Assembly (NCBI GenBank): GCA_028023455.1
Contig: JAQFVV010000006.1
Coordinates: forward strand, 17,236,001 to 17,300,000
Direction: 5' to 3'
Length of the DNA stretch: 64,000 nt
Source of the DNA: Epiperipatus broadwayi
Lineage: Eukaryota; Animalia; Onychophora
Shown: piece by piece, positions 1 through 64,000 of the stretch
How the letters are laid out: every line of letters begins with the position of its first letter
Numbering within the stretch: the stretch's first letter is position 1
Translations under genes and position numbers: made by a program
Notes under the pieces: generated by a model
What the model was told of the DNA's origin: nothing
What the model saw: the letters and a program-made list of their open reading frames with translations, nothing else
Database searches by the model: none

Positions 1-55
1 TGATACACATGACCATACACATATAGAAAAGATAAATAATCACCAATATACGTAT
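1..55 (-). repeat. Inverted fragment of hammerhead repeat family 1 (runs off window start)
   Basis: Reverse complement of 1-55 matches 113-166 (ATACGTATATTGGTGATTATTTATCTTTTCTA...GGTCATGTGTATCA). The fragment stops at the ATACGTAT palindrome. Confidence 0.9.
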
Positions 56-73
56 TATATGTGTGGGAGATGA

Positions 74-130
74 TAATCTGGATCAACTGATAAGTGCTTG
101 TTTAGCACGAACTACGTATATTGATGATTA
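74..130 (+). ncRNA. Type I hammerhead ribozyme motif, degenerate core (copy A)
   Basis: ATCAA-CTGATAA-GTGCT/TGTTT/AGCAC-GAAC-TACGTATA-TTGAT. Helix I is atcaa/ttgat, a compensatory change relative to accaa/ttggt. G8 and A15.1 are mutated. Confidence 0.75.
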
Positions 131-552
131 CTTATCTTTTCTACATGTGTGTGGTCATGTGTATCAGTTGCGTGAGATAGTGTGGATAGTTGAAGGGTGC
201 TGGAAAGTCTGAGTTCAAATCCCTTACATTTACAATTAAGCTCCAGGTTTGTGAAGAGTGCCTAGTTTTCAAATATTTACACATGAAGCTTGTATCCTGC
301 CCATCCCTCTTCTATGCATTTAAATGGATAAGGTCCTATACATGAGGGGTCAGAGTGACTTCAGGTCAACATGGGCATGGCAATAATATTGGCATCAGCA
401 TGGGATTTGGGCTTTCATCATCAGATTTTCAAGGATATGGTTGGCTGAAAAGTTGGAAGTTGGAGTAGATTGAAGCCTGTCCATTAAAGTGTGAATATTT
501 GCTATCTTAGTATAAACTGAGCACTGATTATATATGTGTGTGTAGGAGATGA

Positions 553-602
553 TAATCTGGACCAACTAATGAGTGCTGGTTTAGCACGAAATATGGTGAT
601 TA
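553..602 (+). ncRNA. Type I hammerhead motif, degenerate (copy B)
   Basis: ACCAA-CTAATGA-GTGCT/GGTTT/AGCAC-GAAA-TATGGT. G5 is mutated and helix III is deleted. Confidence 0.6.
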
Positions 603-1384
603 TTTATCTTTTCTACATGTTTGTGGTCATGTGTATCAGTTGTGTGAGATAGTGTGTATAGTTGAAGGGTGCTTGAAAGTCTGAGTTCAAATCCCTATAT
701 TTACAGTTATGTTCCAGGTTTGTGAAGAGTGCCTGGTTTTCAAATATAATCTACTATGGAACTATCAAGCTCACCCTGTCAGAGTGCTTTAAGGTCATAT
801 GATTTTTTGAAGTAACCATACTGATGTTTTACTTCTAGTTGAACAGTGGTTGATAAAGGCAGAAGACCTAAGTTAGCTAAATAGAAGAAATAATTGAATG
901 CTTTATTGGTTGATACATGGTGGGACACTTGAATATTATAAACTTCAATCTAGGAGACTTTCATTTTGAACCTGCCATTATTGTTGCACTAAAATGCATG
1001 CGGTAGGTAGATAGAGTAAGTAGGTTTGGTAAAATGGCAACACTTAATTATCATCAGTAGTAGATTGCCTTTGCTTCTCATCCTCTGAATATTATTTATT
1101 CAAACACCGCTAAGCTGCAACAACAACAAAAAAGCAAAAGATTTATGGGTCTACAGTCCTTAGGGAATTAATCGTTACACATCAAAGTATGAGTTAATTT
1201 GTAGTACCACTTGTAATTGTGCAACAGTGTATTTAGTTCAGTATGGCTTTGGGCAATGATGATTAAACATTTTTAATTACTCATATATTACTTTGGATAA
1301 TGTAATAATTATAATAAGCCACTCAGAAATGAGTATGTCCATTCCAACTCCCCCCCAAAAAGGGAAGAGGGTAACTATTATAGA

Positions 1385-1847
1385 CATGTTTTGGGATGAC
1401 TGTACAAATTAGTCCATGAAACACAAATACGTCCACATATAGAACATGATGTCCATTTTTCTGTTTACCTGATATTTTACAACTTTGTCTTTGAGTTTCT
1501 TCAGCAGAAGAGTTCTTTTCGAAATACTTTAACAGCGTGTATTCTCAGCCATATCTTCCCAATGGAATGACCTTGCACTTCCTTAGAATGTCTTTGAGAT
1601 AACTCTTATAATGTAAATGGGGTCTTCCTCTCCTATGAAGCCCGTACTCAAGTTCACTGTAAAGTGCCCTTTTATAAAATCCTCCATGACCAGTCCAATG
1701 AAGGTGTCATTTTACAATAGTAGACTCAATAGTATCCCAGCAAGCAAGCTGAAGAAGAACATATGGATTGGTTTTAGGATCATGGCATTGTATTTTTCAA
1801 GTTTTATGGAGGATATTAAAATGGAACTTTTCTAATGTCTTCAAACG
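1385..1847 (-). mobile_element. RTE-clade LINE 3' fragment (family B, C-terminal CxxC...H tail)
   Basis: Reverse complement aligns to 21440-21900 (ATTAGAAAAGTT...TTATCTCAAAGACATT...GGAAGATATGGC). It ends in CSICGRICVSWTNLYSHPKT. Confidence 0.75.
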
Positions 1848-2519
1848 TTTTAAATTTCAGTTCAATTTTTTAGATAATTTGGTTAACATAATTTTTTTTT
1901 TTACTGCCTGACATTTTAATAAATGTGAAGTTTTATAAAATAATTTATTTCATATAAATTTGAAAATAGATTTTTTTTATTTAGTAATCTTTTTAAACAA
2001 TACCATTAGTGAATTACTGAATCTAATTAACAGTGAATGTTTTTATTTAATAATTGTGACAAAAACCTTTCAAAGGTGAATACATTATTTTTTTTAGATA
2101 GAAATTGTTGCAAGATATTAATTAATATCTAAAATCATTTATAATATATTGGGAATTAAGATGTTGCCAAATACTGTGTATAAGAATGAATGTGTTTATT
2201 TTAATAAACAAAATTATTATTTTTAAAAAAAGTATACAGAATTGCATGGAGTTTCTTGCTTGATAATTTAAGACTTGGTTTGTGAGATTTTACATATTAA
2301 TTCTAAATAATATTTTAATTTGCGAAGCGCCAATAGTTGAAAATTGAAAATAAATCGAGATACTGCGTTACAATACTTAACTAACAGCCAATCAGATGTC
2401 AAAGAAAGCTGTCGAAATGTCATCCAAACCTAAACACACAACAAAAATTTTACGAGAAAAGGGCAGCCACCCTTCTCTCTACTTTTCTTTCTATATATCT
2501 AAGCCAGTTGTAAGCATTT

Positions 2520-2657
2520 TAGTATTTCAGGAAGAAAATTTTTCAGTTGGAGAAGTTAAAAGACAGCATTGTAAAAAAATGGACTGGCATGTTCTATATG
2601 TGAATGTATTTGTGGTTCACAGATTGGTTTGTTTTATCATCACAAAACTCATCTCTA
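2520..2657 (+). mobile_element. 3' tip of RTE family B
   Basis: Encodes LACSICECICGSQIGLFYHHKTHL* and matches the end of the 1385-1847 copy. Confidence 0.6.
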
Positions 2658-2944
2658 ATGGAGTATCTTTTGTCTTTTTATCTTTTTCAATGGGTGGCTG
2701 CTACTGATGATAATTGTGTTGTCTGTTATTTAATACATGGATTTTATTGAAGCTGTTTTTATTTGTAGTTTGTAAAATTCATGTTCTTATACCTTTGAGA
2801 GTGCCAAAATGATTTTATATATTAATTTGAAAGTCTATTAATATAAAAAATATATTCATGCTATACATGATGGAAAATGTTAATTTTTATTAATCTTGAG
2901 CAAGACTTGCAAGAACATTATGTTTTCTAATATTGTGAGTGTGC

Positions 2945-3150
2945 TTGTAATATAAACTGAGCACTGATTATATATGTGTGTGGGAGATGATAATCTGAAC
3001 CAACTGATGATTGCGGGTTTAGCATAAAATACGTATATTGGTGATTATGCATCTTTTCTACATGTGTGTGGTCATGTGTATCAGTTGTATGAGATAGTGT
3101 GGATAGTTGGGGGGGTGCTTGAAAGTCTGAGTTCAAATCCCCTATATTTG
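2945..3150 (+). mobile_element. Family 1 copy C with hammerhead motif (2990-3048)
   Basis: ACCAA-CTGATGA-TTGCG/GGTTT/AGCAT-AAAA-TACGTATA-TTGGT. Helices I and III are intact; G12 and helix II are mutated. GAGTTCAAATCCC lies downstream. Confidence 0.85.
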
Positions 3151-5562
3151 TAATATACAACTAAATTAAATTGATTGTCATGTTATATTTGAATTCAATG
3201 TTGATTTGTAAAAAATGAAAAAGAATTGGAAATTCAAAAATTAATATATATATATTTTTAATTTATGTGAAATTAAGTAGAATAAAAATTTTGAAAATAA
3301 AATTATGTCTTATAAAGCATTGTATATTTTTTATAAATTTATTTACTCTTTGTGAGGTGGTCAAAAGACAAATTTGAGAATTAAAAGTTTCTGGATTGAA
3401 GTCAATTTACCCTATTTGTGCTTGTTTGTCACCTAATTTATGGAGGTATTAATCCTTCAATTTTATATTTTTTGCAAGTGTAAACTTTTGGTAATATTAT
3501 GTGAAAAGGGTTTTCTACAATGCTATTATTTATAGTTTATGGTTTACATTGTGACTTTTGGAATGGAGTTGTAATTGTTTCTATTTCATACAAAGTTCTG
3601 TTTGAAGATAGAGTAATACAGAGGATATTATGATAATGCAAATAGTCATTTGATAGTATACAGTTAGAGCTACCTCATATAATGAGTCCAGCTGTTCCTC
3701 TAAATCCATGTTACCTAAATTATCTACTATTGAACTAAGCTTAAAATATAGCCATTAATTAGAGGTTGTAATTAGGCTATCTCATCCTCTCAGGATTTTT
3801 AAAGCACACATGTTTTGTCCTATCAATTACCATTAATGTTTTATCAATCCTTTCCTCAAATTAGATATTTTTAGTTCAATTGTAAATGGATATTATTTGT
3901 TTTTAAAAATGCATTTCTTAAAATCATATCTTTTGAAATAGAATATTTAGGTATTTTTAAATTAAATAAAAGTTTTGAACAATTGCTTGCTTTTATTTAA
4001 ATACTTTTTAAAAAATAAAAATTAAATAACTAAAAGTTTATTTTGTTACTAAATAATATTAACCAATTAGAGAATTAAAGTTAAAAAAAGGTGTGTATCA
4101 TTTTTTAAAAAATATCGAACTGCATTAAGTTAAAAAGTCCAGCTGTTACAACCACAGCTTTCTCTACCTATGAATATTTTGCTGTCAAAGCATTTTTGTT
4201 TTACAATTATGCCTGTCACATTTTTAATAAGAGGCTCCATCTATTGATAATAAATGAAACTAAACTTTAAAAGTATTTCGCAAGGAATATAGGATAAATA
4301 GTCAATTGGTAGCATTGATAGTGACAATTTGCTTTTCTTTGAATGCCATCAAATGTAACTGACATTTCTTAAACATTTACCCATCTATAAGAAAAAAGAA
4401 TACATGACTGAATTTTATGAATTAGAAACTTTTTTTATATAGTCGTCAAATTATTCACTTCTGTAATTAAAAATAGTTAAGTAAAATAAAGAAGTTTATT
4501 TATGCAAACCAAAAATATAAAAATTTAAAATCATGTTCCTGAATCAGGTGTAGAGTTTTTTTTATTAATATGAACATTTTTTGAAAATAATAATTATTCA
4601 AGTCACATTTTTTTCCAATTTTTATTTGTGGACCACTCATCTCATTATATTGCAATTATGCATCCATGCAAAAATTCCAACTCATCATTGCCATAAGGTA
4701 GAAACTGATTTTATTTCCATTGTTAACAGCTTATAGAAGAGTAAATAAAACGGCACCTTAAAGTTATTTTCAAATTTTGTCAGTACGCTTTTTGTCTTAA
4801 ATTTTGTTATATCTCAACTATCTACCAGTATAAAAATTTCAGAGCATTCTGGTGATGTTGGAGCATTGAATGATGAATACAATATATGCATCTATCTGAA
4901 GCCTGTGAATATTTGAAGCAGACAAAGCTGATGGTATTTCTGTTTTATTTTTTCCCGTGGCAAAATATTTTTGATTCATCAAAATGATTAATCCATTAAA
5001 ACATCACATGATGACATTTTTTTGTACTTGCCCAAGCTGTTTAAACAACAATTTTTTCTCCCACAAGAATGCCATTAGATAGGGATTGTAAAACATTCTA
5101 GCATCTATTAGTGAGAAAATTTGCACTAGATGGAACCAGTGATGGGAAAAAATGCTACTGTTTTATCAAAATGATCTTGAAGCGATTATAATTTAGAAAA
5201 TAAAATTAGTCCTAAAAAGGAAGTAGCACTTTGCAAATAAATAAAACATTAATAGAAATTAATAGAAATTGAATTCAAAAAATGAAATATAAAAATCCAA
5301 CTTTTAATAATAGTAATAATAATATTGTTGTTGACAAGAAACATTTTGTTTTTGATGTCAGTAAGTTTTCATTTGACAAATTAAATTCTGTTAAAAAGCT
5401 AATATGTTTTAAAAAATTACTATAATTGTCACACATTTATTAATTAACTAATTTATTAATAATTTTACAAAAAATATATTAAATAAAAGTATATATATAT
5501 ATATTTTGTATATTCTTGGAGTTTAGATGTTATTATAGGAGATTTGAACATAGACTTTCAAG

Positions 5563-5692
5563 CTTCCTTCTGCTATCCACACTATCTCATACTACTGATA
5601 CACATCACCACGCACATATGAAAAAGATCTTTCTCACATGTGGGTGGTCTTTTGTATGGGTTCTATGAGCTAGAGTGTATAGCTGAAGGAAA
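5563..5692. repeat. Two family 1 body fragments in inverted orientation (no core)
   Basis: TATCCACACTATCTCATAC...CATATGAAAAAGATC (minus) is followed by TTTCTCACATGTGGGTGGTC...GAGCTAGAGTGTATAGCTGAAGG (plus). Confidence 0.65.
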
Positions 5693-5708
5693 TTCCATAA
5701 TTGAATCT

Positions 5709-5922
5709 AAAATATATATATATAACATAAGTTTAAATTTATTTTATATATTTTTATGGTGTAAATAATAGCTTATTGCATAAGTGCAGAAATGTCCTTT
5801 CACTTTATTGTCTTTAAAATATATATATATAACATAAGTTTAAATTTATTTTATATATTTTTATGGTGTAAATAATAGCTTATTGCATAAGTGCAGAAAT
5901 GTCCTTTCACTTTATTGTCTTT
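5709..5922. repeat. Tandem duplication, 2 x ~107 bp
   Basis: 5709-5815 is essentially identical to 5816-5922. Confidence 0.95.
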
Positions 5923-7963
5923 TTTGATTCCTAATAGCTATTGACATCTAGATACTTTAATTAAAACTAAAACAAAATTATATAAAGCTAATTTTAAATT
6001 AAAATTGGTTTAATCAATCACATCGCTTGCACCATTAATGAAAGGTTGCATGAAAATGATTTAAAAGTTTGTGATTTTTAGTACTCATTTATTTGTTAGG
6101 CAGGAGATTATTATACCATTTTTAACTTAATTACAAACTTTAAATATTATTGAAGAGTTGAGTACTCTTATTAGGTATTCTACTCTACTAAATGATTATT
6201 AATAATTATTAATATAGTTATCTAAAGATGATATTCCTAAATGTCTGAGAAGTACGACACTAGTAGATTAAATTATAGTGTTTTGATATTGGTAAACAAT
6301 GATGAAGAGTTGTGACTTGGGTCAAATGAACATTGTTGGCACAGCCAGAAATGTATCTTTCAAAGTCATTTTTTCCCATTTTTATTCCTATGTTTAATGG
6401 AATAGAAGTTTTAAATATATTAACTAAACAATAACAAGTGCAGTTGATGTTTAACGTGTGTTTCTGCAATCCTTAGCAAATCTCATAGATAACTATCAGG
6501 AATAGGTGGAATGGAAAATGAGCTGACACACATTTTAAGCAAATGGCTTCATATACAAGTGTATATCCATTAAATACTGAATTAAAATTAATAGTGAAAA
6601 ACCTATAGTAAAAATTTGATTTTGCCATTACCATAAGATGTTGTCTTGATATAAATATAAATTTAATATACAAAAGAGGTAGTAAATATATATTTAATAT
6701 TGTAAATATTATTATTTTTTACTATTTAATATAATTACATTTTAATTAGCTTAATTTTTAATCTGCTGAGATCAGGGAACTGAGTGCCTGTATATGTCAG
6801 ACTTACTTTTTGCCTATTTTTACACTAGACTGATTGTACCAAATTACATCCAATACCAGCACAATTTTAACATGTATCCAATGAGAAACTGATTGCTTTG
6901 ACCAGATCTGGATTTGTAAGTTGATAGAATTCAATAGCAAACATAATTTAATTCAAAAGACCTGTCAGATTATTGTTTTCCTGAAGATCTGTGATGTTGG
7001 TATTTTAGTTGTACTTATACATTGAACTATTTCCATTATCTAATACATATTGAAATGTTGTGCATATACTACTAAACCTGTGTGCTGTTGCTAATCGTAA
7101 ATTGAAAATTTAAATGAAGTATAATTTTTCAATACATAATTTTAGATGAAGGGAATAGTCCAATATATGGCATATTTTTTTTTAATTAATGAATTTTTCA
7201 TCAGACTTGAAGTTATTTTCACTGGGTTAGTTATCTTTATGTGTTGGTGTGTACATGGATAAACATTGTGGATTTACCATCTTGATATTATCTCCAAGAC
7301 CTTGAACCATCCTACCCATAACAGACAGTTATTGTGATTGTTAGTTAGTTATTCATCTGACAAATTTGAAGGGTAAAAATTCTGTATCATGGAATGAAAT
7401 TGTATTATATCTTCAGACTATTTTTTTTAATTCTCTGTTCAAAAATCCTGCAAGATATCTCAGAGTTGACTGTTCATGATAATGTGATATTAAAGGGTAA
7501 AAGTAAACCATGGGCTTAGCCCCATTAAGAACCCCCCTCCCCTTCCTTTACCAGTGGTAAAAACCACTTCATATTATAATTGTATTGTTATTTTTAGTCA
7601 GCATACGAGTCACTCAACTGGCCAGTCCACATTAATCTGGGATTTTTATTTCTTGGTCAATAATAATTAGTTACTCATTTACTGACCAATATTGGGGTTG
7701 GGTAATTAACTTATTGTCTGTAGCTCAGCAACTTGAAAGAAGAATCCCATGCTGATTGTAATCTGGGGGAGGGGGGGATTACAAAGGTTATCCAACCTGG
7801 AATGTGATTAGACAGATACGCCAGTAATTATTCAACGCGACTCGTAAAGTTTCCCATTGTAAACAATTATTTTGGAATTTCTTTAGATTAGCTTATACTT
7901 GGAATTAAAAAGACTCGACTTCTATAAATGAGCTAATGTCTTTATAATATGAGAAGTTTTTAA

Positions 7964-8048
7964 GGTAGCGGTTAGCATAGCTGCCTTCCAAGCCGCTGGG
8001 CCGGGTTCGATTCCCAGTCAGCGCTTTGACATATAAGTAAAAAAAAAA
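7964..8048 (+). mobile_element. tRNA-Gly(TCC)-derived SINE, 5' truncated
   Basis: GGTTAGCATAGCTGCCTTCCAAGC...GGGTTCGATTCCC followed by the shared tail TTGACATAT and an A-run. The 5' acceptor strand is missing. Confidence 0.8.
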
Positions 8049-8439
8049 CACCTCAGATTTATACGAGGGTAAGATTTTTTAATGTGCAAATATAACTTTT
8101 CAGTAAAATGATTTTGCGCTCATGTATTTATAGATAAAATGAGTCAGTCTTTAAAATGGAAAGCTTTTTCTTTTTTTTAAATATTTAATTACAAATACTT
8201 AAAATTTAATACAAATGCTTAATCATTACTTTAAATGTAGAATTTTTAATTGTAATATAGTTATTTAATTATTAAAAAGAGAAAGCGGTGATATAATGTC
8301 TGCTGATCTTTAGTATAATGAAGAAAGGGTTAACAGTTTTAGGAGAGCTTTTTTTTTTTTGCATTCTCTTTTCTCTTAGAGAAATCTTTTATTTTAATAT
8401 TCATCCACGAAGATCGAATATTCTTGATCATCGGAGCCA

Positions 8440-8640
8440 TTTTTCTTTTATGCCGTATTATCAGTATTATTGTGTTCAGCCCCAGGTTGTTCATTTCAGG
8501 GGATAAAAGCCTAATGTATTTAGATTCTCTCTGGAGGAAATGACATATTAAAAAGTGTTCACAGTTGATAACTGGGGAGCATTCTCTTTACAAACGCTCC
8601 TTAATGTGATTAGCTGCTTCTATTTTGGCAATCAAACCAT
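8440..8640 (+). mobile_element. Possible decayed CR1-like LINE 3' coding remnant
   Basis: YYQYYCVQPQ resembles the CR1 motif LEYCVQFWSP, and LFRFSLEE resembles LGLFSLEK. The match is weak. Confidence 0.25.
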
Positions 8641-9792
8641 TAACTAGTAATACTCGGATTAGAGGAGCTTTTATCTAAGTTTCCTATTCAGTCACTGATT
8701 GCTTTTGTACTGGGGAATTATTGGAAATATGATTTTCCCAGCTGTCTTCCTCTGATATAGGCTCTGTATAGGATAGATCCATTATAGCTCTTTAGGGACG
8801 CTAGATGTTTTTTTTAAAGAGGAGAAAATAGATTGTAAAACAAGTGGCTGAAATAAGTCTTCCATGTCTCCCTTTTTCTTTTAGCTGTCTTTATTCACTC
8901 TTGGGGATCCGAATAGTGCTCTCCCCCCCCCCCCATAAAAATCTAATTACTGTACATAAAATATATATGGAGCTGGAATATGATAATGCACTAAAGATTA
9001 GATAATAATAGATTGTCCGCATTTTAATTTCAGTAATAGAAATAATTGAAAGGTGAAAGAAAATTTAGTTTATTCATAGTTGTGTGTGTATATACGACAA
9101 TAATTACTTAGACACGCATGTAGGCATATATGAACACAAACACGTTTTACATTTATTAGAATAACGCGTAATATTCATAGTAAATGATATATACATACCT
9201 ATACATATGTACAGTCATATGATTAAGTTAAACAATATATAAATATATTAAAAACAAAACAATGGTTATTCCTATTCCAGATTAGTTAATGTGCATTGTT
9301 GATTCGCTGTTATCTTAATGTAAGTTGTTAATTCATTTTCATTAATTACTCTGAAAAATAGTCTGATAATTAAAGAATTAAAATTTTAGTTGTCATGTTT
9401 TATCTTTTCACCCATATGATATAAAAAAGAAATCCATATACTGTTTTTATATCACTGTATCCTTTTTTTTTCATGTACGTCAACATTTTAATGGCTGTCG
9501 AAGGCGATATGTTCTTCACCACAAGTGTCTGTTTGTAATGAAAAATGAATAGGCCTTAAAAGAGTACTCCAAGAACGTAGATTGTATGCTTTTTAAATGT
9601 ATTTATCCTAGCACAGTCTATATTTTCAGTCGCGTTTCCTCTGCTTGCTGATGTGATGGCCTCGGGTTATACATGTTCTGATCGATTTTAATTATGTTGC
9701 CATTTCCTCCAACCAGCACGACCATTTCCCACAATTCTTTGCTCCGTCGGAGACCTTTTTAATATTCATGTTGCTTTGTTCTTGTTTTTCAG

Positions 9793-9825
9793 TGTGATAG
9801 CGAGAGTGAGGACGATCACGATAGG
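9793..9825 (+). CDS. 33-nt cassette (micro)exon of an unidentified host gene; CDSESEDDHDR (phase 0) or VIARVRTITI (phase 2)
   Basis: Acceptor TTGCTTTGTTCTTGTTTTTCAG, donor AGG|GTAAGC, length divisible by 3, and two open frames. The upstream intron (9480-9790) is richer in GC and CpG than its surroundings. Confidence 0.65.
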
Positions 9826-11312
9826 GTAAGCCATATGCAAATTTATTTCTCACTTTTTTTTTTATTTACCTAAGTATTTTTTTTTTTTTTAATATAAAGA
9901 TTAAATCAGTTTTTAAGATTTTTTTTTTTAAAACTAATAACAATGAGAGCCATTTTGATCCGCTTCGGATCCTTATTGATCTCATCCAAGTCCACTTTTA
10001 TAAAATCTTGAATAATAATGGCAGAATATCTGGATGTAGAGCTCAATATTTTTTTTTCTTGGAAAATAAATATATAAAAAAATTGTTTAACTAAAAAAAA
10101 AACAAACTTGAATACAAGTTACACTAATTATAAAGTCAAGAAGCTTATAAGAGCGTGTTTTCTTTTGAATTATGGGATTTTTTCCCCATGTACTTCTAAG
10201 CCATGTTTGCTTCATGGATTGAAATGTTGAGATCTTTAGAAGACAGTTATTAAAATGATCTCATTTTAAAGGTAAGTGAATAGGCACAGCGCACGCAAGT
10301 GTGTGTATACTGTATATCATTTTAATTAATCAATTATATAAAATTCTTGAAGGATAGAAATTATAAACAGTACACCGACACTTGATTGCGCGCGTGTGTG
10401 TATGATTGTTGTATTTGTGCATGTTTTTTTTTTTAAAAAAAAATCGCGTATATTCGTGCGCACATATTTTTTTTTTAAAAGTTGTATATATGTATAAATT
10501 TTGTGGTTGCTTTATTATTATTATTTACGTTATGCAAATCATATTTTGTATATTAATTTTTAAAATTTATCATATGTATGTTTAAACTTTTCTGTCACAA
10601 TTATCTATAGATTTTATATTTGTTTCTTATTATTCAAATTATACAGGGAAAAGGTTTATCAGTTATTTTTTATATTTCATTGGGTGTCTGTTAAATATGT
10701 AGATCTACATACAGCCAAAGCGCATAAAAAATCTGTTAATTAAGTATATATTATAAAATACTATAATATTTTTCTAATATATACTACTATATAACATATT
10801 GATTACTTCAGCATATATTTTGGCCACATAGTTCTTAATTTATATTTTGCTAAGCTTATACATACACTAATAATTTGGACTAGATTTCACTAATGCTTGA
10901 TGAAAATTCTAATAAACCATCAAACATCACATGATCACCATTCTTTATGCCTCTGTGAAAATTCTAATTACCAGACAATCACACAGCCAAACCATTAACT
11001 AGTTAATACAACTTCTGTATAATCCAAATCCACTTATATCACATAATTAATCAATAGATACATGGTGGCGATGCCAACCCCATACTAGATTGGTTTCTTG
11101 AAATTGCTCATGATTAGCAGTGGATTTCAGATGTCCATACAGCAGTCACTTTTCATTTGTGCTATTCAAGCTTTCAAATTGAAAATTTCAATATTTTAAA
11201 CCAGAGCTAACTTATTTGCCTACTTATATGACAGACATACAAGCAGATTGGCTTGGGTTCAAATGTTTAGGATATTAATAATCTTGAGTCATTAGCTTAA
11301 ATGCTGTAATAG

Positions 11313-11387
11313 ATGTAAAGATGGGTTCTGGAAGGATACGTACACTCCAATCCTCCCTACAAACAAAGATCTGTCTGAGGATCGTAG
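11313..11387 (+). CDS. Candidate 75-nt phase 2-2 exon (CKDGFWKDTYTPILPTNKDLSEDR)
   Basis: TAATAG|ATGT...CGTAG|GTATTT with an open frame and local GC elevation. Both splice sites are weak. Confidence 0.25.
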
Positions 11388-11967
11388 GTATTTTTATAAC
11401 ATGTCCATTGATTGTTTGCTCAACCTTATGTAGCCTGGTGTGTGCAGAATGAATCATGACTGTTAAAGCAGGTTTTAAGTTTAAGCTGGGGAAGTCATGT
11501 GACATGATTCTTTGTTTTTGCATATTAATTATTAATCTCTGCAATTTTTTTCCAAAATCTTATTTTTTAACTTAGAATTCAGAATACCATTTAGTTGTAG
11601 AACTAAGTTTCAAACTATATCTCAGTGTAATTTAAAAAGAATCTACTTTCTGTATAACAATTTTGGATAGATCATTGGCTTATTTCACTACACAAGTTTT
11701 GATGGAATTTCATTATTTGTATTAGTAAAATTTATTTCAGTTTTGAACTGTTTAGCTTGTGTTCAGTATTACGTTTATGCATATATTCACAAAATAAGTT
11801 GTTGTTATTATTGTTTTTGAGATTTATCAGAACTTATTTTTCCATAGGAAATATTTATTAGTAAGTTATCAATTACACTATTAAACCAGAAGAATGTGCT
11901 ATTTATTAGTTTTTATTGGAAATATAAGCAGACACAATCTATTAGATAAGGTTGAATCATGTAAACG

Positions 11968-12085
11968 TATAATCCTTGAGTTTTTAATTTATTTGAGAGT
12001 TGTATTACACACTCTCCACTGTCTATTATAATCCTTGAGTTTTTAATTTATTTGAGAGTTGTATTACACACTCTCCACTGTCTAT
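11968..12085. repeat. Tandem duplication, 2 x 59 bp
   Basis: TATAATCCTTGAG...CACTGTCTAT occurs twice. Confidence 0.95.
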
Positions 12086-14214
12086 TTTAGTGCAATAGTC
12101 AATGTCACACCCCATGATTGTATCTCCATCTCTCTCACTTTCATTGCTCACACTCTTAATGAACTAGTAAACCACCCAAGTATTACTTTTTTTTAACAAT
12201 CTCTGTATTTTAAAATTCATCCTAAAGAACCTATCCTATCCAGCCATAACTTACCATTTCTTTGCTTTGAAAGTGACTCTTTCCAATAAATAAAAAAATA
12301 TTAGTAGGAAAAAGCATCAATATTTATGTATTGAAAAAATAATATTTAATTATTAAAGGAAAAAGGAAATGTTGATTCACATAAAAAAAAAAAAAAGAAA
12401 TCCAATTTTTTCTCAATAAAAAGATTTTAAATTTCTAATTAGTAATTATTAATTTTTAGTAGCCATTCACTAGTCTAGAAATTATTCAATTAATGAATAT
12501 GTTTGTGTAATGTCATTTTTCACAACACCTTTCTCACCCAAGATAGTGACAGGTTTCTACCCTCTGCAAGGTATTAAAAGCTGATACAAACCAGTCCCTT
12601 AACTTGTGTAAGACTGGTGTGAAAGTTACACTACAAAAATATTATTCATTAAGTGGATAACGTAATTGTTTATGAACATATATTAGGACTATTTATTAAG
12701 AATTTTTTAAAAAAACTTTGAGTGATATAATATTCTGATTATTTATGAAGCACCCACGAAGTCTGTTATTAGAAAGAGAAAGGCTTTAACCTTTTTCACA
12801 TGCCCTTAAACAGATCTTAATATTAATTCATTGTAAATTGCAAGATTTTGCATAAATTAATTTGTGAAAGGAAATAATGAATTCAAATCTGAAGAGAGTA
12901 ATATATCTTCATGCTCTCGAATTAAGATGCTTCAGATTGGCCTATATAAATAAGAAATTAGGTTAAAGATTCCTTCTTGTGTTGAGGTTTGAGAGATCCC
13001 TGTACAGTCAAAAACTACATTGTTTGGCTATTATACAAACATTTATGGGTGCATGTTTATTTGCTTAAAGTGTTAAAGAAGTGTTGATGAGTTTATAGTG
13101 AAATATAAAAAGAAGCAAAATATAGAGGGAGAAAGAAGAAATGGATAAGAGTTATATGTGAAAAATAAGAGATATATTAGTTGGTTTATATACAATTGAT
13201 AGCAGTCTGAAGATTCTAAACATTTGAATCCTGATATTATCTATCTTTATATAATAACTGGAATTAACTTAAACTTCCAATGAGTTGTATAGCATAAAGA
13301 AACCCTCCAAAAGACAGATGATACCATATGTCTTTCAATTATTTATAATGTGCTATTGATTCTTTACACAATAAATACATTTTCCTACTTACATCTTACT
13401 TTGTAGTTTACAATTATTATTAGCATTCATTTCATCATGACTAGTAACATTTGTTAACGAGTATAATTATTCCAATTGCAGAATAAAGAAAAAAAAGTCA
13501 GTTTGTAAGGTCTATAATCAATGGAACACAAATGCTATCATTTATTTGTGCTGCTTTCTTTTAATATCTGCTCTTTTCCATTGTGAGTAGATGTGTTTTG
13601 TTACCATATCTTTCCAATGAAAAACTCATTGGAGAGTTTTTGAGATAATCTTTAGGATATTCATTTACTATTCGTCTAAATAGCCATTCAATTATTACAG
13701 AAAAATAATTGTGTCAACAGTTGCTAGGGAGGTCAAGCAACATTCTAACAATCTGAGCACAATAGTTCTATTTAATTGGTGGTGGTTCTATTTTTATTTG
13801 CTTTCTTATTCTGAAATCAATCCAAGAATTCATTGCCAGCCGTTAAGAGAAAGAGTGGAGAACAATTTGTTAATAAATCATCCATTTACTTATTATTGAA
13901 ATATTTGTTTTAATTATTAATTAAGATGAGAATCAGATGTGGCTGATTATAATTTTTCTTTCTTTTTTGATTAGAATCTAAATAATCCAAAAAGTATTTT
14001 ATTTATCTTCAATTAGTTAAGTTTCTGACTATTTAATTGCGATTTAGATTATTTTTTTAAAAGAATACACATTTTTAATCATAATTTTTTTCTACATAAA
14101 TAAATTCAAAAATGGTAAAATATTAATTGCAGCTCGTTTATTTTTAACAAATGTGACTGCTAAAACTTAATGGTACCATGAGTCTAATAAATAGTTGAAC
14201 ATTTGACCAGTACA

Positions 14215-15230
14215 TACATAACAAAATATAATCTACTGGGTCCATGTGGGCAGGTTGAACGAACATGGTCCCAGTCCATTCGGACTAATCTGTGTAAAGA
14301 TCTTGATATTTTGACAGGCGAAGATCAATTTGTGACCACTGCTTGTCTGGAAAGGTATGAAGTTATACACATTGTTGTATTGGTGGGCTCGGATTTACCT
14401 TCCTCGCCTTTTCCTCAGGGTGGAAGTGGTGATCATGAGGGGCCTGGTTCATTTGTGGGGGCAGTCAGTGATCATTGCCAAGCTCGGATAAACCTGCCGG
14501 ATGGGCGAGAGTCACTGTCCTCCCTTGGTCTTTGCCCTGATGGGCTCTCGCACCACCCTGTTGGATTGTTTGATAGATCAGTGTCAATTCGTGCTCATTA
14601 TTATTGTTTCCTTAGTCAATCTTAGATTTAGGGCATGTGAAAGGTGGTTGGCTTGCTTTGGGCCACTGCCAAATTGATGGAGTTTTGTTATAATATTCTG
14701 TGGACACAGGCCTGCACTTTTCTTTTCTTCCTTAGGGGTGGAAGGTGGTGGTTATTGGGGGCCTGGTTTATTGGTGCGGGCTATTGGTGATCATTGCCGC
14801 TACCTGGAAAACATGCCGGGAGGGTACAGGGTCAAAGTTTCAGCACCATTTCCGCTCTGATGGGCTGCTGTGCCCCTTTGATAGTTGGGTTTTGAGCAGG
14901 GCAAATCTGTGCTCATTACTGGTTAGCTTTTCCTTAGTTGCCACTCCAATTTTGGACCGGTAGACCGAATGTGGTCCTGGCCCATTTGGAATGGTGAATG
15001 GGGAAATAGAGGTACCTGAAATGGGCTCAACATGGCTTTGCCATGGGTCAAGGTGGCCCTGGTGCCTTGGACCTCATTGCTTGTTGTGGTGGTTGGCGCA
15101 ATGCTGGATGTTTGCCTATTCAGCTGAAGTATTTGGGTCTTCGCTTCTGGGCCCCAGGGTGGGGATTATTGGGCAATGAACAACTCAGCAGTTGGGCCAT
15201 GTAGAACCATGTACAGATACACACTAAACG
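14215..15230. mobile_element. GC-rich inserted element with internal diverged ~320-bp-period duplication; unclassified
   Basis: Sharp GC step relative to the flanks. 14409-14625 is similar to 14727-14940. No recognisable protein domain. Confidence 0.45.
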
Positions 15231-15580
15231 ATTATAGTAACCCTTTTATGGATATAATTGTTATTAAGGGTATGTCCCTTTTGTAAACCTGGTTAATAAT
15301 TGTTTTACCTTTGGGTCAGTAGACCTGAAAATTTTTTGTAATCTTTTAATTAATAAAGGTTACTTTTGAAACTAAAACAAATTCTTTTATAATAAACTGT
15401 TTTTATGAAACAAGTTAATTTATTACTATTAGGTCTTTCTCTTAATTAATCAGTATGATATAGTAAAATATGTGATCAATTTTTACAAAGATGCAAACTA
15501 TTTTATTTTAAAATGACCAAAATATCATATGATGACCATTTTCTACGCTTGCACGAGTTGTTAATAACAGTAATCAACTC

Positions 15581-16058
15581 TCCATAAAGTAGTGCCACCT
15601 AGTGCAACCTTAGTAATCAATGGATGCAAGAGGGTTTGTGCATAAAATCCTTATCTAATGCCTACTCATGTGATATTTTAGTGGTTTATACCAATCCTGC
15701 CAATGGGATTATGATGACTGATTTTTGAAAAAACAAAAATACCAAAATATACGGATGTTGAACTGAGTTCAAATCCACATGACTACACAAGTGAATGGGC
15801 TTGAATTAAAAATATTGTGTTTTTATCCTGGGATTTTAGTTTTATAATTAAGTAAATAGATAAAAGGGGGCTGCTAGAGGGTTGCATTGGACCCTAAGAT
15901 TTAGATGCAGTGCTTTCAGATCCAAGACTTCTCACTGATGAACGTTAGAAACTAGTCTTGGGAAAATGGATGAGTAGGCAGTAGATAGGAATTTTATCAC
16001 AAACCTTCTTGCATCCATTGATTACTAAGGATTGCACTAGCTGGCATTACTGTATGGA
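15581..16058. mobile_element. Foldback element with ~90-bp inverted arms (repeat family 2)
   Basis: 15581-15669 is the reverse complement of 15970-16058. The same sequence occurs at 52351-52422. Confidence 0.8.
15928..15963 (+). ncRNA. Degenerate minimal hammerhead-like motif (family 2)
   Basis: CTGATGA-ACGTTA-GAAA-CTAG-TC-TTGGGA: intact core, palindromic helix III ACTAGT and a GUC triplet. Helix II cannot pair and helix I is imperfect. Confidence 0.35.
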
Positions 16059-17039
16059 AAGTGAGCTCTTGCTAATTTATTTTACTCTTTATTAATTTGG
16101 TATCTTTAAAACTTGCTGCAATGTAACATTCTTGCCATGATAATTGTTACTTTATGGTTTGCTTATATGATAACCTAAAACATTTTATACAAAGTGTATA
16201 TACACTGAATATAAATAAAATATGTATGGGATTTGGACAATTCATTGTTCCTAATATGTTGCATATAATGCACAATATATTTATATTATTCATATTGATT
16301 TCGCTCATCGAGGGAATCTGCCAAAATAACTTTCAATATCAATTAGTAATCCTGATAATTATTTATGGTAGCCATTACTTTGATTGATTATTAAAATTCC
16401 ACAGGAAATTATAGTTTGTTTTATTGAATTCCTAAATCAATTAGACAACTATTTTAAAATTGAAATATGTGGAAAGAATATTAAATTTTTTTTTTTTTTA
16501 TTGTAATAAATAAAACATAAGTTTTGTCTTTGAAATGAAAACACCAATATATTATGGAGCCCTGATCAGTGGAATAGGTATTTTTTTTACTTTTCATGAA
16601 TTTTAATTTGAGATCTAATGGAGCCCATAAATATTCTTTTCAAAAAATAGAGACATTTTGACACTTTCTAACCCTGTATGAAACATTCAGTATGTGTATA
16701 GAGACATTTGGAAATATTTACTTCGAATAAAACAGGAGTTGAACATACAATTTCTAATACTCTTGGTTGGTTTCCTATGAAGAGGATATGTAATAATAAT
16801 TCAGTAATACATCTTGATGGCTATAATAACATTTCTTATAATGAGGTTTGATAATATTTTATGCTCTATAATCATAATTAATTAAAATGGAATATTGTAT
16901 TTTTGTCTTCTATTTTTTTAATTAATGTCATTGTAAGGAAGTATATTTATTTTAGCAAAATGCATAAAGAGTCCATAACTGTGTTAACTCTGTCATATTT
17001 ATTATTTATTCTCTTGCTGAGTTCTTTAATGGGTGACTT

Positions 17040-17250
17040 CACTTTTCCTACTCCAGAAATCATTGTCAATGAACTTCACTTTGTTGTTTTTGCTGTCTCA
17101 AAAGATCCCATTACTGAGCAGAACTTGTCCTACTGCTAATCTTGGCCAATGTGATTCCCACAAAAGCAATTGGTTTATCTTGCCATCTTCTTGGTCTTCC
17201 TCAATTTCTCATTCCATCAAATGGGTTACATTTTTGTCATTTCAGACATT
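17040..17250 (-). mobile_element. RTE LINE 3' fragment, decayed
   Basis: Minus strand reads PFDGMRN*GRPRRWQD, similar to WIPRDCKRPRKRPHVRWMD at 60940. Confidence 0.55.
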
Positions 17251-17603
17251 AGAAATATAATTAGAATGAGTAATACTAATAATGATTTATAACACCCAAA
17301 AGTATATAGTGTATTTCTTTTATGTTTTATTCATGCTATTTTGTAGAGTTGATGATGAAACAATGGATTTTTTTTACTCTACAAATATGTTTCTTCCTAA
17401 CTTATGTCAAAGTTTTTCATTACAATTATGTTTTAGCTAATGTATTGGCAATGGAATAAAGCACAAGAGGAAAAGTTTACTATTTTATTATTAGTGCTCC
17501 AGTCTTGTTTTTTTTTTTTTTTATATTCTTATAAGAGTGTATTTTACATTTTTCCCCACTCAACATAGTTTGAATTTGAGTTGAATTAAATCCTGTATAT
17601 ATT

Positions 17604-17714
17604 CTACATATTAAGTTTAACACTTGACTTCAAGCACATTGATAGTTATTTGGTTTTGCTACATATTAAGTTTAACACTTGACTTCAAGCACATTGATAG
17701 TTATTTGGTTTTGC
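17604..17714. repeat. Tandem duplication, 2 x 55 bp
   Basis: CTACATATTAAG...TTTGGTTTTG occurs twice. Confidence 0.95.
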
Positions 17715-18764
17715 ACAACTAGTAAACCATGAAACGAATGTCAAGAAATCATCACTCATTTTTGCAATATTTTAGAGAATTTCTTATTTTTTTATTTTCA
17801 TAATGTTCTTCTATGAAACAAAGTTATGTTTATTTTACTTGATGGTCTTCCATGATATTTTGTAGTCTATATGCTTTCTTTTCATTATATCTAATTAATC
17901 TTTCAACATATCATTGATATATAAATTTTGTTGAGAGCATCAAATGTCATGGAGTTGAAGTCTAGTATATATTTGATTTTTCGTATATTTAGCCTTCAGT
18001 TTGAATAGAGTTTGTAAAGGAAATTAAATTAACATTGGCACATTTATTGGTTAAAAATATTTTAAAAGACTAATAAAATAATGAACATATTTTAATAATA
18101 TTAAATTATCTTAAAAACTAAAAAAAATTACCGTTTGTCTTTATATTATGAAATTAATTTTTTTTATCATCGTGAGGGTTTTCAGTGCCTGAAAAACATT
18201 AATAGTTTTTACATTTTATATATATTATTAAAAGTTTCAATGTAAATTTATTTGAAACAAATAATTTCAGAAATAAATAAAAACATTGTTTGTTTTTACT
18301 AATGTAATGTAAACATCTGCTAGTATTATACAAAAGATCACATGAAACTTAATGAAGTTTAATAGACTTTTTCTTATTTCATACTTACATCTGCTATCTA
18401 GGAACAAAAATGAAAAACAGGTTGTTGATTTATTACTGTTAAATTGCAATTGTTCAATGCAATATTGCATGTAGATTTTACCACCCAATGCAAACTTTTC
18501 TCTTCAATAATCAAAGTCTTTCAGAGAATGTAGAGACACTTCAGTTACTTGACATAAAATTACTTTTACCGCTATCTATAGCATTTATTTGCCAGTTTTT
18601 TATTATAAAAGGTCATGGTTTTTAGCTTTCATCACAGTTTATTTGTTTTCAAGGAAGTTGCCGTGTTTGTGTGAGCTTATCCTGCAAATGAAAGTTGCAT
18701 AGTTTGTTTATTTATTTGTGATTATTCTTGAAAAATATTTGTGAAAAATTTACTTTATGAAAAG

Positions 18765-19130
18765 ATTATGATGTAGACTAGGTTCTTCTTTGAAAATATT
18801 TGTTTTAGAAGAATAGAATCCCAGAGAAATTTAATAACGTAAAGCGGGAACTTATCATTGGCTGAAAAAGACGGGGTTTTTTTTTTTGCCATTTTTTAAA
18901 AATAATTATAAGCAAAATGTTAAATTTTAAAACTTAATTTTGTTGCTTTATGTATTCTTGACAAAAATTCATTTTAGTAACAGTTATGAAGTTCAAATAA
19001 ATAAAACCTATTGTTCTGATTATTTTTGTCAATTTAGTTATTTTTTTTCTATATTTGCAAAATTGGAATTTTGTTTTTAGCAATGGTTTTTAATTTTAAA
19101 CTTACATTTCTAAGAAATAATTTAAAAATT
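18765..19130. repeat. Dispersed repeat with CCAAT-type motif (related to 47270-47400 and 47940-47970)
   Basis: GAAAATATTTGTT...AGAGAAAT-TAATAAC-TAA...ATTGGCTGAAAAAGA and AAACTTA-ATTTCTAAGAAATAATTT are shared between the loci. Confidence 0.5.
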
Positions 19131-20188
19131 GACAAAATATGCTGAAGAGTAAATATTTATTCATAAAAATAAAGGCTTTTAATGTTAACCAAAACCCAAT
19201 AGGAGTCTCTCCAAAAAAAGTGCAGAAAAGGGTAATACAAGATGTACAATTCAACATCACACCATCAGGCTAATTGACTATTGGAAGAAGCAGTAAGGGT
19301 TACTACATATGATATTTAGATTTCTAAATTGCATTAAAATAAATAAAAACAATAAATTTTGTTAACAATTTATTAAATGATAGCTAAATTGTCATAACGG
19401 GCTAATTGTTATAAATGGAATTACCTCTCCCTATTTTTTTCATTTTAATTTTAAACTGTTTTGTTAATTATCTGTTCACATATAAATATTGATTAAATGC
19501 AATTATATTGAAGGTTTGATGTTTATGAGAGTTTTTCAAAACTTTCTTAGGAAATATCTTTGAACATCATGTTATATTCTTAATGGCAGTGGATTATCTT
19601 AACTCATCTAATGATGAATTATTCTAGATTGTTTTTTATTTTGTGTCTACATCTTTAAGGCTTTGACTTGAAAATCTAAAAAATATGTTTAAAACTAGTT
19701 GATACATTTCTCTCTTTCCATAAAGTTTTGTGGCTTGTCATACGATTTTTTACTTTATTTTATTGGCTTAATTTTTTGCTACATTGCCTTTCTGTTGTTT
19801 AATGCCAGTTCGATTTTGCTTGTCTTTTGGTATTTTATGTGCCATAACCTGTTCGTAGAAGTGTTAAATTGTGGGTTGAATGATAGCCAATGAACGATAA
19901 TTTTTCACTGAATGCCATAATATCAAAATCATTTTTGGAAGAGAATGAAATGAAATGAAAAGAGATGTGAGAATGAAATGAGAGAATTTGCTGAATTATT
20001 CTAGAAAGTAAAACTTTGTGATAGATCTTTGTTGAGAAATATTGGGAACATTTTGTTTGCAGTTGACTGTCAGGGAATAATGACTTTTGGTCACTCATTA
20101 TACACATGCATATATAAGTATTATTCTAATTTTCTGTCTCTCATCTAATATACTAAACATACAGCTTTCTAAGTAAAAGTTCATATTG

Positions 20189-20286
20189 GTTTTTTTTTTC
20201 ATATGTCAAAGCATTGACCGGGAAGTGAACCCCGGCCAGCTGCTTGGAAGGCAGCTATGCTAACCACTAGGCCACCAATGCATGCC
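20189..20286 (-). mobile_element. tRNA-Gly(TCC)-derived SINE with 13-bp TSD
   Basis: tRNA-like body at 20211-20281 (GCATTGG...CTTCCAA...TCAATGC) with a mutated T-loop (TTCACTT), tail TTGACATATG-(A)n, and TSD AAAGTTCATATTG at 20176-20188 and 20287-20299. Confidence 0.9.
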
Positions 20287-21034
20287 AAAGTTCATATTGT
20301 TGTAGTATGAAATATTAACGAATTTCAAGATATTTTATAAACTCTCAACTTGTTAAAGTTTTTCATATTTGAATTTTATTTAGTCATCTTTTAATATTTT
20401 GCCCCTCATATCGTTTACCGATCCTAAAAAGTAATAAAAAGACAGAATTTTTGTCTAATTATTTTTTCTTTTATGTACTCTAATTATTAATCTCAATTAT
20501 ACATACTTTTATTGCATTTTCCATCATGGTTTTACTATTTCATTTTTATTTCTCTTGTTTGATGTCATACAGCTATATATATATATATTAAATTGAACAC
20601 TTTCACGATATTCAAATATAAATGAAATATCTGGGTACATCTGAATATAATTTATTGAAAATATATATTATAAACCAATGTTTCAACCAGGTCACACTAT
20701 TATAAAATAATTGTTGTGGAAAATAAAACGGCTTGTATATGTATTTTTCAATAAATTATACCCAAATGTTTCATTTTATATATGTATACACACACATAAA
20801 AAAAACTTATTTATATAATTTATTCTTTACTTCTGTATAATACTCTTCTGTTTTATTTCCGTAATATTTTAATTTTATTTATCTATTTTTTTTTTTTTTT
20901 AATCTGGCATATTCCAACAGTATGATATCTAGGAACAGTTTTCTACTCAAATATTCTATTTGCATATTTTTTGGCATAAACTTAATTTTATTTGTGAGGT
21001 TGAGGATTTTCCAGTTCAAAAGACAATTTATAGG

Positions 21035-21106
21035 TGGTCGAGAGGTCAGCGACGGCTGCTTTACAAGCAGTTGCTTTCCGGCTGATGGTATGACACATGA
21101 GAAAAA
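21035..21106 (+). mobile_element. Same SINE family, TTTACAA loop variant, 17-bp TSD
   Basis: GGTCGAGAGGTCAGCGACGGCTGCTTTACAAGCAG...TATGACACATGAG-(A)n, with TSD AAAAGACAATTTATAGG at 21018-21034 and 21107-21123. Confidence 0.85.
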
Positions 21107-21289
21107 AAAAGACAATTTATAGGATGTTCCTAATGTTTTGAATACAACATACCAAGGCTTTATTTTTTTAATTAATATTCAAAAACTCAATTTTTTTTAA
21201 TAGCCAGTGGCAGAAGAAAATCCTCAGCAACTTTCAGCTTAGATGATTATCAAATTGAGAATGGAAACCAATATCTTGATAGTTTTTAA

Positions 21290-21905
21290 GTAGAAAGGTA
21301 AAACATAGATGTTGAGGCCCAACACAATTTCCATTGTACAGGATATCATTATAGGGAAATAACTACTGCAACTAAGTTAACTATGTAGAGCTATTATTTT
21401 ATCTAATTTATTGTATGGATGTGAAACTTGGACACCCTATCAATGCAATATAAAGGCATTAGAAAAGTTTCATTTAAGGTTGTTTGTAAAATTTTAAAAG
21501 TACAATGGTAAAATCATAAAGCCGATCAATAAGTTTTTCAATTTGCTGGATGTGTTACAACACGGCCCCCTTTTTGAAAATCAGATCTTTGTTGGATTGG
21601 ACATGCAAAATGAAAGAATAATGCAAGACTTCCTAAAAGGGTATTTTACGGTGAGCTTCTGTCTATATTCTAAGGATTATCTCAAAGACATTTTAAGGAA
21701 GTAGAATGTCCATTTGGAAGATATGGCAGAGAATAGAATGCATTGGAGAGCTACAATTAGACATGGGGTTGAAGCATTTCAGAAAGAAAAGTTTTTTTTG
21801 CAGAAGAAATTAAAAGTCAACATAAAATATTAAGTAAACAAAAAATTGAACTAGCGTGCATTTATATGTGGACATACAGATTGGTTTACAAACTCAGTTC
21901 TAGAA
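21290..21905 (+). mobile_element. RTE-clade LINE 3' fragment (family B)
   Basis: Reads TKLTMYRAIILSN.LYGCETWTPYQCNIKALEKFH...WIGHA...RLPKRVFYGEL...EDMAENRMHWRATIRHG with frameshifts. Confidence 0.85.
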
Positions 21906-23129
21906 TGATTTTCTCACTACTTATTTTCCAATCGTTTGCACAATCATGATGTAAAATATGAAAAATAATAATAACCAATGAAACTAATCTTACAATATCT
22001 CACAAAAGATGTTTGATACACGTGAATTTAACTACTGTTTTGCAGTAACTTCTTCATTATATATATATATGCCAAAATTGTTTGCTTAAATCCAAATGTA
22101 CATAAATCAACTTTTTTTAAACAGCATATATTGTGTATTTATTTCTTATATACTTTGCTTTTTTTTTTTCTATTTCAAATCTTTTTAGTTTTGTTTCACA
22201 TCCTTTTTATTCTTTTTATTTGACATATTTTCTTCTTTTATGTATGTAGATTTTTTTCTTTTCTATATTTCACTGGTTTTTTTTCTTCATATACTAGCAT
22301 TTAACTAGTAGTTTATGTTTTCTTTTACTGGAACAAGATTAACCTTCAGTGTATTTTTATTATTCCACTAAACTTTTTAAACCTTTTTTTTTTTAAAAAT
22401 AATGTTTTTTGTTTTTTTTTAATATTTATCAGCTTTTTTAAAAATGTATATAAATGTCTTTTTCATATTTATTATTTCATAGAAATTGCTTTTTATTTCT
22501 GCTACTTAAATGTTTTTTGATTATCTATTGATTTTTTCTACCATATATTGATTTTTCACTATTTTTTTTACTAGTTTCTGCGTTGATTAATATTTTTTCA
22601 TTTTTTTTTTTTTTTATTGCATTGTGTATTGTAAATAAATCTTTAAAAAATTTACTTCTTTGCACCTTTCACAATGCTTTTTATCCAATTATCTGTCAGT
22701 TTCAACTGTCTAAGCATTCTTTTTCAGAAGTGTTGAAACTCTCAAATGAATAAAAAGCATTCTGGAAAGTACAAACTAAAATTAATTTTTTTTTTTAAAA
22801 AGACATTATTTGTCATTTGTCTCTCTTCAAGAAAAATTTTCATTTAGAGAAATTAAATAAATTGTCTTATTTTTTCTTGTTTTTTTTTTTTTTCGATTTT
22901 TTTACTAGTCACAGTTTTAGTAATAGTAAAATATTTCAGACAAAAAGCACTTATTAGCTCTTCCTATATATACTGTGTTGAAAATATAATATCATATGAT
23001 ATGGAATTTCCTTGATAGTATTTTACAATATAATGATATAATGCAAAATAGCTTCTCCTTAATTAAATGAAGACATTTATTTCTAAGCATAGGTTATATA
23101 CTTTAAGATCCAGTTATTAAAGTTCAATA

Positions 23130-24000
23130 TTCTCTTTTTTTGAAATCTTTTTATATCACTAAAATCCATCTATTTTCTTCTCTGCCTAATCTACAATCAC
23201 CAACCAATTTTCCCAGGATTTATGCATTTCCCCTTTACACCCCCCCCCCATTATTTATATTGTTTATTTTCATCATAAAAAAAAAACGTTACCCCTTCAC
23301 TGATTGGATCTTTATAATTCTTCACCTTCTATACAAAATATCCTGAATTTTTTTCCACATACAAATATCCATTATTTTCCTTTGCATCTTCACAGGAATG
23401 AAATCTACAATCTTAAATTTTTATCTCATTTTGATTATTTGTCTTGGTATCCATAAATTATGTCTTTATATAGTGTAATGCCTTTTATATTCATTTTCTG
23501 TAACTCTTTAAACAACTGTGATGAAATGATACAATGAAACATTTTTTTTTTATCAATGTTAAAAATTTCTGATCAAGTAAGCCCATTCAAACCTTTTTTT
23601 TTTTTAACTGATCTCTAAACTATACAGCTTTTATAACATTAAATCTATTTTATTTTTAACCTATTTTCACAGCAATAATTTTGTTCATTCAGTGACTTTA
23701 TTATTCTTATCATTATCAAGTCCTAATATAAAAACTTTAAACCCACTTTTTATATATCTACTTAATAAATACTTATTTTCTTACAAATTATTCTTTCCAA
23801 TTGCAAAAATCTAAACTTTTATAATTAATAGCTTATATTTTTTTATCTTATGTAATTTACAAAACAACTCCCTTCACCTGAGTTATTCCATTTTTAAGCA
23901 CATTCTTTTGTTTTTAGAGTCCCTATTCAAGTTTTAAAATAAACTACTTTTCATAGAATTATTATAAAATGCCTTCCTCTTGGTTATCTGTTTCTTATAC
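23130..24000 (-). mobile_element. Possible very old RTE remnant
   Basis: Strong strand asymmetry. The minus strand has traces resembling LTYGSETW (about 23560) and WIPR (about 23440). Confidence 0.3.
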
Positions 24001-25233
24001 ACATTCCACCAGTACTCATTCTTTCTAACTCTTTGTATTTTATTAATGGTAAATTTTTTCTAAATCAAAAATTACTTCTGTTATGAATAACAATCATCAT
24101 TACATATAAAGTTCATTTTTATACAGATAAATTGCTACAAATCTTTAATTCATTTTTTTTTAAAACTTAACCAAGCAATTTATCCAAACAACGACGGACC
24201 CTCGTCTGAGAAATCTAGAAATTAAATTTGCATTTTTCACCCTCTACTGAGAAATCTTGCTAACATTTTTTTTTTTTACAGTTTAAAATTCACATATATT
24301 TATTTTCTAATATTTTAATTTCAAAAAAATTCAAAAGATATCATGAAAATTAAATAAACGGGAATTTCAAAGTAATTGAAACCACACATTGATGCCTAGT
24401 CATTGTATATTTGACCATCTCAAACTTTGCGAGATTACTTTGAGAAAATAATATGATGGTCTAAAAACTTGATCTTTTGGAAAGTTTATGATTATTTTTA
24501 TATCGTAATTGTGTAATAATTTCTAGAAATCAGAAATATATATTATTACATATTTATTTTTTACAGAAATGTTTTATTTTTAAATAAAAAAGAATATATT
24601 CTGAATATTGTTACAATGGGGATTACGGTTATGGGAAGTACAACTATCTAAAAATTATCTCACTCAGCAGACTTATAATATTTAGCAATGTTGTAAAAAT
24701 TATGAAAAAACGTTAAACTTTTAAAACATAAATTGATAGATTTAGTAGATATTAAAAATAATTTGTTCACATTTTTAAAACAAACATCAAACAAAGATTT
24801 CATTCATTTTTCAAATTGAATCAGCTCTACCTGAAATTTGATGATGTGACAGCATTTTGTTTTGATTAAAATGTAATTTTTAAAATAATTCTGAAAATAA
24901 AATGGGATTTTTAAAATTTATTTAAATCAAATGAGGTCAAATTTATTATATTCTGATAAATAATAATGGTTTAATATTAAAATGAAAGTTGAAAGCTTAA
25001 ATCTAGTGAGAACGAAGAAATCTGTCAGAATGTTAGCAGTGTGCAGGAAAGTTAAACTACTATTTTTTTACCCTGCTTATTATTTGTTCTTTTTTTAACA
25101 CATTCAACAAGTGTATCCAGTTATCAAACTTTAAATAGAACCGAACCGATATTCCATTAAGTAGTATACTATATAGTGTACTTCTATTTTATTTTGAGTT
25201 GGTATTTTAGATTTAGTGCCTGAAATATTCTAG

Positions 25234-25278
25234 CACTTCACTGAGGATAGCCAATAGCCTGAAACCGATTTGGGAATG
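25234..25278 (+). ncRNA. Degenerate Penelope-type minimal hammerhead-like motif
   Basis: CACTTCA-CTGAGGA-TAGC/CAATA/GCCT-GAAA-CCGA-TT-TGGGAATG. The core is intact but the helices are imperfect. Confidence 0.3.
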
Positions 25279-28200
25279 GGAATGTTTTTAGGTAGAGATT
25301 TTAAATGCTTTCTCTTGTGGCATTTATCAATAAAGCTTGGTTAGAGCTATTAGCATGGTCATTATTTTATTATACAAAATACAAGCTTATCAAGTTAAGT
25401 CATGTGATGTATGACTTGATTTTATTTACTATTATTAATACTTTTAATTTTTATAACATGTATTTAAATTTTCAAATAATTATACTTAAAAAAAAGTAAT
25501 ATTTAACATTTAAAACATATGAAAATAAGTATGTAAATGATGTTCTTATCTGAAACACTGGAGCACACCATGAATGGATGTAATTACCTATTCAAAAAAA
25601 TTAGAATGAAATATTAATTATTAGAATTGTTATTAAAAATGATATACTTACAATTAGTTATCATCAAAGAAAAAAAAATTCTAAAAGTTAATAAAATATT
25701 TATTGTTATTAAAATTTTAAAGAATATATTACTTTTGGTTTTCAGAAAGGATTTTTTTTTTTACCCAGTAGAGATTGCTTCCGGTTTCTCATAACGTACT
25801 TTCTAATAGCAGTCTTTCTAAAAATAAAATGTTTTCAAAGACATTCCCCTACTAATGATATAGTTTTGGCTTAATAATGAGTCTTTCATCAAAAGATTGC
25901 ATTATAATCATTACCAATTACTGAAAGACATATTTTTCATCTTATTTAGCCCCACAGTAAACAATCTAAAGTTACCAGCCAATCATAAATCTCATTTCTA
26001 AGTTACCTCCTTCATTGCTTTGTCATAACAATAGAAAGTGCTGTCAATCACACACAAAGGTCACTATAATGCTGACATCTTTACATTTTTTTAAAAAAAA
26101 ATATGAAACTTATAATGCCATAGACAAGACACCCATCACACATCGTAATGTTATACATACATTTTAAAACAATATTGAAAAGTAGCATTCACAGTGCCAT
26201 AGTAATGTCTAAAAAGTGAAACTTAAAGTGTAGATACTGCTGAAAACATTGATTAGGTTAAAATTTAATTAAAAATATTCTTATACATAAACTGCAATTA
26301 TTAAACATTATCATTTTTTTTTCATCCTTCATGTAAAAACTAAAATTTATCATCTCAAGAAATTCACTATATGATGGCAGATACTGAAAATTTAACTGGA
26401 AGACATTTTTGTATCAGTGAAGTCTTTTCATCTCGTTATTTTAAATCAGTTATGTTTCACTTAAAAATTATGAAAGATGGATGTAAATGTCCTTTTAATT
26501 TAACTCTGTAAATTTTGGATAACATAAAATAAGTATTATCAACTCCCCATCATGGCAGGTGATCTGTAGTCTTTTTATGTTACCAGTATCTCTAGATACA
26601 TGGACAGCCATTGAGTCATTTTATATTGCCCAGACGATGATTGACAAAATGTCAATGCCAGAATAATTATGAACAACCACATACACAGTAGAAATAGAAA
26701 ACTATATTTATACTATTTAACAGGAAAATCTTTGTTTTATAAAGACCTCCAAAATAATTTATTACTCCAATCCCACTCCTTTTTGTATATAATTTTGTCA
26801 GTATGGCAACTAGATGTTAGTGCTAGGAGTCTTTGTATTTTATCTATATACTAGTGTTTGGTGATGTTGTTACATCATTATATTTATACAGTATACATGC
26901 ATATTTTGATTGATTGAAATTGTAAACAATATAAACCAAAATAAATAGAATTCATTAAAAATAAATTGAAAATCATTCCATCATTTAAAAGTGATTGATT
27001 AATCTAATTGTTTATTTAAATCATGTCAATAGTAATGTCATAGGTTTGTACAAATGCTTTTCTTCATAAATATCCACTACTATAGCAAAAGAACAAAAAC
27101 TATTTACTTATTAAAGTAACAATCAGCTGTAAATTAGATTTATCAATCTAATTTTTATTTAATTGTATTTTCATAAAAAATAAAATTGGCAAACTGTTTG
27201 CTGGGAAAACAAAATTAAAAGTTTTATTTCTTAGATAATTAGAGAAAAAAGATCCATTGGTGACTTAACATAAAATTCATCAAAAATAAATATAAAATTT
27301 GCACTATGTTAATTTACTTTATTTAATGGTCAAGTTTTATTTTAACCAATCATGATTCAAGGAATCATTTTTGCACCCTGTTGCTAAACTTTAAATCGTT
27401 TAAAATATCATTAAAATTCAATATCCTTATTATATTTAAAACAAATTATTAATTTTTTTGTTATTAATATACTAATTAAAATGTTTATTAATTAATAATT
27501 TTTTTCCAATTTCACCCTTTTTTTTTTTTAATCAAATATTTACCTTTAGTAAATATGTTGAATTTGTGATAATGAATTAAATTTTTGAGATAAGAAGCTA
27601 TTATAATTGCGGTTTTTTCCCCTTTTTGTGTAATTAATGATTTATGATGAATTTTGGAATATCAGATTCCCATTCTGAGATAATCTGTTTTGTTCTACAA
27701 AAAACTAAAACACTAAATTATATTGAGCAAATTTTTATTTAATTATAAAGGTTTTTTTTTTCAATCCTCATTGTTTATAACTTACAAGCTTAAGAGATAG
27801 GGTCATGTGATCTATGACTCTTATTTTGACTATAAAAAAATATTTGTTTTTTAAAAAAATTAGTGGGAATTTTATATAATTGTTATATCATCTTTATGAA
27901 TAACATGATCATAGTGAAGAAGAAGGGTTCTTTAACTTATTAGTAAACTAAACTTTTTTGTTATGTACACATCATTAGTCATAATTTTTCCACTACTTAT
28001 ATTGTTTAAATGATAAATGTGTTAGTGGAAATATGCTTATGAAATAGTTTAAGTATAATAGATGGTAAAACAACAGGATTATTCAAAGAAGAGGGGTTTT
28101 AATATTCTCATTAATAGTTCAAACATTTTTTTAAACTTATTATTTTGATCTTTTTAAAATACTTTGATATATATTTATAGCAATTGACAATTTAAAAAAA

Positions 28201-29590
28201 GCTATAGGTCTCTGGATAAGTTCCCACTTGATTTTAAAAAATAAAAAGAACGACGTATCCAGTTGAATCGAATCGTTATGCTTAACCCGCATTCGGGTGC
28301 TCACACATCATGTGATCTTACAAGCAACTATCTACTCAATATAGCAAAACGATTTTGAAAGACTTCTGCATACATATGTTTAAAAAAACAACTGCTTTAG
28401 CCCAACACAGCACAAAAGTCTCTCTTACAGACCTTCAAAGAAATCGGGAAGAGAAAGACACTTTTGCTAATTACAGGTAATAAATTTTTCAGTATTCGTT
28501 TTATGCTTTAGCTAAAGTCAGTTAGATACCCGTTTACTGATCAATATTGGATGGTTAGTTGGTGTGATTATAAGCTGACTGCCTGAAAGAAAAAAATGCT
28601 AAATTACTCTTAAAGAATTTCACTTGGCTAAATCCCAATGTCAGGTTGTAAACAAACAAGGAACCTATATCATGTATATAATTTACTAATTGAAAGGGAG
28701 GGCATTGTGTCCTAGTGTTAAGTGCACCCAAGTCACCAAATCAAGTGAAGCAAAGTTTAGAATTAATATTATTTATTAAAATGCCTGCCGTAGCATTTAA
28801 TAATATTTAGTAAATGAATCACAAGATTTATCTGAATTATTCAAATGAATATTATTGTGTAAATGGAAAAAAAAAAAATGATTGTAGCATAGTAACTTTT
28901 CCACTATTGGTATTGAGTCCGATGTTTGTTTTTATTTATCTAAAGCTTTAATGGTATGATTTGCTTTTTGAAAAAAGACAAATGTTTTATTTATTTCTAA
29001 TAGCTCTTGTGATGTATATTGTATGTTGTCTCACTATGTTACCTTTTTTTTTTCTTCATACATATATGTCAAAATTCAAAACTTTAAGGCTCTGGAGAGT
29101 GCAAACTGAGATCCCTCAATATGTCATTAATGTTGTGAGTGTTGCTTTTCCTCCTCGTCACTTATTACTAAAATCGTTTGGATAATTCACAAGGGGCTGA
29201 TAATAACCACATTGTTTGCTAAGGCTCTCATGTTTCAGAATTAATTAGCTCATCCTTAGCTAATCATCATTAGCCAAAGAGAAAAATATTAGTCTCGCAA
29301 AAATCATTACGTTTATCTAATTCCTAAATTATCTTTTTTTAGTCTATGTTCGTTTATTAAATTTGAAAAGTATCAACTATTCAAAGATATTTTAATTACT
29401 TGACGGAATAGTGAAATCAATAATTAAAATCATATTAATTTTATTTCCATTAATGTATATATATACACGTACATATAACAGCCATTCTTGAACGAGTATG
29501 ATCTCTCCAACTTCAAGATAAAAAAAAACAATACGCTGCTCTAGATATGAATATTGCCATGAGTATAGAAATCAGTCTGTGATCCACCAA

Positions 29591-29885
29591 TTATTATCAT
29601 CAGCATTTTTAACCATTATCGATTCATCATAGCATGAAGGTCTTTCCAAGTTCAATCTATCTTCTACTTCTAAACCTCTCTTCTTCACATCATCCCACCA
29701 TATTTACTTATTTCATCCATCATCTCACGTGCGGTCTCTTTCTAAGTCTTTTACAATCTCTTGGTGTCCAGTTTAAGATTTCAATTGTCCATCTATTATC
29801 ATCTCTTCTAGCAATATGTCCAGCCCAACTCCAGGGTCTTAATTCTTTCAATGATATCAGTAACACGTATTTGTTTTCTCACCAA
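29591..29885 (-). mobile_element. RTE LINE family A 3' fragment
   Basis: Reverse complement aligns to 60830-61110, including the GATAATGGTT...GATGAT tail. Confidence 0.85.
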
Positions 29886-30890
29886 AGTAGAAATTTGTGG
29901 ATGAATACTATTTGTGGTTCATTTCATTATGAACCATAAATACATCCACAAATTTCTTTTTTCATTATGTAGAATAATTGTCTACCAATAGACCATTCCC
30001 TTACCATCTAGAAAAATTCAAATTTTCCTATTCTTGCTTATCTCTTTCAAAAACTTATGGCTATCCTTGTTTTATGATCATATTTATAAACTTTGGAATA
30101 ATCATCATAAATGAAAATAACAATCATTGTTCTGATCTTTTCTTCCTTTGAAATGATCCATCCATAATTACATATATTAATATATCTTAACTTATGAAAA
30201 TTTATTTAATAACATGAATCATATTCATTATACATTATAAAACAATAAAAATAATTCACCCTATGTTTCAACCCTACATTATACTTATTATAAAGTGAAA
30301 AGTTAGTGTATGGTGTTTGAACACACAACCATTGCTTTAAACCATACAGGGTAAAAGTTAATTGTTTGGAAATTTAAATGGAGTGTGTGCCAGAAATGAC
30401 AGAAATAAACTATGATCCGGGATATTGACCAGATTCCATTATTCTACTACTGTGCTAAAATATGTAGGGCAGTATGATTGCTGTCAAGATCTTTACAGTT
30501 TTCTACTGGCTTTTGTCTTTCTTCAACTGCATTATAGGCAACAGAAAGATCAGTAAGCATTGTAAACCCTAGATACTGACCATAGTATATGATTGAAATG
30601 AAGAGTGTTTTAATTTTATTGCTATGTAATGTATATAACATGTGACTTATGTTAAGAAACAAGTTTTATAAAGGAAAATAGTGGACCTAAAGTTTTTCAA
30701 TGTATGTAACATTTATTTCATTCTCCAAATTTTTTTGAAAGCATATTCTTCACAATTGCTCTATATATCTTCATTGTCACAAAAATTTTGTCAACAAATA
30801 TAATCCCCCCTCCCTTTTTTTAAACAACTTTTATTTACCTATTTCATCTATTTATTTTTTCTATTAATATAATGATCTGTGCCTCTAAAG

Positions 30891-31214
30891 CAGGGGGTCC
30901 CCAACCCTATGCCTGCGGGCACCACGGCGCCCGCAGACCATTTTATGTGTGCTTGCCGCTATCCTCACACAATAAATTATTTATCTGATACAAATAAATT
31001 TAATTTTTAAAATTTCTTATAAATTATTGTATTATATTGTAATCATATTGTAGGGCATACTATATTTTTACAGCGTAAATAAATTTTTTTGTATTATTAT
31101 GTGTATTATTAACAATATCCAACTATAAATTTACATTGAAAAAATAAAGGGTGCCCACCACCTGTCCGGTATTACAGAATGTGCTCTTAAGTGCAAAAAG
31201 GTTGGGGAACCCTG
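30891..31214. mobile_element. hAT (Charlie-like) MITE
   Basis: TIRs CAGGGGGTCCCCAACC and GGTTGGGGAACCCTG, with 8-bp TSD CTCTAAAG at 30883-30890 and 31215-31222. Confidence 0.9.
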
Positions 31215-31473
31215 CTCTAAAGTATTCAGTCATTTCTCCCCTCCCCCCATTTATCAGAGTCTATATACAGACACATTTGAAAGTTAATTTTTAACTACAA
31301 AGTAGTCTTGTTTAAGAAAACTGTCACTAGCCGTGTTATAGTTGGGAGGTTTTATTCAGGACAAATGATTAGGGATAATAATTTTTTTGATCATTACTTG
31401 TAGCTAATTGTGAAAATATTCATATTAACTACACTTAAACATAAGTATATTATGTATACTTGTAAGTTTTGAC

Positions 31474-31725
31474 CATTCCATCATCCAGATTTTCAATAAT
31501 ATGAATGGCCGAAGAGTTGGAGAGTGGAGGAGGTTATCCATTAAAGTTGGAAGATATGTGGGAGATGATTATTTGGATTAACTGATGAGTGCTGGTTTAG
31601 CACAAAATACATATATTGGAGATCATTTATCTTTTTCGCGTATATGTGGTCATGTGTATTGGTTGTATAAGATGGGGTGGATGACTAAAAGGAGTTTTAA
31701 CATTTGGGTTAAAATTCGCTCTAAT
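31474..31725 (+). mobile_element. Family 1 copy E with hammerhead motif
   Basis: ATTAA-CTGATGA-GTGCT/GGTTT/AGCAC-AAAA-TACATATA-TTGGA at 31577-31620. G12 is mutated. Confidence 0.8.
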
Positions 31726-32206
31726 TATATCAACTATATGTAGATAATAGTTAGTCTTTTTTAAAAAATCTATTTGACTTTATAAACAAATATTAAAAAA
31801 AACAAAAAACATTTGTATATTAAAAAATTAAACTGCTGAAAATTCAGGGTTCCAAATGTTAACTAAATGATAAATTCACTTATAAAAAAATGAAATGTTT
31901 TACATTAGTGAATTGAATCTTTATTTTAATTTTTTTTTTTATTAGGCATTATTTTAGTACATAAACCTCTCCCATGAGAAATAATTTATTGTTCTGTATG
32001 TAGCCTTCAGTTTTATAGCATATTTTCCAACATATATTTGCTCTAAATAGATTAGTGAAACAGTAAAGTAATGGACTTTGGAACTCAAGATCCTTAAGGT
32101 TATTTTCCTATCCTATCGGTTACAGTGTTTGAACTTTGTAAGAATTCTTGAGCAATAAAACATTCATTTTTTGTTCTTTTTTTAAGCACATTTTTATTAA
32201 AACTGT

Positions 32207-32490
32207 GGGGTGGAGTGGATTGAAGCTTGCCCATTAAAGTATGAAGATTGACTGTCTTAATATAAGCTGAGCATTGATTGTATATATGTGTGTGGAGATG
32301 ATGATCTGGACCAACTGACGAGTGCTAGTTTAGCACGAAATACGGCTATTGGTGATTATATATCTTTTCGACATGTGTGTGATCAAGTGTGCCAGTAGTA
32401 TGAGATAGCATGGATAGTTGATGATCGTGTGAAAGTCTGAGTTCAAACTCTCTATATATTACATATTGGAGTGCAGGTATGAAAAAGTCT
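32207..32490 (+). mobile_element. Family 1 copy F
   Basis: Aligns to 460-745 across the upstream region, hammerhead, body and GAGTTCAAA box. Confidence 0.85.
32301..32359 (+). ncRNA. Type I hammerhead ribozyme, intact catalytic core (copy F)
   Basis: ATGATC-TGG-ACCAA-CTGACGA-GTGCT/AGTTT/AGCAC-GAAA-TACGGC-TA-TTGGT-GATTAT. All conserved core nucleotides are present and helices I and II pair. Predicted cleavage is after 32348. Helix III has lost its palindrome. Confidence 0.85.
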
Positions 32491-33320
32491 GTACTGGTAG
32501 AGAAAAAAAAATCATATATTAAAACTTTTTATAAAAAAAATAATGAGATTGCCTTTATAAAATGTTTCATATCTGCCATTATTTATTTGAATGTTTAGAA
32601 AAGCATAATATACTAATTTAAAAAGTAAACTATATTTTTTAAAAAAAATATATCTATAAATATTATTTATATACAAGATGTAATTCAGGAATATAATTTA
32701 CAAGTAAAAATAAAATAAAATTTTAAATTAATTTTTAAAAAAACAACAACAAACAATTCACTACCTTTATTAATATACAAAAACTACAGAATGTCCCCCT
32801 CCCCTCAATTATAGTTGCCACTTAGAAATAAAACCAAAACATATGTATTAGATTATGATTGACAGACAAATTAGACTTAAACAGTAACTGAAACAAAAGC
32901 CCAAACTTTGTGTAGTGTAAAATATTGCAGCATAAAATGGATTATGAATCTTTTAGTTGGTAAATTAGTTAATGCCAGTATAAATATAAAATATCCCTAT
33001 AATCACAGCAGAAACAATATATATATAGAAATAATTTACCTTACACTTTTCATAGCAATAACATTTCTCTAAAATTATATATGACAATATAAAAATATAG
33101 AATATAATTTATTGCACTGCTCAAATGTTATTAGACACCTAAAAGGTAGGGGAGGGCAGGGAGGGAATGAGATAATTAATGAAATAATAGCCTTTATGAA
33201 AATGCTGGCTTCTCTGAAGCAATTTGCATAGTGGAAGCATTTTTCTAGAGAATTGAATATTTATTTTAAATACATACAAAGTACACACAAATTTGACAGT
33301 AATATTCAACAGATTAATAA

Positions 33321-33668
33321 ATGCCAAAATTAGTTGCCATGTATAGGTCATGTGCTTATTCCATTATACGTTTTATTTGTGAAGTTGATAAATTATTATT
33401 TAATTTACATTCATCTTCTGCTGTAATACTTGGCAATATGAATATTGGTTTATTAATCGAGGAACACAATTCTAACTGTAGATACTTAGATTTATTATAT
33501 GGTTACGGTTTTATTCAGGCAAATTTTTCACCTACATGCATAACATCATCTTATAAATCTCTGCTTGATCATACATTTATTAGACTTGATCAGCATTTCA
33601 ATTATAAATCTGGATTATCTGAATTTGGATTATTTTGCAATTCTTTTGAAATTGTCTATAGTTTATAG
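33321..33668 (+). pseudogene. APE-type endonuclease fragment of a CR1/L2/Jockey-group LINE
   Basis: VAMYRS...VILGNMNIGLL...GFIQANFSPTCITSSYKSLLDHTF follows the APE pattern IYRPP..IlGDFNIDLL..PTRvt..LIDHIF. Confidence 0.75.
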
Positions 33669-36600
33669 TTTTCCAGTTACCTAGAAGTATGTTAATAAAC
33701 TATCTCATGTCAAATTAAATAATTTATTGTCCATTCAGAGCTTAGAATTGTATTTTTGGCTTAAATAGTATAGACTTAACCTTTAACAATTTTGATATTA
33801 TAATTCAAAACATGACCACTTACTATTTGCAAAAAATTACTTATGTTTAAAATCAGAGTTAATGTTAATTATTGTGGTTAACTTATATTTTTTAATAAAT
33901 AATTTATGTTATTAATTATAAAAAGTAATTTATTTTCTACTTTATAAAAATGTAGAATTATTTATAAGATGTGAAACATAGTAAAAAGCTTGCAAATATA
34001 AATTGAAAAGCTTTTTTTTAAATAATGAATAGCAGACTGAGAAAGAATTGGATAAGATGTTTTAATGCATTTGTAATTAAAAAAAGTTATCTTTAAATTA
34101 TAAATATGAACCCTTCTGTATTTCAACATTTTCCCATATTTTATTTTTTAAATAATAAGGAATTATAAAATCATTATAAAGCAGTGAGATGTATTTATAA
34201 TTTTAAAATATATACTACAGTGAAGAACAGAATATAATGATTGTAGTTTTATTTTTATTATTATTTTGAATTTCTTAACTTGTATTTTTAAAAATGAACA
34301 TGTCAAAAAAAAAAAAAAAAATCTAAATGGAAACATGAATATATATATTTAAATTAACTGAACAAATATTCAAATAAACTATGGCAACAATGCATTTTTT
34401 TTTTTTTTGCTCATTGCCAATAACAATTGAAGATTTTAAAAATTTGTTTATACATCCAATATTAAAAAATTTACAAAAAATTTATCAAACAGTGACCTTT
34501 TAGACTATTGTTGATACCTTTGTTGTATTTTCCACTGTGGATTATTAACATTTTTGATCTAATAAATCAATATTTAATTTAATTCAAGTTTTATCCATCA
34601 AATGAAAGTAAAAACCAACAAAATAGTGCTAAAGATAGCCTTAACAGAGTGATGTATACCCATAGTGCATTAATGGTATCACAATATCCCATAATACCAT
34701 GCAATTGACAATCAGTAAGTTAAAAGAAATAGATGATATGATTGATTTTTTAATAAAAATCATTATCCATATGGAAAAATATTGTGTTAGGATCATAATC
34801 TCTCAGTGAGAAGTGCAGAAAAATGGCATTTTGAAAAGTGATAGATGCATAAAAAAAATATTTATTTCTATGAGCTGGTTTTGGATGCTGAAAAATGCAT
34901 AAACAATGAATCAAAAAATTTAGTCACTGCATTATATTTTTCTTTTCACTACTAGAATTATAGTGAATAATAAAATGCTTTGAGAAAGTCAAAAATATTT
35001 CATTCAAATCATATTTTGTCACTTTCTATAGATAAAAAAAAAGTTGTGTTGGTTTTTAAATAAAAATAGAACTGGGAGGGGAGAGGGGGATTCAAAGATT
35101 ATTTAACTTTTTGCTTAAAAATAACTTTACTGTCAATAAGAAATAGCTGCAATTATAATAGATTTGCTTCTTTTGTCATATTAATTACTTATGTTAACAG
35201 TACTCATTTCATAATATCTTTTGATAATGTTTAATCACAACTATTATGCATTAGCACTGTATTTCTTTCAAACTATCCTTCTAAACAATGGAACACCATA
35301 TGCAAGTTCCTTATTGTATTTCATATTTATACCCAATCTTTCTTTTAAATCATTATAACCAAATATTGTGGTTTTTGTAACTTGCTTGATATACACCTCT
35401 ATCATTGTATAAAAATTTGTTTGTATAGTTCTCTTTGTATATTGTACAGAATTGTTATTAATGTTAATTACAAAACGATGAAATAACAAATGTAAGTTCT
35501 CAACAGTATTCAAATTTTATTGTATCCCCTGTATTGTACCTGTTCTATGAATAAAGTTTATTTTTGAAATTAAAAAAAAACCAACAAATGCCTTTAATCC
35601 AAAATTATATTATTTGAGGAAAGTTAGTTCTTTTATGTTTTGCTGAATCCTAATCTTATTCATGATGCTTTTAGACAGAAACTTACATACATATATAAAT
35701 GTGCTAAATCAATGTTGATTAGTTGTTTTTTTTTTAAACCTTGTATTGTCAATAAAAGAAAACAATGATCTATCCATATTGTTCTAAGAATGTAAAGAGT
35801 AACATATATGTTATATGAAATATATTTTAACAACTATTTGGAGTTTAACTGAGATTATTAAAAGCAAATAGTTCAAAATATATGAAAATTGGAATAAATG
35901 TAACAAATTATCTGCTATTTATTGCAAAGGATACATGTAAGATTAGATTTAAATTTGATAATGAAAGTGTTTTAGCCATAATTAATTGCCACACTAAAGA
36001 TGTAGAATCTGAATAAATTTAGAAGTAAATAGTATCATTCAGAGAATATACCTAGAATAAGTGAATTTTTGATATTGTTACAGAAAGCATTTGCACATCG
36101 ATCCAATATTTATCGGTCAATTTTGTCATCATCTGGATGAATGTCTTCCTAAAGAAAGTTCTTCTAAACACATTAATGTAGATAGCAAACTAATTTGTTA
36201 TTATTCCTATTTATATTCTTGTTCTTATGAATTATGAAGGTTGTTTAGGGACATCTTAAAATCAAACCTCTTTTAGAAATTATGTAGTGATGGATAAGAG
36301 GAATGATAAAGAATCCCATTTATATGATCTGAATAAAGAATTTTATCTTATTATTTGTAAAATTCATTAATTGCATGAAGGGCTTTAATATATAAATAAA
36401 CCACCAATTCGATGAAAATGATTTAATTTTTTTCAACATATTTATTGATTATCAGTTGATGACTTAATTTAACTTTAAATTAAATCTATTTCTAAAAACT
36501 AACTAATGTGTTGCAAACTTCATTTCAGTTGTTCCAACTCACTCTTACTTATTTTACTATTTCATCTGATTTCTTAACTGTTCAACTTATTCATAGATGA

Positions 36601-37219
36601 GTGTACTGTAGTATTACAGTCTTTGTGTTTATATTTGTTATGCCATAAATACTTACCTGGAAGCATTAGAATATTAGAAGTTTTTGATAGACTGTATAGG
36701 GCCTTTGGAATCACACTATTCAGTTTGTAATTAAATTAATTACCAAACTCAGATTGTTTGAAGATATGCCATGGTAGTTATGGATGATTGAATATTTTTA
36801 TTTATGCAATTGAAAAGGAGTTTGCTTTGACTGAAAAGGATATTTTTATTTCCTCCTTGAGGATTCACAGATGCTATATTATTTTTTTATGCATCTGGTT
36901 GATGATGTATTTTTTCAATAAGTTCAGTTTATGTATAACTTAATATGTAAAACCACAAAGCTGAAAAATATATAATTATTACCATAAATCAAAATTAAAA
37001 AAAATAAAAAATATAAACATTCTTTAAGTTATTAGTTTTAAATGTTGTGAATTATGAATTTTGATATATACAGTTAAAATTGTGTTTAAAATGGGATATA
37101 AAAATTAAAATGTTTTGACATTTCATCTATAATCCAAGACTCAGTTATGAAAATGTATGCTTAGGGAGGGAGTAATCTTTTTCTTAGAAAATAAATATTA
37201 GATTATATAGTAAATATAG

Positions 37220-37377
37220 GGATTTGAACTTATGATTTTCAATCTATATTCATCCTCCATTCCATCTTAAGCAACCAATACACATGACCACACATGTGAA
37301 AAAGACAATGGTTCCCGTATACATATTTCATGCAGAACCAGAACTCATTAGTTGAACCACATCATAAGTTCAAATCC
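37220..37377 (-). mobile_element. Family 1 copy G, degenerate hammerhead, flanked by 17-bp inverted repeat
   Basis: Minus strand reads CTAATGA-GTTCTGGTTCTGCAT-GAAA-TATGTAT. GGATTTGAACTTATGAT (37220-37236) and ATCATAAGTTCAAATCC (37361-37377) are inverted copies. Confidence 0.7.
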
Positions 37378-37654
37378 TTCTACTTACTATAGTAAACATT
37401 TAGTATACTGAATGAATAGGTAATTTATTTTCAAATGTTTATTTAATAATAACATTGTTCAATTATAATTTGAAGAGCAAGTATACATTTGCACTTTATG
37501 CACTTATATAGACATCTTTATGGGTGATTACTTCTACAAATTACTGACAAACTTTTGTTTATATGTAGATAATAAGTAATTTACTTTTTGTAAAATAATA
37601 CAGGCGCTATTGCACCTGACCGATTTAGGTTTGAATTACAACGTTATAATTTAC

Positions 37655-37757
37655 TTTTTTTTTTCATATGTCATAGCATCGGCCGGGACGCGAACCCACA
37701 ACCGTCTGCAACCAACTATTTGCTTGCATGGCGGCTGCGATACCTCTCGGCTAACAC
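37655..37757 (-). mobile_element. tRNA-Gly-derived SINE, diverged copy
   Basis: Minus strand reads CCGAGAGGTATCGCAGCCGCCATGCAAGC...GGGTTCGCGTCCCGGCCGATGCTATGACATATG-(A)n. Confidence 0.75.
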
Positions 37758-38709
37758 TTTTTGAAGAATAAATTTTAAATAATTTGTTGAGATAATTCAA
37801 TATAATGTAAATTACTATTTAAAAATATAACTATTATATGAAACTCTGTGCTAACTTAAAAAGTATGTATTAACTCTTTCTAAAATGTCCAGTTTACAGA
37901 AATTCTCTATAGTTTTTTTTTTTTTTTCAATATTTTTTTCTTTAAGTTGCCTGTTTACAAAAAAAAAAAAAAATAATAATCATAAGAAAAAAGCAATAAG
38001 AGTTAACTTCCATTTAGATAGAAATTGAATTTTTATTAGATGACATATCATATGCATATGTAATATATACCATGTTTTTGTTATGCTGAAAGACACGTTA
38101 TAATGTTTCTCTGCATGCTTAAAGAAAGTATGTTCATAAAAATTTTAAAGGAAGTCAGCAGGACACTACATATTTTTGATTATTCTTCTGGTAGATGAAT
38201 GTGGGTAATACTCCTCATTAGTATCATCCAGTATGATGAATTTACTGGGTTTTACCTCAGAATTTACAATTTGAAAAACACTGTTATCTTCATTTTCAAA
38301 TGCCTTATAGTTCGTAACTGAATCAAATTATTTTTCATCATGTTGTATGTGTGGGTAGTTATTTATATTATATGTAAAGGAGGACAAACAAAAAAAAATA
38401 TAGCCTTGGTACCCTGGAGGCTGTGAAAACCATCATCCAAAGCAGTGACAGAAGGTAACGTGCCAAAAACAATCCATTTGTGGATTTGGATTGCAATTAA
38501 TTGATTATTCATTTGGATATTTATAACTGTAGATTACTTTCATGTGAAGAATGACCGAAGCTCACAGCAAATCATAAACTCTTATTATTATTGTCTTAAC
38601 TGTATTTGCAATATTTTGGTATGTTTTTATAGATGTTTATTTATATAAGGATGGTAGTATTTTATCATATAGTCTTGTCCAGCCATATATTTAATTGTTT
38701 TAGCAGAAC

Positions 38710-39165
<456 letters not shown>

Positions 39166-40497
39166 TACATACCTTCGGTTATTATTTTGTAATGGAGTTT
39201 CAAATTTCAGAGCTCAGTAAACCCATGATGTAATTCTAAATAGAATATATTATTACGTTGGAATAAATTATCATGTTAAGGAATACCAAATTACCATGAA
39301 TAATTGGATGTTGCTGCTTGACTGACATCTTGACTTGCCTTCGGAGGGAGATCTAACAAACGTCTATGCAATATCTAATTTTAAAATGGTATAACAGCTT
39401 TTTAGTGTGAAATCTGTAATGCAGTTTTTTTTCTTCTTTTCACTTTTTTTTTCTAACAATTATTTTTATGATGTTTGGTCATGTAGAAAGTCAAGATAGA
39501 GAATACAATATTAAAAGTTTGCTTTATTGATTTTTTGAATAATATTGATATAGGCCATTTACTTTTGTCAGAGCAAGTTTATTATCACCTTCCACCTTCT
39601 TACTTTTTATGTTTCAGTTGATTTATTACTTTATTCATTTCTCACAGATTCAATATTCATATTTTTTTCAACTAGAATTTATTAATGGGGCAGAAGTGTT
39701 TATATATATATCTTGGGTTGAGTTCAAAGTTTAAAAAATGAATTTAAAAACCAGTTTAATAAAAAAAGCAACATCTTAATTCACAGTAAATTATTATTAT
39801 TGTTTTTTTGTTTAGCAAGGATATTAATATTTTCCGATCAATTTGTTATTGTCTGTTTTCTATATGAATGTGTGCTTAATTGATATTTGTAGGCGTGTTC
39901 ACTGTTGAACTGCCCTGCGCAGTTTGGTACTCTAGTTGAGTAACCAATTCTGAAGCTCAAAATCTACGGATTGTTAACCAGGGTTACTTCCGGTTGTTGA
40001 ATTATTTATGGACTCTAGAGAAATAAACTATTCAGTTATTTTTTTACTGTTACTATATTTATAACACACACATATTTCTCAATTAAAGTTCTTTTGAATA
40101 AAATTATTTTAAACTTTTTTCAAGTTAATATATATATAGTGACTATTTTTGAAAAATATTGTATTATGAAACCTTTATCTCAATGAAAGTCTTCAGGGCT
40201 GGCTTGCCTTATGCTCAAATTATTAGCATAGTTTTTTACCAAAATTTTCAAAATATTTAAATCCTTTCTTCATATATTATATTTGTAAGAAGGCCAGAAA
40301 ATATTTTACCAATTGTCATTTGTGTCTAGCTATTATTAACAGGAGAATAAACACCTCTGGTTAAACTGGTTTTATCAGATGGGTGCCAATGCACTGATTG
40401 TAAAAATAAAATATAGTTGTAATTTGATATAGTTTTCGCCATAGATGAGGAGAACAGGAGATTTTTATACTCCTAAAAATAATGTGAGCTTGAATTG

Positions 40498-40955
40498 AAT
40501 TATTTATTTATTTATCATATAGTATCACCATGTCAAAATTCAATGCCAACAGTTCTTAAGCCTCTTGTACTGTTTCTCTTTCAAATTATGTAGAACAAAG
40601 AGGCCAACAGGGGCTTGGTAAATTGGAAACTCCTTGTAAATATGTACCATGGTTTGTGTTCTTCTACACTCACAGTTTGGAGAGTTTATAAATCCCCACT
40701 TGTGCATCATATAACCACATTTACCCCTGTCTCATTCTGATTATAGAGTCTTCAACTAGAGTTTTGGGTTAGGGTTAGGGAAACCAGGCACTTGGAGGGT
40801 AGGGTTGGCTAATTATTTCTTTTGGAGTTATTCCAATCACAGATTCACATGCTGTTGATATCCAATGGGAGTGGCTGCTGAGAATTACCAGTAGGCCAGA
40901 AAGGCTGGTTTGACTTTAGCCTGCGGTTTGGGGGATTGATCAGAATTGAGTTATG
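40498..40955 (-). mobile_element. Ingi/Vingi-like (I group) LINE 3' end
   Basis: Minus strand reads RQGKCGYMMHKWGFIK/SPNCECRRTQTMVHIYKEFP (C-terminal CCHC knuckle pattern) and ends in a (TAAA)n tail. Confidence 0.7.
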
Positions 40956-41351
40956 TATTTTCTATATGATTATCTTGTTATTTGTAGATTGTTAAACTAT
41001 TGTCTTTACTTTCCCAGAAATTCTTTGTTTTCATTTTATGGTAATGTATATTTTTTCTAATTCTTCATCATTGTTTTTATATTTTCTTGTTTCTTTATGC
41101 AACCAAAATCTGACATTTTTATTTTGTTTGTTTGTTTAATTGATTTACTTAACTATTATTTTAATTACCTCAATACCCATTTTGTCTATTTATTTATTTA
41201 TTATATTAAATTATTCTACATTAAGTAAATTATTTATTGTTTTTTACCCACTTAATTTTTTGCAAAGTTTAAATTTTATTAAATGATATTAACATTTCAG
41301 TTGTTCAACAGACTTACTAAGACGATAAAGCCAATTAATCAAGGCTTTAAT

Positions 41352-41902
41352 AGGTTTGTAAATGTAGATGATAACAATCAACCCTTAAACTATCAATAAT
41401 CTCAAGCTGTAGTCATGGCAACCTCCTTTAACAGTAAAGATGGTTTATATAAACATCAGAATAAATTAAAAAATAACAAACACAGTTTTCCATTTTAAAA
41501 ATAGTCCATTAATTTCAATATATATATGAAAACCACACAAACTTCTTTATAAATCATGATTTATTATATGAACTATTATAATATACAATAATATACTCCA
41601 ACGTTTCGGTTATATTATTTTATAGTTTTTGTAGGTTTAAGTTATTCCTTGATAAAGACTATAAAATAATGTAGTTGAAGTGTTAGAGTATATTATTGTA
41701 CATTCTAATAGTCTATATTATAATAAATCAAGATTTATAAAGAAGTTTGTGTGTGGTTTATATGTATATTAAATATATCAGACCATATATATATATATAT
41801 ATAAAGGTGGTACCATCTTGACTGTTAAAGGGGATTACCTTGACTACAGGTTAAGATTGTTGACAGCCCAAGGGTTGATTATTAAATCTTCTTCACAAAC
41901 CT
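41352..41902. mobile_element. Inverted duplication of a probable Penelope-like element end, with hammerhead remnants at the axis
   Basis: 41352-41635 versus 41645-41902 in inverted orientation. ACCGAAACGTTGGAG on the minus strand (41596-41610) and TTCC-TTGATAA-AGACTA..TAGTT-GAAG-TGTT-AGAG on the plus strand (41645-41688). Both arms read FNS(K/Q)DG. Confidence 0.6.
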
Positions 41903-42379
41903 TTTCACTTTTTTGTTTTAGTTAAATAGTAAAGAATTTAATGATGAGTTTTGAAAAAGGTTGTTGAACAATTGAAACATTGACATTATTTTATAAAATG
42001 AAATATTGCAAGACTGCAAAAAGGAGTTTCACTATTTATTGAAAGATGACACTTTGATTTCTCTTTGACACCATAAAGATATTGCAGAGCACATTTCTAA
42101 TGTTCACTTCATATGTTGTTATTATTGCAGTTGTTATCCCTATGTGATTATTCATATGGTAAATGAATATAATCATTATCATGTAGTCAGTCATTATAGT
42201 GATTTTTTTTTAATTGGCATTTTACCTCTATAAGAGTAAGATCAAAGAAAATATCTTCTCAATGATTGAGTAGTTCTTAATTGATACATAAGTTGAGTTT
42301 ATATGAAGACAGAATAAATGTGTGGGTAATGATCTTTTTGGACATTTACAATCATGATAAACAAAATTAAGTTATATTC

Positions 42380-45008
42380 CTTATTCTCAGGAGGGTGCAC
42401 AGTCATCAGGCAAGGTAATGAATAGCCACCAACTGCAGGGGGTGCCAAGAATCTCTTGATTACATATCCATGCTTTCTTTTTATGATGATTTTTTAATTT
42501 GTTACTTACAACTGCACACCAGTTTTAAATGAAGAAAGATTACATGAACTGGAAGAACAATTGTGTAATAATAAGTAAGTCATTGTTGGAAATTTATGAA
42601 GTCCGAAGAAGAAAAGATGAACAGTAAATGCAGACTTTACCGTAAAGCCATAAATATTGGAAACACAAATGGAGAATCGCATTGTGGAGATTGATGGCAT
42701 ATCAAACATAATGGCAATTATTAGTTTTCAATTTCATAAAAGATGGTAAATGATTATAATTCAATTTTGTGCCTCAAACAAATTCTCTTTAAGATGAAAA
42801 AGTAGGGATGTTTATGCAGATATACAAAAATGCTTTTGATCAAACTAAACAATATTTTAAAATTGTCATGGGAGACATATAAGAATTAGTAAATGATTGA
42901 AAGATGAAATTGGTGTGCATAAGTTTGACTAGAATGACAAAAATGAGAGAGGACACAGACTTATGAAGTTTGCAGAAAAAGAAAAAGTTTATAATATGAA
43001 TTCTTTTTATATTTTTTGACAAAAATGCTAATGGAAGTCTCCAAGTGAAGCTACATCAGAACTGGATTATGTTTTGACTAACAGATAATATTTATTTGAA
43101 GATTAATAATGATCTTAATAGATTCAACACAGGGAGTGATCATTGATTTATGAAATGTAAGATATATGTTAATGTAAAACTAAAAACAAAAATTATTAAG
43201 AAAGATAGAACTAACCGTTTATATTTCTAATCTTCAGAAATATTGCACCGAATTTAAATTAGAATTTGTCAATCATTTTTAAATATTTACAGACTGTAAA
43301 GATGGTTCGAACTTAACAAAAATGATAAGAAGATAACATACACCATTAAGAACGGCAACAAAAATAACTGGTACAAACAGAGACAATTTATCAATACATT
43401 TTTTACTGAGAGTAATGAAGAAAAGATGAAATATGAAAATGATCCAATAACCAGAATTAAATATCCGGAGTTCCATAAAATGGTATGATAAAGAAATAAT
43501 AATAATTTAAGAAAATATAACTGTGAATTGGCAAGGAAAGCTATAGAAGAGAATAAGTTTTAAAAGTGTAAAGCAATATTTTGGATTGGAAGAAAAGTTA
43601 CTTCAAGTTATTTCATCACTAAGAAAAGATGGAACTATTACTAAAAAGAAAGATGACATCATATATGAAATTATATAATAATTAAAACTAAAACAATATA
43701 ACCACTACAATTTCTACAACTTCTGAATTACCAAACATTTTGAAGAAATACATTAGACATGCAATTAAATCTACACAAAAAACAAGAAGGTCCATGAAAT
43801 AATGGAATGATTATCGAATTTTATAAGTAGCAGCAGAATAAACAAATTTTGGGGGCAAAACTATATAAAAATGACTGAATAACTAAGATCTACTAGATAA
43901 TTGAAGAATGTAATAGGAATGTTGATATTTAAGAAAGGTGATAAAAGAAAATATTAAAAATTATAGACATAGTAGTTTTCTATCAGCTCTATTCAAATCT
44001 TTATTAAGATTATTATAACTTTTGGATTCAAACAACCAAAAAAAAAAAAAGCTTGATTTAAAAGTAGTTTTCACACTCTGGATCATCGTCATGGATTGAG
44101 AGAAATTAATAGAAATATCTAATGAATATGAATTGATATTATGTTTTGAATTTGTGAAAGACAATTGGCTCTATATAGATTGCTATCTGAGCTTCAAGAT
44201 GTGGACCCAGATTATTGTTAGATTCTGAAGAATGTTTATCAAAATGCAATATCAGTGATTAGATTACATAATGATGCCAAAAGGATCATCATTAATAATG
44301 ACATGTAGTAGGATGATTTATCATCTCCGAAATCTGCTGCAAGAAATATTTTGTGGAGTGAAATGGGAAGCCAAAGGACTAAAAATACATAGAGCTTATT
44401 TAAGACATCTAGGTTTTGAAGGTAATGGAATTGTTTTTGCAAATATTGCTTGAGTTTCAGGAAATGTTGCAAGATTTTCAAATGAAAGTAAGAAAGTATT
44501 AATAAAGATAAATGCTAAAAATACTAAGGTAATGTAAATGAATTGTAGGAAAAGAAAATAATGAATTATAAGATTATTAATACAGATGAAAACATGTTGG
44601 ATGAAATTAGACATAGAATTAAACTGTAGGTGTGCTTTTAGTAATGATGATCTAATGTTTGAAATAAATATGTTGTTTGAAAAGGATGCTTTTTAAATAA
44701 ATGTCTTGTAATTGTTTTATTTATGTATCCGAGATTCGGATATTTATCAAAAGAGTAGAGATTTTAGATCAATCCTGAAGTATGGGGAGATGTATGTTGG
44801 GAGTAACAAGAAAGAACCAAAAGTGTAATACTTGATAGAGAGAATAAATAAGTATTGATTTGATTGAAAAAAGAGTGAGACATAAATAGACATTTGTATC
44901 CCAAGACATTTAAGAGCCCTGGAAAAAAGATGCTAAATTGATTTACACTTGGTAGATGTCTTTATTCTGCAGTGGATCGGTATTGGTTGAATGTGATGAT
45001 AATGATGA
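42380..45008 (+). mobile_element. Near full-length, heavily decayed RTE LINE (family A): APE + RT
   Basis: APE motifs IVMGD (42862), NERGHRL (42942), WKSPS..LDYVLT (43032) and TGSDH (43128). RT traces include FKKGDK and GFHTLDH. The 3' end CAGTGGAT..GGTTGA..GATGAT matches 61080. Confidence 0.85.
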
Positions 45009-47452
45009 AGTGCAGCAATAGTTAAATGGGTAAATGAAAATTTTCTTAATGTTTTATAAAATCAAAGTCTTATTTAAATGATGTAATCTTCAAACCAAAT
45101 TCTTTTTTAACCAGAGTATGTTTACCGATTTAGGTTTTTTTGGAATTTTTTTTTGACCTATGGCCACAAATTTTATTACCATTGAATTGCAAGTTCTGTA
45201 CATGATCATGTGTCTTGTAACTTTCACCTCATTGAGCTTTTTATGATGTGTTTAATTTCATTTCATTCAATTCTAGAATTTTTACAATATTCTCAGATAA
45301 TTTTTCTCTATGACATAGTATGATGTAAATTATTACATATTCCATAGTACCTAGAATTAAACTCTTTTTTGATACAATATCTAAACTTTTCTGTATATTT
45401 ATGCATCATGGTTTCTTTTCTTTTTAACTTAAATTTAATCCAAGTTTGACCTAAGACATCTCTTTCTTTTTATTTCTGAGCCGTTGCTGTTAGTATGGAT
45501 TGCCTATAGGTTTTAGAATATAGATAGTGTTTAAGAAAGCTTCCCAGTTCAATATCTCTTATAATCTCTTCAGTTTGAATGACTGTAACCATTTAGTTAT
45601 CACTTATAACTTGGTTGTCTGATTGATATTTTTAAAACTTTTCAAATAACCTAAGATTTAAAAACCTAGTTTTATTTCCTTGAATTGCTCAAGATTGTCA
45701 AGGATCTACAAAAGATAAGTGAAATTGAAGCCGAATCAACATTTCATTTATGTTTATATATATTTCTTTTTTCATAGTTTTGCAAATGTGTGTGATTGTT
45801 ATAAATAAAAAGAGAGATAGATGGAAAGGTAGGAGTGTTGATCAGTAGATAAATAGTAAAAGATAGTCTAGAAGCTGTTTTTTAGTAGATAGATTAATAT
45901 TCTCAGGCAAATATACTAACACTTGAAGAGTATATATGCGTTTTGATCTTTATTGCTAAGATTTTCCAAGAAGACTATCTGTGCATTAGTATTAGTATTA
46001 TTTTTTGATTACTTAAAAAGCTATCCTTTTGTACTCACATAAAATATTCATTCCTGTATGTAAACTTTTCAAAATTATTTATTTAATCACAAAAAATGAT
46101 CTTGCCAATTATTATTATTATTTTTTCCATTTTTAAATATGCTTTTTTTTTCACTCTATACTTTACACATCTATTATTCAGATGATGTACTGTGCTGTTA
46201 ATAAATTTTTGTATGTTTTCATCATTTTTTAAAATTATGTACGGCCAGTAATGTTTTCTTTTGCATTTGTGCTTTGATTTTTAAGGAAATTAAAAAAAGA
46301 AAAAATGAGTCTTATGTTCGAACATCCAAGAGAATTGGGCCAACAGAACATAGTTATTGTGGAGTTTTTTGGTCTTAAGAGTTATGGTAAGATGCTCAAG
46401 AGGAAATAAAAACCTTTTTATTGTCCTAATATTGTCAATACTAACTCTGATGCTATCAATAATTAATGATGGATAAGGTCAATGGGCTTTTACTGAGTAT
46501 AGAGAACAGATTTCCATAGATATTATTTTTAAATTACCACTGCTGTGTCTAAAAAGACATATTTGGTTGATATTACCAATGGATCTTTAGATAGAATGTT
46601 TATTTTTGTTAGATTTTTAAAAATTCTTGTCATATGAAACACTTTATTAATATATGAATAGTCAGAGTTTCATTCTCAAATTTTATTCCCCATTTTTTTA
46701 AGAATTAAAAATAATTTAATTATTTTGCTATTAATCGGAATACCGCCATAGTATTAATTGAATAATTTTCTTCATATTTCTTAAAAATTTTATTTTTTTG
46801 GATATTGTCTCAAAAATTGTAGTCTACTCAATGTATAAGTAATCACATAACTGTCATTTATTAACAATATTTGTTTGGGTTTTTTTTACTTTTAAGGATA
46901 AATTTTTAACACAGAATTGTAGTTTATTGCTTTTTATATTTCTTTCTCATCGAACATCCTGATTTATATGACCCATTAATGATTATTTTTCTAGCAGCAT
47001 ATGCATTTCAATCACTTGCCTTAAATTCACTTTCTTGCAGCTATCTGTCGCATTCATTTGACAGTATATTAATTTATTAAATTAACTCTCAAATGCTAGT
47101 ATCATGCAGAGTTTTTAATATTAACAAGCTGAAAACAATAATGATTGGTTGTTTTTTGTTCTCAAAATTGTCACTATATTTACAATAACTCTGTTGAAAA
47201 TTGAAAAATAAAACTGTATATTTTCTTTAATTTGCTTTTATTTTTTGATGAGAATAGTTTATATTAAGGTTTTATTTGAAAATATTTGTTTGTTTGTTTT
47301 AAAATTACAAATCAAGAGAAATGTAATAACATAAGGCAGAAAATTATGATTGGCTGAAAAAAGAACGCCTCTGTAATCCCTGAAACCATTACTTTCTCAT
47401 CAATTTAAAATAATTTAAGTTGAATTTTAAAGCATAATTTCATTAACACATG

Positions 47453-47670
47453 TTAGTAATAATTGAAATGTTGCTAGTATTTCACATGCACCTACTGTTA
47501 TCTCTTAGTCAGCCAATCAGATTTTAAACAGCGGTCTTAAGAACGATCGGACCTTGACACATGTGTCAAGACCTGATCATTCTTAAGACCGCTGTTTAAA
47601 ATCTGATTGGCTGACTGAGAGATAACAGTAAGTATATGTGAAAGACTAGCAACATTTCAATTATTACTAA
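47453..47670. repeat. 218-bp near-perfect palindrome with no spacer
   Basis: Axis between 47561 and 47562 (CTTGACACA|TGTGTCAAG). The arms pair out to TTAGTAATAATTGAAATGTTGCTAG / CTAGCAACATTTCAATTATTACTAA. Confidence 0.9.
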
Positions 47671-47699
47671 TTTAATAACAACATGTGATTTAGACAAAT

Positions 47700-47833
47700 G
47701 TTATTAACACATGATAGTAGATTACATAGTGTGTCAGATGATATTATTCTCTCCTCTTCTTGTGGTGTTTCTGGTTTGACCAGTGACAGTGTTAGCATAG
47801 GATCTTGAATATTGAATTTTAAGGTAACACTAA
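47700..47833 (-). mobile_element. tRNA-derived SINE family 2 fragment
   Basis: Aligns to 50220-50340. Confidence 0.6.
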
Positions 47834-50067
47834 CAAAAATGTATTTGTTCAAAATACATTTTGCAGGAAATTATGAAATAATAAAAACCACTATTCTGAT
47901 TATATATTTACAAAATTGAAATATTTTGAAGATTTTCATTTGTAAACTTATATTTCTAAGAAATAATTTGGAAGTTGTGGAAATATAATAAAGAATAAAG
48001 AAGAGTTGGAAGTGCAAGCAAAAGGTAAATGAATTAAATGCCTACATATTTCTGTTTAAATAATCATTGTTACTAACTTGTTTTTCAGTTATCAGAAATC
48101 TTAATCATACATACCTTAATTCATCAAATAAGTTTTAGGCTGTTTGCTACATCAATGAGAAATCATTTACTGCACCTGCCTAGTGATATTCTAATAGTTG
48201 TCCTTTTTTTGAATATGCATAGTTTTAATGCTTTATTATAGTATTTTAGATTTACATCTACACCCCCTTTTAGTGTAAGCACGTGTGTATATATACACAT
48301 TTTCAATGCATTATTAGTTTATAGTGTAATGGATTTACATGATAATATCTAAGATAAAGAGTTTCTGGAGGTTTTTCTTCCATCACTGGTTGACAAAACA
48401 TTTGAAAATCCTTTTAAACTTTTTTGAGTTATGAAAAGAAATTGAATTTTCAAGAATGAGAAGGGATGGGTTTTTGAATTAAATCTTAAAAAGTAAGTAT
48501 TGTAGTCATAACAATAAAATTTGAAATAATAAACTCGACAGCTGATCATTTCTGGGTGAAACTTATCTTTTTTACATCCAATTTTCTGATCAACTAACCT
48601 TTTATTTTGATTCAGCTATATCAGATGTAGAACAAGATAACTTTATTTCTAATGCTTGCAGTCATGCCAAAATATTTCTAATGAAATTGTTGTCATATGA
48701 GTTTTAATTTTAATATTGGCAATGATCATCATAGTAAATCTCCTGAACTCACAAAATATGATGAAGATATTTAGTTTTTTACTTCTTGTTTATATTATGA
48801 CTATCATAGAAACTTGCAGATGGAAATAATAGATTTCATTAATTAAAATTTATTCTTTCCTTGACGTACAAAAAAAATAAGAATGACTCCTGTTTGCAAC
48901 AGACAATCATTCCAAATTCAGATTTATTTTTTTGTACCAGAAATTATGTCTGCCATTGAATCTTTCAATATTTCTAAAAAAAAAAAATTGTTCACAAATG
49001 AATTTATTAACTTTTTAAGTGTATACTTATGCCAAAATATTCTTGTTTGATTAAAAAAAAAAAAAAACTTTTTAGAATATATTTGAAAATATTCAGACCC
49101 AATTTTTTTAGGGTATTTGGTTAAAAGAAATATAATATTTAAATATTTTTATAACACATATATATATTTAAACATTTTCAAATAAAATAAAAGTTTTGAA
49201 TACAATTGGTGATGTAATAAGCAACTTTAATATAGAACTTTAAAAATAGAAAAAGTAAGTAATTAATATTGTAATTCTTTGAAATAATATTAACTGTAAT
49301 TAAAATTAATATGCTTACTCTTTTGTGAAATTGTATCAAAAATAAGAAAAAAAAGTTATTCTAAATCGATGGGACGATAAAAAGTATTTTGCCCTAAAAT
49401 AAAATTACAAAATCATGTATGGCAACTATATATTTTTAGGAGCATACTTTTTTTTCTCACCACATCTGCAGATTAGTTTCAAACATACTTTCATCAATAA
49501 AGATCTTTAGATCTAGGAACAGTATCCCTAAACCTTTAGGATGTAATGCACTTTCCTTACAGAAGTCATCATTTGTCTCTAATATAGTTTCAAACTTGAA
49601 ACTACTCAGCAGATATTGAAATGAGACAGTACTGGATAGAAATTCAATTAAGCACTATAATCTCACATCAATTAGTTCTTAAAACTCACAATATGTAGCA
49701 ATATGTAAGTTAAAAGTCACGTGATAGTCATGTGACATACATTGTTTATAAATGGACCCTTCATTTCATGAAAAGTGTAACTAAAATTTAAATATTTTCA
49801 GTTAAAATAAATATATAAACTACAAATCAAATAAGTCCTAAAAGGGATGAATACCATCAAGGCTTCAGTCTTTGTAAATCTAATTTTAATAGTTTTTTAT
49901 CCTACACAAGATCTCACATGTATAAGTTAAAGCTATTATAAAATCATTAATGAGTCCAATTCAATATTAAATTAAATTTGAAACAAAACAGGGATTTGTT
50001 TAATTAGAATTGTGGATATGCAATAATAAAAATAAATGGATAAAAGGCCATGTTTTTATGTATAGAG

Positions 50068-50120
50068 ATTGTTTTATTGTATTTATTTCCACCATTGTTT
50101 TATTGTATTTATTTCCACCA
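50068..50120. repeat. Tandem duplication, 2 x 26 bp
   Basis: TTGTTTTATTGTATTTATTTCCACCA occurs twice. Confidence 0.9.
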
Positions 50121-50170
50121 TCTAATATTATGTATTAAATGTCTTTAGAAAAATTAAACTTTATTTAAAT

Positions 50171-50366
50171 TTTCCATTACATTCAACTGTTAGTAATAGC
50201 ACACAGATTAGTATATGCACAGTGTTTCAAGACGTATTCTCTTCTCTCCTTTGGGTGTTGTTGGCATGACCAATAACAGTACTAGCATCAGAATCGAACC
50301 TAGACCCTTAGTTTTTTGAATACTGAATTTTAAGTTAATGCTCTAACCAACTGAATCATCCTGCCA
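50171..50366 (-). mobile_element. tRNA-derived SINE family 2
   Basis: Minus strand has an A-box-like TTCAGTTGGTTAGAGC, B-box GGTTCGATTC, and tail TGTGCATATACTAATCTGTGTGCTATTACTAACAG. Confidence 0.75.
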
Positions 50367-50528
50367 AGAACATGAGTCGATAGAAATTTCTTATACTTAT
50401 CTATGAGGTTCCTCCTGATTTCTCCACTTTTTCCTAAGAGCAAAATTAATTAATTGTTTCTATTCATTATGTATAGTACACTAGATTGGCTCATGGAAGT
50501 TTTGCCATTGTCATGTGAGCAGTTTCAT

Positions 50529-50700
50529 TGAATTCAGTTGGTTAGCCGTTACCTTAAAATTCAACATTTGAGAATCTAAGGGTCCAGGTTCGATTCCCAT
50601 GCTAGTAATGTCTCTGGCCAGGCCAGCAATACCTGAACAAGACATTGTGCACATACTAACCTGTGTGCTATTACTAACAGATGAATGTAATTGGAAATTT
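50529..50700 (+). mobile_element. tRNA-derived SINE family 2
   Basis: TTCAGTTGGTTAGCC...AAGGGTCCAGGTTCGATTCCC...TGTGCACATACTAACCTGTGTGCTATTACTAACAG. Confidence 0.75.
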
Positions 50701-52290
50701 CAATAAAATGTAATTTTTCTAAAGACATCATAATATTAGATGATAAAAATAGTTCAATATATAAATACAACTAAAATACCATCATCACAAACCTTCAGGA
50801 AAGCATTGTTTTTATTCTATGTTTGACTTCTGTCTGTGTATCATGAATACTCTGAGTTAAATGGGTTTAATGCCAATTAAAATAATATATTGTTATTATT
50901 TTGTATTTATAATACTAAATACACTGTTTAATTTAAAAGTATATATATATATGTAATACTATACAGATAATTGTGGTAGTAATTGGTTTAACATGTTGAA
51001 ATCTTAGTTTGATTTTTTATTATTTTAAAAAATAAACTTTCTCTTTTTTTTAAAATAAATTATTTTTTTAATATTTAGATTTTTGGTATCTTATATTGAG
51101 ATAATGTCTGTGGATTTGTTGACTGATGAACTTTTCACTTTATCTGTTAATAATGATCTCTAAGGACTTTCAGGATTAGATGGTAACATATGGGCCTAGG
51201 ACTGTTGATGAGAAAGATAAGCAATATGTGTGTCTAGAAATCTTTTACAGATGAATAGATAGCTAATAAATGGAGATAGGATTGTTTTCTGAAGATTATC
51301 ACTCTTAGGATTGATAGATCTCTTTACGAGGGCAGGGCAAGACTTTGTTGTGATCTCATACTTCTTAGTCATATTAAAGGATCACTGCAAAATAAAACTT
51401 GAAACTTTTGAAATAATTCAAAGTGCTATTGGTTTTTTGAAGTATTTGAAATATACTAAGCTGTGAATGCACAAATAATTATCTTCCTTTCTCACATATA
51501 AAAGACTTCCATACTGTTATGCAGGCAAAGCTGATGAAATGTGAGCTGCAGAGAAAGAAATTATAGAAAATTATTACCAATTTTTAGTTAATTAACTTAT
51601 TTCCTTAGTATGAAATATTGTAAGCAATGTGTGCATTTAGAATTTTTTTTTTTTTTTTGCAGATGAATAAATAATAAATGTAGACAATTATTTTCCGGAA
51701 ATCAACCTTAGATTACTGATAGACCTATTCGCAAAGGCAAACTTTATTGTTATATAGCATTTCATAGTTATGTTAAAAAAACACTGCAAAATAGAACATG
51801 GAACTTTTGCAAAATTAAAAGAATCCATTCACATACCGTTAGCTTAGATAAATCAGTATTGCATAGAATTGATATCCCTGATCTAAATACTTAGATAAAG
51901 CCAAACTAAAAAGTCAAATAAAAAATTGTGTAATTCGTAATTATTTAATTTATTTAAGAAACATTACCAAAGTAGTAAAAAGTAACAATATAAATTTATA
52001 CACCCCAAAAATACTATGAAATAATCAAATAATAGAAAGATTGCTACTTGGTTTCAAGCTTTTGTATTAATTCTGAAACAGTTATGGAATCCATACAATT
52101 TTCCTTTTTAACACACACGCACACACATATATATATATATAGGCAAGGAAATTCAGGTGTTGTTATCTCTATAACACTACACAAGTGTGAATTTTATAAA
52201 GAGCATATTTAGGCTAGAGATAATTTTTAGTTTAATAAAGGATCAATAATAATCATTAATTTAATTCTATAAAGTGGTTTGTAACAAAAT

Positions 52291-52482
52291 TGTAACTGTT
52301 GTTAAAACAGGCAAAACTCACTATATATATTGCCACACACAGCAAGCTAGAGTAATCAGTGGATGCCAGAAGGCTTGTGCATAAAATCCTCATCTAGTCC
52401 CTACTCATCCAATATCCCCATACTAGCTTGCTGTGTGTGGCAATATATATAGTGAGTTTTGCCTGTTTTAACAACAGTTACA
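52291..52482. repeat. Perfect 60-bp inverted repeat flanking a 72-bp family 2 fragment
   Basis: 52291-52350 is the exact reverse complement of 52423-52482. The spacer matches 15612-15670. Confidence 0.9.
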
Positions 52483-53307
52483 CACAAGCATAAGAGGAGG
52501 TGGTCATGTGATGTGCTGAAAGTTTGAGACTTGTAATCAAACTATAGAAAATTGCTTTCTAAAAAATTCTAAACAAATGATGAAAATATGTACAAGAGAT
52601 TGTGATCTGGTCAAATGATGAATGCTGGTTCAGCATGAAATGCACACCTTTGGGATTATTTATCTTTTGTCACATATCTTTGGCCATATGTTTCAGAAAA
52701 TTGTAATGAAATAGTATATGAAGTTAAAAGCATATCCCAAAAAAGAATATAAATGACATTAAAATTACACTATGAGCTATGTATGTCTTACTCATTTGAA
52801 AAAAGTAAACTGGGGGTTTCAAAAATGCATCCAGAGTGAGAGAGGTTTGTCTGACTGGTTGTGATATGATTGAGCTCCAGTGAAAGATGCAATGAGATAA
52901 GAATAAAATTTGAATATATATATTCATCAATTATGCAATTTAATTTAAAAATTATATACATTAATATATTAAGAAAAAATATTTAACAAAAAAAAAAAAC
53001 AGAATAATGCTATTATGATAAAGATACTGGAACAATAAATCACAAGAGATTAAGAGAGCAAGCACATTTACATGTGGATGTGTTCTCAAATCTTGGTGTG
53101 TAGTGTGAATGTATTCATGTGATCACATGTTAAAAAGGTAAAACTTAGTACTGTATTCCTTTTCAATCTGTTTCGGGGGGGGGGGGGTAGGGGTTGAAGA
53201 TGACATGCAAGAGATAAAATACCTAAGCAATGTTAAAATTGTAAACTTCCCATTATTTTGCCTCATAAATATCAGTAGCCATTTTCTTATGTTTTTACTA
53301 CGACAAG

Positions 53308-53465
53308 AGTAATTAGAAGGGATTTGAACCCAGACTTTAAAGCCTCCTCCAGTCATCCACTCCATCCCATACAACCGATACACTTGTGAAAAAGACGATC
53401 TCCAAGATACGTATTTCGTACTGAACTAGCGCTCATCAGTTAGTTCGGATCATCATCTCCTATCA
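53308..53465 (-). mobile_element. Family 1 copy H
   Basis: Minus strand reads GGAGATGATGATC...hammerhead...GTGTATCGGTTGTATGGGATGG...AAAGTCTGGGTTCAAATCCC. Confidence 0.85.
53394..53454 (-). ncRNA. Type I hammerhead ribozyme, intact core and palindromic helix III (copy H)
   Basis: GATGATC-CGA-ACTAA-CTGATGA-GCGCT/AGTTC/AGTAC-GAAA-TACGTA-TC-TTGGA-GATCGTC. AUC triplet, with predicted cleavage between 53406 and 53405. Helix II has one mismatch. Confidence 0.85.
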
Positions 53466-54431
53466 CAAGAATAGCATTTGCTGTTTCAATCTCCATCTTT
53501 AAATCTTTCCTGACTTCTTCTAATGTTTTACATTTCAAAAAATCATAATTAATAGTTTAGTTTTACATTTTAAACTACAATTGAAGACATTAAAAAAATA
53601 TCTACAATCATGTTTGAAATGTAAAATATGTTAGTTATAATCCCTAGTGATAGAGTCACAGGTTTGAGAGCAGAAGGTTCTCTGACTGAAATTCATCGGG
53701 TCATTTCTGGTGCTCGAACATCACCTGCCTTCCCCGCGCAATTATTATTTTTCATTATTATTGTTTTTATTGACAGGTATTTGTCATGAATAAGAGCTTG
53801 CTAAAAACGAACATTTATAATGGGATTTTGTGAACATAATATCTATATAATTGAAGTAGAATAAATATATTTTTAAAATATATATAAAAAACAATAAATA
53901 TATTTTTAGCTGCTACTCTTGATGTTTTGTTATTATTTTCTTCTAAGGGAGGAAGGAGGATTGATGTTTGTATAAAATTCCTATCTGTGTTCATCGAGCT
54001 TATTTAAGCGGTCGGTATTAAAAATTACTTTAAGCGTCTGAGACTTTACTGAAGGCATGTTTGCAGGTTAAGTAAATGTGTTATTAACTAAGAATATCCC
54101 AGATGCTCATTAGCATATATCAGTTTTACAATTATCAAGGAGAGATTTTTTTCTTTCAAAAGATTCAAAACAATGATGTTGCTAAAGATAACAACTTTGC
54201 TTTCAGATTTTAAAAAAAAGAAAAGAAAAAGTGATTTCTTGATTAAAGACGTTAATCTACAAGGAATATTTCATTTTGTTACTTGTGAAATTGGTATTGG
54301 CAACAAAAAAAAAAACACGGATACCCTTAAAAGAATTTTAAATGAAATTTAAATAAGTGATATAGTTTTTATGGCAATATAAATATCCTGACTTCAGTTT
54401 TTTTTGTAGATAAGTGAAAAATGTTGAGCAA

Positions 54432-54760
54432 GTCATCATCATCGTTTTCAAATCTCCAAGTTTAATGCAGTTTTTCTATGTTTAATAGTTTCCCGTTTCC
54501 ACATTACACCACCAGACTGTCTTACTTTATCCAATCATCTTATACGTGGTCTCTTTCTAGGTCTTTTACAATATTTGAACTTTAAGTTAAGATTTCAATT
54601 GTCAATCTATTATAATTTTTCTTAGCAACATGTCAAGCCTAGCTCCACTTCAGTCTTCATTTTTTCAATGATGTCTGTAACATCTGTTTGTTCTCTGACT
54701 CAAGTATTTAGTTTTCAATCTTTTTTTATTATTCCTAATCTACATATCTCCATATTTTGT
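54432..54760 (-). mobile_element. RTE LINE family A 3' fragment
   Basis: (CAT)n start, and the reverse complement aligns to 60780-61110. Confidence 0.8.
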
Positions 54761-55420
54761 TGAGTTGAGTAAGTAACATATACTAAAATTTATCATTCGA
54801 GCTGGTTTAGTCTTCTTTGGAGGAATGCATTTTTTACATGCCATTGACTAGCATATTCTTTCTATCATTGAGCTTAAAACACTTTTGTTTGATATTAAAA
54901 TAGTTAATTTTGAAATTATTTGTAGATTAAAAAGTTTATAATTGAATGAAATTGCAAGTTCCAATAATTCATAGTTTAGGTTCAAAATTGGTACCTGTGC
55001 AGCTTTAGCATCTGGGACCAACTTTAGCTTCTTTACTATTAAACTAGAACTTTAAAAAAAAAAAAAAAAATTCTAAGAATCTTTCTGAGCCAACTATGAC
55101 AATTTTCTGCAACCTCAATTTGTTTCTCCTGATTTCATTTTTTTCTCTCTTTTTGTTTCTTATTATTTATTTGTTCTTTGGCCTTTTTTTTTTTTTTGTA
55201 AAGTTAGAATGATCACACTCTTTTATGAATGGTGACAAGTAATAATGCTTAATTAATCTTCATGTGTATTTCTTATCTATATTATTTGTGTAACTTGGGT
55301 TATATTCAATTCAGAATGAAAGTTTTATATCCTTTGAGTTGACTTCTTCATAATAAAAGTTTAGTCCAAATATTACTACATATATTTATAAAAAAAAAAT
55401 ACTGAAAGTCTTCATAGCAT

Positions 55421-55524
55421 GTCAAGCATCAGTGGTCGAGAGGTCAGCGACAACTGCTTTACAAGCAGTTGTCCCGGGATAGCGGGTTTGCTTCCCGGAT
55501 CATGCTATGATACATAAGAGGGAA
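55421..55524 (+). mobile_element. tRNA-Gly-derived SINE (TTTACAA loop variant) with 16-bp TSD
   Basis: GCATCAGTGGTCGAGAGGTCAGCGACAACTGCTTTACAAGCAGTTGTC...GCTATGATACAT, with TSD AAAGTCTTCATAGCAT at 55405-55420 and 55525-55540. Confidence 0.88.
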
Positions 55525-58500
55525 AAAGTCTTCATAGCATAGCAGTTAACATGTGGTTGCTTTGTTCATGATCTGGTAATCGAAACCAGTGAGTATGAAG
55601 ATTGTCAGCTTCTAAACATGATTAAGAATTTTTGTATCATGATATCCAGCCTGTGTCAACAGAATAAGTCATGGGAATTATTAATTGTAAGTGGATATCT
55701 AAATATTCTAGTCAGGGGACTAAAGTGAAGAAGGAATGTCAGGAAACTTATTATAGCACTAATTTCTCTACAGAAAAGGAATGGAAAAGCCATGACCTTA
55801 TAGCTGATTGTTTGAAAGACTGCTAATGTTAACATTAAAGCTATTATAATAAATAAAAATGTCCCCTATTAGTTTTTATTGTAATACATAGGGATCCATA
55901 TTCTTTGTGTACTTGATTAGTTTCAAAGAAATTAATTAAAAAACCAAATTCAGGAATAAAGATTGTTAAATTCTCAAAGGGAATAATCAGTACAAAGGCA
56001 CAATAAATGATATCAAAAACAATTAATATAAACATTAATTTTGTTTTGTATGAAACATATATTTAAAATATAATTAAAGTTGTGAATTAAATAAACACTA
56101 AAGTTCAAGTTTTATGTGGAAATAGTAACGATTTGGTAACTTACGTAATGGCCGCATTTGAAAAATATAGATTCGATATAATAAAAAAAATATATAGTGC
56201 AAATACAATTTTGAAGCAAAGTTTATTCAGGTGAAATAAATCTCTGATTGCTAATGGCAATTACACTCAAAAACAAAATTTTAATTTGATCAGCTAACGG
56301 AAAATTCTTTTCATTTAAATTTCTCAAAAAATTTTTTTATTTTATTTTAAAACGTTGAAAGATTTCAATGGGTTGTTTATTGCCGTACTCCCTTCTATTC
56401 TATTCTTAGTTATATGCTAATGAAAATAATATTACACTTTTATCTTTGAAATAATCTGGATAACCAACCAATAGAGTTTATTTCGCTTATGATCTTGCCT
56501 TTAATATTTTCTGAATCTTATGGAAGATCTTTAAATCAGTTTTTTCAGTGCCTTTATGTTAGGCTAATAATGGGTCTATGCTTTAAATCTGTTTATAACT
56601 GAATTGAAATGGATATATCATCACATTAAAATTACTCTATTTGTAGCTTATTAAAAAATACAGCAACAAATTGGAGTTGTGCTTCAGCATCCAAAAATCC
56701 ACCTTTCTATCTAAAATGCTACCAAAATATCATTTATTGGTTCATATTCTGAAACTAATAATCATCAATTCTAAAAATTGCTAAAGAGTTTTTTCAGTCT
56801 TTGACATTTAACATACTTATTGAATTAAGAATTTTATAAATTGCCTTGAAAACATTGAGAACACCAACATTTTAATATCGGGAGTAGCACATTTATTACC
56901 ATACTATGAATTTAGAAGCCATTAAGATGAAGTTCCTTCTTTTTTTTAAAAATCAAATTAAAACAAAAAAAAACATTTTGATATTTGTTTCATGAAGCTT
57001 TTTTATGAATTGTTCCAAAGATCACTGTCCTAAAAAAAAAAAAAAAAGGAAACAAATTTGGAACTAATATACATAATTTTTAAACATTGCTTTTATTTCA
57101 AGCACCTCAAATTTTTCACATAATCACTTCTCATATCATCATTTACAATATCAGTAAACTATCTAATTTCTAATACTCCATATTTTTCTATTAAGTCTTA
57201 AATGTTTTAACTAAATCAATAATTATAATTAATATATGTCACTCGTGAATTTACTTGACAACAAACACCAGCTTAAAATGTTTCTTGATTCATTAAACCA
57301 TATTTTCTTTGTTTGGAAGCACACATTCAGCAAAGTTCTTCAGAGTACTTTTATTATACTGATAGTAATGATGGCTCATCTTGAGAACTGAAGTCTCTTC
57401 TGCCTTTTATTTATATAAATTCAGAGTGCTGTTACAAGCTTCATAGGCAGTTTTGAAGTTCATTCGTCAGTAGCACATGTTCAATCTTTTCAAGTTAATG
57501 CAGTCTTTCTGTTGTTAAGCTTACAAAAGGTTCTAACATCAGACTGGATATTTTGAGTCATTAAGATGAATATATTGTTAATTGAAATTGTTTGTTCAAA
57601 ATATCATTATTATGAGTTAAAAGAATGGCATCCATTGAAAATATAGTTTTTTATTCCTTTTATTGTATCAAAAATAGATGGTCATGATCACCATCTTTTT
57701 TGTGGCTTAAATTCACTAATCTCCTTTCAGTCTTTTTATTAGTTATTTAACATTCAATTTTATGAAGTATGATGTGACTCCAAATTTATTTTATTCTGAC
57801 AAATGTAGAATGCTACATCTTCTTTTAATCAAATCATGAATAAAAGTCATCAGAAAATTAATCAGTTGTAATGAACCCAAGAACAGACTCACTCATTCGT
57901 GACTCCCCCCCCCTAACAGAAATACATAACTTGGTAATATTAACATTATTTGACCATCCAAATTGGCTATTTTAGCATCAAAACCTGTTCAAATTAGCAC
58001 TAGTTGCAGTTATTTCTAAAGAATTGATGTCAAATTTCTTTCTAATATGAAAGGAATAGGACTTATTTTTAATACAACCATATTTTTGAGTAGCATTCTG
58101 CGTCTATAATTGCTTATGGAATATCTTTTTTACATTCACACTCCTAATTATAACAATTCGTCAATTGCTAAAACAGTGAATCATCAATATAAATAAAATA
58201 ACTATTGCCAAGTGGCATTTTAGGCTCACCAAAATAGTACAGACCATATATGTAGTCCAAACGATTTTGCAATATTAGTGCATGAAACACGGCATGAAAA
58301 ACGCAAGATTAAAGAATCATATCTTATACAAAATTCATCTTGTGCTGTGAATTCAAAATTAACCAGTTTTCTGATTAGTTGTTCCTGGTCAATGCAATGA
58401 AATGTTGAATTTATCGCTTAGGAGAAAATAGGAGTTTTTTACTAACTTGATAAAATTCGTAGGAGTTGAAAGCGCTTGGCAAGAGTTATTTTATTTATAT

Positions 58501-59220
58501 TAATGATTCTTTGTTTTAGCAATTGACGAATTGTTATATTGTATTTTATAAGTTGTATTAACTGAAGTATTTTATTGATTTATTATTTATGAGAATGTAG
58601 AAGATATTATTCTTTTGATTGAATGTACTCAAAATAACAATGATTTTTATTTAAATAAAATATTTGTGTTGTGTGGAAAAAAACAAATATAAAAAAAAAA
58701 ATATCAACATTAAAAGCTATCATGTTCTTTATTATTATTTCGATAATTCGGGCCTTAGTTTACTATATGTGGGAAGAGGAAAACAATTTTTTTAATAATA
58801 TTGGTGTTATAATATTGGCCAGCATAAAAAAAAAAAGATCTTTGAACTGCATCAATTTAATATTGAAAAATAAGCACTGATAAAATTGTTTCCTGTTATT
58901 TTAGTAGTACCATTAGTCTTTATATAAAAACATTTCAATAATAGATAATAGTAAGTTAGATCTGAAGGTGAATTCAATATCCAAATGCCTCCTTTTCATT
59001 CATTTATTTTCTGCAAGAGTATATGCTGTCAGTTTCAGTTAAAAATGAATTTCACTATATATATATTTGAGGTTTAAAGTTTATATCTGTGCTAGAGATA
59101 ATATCTTGTTTCGATAATGATTAGTAATAATTATTGTATTTATCTGAAATGGATGGCATCAAAGTTGTGAGTGGAGGAAGTTTGACAATGGGCAATGAAA
59201 ATGTAACAATTTAAAACATT

Positions 59221-59326
59221 CAAATCATCCTTCACAACTTTTTAAATATATTTCAGCAATGCCATCTGCCAATAAATGTTCACAGAGGGCGTTGCTGAAA
59301 TGTCTTAACATTGTGAAGGATGTTTG
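59221..59326. repeat. Imperfect hairpin (MITE-like)
   Basis: CATCCTTCACAA..TTTCAGCAATGCC pairs with GGCGTTGCTGAAA..TTGTGAAGGATG. Confidence 0.7.
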
Positions 59327-59409
59327 CTATCTATTTTCACCTGATGGTATGCATTATAATATTTGCATATAATATTTAATGCCTGTAATAATGCTAAACT
59401 GGTACAAAA

Positions 59410-59632
59410 ATCCAAATATTAAATCACCCCTTATGGCTACGAAATCCAGCATCCTGCCTCTGTGAAACAATTATAAAAATAAATTAAGAGTTCATATTTC
59501 AAAATAGCCATTTTCAAAATGATTTGGAGGCTGGCTATTTTGAAATAAAGATTCTAATATATTTATATATTTGTTTCACGGAGGATAGTTGTTTGAATTT
59601 TTTAGCCAGGTGGGGTGATTAAATATTTGGAT
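59410..59632. repeat. Imperfect ~220-bp foldback (MITE-like)
   Basis: ATCCAAATATTAAATCACCCC pairs with GGGGTGATTAAATATTTGGAT, and the inner ATTTCAAAATAGCCA pairs with TGGCTATTTTGAAAT. Confidence 0.75.
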
Positions 59633-59650
59633 ATATGTGTGTTTGTATGC

Positions 59651-61113
59651 AGTTAAATGTATGAAGAAAGGAAAAGCTCCAGGTAATGATGGAATTATAA
59701 TTGATATATTAAAAGAAGCAGGTGAAGAAATAGAATTTTTTTTAAGTAAAGTTATACACCAAATATCTAAATGATAAAGATGTACCAGATGATTGGAAGA
59801 ATTTAGTAATAATATTAATATTTAATAAAGGTGATAAAGAAGATATTAGAAATTACAAACTTATCAGCCTTTTATCGGTTTTATACAAAATTTTTACCAA
59901 GATAATTACAACTCGTCTACAAAGAACATTGGATTTCCACCAACCAAGGGAACAAGCTGGATTTAAAAGTGGTTTTAGCACAGTAGATCATATCCAGGTA
60001 TTGAGAGAAGTTATAGAAAGGACAAATGAATATGAGTTGCCATTATGTTTTGGATTTGTAGATTATGAAAAGGCATTTGATTCTATAAACATTTCTTCAG
60101 TGATTAAAGCATTGGATCATCAAAGTATAGATCCAGATATTGTCATATTTTAAAGAATATTTATAAAAATGCAACAGCAACAGTTAGATTATGTAATGAT
60201 ACTGGGAAAGTCAACATTCAGAAAGGTGTAAGACAAGGTGACTCCATATCTCCAAAACTTTTTACAGCAGTGTTGTAAGAAGTATTTTGTGGATTAAAAT
60301 GGGAAACTAAAGTAGTGAAAGTAAATGGAGATTATTTAAGTCATTTAGATTCTGCAGATGATATAGTTGTTTTTGCAAATAATGCTTCAGAGCTGCAGGA
60401 AATGTTGCAAGAGTTATCAAATGAAAGAGGACTAAAGATAAATGTTAAAAAGTCTAAAGTAATGTTTAATCGATTTGCTCAAAATATGAAAATAAAGATT
60501 GATTATGATGAATTAGAAGAAGTTAACAGTTACAAATACCTTGGTCAGATTATTAATACAGATGGAAACATAATGGATGAAATTAAACATAGAATTAAAC
60601 TTGGTTGGAGTGCTTTTGGTAGAAATAACTTGATACTAAAAGGAAATATGCCTATGTGTTTGAAAAGGAAGGTTTTTAACAAATGGGTTTTACCACTTCT
60701 TACTTATGGATCTGAGACTTGGACACTTAATAGAAGAGCAATACAGAGACTCCAGACCACTCAAAGAAGTATGGAGAGATGCATGTTGGGAGTAACAAGA
60801 AGAGATCGAAAACACAATGTATGGGTAAGAGAACAAACAGGTGTTACTGACCTCATTGAAAAAATTAAAAGATTGGAGTTGGGCTGGACATATTGCTAGA
60901 AAAGATGATAATAGATGGGCAATTGAAATCTTAAACTGGATTCCAAGAGATTGTAAAAGACCCAGAAAGAGACCACATGTGAGATGGATGGATGAAATAA
61001 GAAAGTGTGCAGGGGTGATGTGGAGAAGAGAAGCTAAAGATCGGAGAAGATGGATTAAACTTGGAGAGACCTTCATCCTGCAGTGGATTGATAATGGTTG
61101 ATGATGATGATGT
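59651..61113 (+). mobile_element. 5'-truncated RTE LINE (family A), RT domain with stops and frameshifts
   Basis: KAPGNDG, QPREQAGFKSGFSTVDH, FVDYEKAFDS, KGVRQGDSISPKLF, SADDIV (the [YF]ADD motif altered), YKYLG, LTYGSETW, WAGHIAR and a (GAT)n tail. Confidence 0.95.
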
Positions 61114-61139
61114 ATGGCTTTATATAGCTCAAGATTTCA

Positions 61140-61230
61140 TAGATTCAAACACCAGAAGTGCCTGTCCTGAATTCAATCTTAGGATCCCACATTCCAGAGT
61201 CTGATATTCTGCCACTGCACTACACCATAT
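61140..61230 (-). mobile_element. tRNA-like SINE remnant
   Basis: Minus strand reads GGTGTAGTGCAGTGGCAGAATATCAGACTCTGGAATGTGGGATCC, which resembles a tRNA 5' half. Confidence 0.4.
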
Positions 61231-62384
61231 GACATGGATTTCACTAAGAACAGCTCTATCAATCTTAAATTTTGAGCTCCTTCACCATAAGAACTGCAAC
61301 GAAAATTTAGTAGTATTAGAATTCGGGATTATCCAGATGACCGGATTTTTTTTCTTTTTTAAAGAAATTAAGATATTCCTCAATCGATTTTTAATAAATG
61401 AGCTCTTTCGTATACAACTAGATTTTTTTTATTTGCCTTAACGCGGAGTTGTAGCAGTTGTTATTAAAAATGACCTTGTTTCACTTTCAATATTTATTTT
61501 CTGTCATTTTATATTTCATTCTTTCCATACAATATAATTACTATTTGAAAATTAATTTTTTTTATTGTTTTCATTTTTCCTCTTCAGCCATGCATGTAGA
61601 ACAATTATGAAGAAATCACATTTTATTTATCCATCGATTAATGCAGTTATTTATTGATTTTCTAAGATTAATAAACAAAATCATTTTGCATGGATGTTAA
61701 TTTTTACAATTCAGTGAGTTTATTTTTAGATTTTGTTTTTTTATAAATGGAAAAATTCGTATTGTTTGTTGAAATCAAGAAGATGCTTAAAATAATGTGT
61801 ACGTAATAATAATAAAAATTTGTCTGTAACAGAATTATGAATCAGTTCCAATAGAATGGACATTCGAAAAATATAAATTTGATTAAAAAATTGTTATCAG
61901 AATATATCAACCCACTAACATTTTCATTTTTTTTAAAATTAGTGCGTCTTTCATTTAGTTCAGACATAACGCCACCGTCCATCCTGACCATTATGTGACT
62001 ACTATTATACTAATAATTAAACAATAAAATATTAAGGGTAATAATAAATTTTAGAAATAACTCAAGTCGCAGATGTATTTTCAGTTAATTTCATAACCAC
62101 CGTCAAACTAGAAACTTTTTAAGTATTCATTTATAACATTTATATATATATATTAAATGTATAGTTTAATGTTTGCATTTTCCCCATATAGCTTGAAATG
62201 TTTTTGCTGATATTACTCGTGATTACCAACATCACCCTATACTGGCGTGGTTTAGTTTAGTTATCATTATATCCTCAAGGTTTGTCACGATGGCATTTCA
62301 ATAGTAAAATATATGTTAGAACTATTTCCATCATCTAATAATATTCAATATTGAATATCTTTAAATTTTCCATATGACATGATA

Positions 62385-62480
62385 TTTTGAGTGGTGTTAT
62401 TCTATCTTCTTGCTGGCCTGAGCAGTGACAGTACTAACATGGGACCCAAACAGGGATCTTTCGATTCATGAACCTTATAA
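62385..62480 (-). mobile_element. SINE family 2 fragment
   Basis: GCTGGCCTGAGCAGTGACAGTACTAACATGGGA resembles 47770-47805 and 50260-50300. Confidence 0.5.
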
Positions 62481-63024
62481 ATCCAATATTCACAAATCTA
62501 AAAATTCAGATTCCACTCCTATGCTAATACTGTCAATGGTCACTAGCATTACTTGAAGAAGAGTTGAAAAATAATAGCACTCAAAAAATGTTGTATGTTT
62601 GGAAAGTTTAAATGAAATCTTAATTTTTCTATAATTATACTGTAATAATTTTGTGTATTGATATACTTTATGCATTGGGCAAGAATTTCAAAAGATATGT
62701 ATTTCTTGTTATAAAGCATCTTCAAACGGCAAACATTAAATGGTTAAATAAATTAAAGAGAATAATTTTAATTCACTTGTGCAAATTGGGCATACTCTTA
62801 GCCGTACTCAATTAATGAATCTGTGTTCTTGATAAACCATAGGTCTTTTATTTTCCCTTTACTATCATTCTCTTCATTGCAAACTATCTTTCTATTTTTA
62901 GACTCAAAAACATGACCTTAACTTTAATATAAGAGAGCCAACTAAGATTCTACAACTTTTAAGTTTTTGGATCATAAAACGGTATAAGGTCATATTTTTG
63001 ACCACAAAAATGTAAGAAGAGTTT

Positions 63025-63140
63025 GCAATCTACATTTATCTTTTTTACATGTGTGTGGTCATGGATATCAATTGTATGAGATAGTGTGGGTAGTTGAAGG
63101 GTGCTTGAAAATCTGAGTTCAAATCCCCTATACTTATAAT
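63025..63140 (+). repeat. Family 1 body fragment starting just downstream of the predicted cleavage site
   Basis: ATTTATCTTTTTTACATGTGTGTGGTCATG...GAAAATCTGAGTTCAAATCCCCTATA. Confidence 0.85.
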
Positions 63141-63899
63141 GATAGAAAATAAAGAGAAGCCTTATTTCGTAATAGTAGAGACTGATGAATCAAACATCCA
63201 CCAATATTCCATCGAGTGCAACTTGGAGCATGCACAAGTAATTTTTTTTTATTACATTTACCAGTCTAATATATTGTTTTTTTTCATAAGTTTGCGTTTT
63301 AAAGAAGGTTTTTGTGCACAGATAATTTATTTAAGAATTAAATAATGTATCTTATTGAAATTTTTGCTTCATACAAGCATTTATATGAATGCACAAAAAT
63401 AATTTAGTTTTAAACAATGATAGTCAGCCATTACACATGCATTGTATTGTTATATTAAATCAAAATTTTTGTCGAATGTGAGAAAACTCGATCCAAGTCA
63501 CATGATAGAGACTTTGAAAAGGTAAAAGCACATGTGTAAGGGTTAATTACCTTCTGTTTAAAATTACAGTTTGAAACTGTGCTAGTAAATATCTTAGTCA
63601 ATTACATAAAAATAATTAAACATTACTAACAGGATAATAAGCATAAACAAATAAATAAGAATAAAAGTAGAAGATAATAACAACGACAATAATAATAATA
63701 GCAGTAAAACTTAAAAAAAAAAAAAAGATTTATGCCTTTTATTTATTTTATTTTTGAAGGTTGATAGACTAAGGAGAAAAGCAAATTCAATGCAGTCTTA
63801 CAATCAATAGATGAAATGAATTCTTATTTTAGCTATCAGTTATTATTTTACATATGATATTTGAATACAAGTATAATTTATATACTTGGAATTTAAATG

Positions 63900-64000
63900 T
63901 AATTATAGGGGATTTGAAAACAGACTTTTAAGCCCCTCCTCAGGTATCTACTATATCTCTTACAATCGATACACATGACCACACACATATGAAAAAGATA
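63900..64000 (-). repeat. Family 1 body fragment (runs off window end)
   Basis: GGGGATTTGAAAACAGACTTT...GATACACATGACCACACACATATGAAAAAGATA. Confidence 0.85.

Follow-up and report, generated by a model that had tools for sequence, protein, structure and literature searches.

What kind of repeat carries the two hammerhead-like cores at positions 56–800 of this 64,000-nt stretch of Epiperipatus broadwayi DNA (the window), and how did it come to lie there? The window has a GC content of 28% and belongs to an assembly of 5.6 Gb in 18,588 contigs. An initial annotation, made from the letters of the window, had proposed a high-copy, retrozyme-like repeat with a type I hammerhead, present here as a tandem dimer of units of about 480 nt. 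We conclude that window positions 1–747, together with the 67 nt immediately upstream, are probably an ancient insertion of a non-coding animal non-LTR retrozyme of ~477 nt, mobilised in the Penelope-style manner that has been proposed for such elements. The proposal of a type I hammerhead in a non-coding retrozyme-like repeat is borne out by the agreement of core order, helix III, helix I compensation, unit-length tandems and retro-insertion footprints. The novelty that it implied is not, as hammerhead retrozymes were described in 2014 and 2020 (Cervera & de la Pena, PMC4209133 and PMC7229834), and this family is clearly a lineage-specific example of that class and no new kind.

The insertion is a composite of direct and inverted parts. 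A direct head-to-tail array of ~1.45 units occupies 55–747 (+); its 5'-truncated start corresponds to unit position ~466, and it continues through a full 479-nt unit (66–544, +) into a partial unit (545–747, +, unit 1–211). The cores at 87 and 566, which had been reported as lying 479 nt apart, sit head-to-tail in this array at that spacing. Abutting it in head-to-head orientation is an inverted 5'-truncated sister copy (−, unit 48–171), which covers window positions 1–54 plus the 67 nt upstream and is 90–91% identical to the direct copies. An Rfam match to mir-3149 at 1–166 was rejected as an artefact of the inverted arms. Two alternative 3' termini, T1 and T2, can be located within the first unit: a B-box/T-loop-like motif, GAGTTCAAATCCC, is followed by T1 (...CATTTA, end at 232) within 211–232 (+), and T2 (CAAATATTTA) lies at 270–279 (+). 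Both are internal at these positions. At its outer end the inverted arm has the T1 terminus, at which many other copies also end, and the direct array itself ends at T2, at the homologous positions 741–747. Neither an ORF of at least 120 aa nor poly(A) was found in 1–800, in line with the initial annotation. A TSD had also been reported as absent; however, ATATAATCTA flanks the whole composite, with its right copy at 744–753 (the first 4 nt overlap the element end) and its left copy at 1358–1367 of the fetched locus L001, 68–77 nt upstream of window base 1 and just outside the window. The sister units of this insertion are 88.6% identical, and it is therefore an old insertion, among the older ones sampled.

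The first hammerhead, with helices I, II and III, lies at 66–140 (+) and the second at 545–615 (+). Both were matched by R1, a covariance model that we built from 150 genomic copies of the hammerhead region (54–150, 103.7 bits; 533–622, 92.5 bits). In type I hammerheads cleavage follows U16.1-H17, and by this rule the position homologous to the cleavage site of the first copy would fall between 120 and 121 (+), that is between GAAAUACGUAUA and UUGG. The first copy carries CTGATAA (G8>A) and GAAC (A15.1>C). In the second, which carries CTAATGA (G5>A), a deletion of ~8 nt takes in helix III together with the cleavage site. In the monomer fold, the 3' arm of an extended helix I, which would act as a closing helix, spans 121–182 (+) and is predicted to pair in monomer RNA with a 5' arm at 501–565 (+). 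Both hammerheads inside 56–800 are inactivated as far as these changes predict. The release of a unit-length monomer from this dimer, as had been suggested, could not occur today because both ribozymes carry inactivating changes. Read from its sequence, the segment 1–747 with the 67 nt upstream is one ancient composite insertion, decayed and no longer able to self-cleave.

The match to the type I core that had been claimed for the repeat thus fails for both copies inside 56–800 but holds for the majority sequences of the family. Three subfamilies, A, B and C, were distinguishable, with majority sequences 85–91% identical, and mean pairwise identity among 35 full units was 88.7%. In all three majority sequences the CUGANGA...GAAA...UH core is complete and in type I order. 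The consensus given in the initial annotation is the genome-wide majority sequence of subfamily A, in which the helix I strands are ACCAA/TTGGT and ATAATC/GATTAT with a TGG bulge between them, and the core runs CTGATGA, helix II as GTGCT(G)-GTT-(T)AGCAC, GAAA, TACGTA, TA and the 3' strand of helix I. Helix II comprises 5–6 bp. The palindrome noted for helix III is also recovered: TACGTA in the majority sequence forms A-U and U-A pairs with a loop ACGU, i.e. AUACGUAU, the short palindromic form. Cleavage is predicted after AUA, between AUA and UUGG. With up to 3 mismatches allowed, a 26-nt core pattern matched at 4 places, where chance predicts 0. The ancestral unit encodes, on its + strand, a canonical metazoan type I hammerhead, which is predicted to be catalytic.

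In the 353 kb made up of the window and the fetched loci, 52 motifs were intact by a strict descriptor, and ~212 homologous segments are present; on these counts about one quarter of the copies still look competent, and most genomic copies carry core mutations. The Rfam search did not favor the motif. No hammerhead family was reported at the gathering score or at E≤10 in the whole window, nor any hammerhead at E≤10 in 901 nt around two intact copies. The search with RF00163 (Hammerhead_1) that the initial annotation had named as a check stayed below threshold for a single intact copy presented alone (91 nt), at 10.5 bits and E 9.5 against a gathering score of 34 bits. The Hammerhead_1 alignment of that copy was in the correct register over all 45 model positions and included the loop-less helix III of the model. 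Preferential conservation of the core, likewise put forward as a check, received a divided answer: the core is invariant in the three subfamily majority sequences, with just 5 of 45 positions varying, yet its excess conservation over the flanking helix was not significant (0.93 vs 0.91; 0.89 vs 0.85).

Pairing was examined around and beyond the core. In the hammerhead region of the 150 copies, 89.8% of cells were paired, against 38–51% with slid partners. Helix I covariation had been noted in the window copies, and among the 150 copies we found two compensatory pairs in helix I (A-U 65 / G-C 63 and A-U 61 / C-G 20). A natural monomer running from cleavage site to cleavage site (L002:1556–2033) gave a folding z of −2.2, and in the predicted fold helix I runs on for ~54 bp, imperfectly, and would hold the monomer ends together. 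The identical extended fold was predicted for all three subfamily majority sequences. Across 69 copies, 92.1% of cells of the extended 60-pair structure were paired, against 31–49% with slid partners, and two further compensatory pairs lay far from the core (U-A 39 / C-G 15 and G-C 43 / A-U 8). The four compensatory pairs in total, including those in helix I, represent few independent subfamily-level events that were inherited by many copies. G.U pairs make up approximately 17 of the 60; since the opposite strand would have A.C mismatches in their place, the constraint acts on the + strand RNA. Two other approaches were put aside. A MAFFT alignment of 222-nt segments, used as input to RNAalifold, was gappy and gave a poor consensus (−5.7 kcal/mol), and pair counts on the named structure were used instead. 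RNAcofold of two 79-nt hammerheads was uninformative, returning a generic intermolecular duplex and no double-hammerhead fold.

Within the window, R1 gave eight strong matches of 45–108 bits (E 2e-6 to 5e-19), at 54–150, 533–622, 2971–3067, 31549–31645, 32281–32378 and 52583–52679 on the + strand and at 37290–37384 and 53380–53473 on the − strand, and weak matches at 6293–6385 and 62973–63054. All seven cores listed earlier (87, 566, 3004, 31582, 32315, 37345 on the − strand and 53433 on the − strand) are among the strong matches; the list was incomplete, as an eighth lies at 52583–52679 (+). Outside the insertion at 1–747, a separate 5'-truncated insertion at 2948–3149 (+) ends at T1, carries a G12>A hammerhead (AAAA) and has a possible TSD, TAATATA. 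A diverged copy at 31476–31682 (+) is also G12>A, the subfamily C copy at 37207–37384 (−) is G5>A, and the additional copy at 52583–52696 (+) has lost core C3. Every core nucleotide is kept in just two of the window copies, those matched at 32281–32378 and at 53380–53473 (−). The former belongs to a copy at 32211–32447 (+) with a complete core (CUGACGA...GAAA), in which helix III reads UACGGC and the palindrome is broken. The latter belongs to a subfamily B-like copy at 53309–53473 (−), which has a complete core, an AUC cleavage triplet and a C.A mismatch in helix II. Other fragments are without the hammerhead: a head-to-head pair of 3' fragments at 5517–5689, both arms of which are truncated near unit 69–72, a 5'-truncated fragment at 63036–63140 (+, unit 67–171) that ends at T1, and a fragment at 63857–64000 (−, unit 68–211) that is cut by the window end. 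The GC content of the hammerhead segments is 0.33–0.39.

The very high copy number anticipated from the window was supported by a first-look genome search with the 479-nt unit (window 66–544), which returned at least 9,034 candidate places, a count that, like the others from this search, is a lower bound; very common words are skipped in the search. The best full-length genomic copies are 89–93% identical to the 479-nt unit, and searches started from three diverged window copies yielded ~4,000–4,500 candidates each. Since the family covers ~3% of the window, our guess for its true copy number is 10^4 to 10^6. Parts of the unit were contained in 14 sequencing runs from nine coded organisms, all as contigs and none recorded as RNA. 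Thousands of short contigs from four runs matched the unit at 85–99%; these too are contigs not recorded as RNA. Some contig joints 'go back 470–479', which could stem from tandem DNA. A peak of contig depth over the hammerhead core was set aside as unusable by the tool's own caveat. The hammerhead-repeat family is abundant and is present in several coded organisms. Arthropod-type hemocyanin gene clusters are also present in the E. broadwayi genome.

Decay of the copies follows a recognisable course. CpG loss changes AGCACGAAA to AGCATGAAA or AGCACAAAA, and helix III from TACGTA to TATGTA or TACATA; it therefore accounts for the frequent loss of G12. The family in this way illustrates the decay of a ribozyme after insertion through CpG loss.

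The anatomy of the insertions was sampled in 29 other loci. The pattern is a 5'-truncated unit with a variable start, then a full unit, then a partial unit; the arrays span 1.3–2.8 units of 477 nt. They close on themselves, unit end joining unit start, and are without coding sequence. There are two fixed 3' ends, T1 (...CCCCTATACTTA, unit ~167–171) and T2 (...GGTTTTCAAATATTTA, unit ~211–216), both of which end in ...TTA. The ribozyme cleavage site is at unit 55/56, and neither T1 nor T2 coincides with it. In 19 of the 29 loci the array is abutted by a head-to-head inverted 5'-truncated copy whose outer end is again T1 or T2. Private variants recur in the inverted arms and their direct partners, and the similarity between inverted and direct arms equals that between tandem sisters, reaching 98% (97–98% in loci L017, L019 and L021); the youngest arrays sampled are ~98% identical. 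Of 28 loci, 19 have direct repeats of 8 bp or longer around the whole composite and 13 have repeats of 10 bp or longer, whereas mismatched left and right flank pairs reached 8 bp in 6.9% of control comparisons; the TSDs measure 8–15 bp. The shared arm variants, the fixed outer ends and the flanking repeats together indicate that each composite is therefore one retro-insertion event with its TSD.

These footprints resemble those described for PLEs, which are often truncated at the 5' end on insertion, form pseudo-LTRs as partial tandems and have a 5'-truncated copy in inverted orientation next to them (Craig et al. 2021, PMC8557442). A connection between hammerhead elements of this sort and PLEs was argued in 2020 (PMC7229834) and again in a preprint (Li et al. 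2026, 10.64898/2026.07.22.740005). By analogy, the insertion structure fits the proposed dependence of retrozymes on PLEs. In this genome a Penelope-like element (PLE) adjoins one copy of the family (L045 and L091) as a partial tandem with a 2,539-nt offset. Its RT domain (PF00078) scored E 2.8e-13, above the Pfam cut-off, and a GIY-YIG match (PF01541) reached 18.1 bits (E 0.0034), below the cut-off of 22.6 bits. The RT has more than 100 genomic matches at 99–100% amino-acid identity, the longest open frames are ~795 aa, and the period of head-to-tail arrays of the same PLE family is 2,532 nt. These observations suggest recent PLE activity in this genome. As the helper of the retrozyme this particular PLE was rejected, its 3' region being unrelated to the retrozyme unit. 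It ends in ...GTGCAAATCTTCGTTTTA and has a minimal-type hammerhead-like motif of its own, with a non-canonical first box, CTGTGGA.

Might the copies, then, be solo terminal fragments (pseudo-LTRs) of 5'-truncated autonomous PLEs and not an independent non-autonomous element? Hammerhead, partial tandems and inverted arms are exactly the features of a PLE terminus (PMC8557442), and the 86,015 first-look RT candidates in the genome show how extremely abundant PLEs are here. We nevertheless consider this origin improbable. Unit end joins unit start in the arrays, which reach 2.8 units and are non-coding, no ORF of at least 110 aa belonging to the unit was found in 87 loci, and the one PLE family compared has no sequence in common with the unit. 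A SINE-like element moved by LINE reverse transcriptase, with inversions arising by twin priming, would also explain several observations, as TSDs of 8–15 bp and random 5' truncation are equally typical of LINE target-primed reverse transcription, LINE fragments occur in the window and, nested, in one copy, and a B-box-like motif (GAGTTCAAATCC; GGGTTCAAATCC in subfamily B) is present, as in many SINEs. Against it, neither a poly(A) tail nor a microsatellite tail is present, the inverted arm has at its outer end the element's own 3' terminus and not an internal point, and copies longer than one unit occur together with frequent head-to-head sisters, which are hallmarks of PLEs (PMC8557442). Nor did ARAGORN find a tRNA in the element in 60 loci or Rfam a tRNA match there, and a tRNA-related head is thus missing by both methods; the probability of LINE mobilisation is in our estimate small. 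Three related candidates were rejected. A tRNA-like 3' module received nothing from ARAGORN and its fold was no stabler than shuffles (z = −0.17); a tRNA-derived SINE with a hammerhead, of the Sm-alpha type, would have a tRNA-related A/B-box region, and just the B-box-like motif is present; and a LINE ORF that adjoins copies (L036, L079 and the window), considered as a partner, is a LINE insertion nested inside a retrozyme copy.

The hammerhead-like motif could itself be a coincidence or a long-dead relic in an ordinary dispersed repeat, in which the long hairpin alone matters, for example in recognition by a reverse transcriptase. The sub-threshold Rfam score, the conservation of the core without significant excess over its flanks and the core mutations in most genomic copies are all in keeping with this, and the minimal hammerheads known from PLEs are poor at cleavage in vitro (PMC4209133). 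However, a full core, both helices, a palindromic helix III and a UH site occur together in three majority sequences that are 85–91% identical, ribozymes of this architecture cleave in newts, corals and mussels (PMC7229834), and individual copies decay by CpG loss, as expected post-insertion. We regard a relic or chance motif as very improbable, and retain the non-LTR retrozyme as the probable source of the insertion.

The published model for retrozymes holds that multimers self-cleave, that a tRNA-type ligase circularises the products and that a reverse transcriptase acting in trans makes tandem cDNA (PMC7229834). For the family described here, multimeric transcripts would be cut at each hammerhead, probably by ribozymes that pair up via the helix III palindrome, and a host RNA ligase would probably close the monomer into a circle. 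On this circular RNA, or on a multimeric one, a trans-acting reverse transcriptase, which most likely comes from a PLE, would then start cDNA at T1 or T2. Both nicked target strands would prime cDNA, and the expected products are copies of more than one unit with random 5' ends, often with a head-to-head inverted sister, bounded by TSDs of 8–15 bp. Parts of this scheme are constrained by the insertions. Because copies exceed one unit, the template must be circular or multimeric. The DNA 3' ends lie away from the cleavage site, so that the template is not a processed linear monomer on which synthesis is primed at the monomer's own 3' end; the role of the ribozyme in mobilisation is therefore indirect. 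Both target strands appear to prime, which would account for the outward-facing 3' ends and the TSD. In this scheme cDNA synthesis would begin at defined internal TTA-ending sites and not at the processed 3' end; the RNA steps are what we infer from the DNA. We suggest only tentatively that the footprints are the genomic signature of rolling-circle reverse transcription of ribozyme-made circular RNA, with both nicked strands primed by Penelope-like machinery, and we hold this to be possible but rather doubtful.

Comparison with known systems places the family among metazoan non-LTR retrozymes, which are made of tandem units of ~150 to >1000 nt and have TSDs, when present, of >4 bp (PMC7229834). 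Like those of Mytilus galloprovincialis (~350–390 nt) and the axolotl, it has non-coding, low-GC tandem units each with a type I hammerhead, TSDs of >4 bp, a highly self-paired monomer and co-existing PLEs, and it has no LTR, PBS or PPT. Unlike them, its unit is somewhat longer (477 nt), its arrays are short (1.3–2.8 units) and dispersed, and its sequence is lineage-specific. Expression and circular RNA, by which published retrozymes were defined experimentally, are here predicted from DNA. Canonical metazoan type I hammerheads have a helix III of 1–2 bp with a palindromic loop of 2–4 nt and are thought to act as dimers (PMC4209133). Newt satellite 2, Schistosoma Sm-alpha and cave-cricket pDo500 (PMC4209133) share with the present motif the CUGANGA/GAAA/UH core, an open helix I and a short palindromic helix III, and the newt satellite 2-type form of helix III, which is also found here, would by analogy predict cleavage as a dimer. 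It differs from these three in a helix I that runs ~54 bp further with internal loops and in a helix II of 5–6 bp. PLEs and their non-autonomous derivatives (PMC8557442; 10.64898/2026.07.22.740005) resemble it in 5' truncation, partial tandems, the inverted neighbour and a hammerhead in the repeated terminus; it is unlike them in that the terminus of the one PLE family compared here has no similarity to the unit.

The general picture of animal hammerhead ribozymes is unchanged by this family. What it adds is a long helix that closes the monomer, 3' ends fixed at internal sites and composites bounded by TSDs. Together with its relatives it probably occupies a few percent of the 5.6-Gb genome, where such repeats confuse repeat and microRNA predictors. 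The insertions offer clean material for the unresolved mechanism of Penelope-type insertion, and the sister arms allow insertions to be dated. If the footprints do record rolling-circle reverse transcription, no earlier evidence at the level of insertions would show so clearly how animal retrozymes move, and the very young PLE family that shares this genome might allow the idea to be tested.

An Rfam mir-3149 match at window 1-166 scored 38.3 bits, far below the gathering score of 100, and we rejected a microRNA gene at this position because the match arises from the head-to-head retrozyme arms. The tRNA match at 20210-20281 on the minus strand (35.7 bits) exceeds its Rfam gathering score and is unrelated to the retrozyme family; its anticodon loop, read by eye alone, suggests UCC (Gly). 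Elsewhere in the genome, arthropod-type hemocyanin (Hemocyanin_M) gene fragments were found clustered on contigs G000:C12425, C6545 and further contigs; this gene content assigns the host to the arthropods.

Perfect two-copy tandem duplications (100% identical) were present at window positions 5708-5922 (107 nt), 11968-12086 (59 nt), 17604-17714 (55 nt) and 50068-50121 (26 nt). These four are either very recent events or assembly artefacts. A (CTAT)n microsatellite at 38710-39081, in which the tetranucleotide is repeated about 93 times, explains the 195-aa open frame at 38633-39220.

LINE-type reverse-transcriptase fragments were found at window 59746-61136 and at two loci outside the window (L036:83-1299 and L079:1-678), with 95-96% identity across loci and a (TGATAA)-like repeat closing them. 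At L036 the fragment is nested within a retrozyme copy.

A first look across the genome gave 86,015 reverse-transcriptase (RT) candidates. Among the RT-bearing elements, a Penelope-like element (PLE) family with a unit of about 2.53 kb is very young. It occupies L045:2213-3163 plus L091:1-2800 (G000:C399, about 112,000-115,700), where it adjoins a retrozyme copy, and many other contigs. The unit carries an RVT_1 domain, and its longest open frames reach ~795 aa; its GIY-YIG match is sub-threshold (18.1 bits versus a cut-off of 22.6). Its RT has >100 matches in the genome at 99-100% amino-acid identity, and copies form head-to-tail arrays with a period of 2,532 nt. A minimal-hammerhead-type motif lies in the PLE 3′ UTR (L091:2600-2840; joined coordinates 5700-5940) and is the same in the two tandem copies there. 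The first box is CTGTGGA, with U at the place of the expected A6, followed by an unpaired T, a 6-bp helix II (GGCTTG/CAAGTC) and GAAA-CG-TC. Either the core is non-canonical or the motif is no ribozyme.

Within the retrozyme unit itself, a Pol III B-box or tRNA T-loop-like motif, GAGTTCAAATCCC (window 211-226), occupies the homologous place in all copies, immediately 5′ of the fixed 3′ terminus T1; the subfamily B version is GGGTTCAAATCCC. A T4 run follows ~45 nt downstream, ahead of the second terminus, T2. ARAGORN detected no tRNA at the motif. The 5′ ends of copies cluster near the unit start and at unit 316-329, beside the near-palindrome GGCAATAATATTGGC (family A loci L003, L005, L006, L007, L008, L011, L014, L020, L021 and L025). 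These clusters may mark RNA 5′ ends or places where the reverse transcriptase pauses. The B-box-like motif could be left over from a tRNA-derived ancestor, or it could serve as a recognition element.
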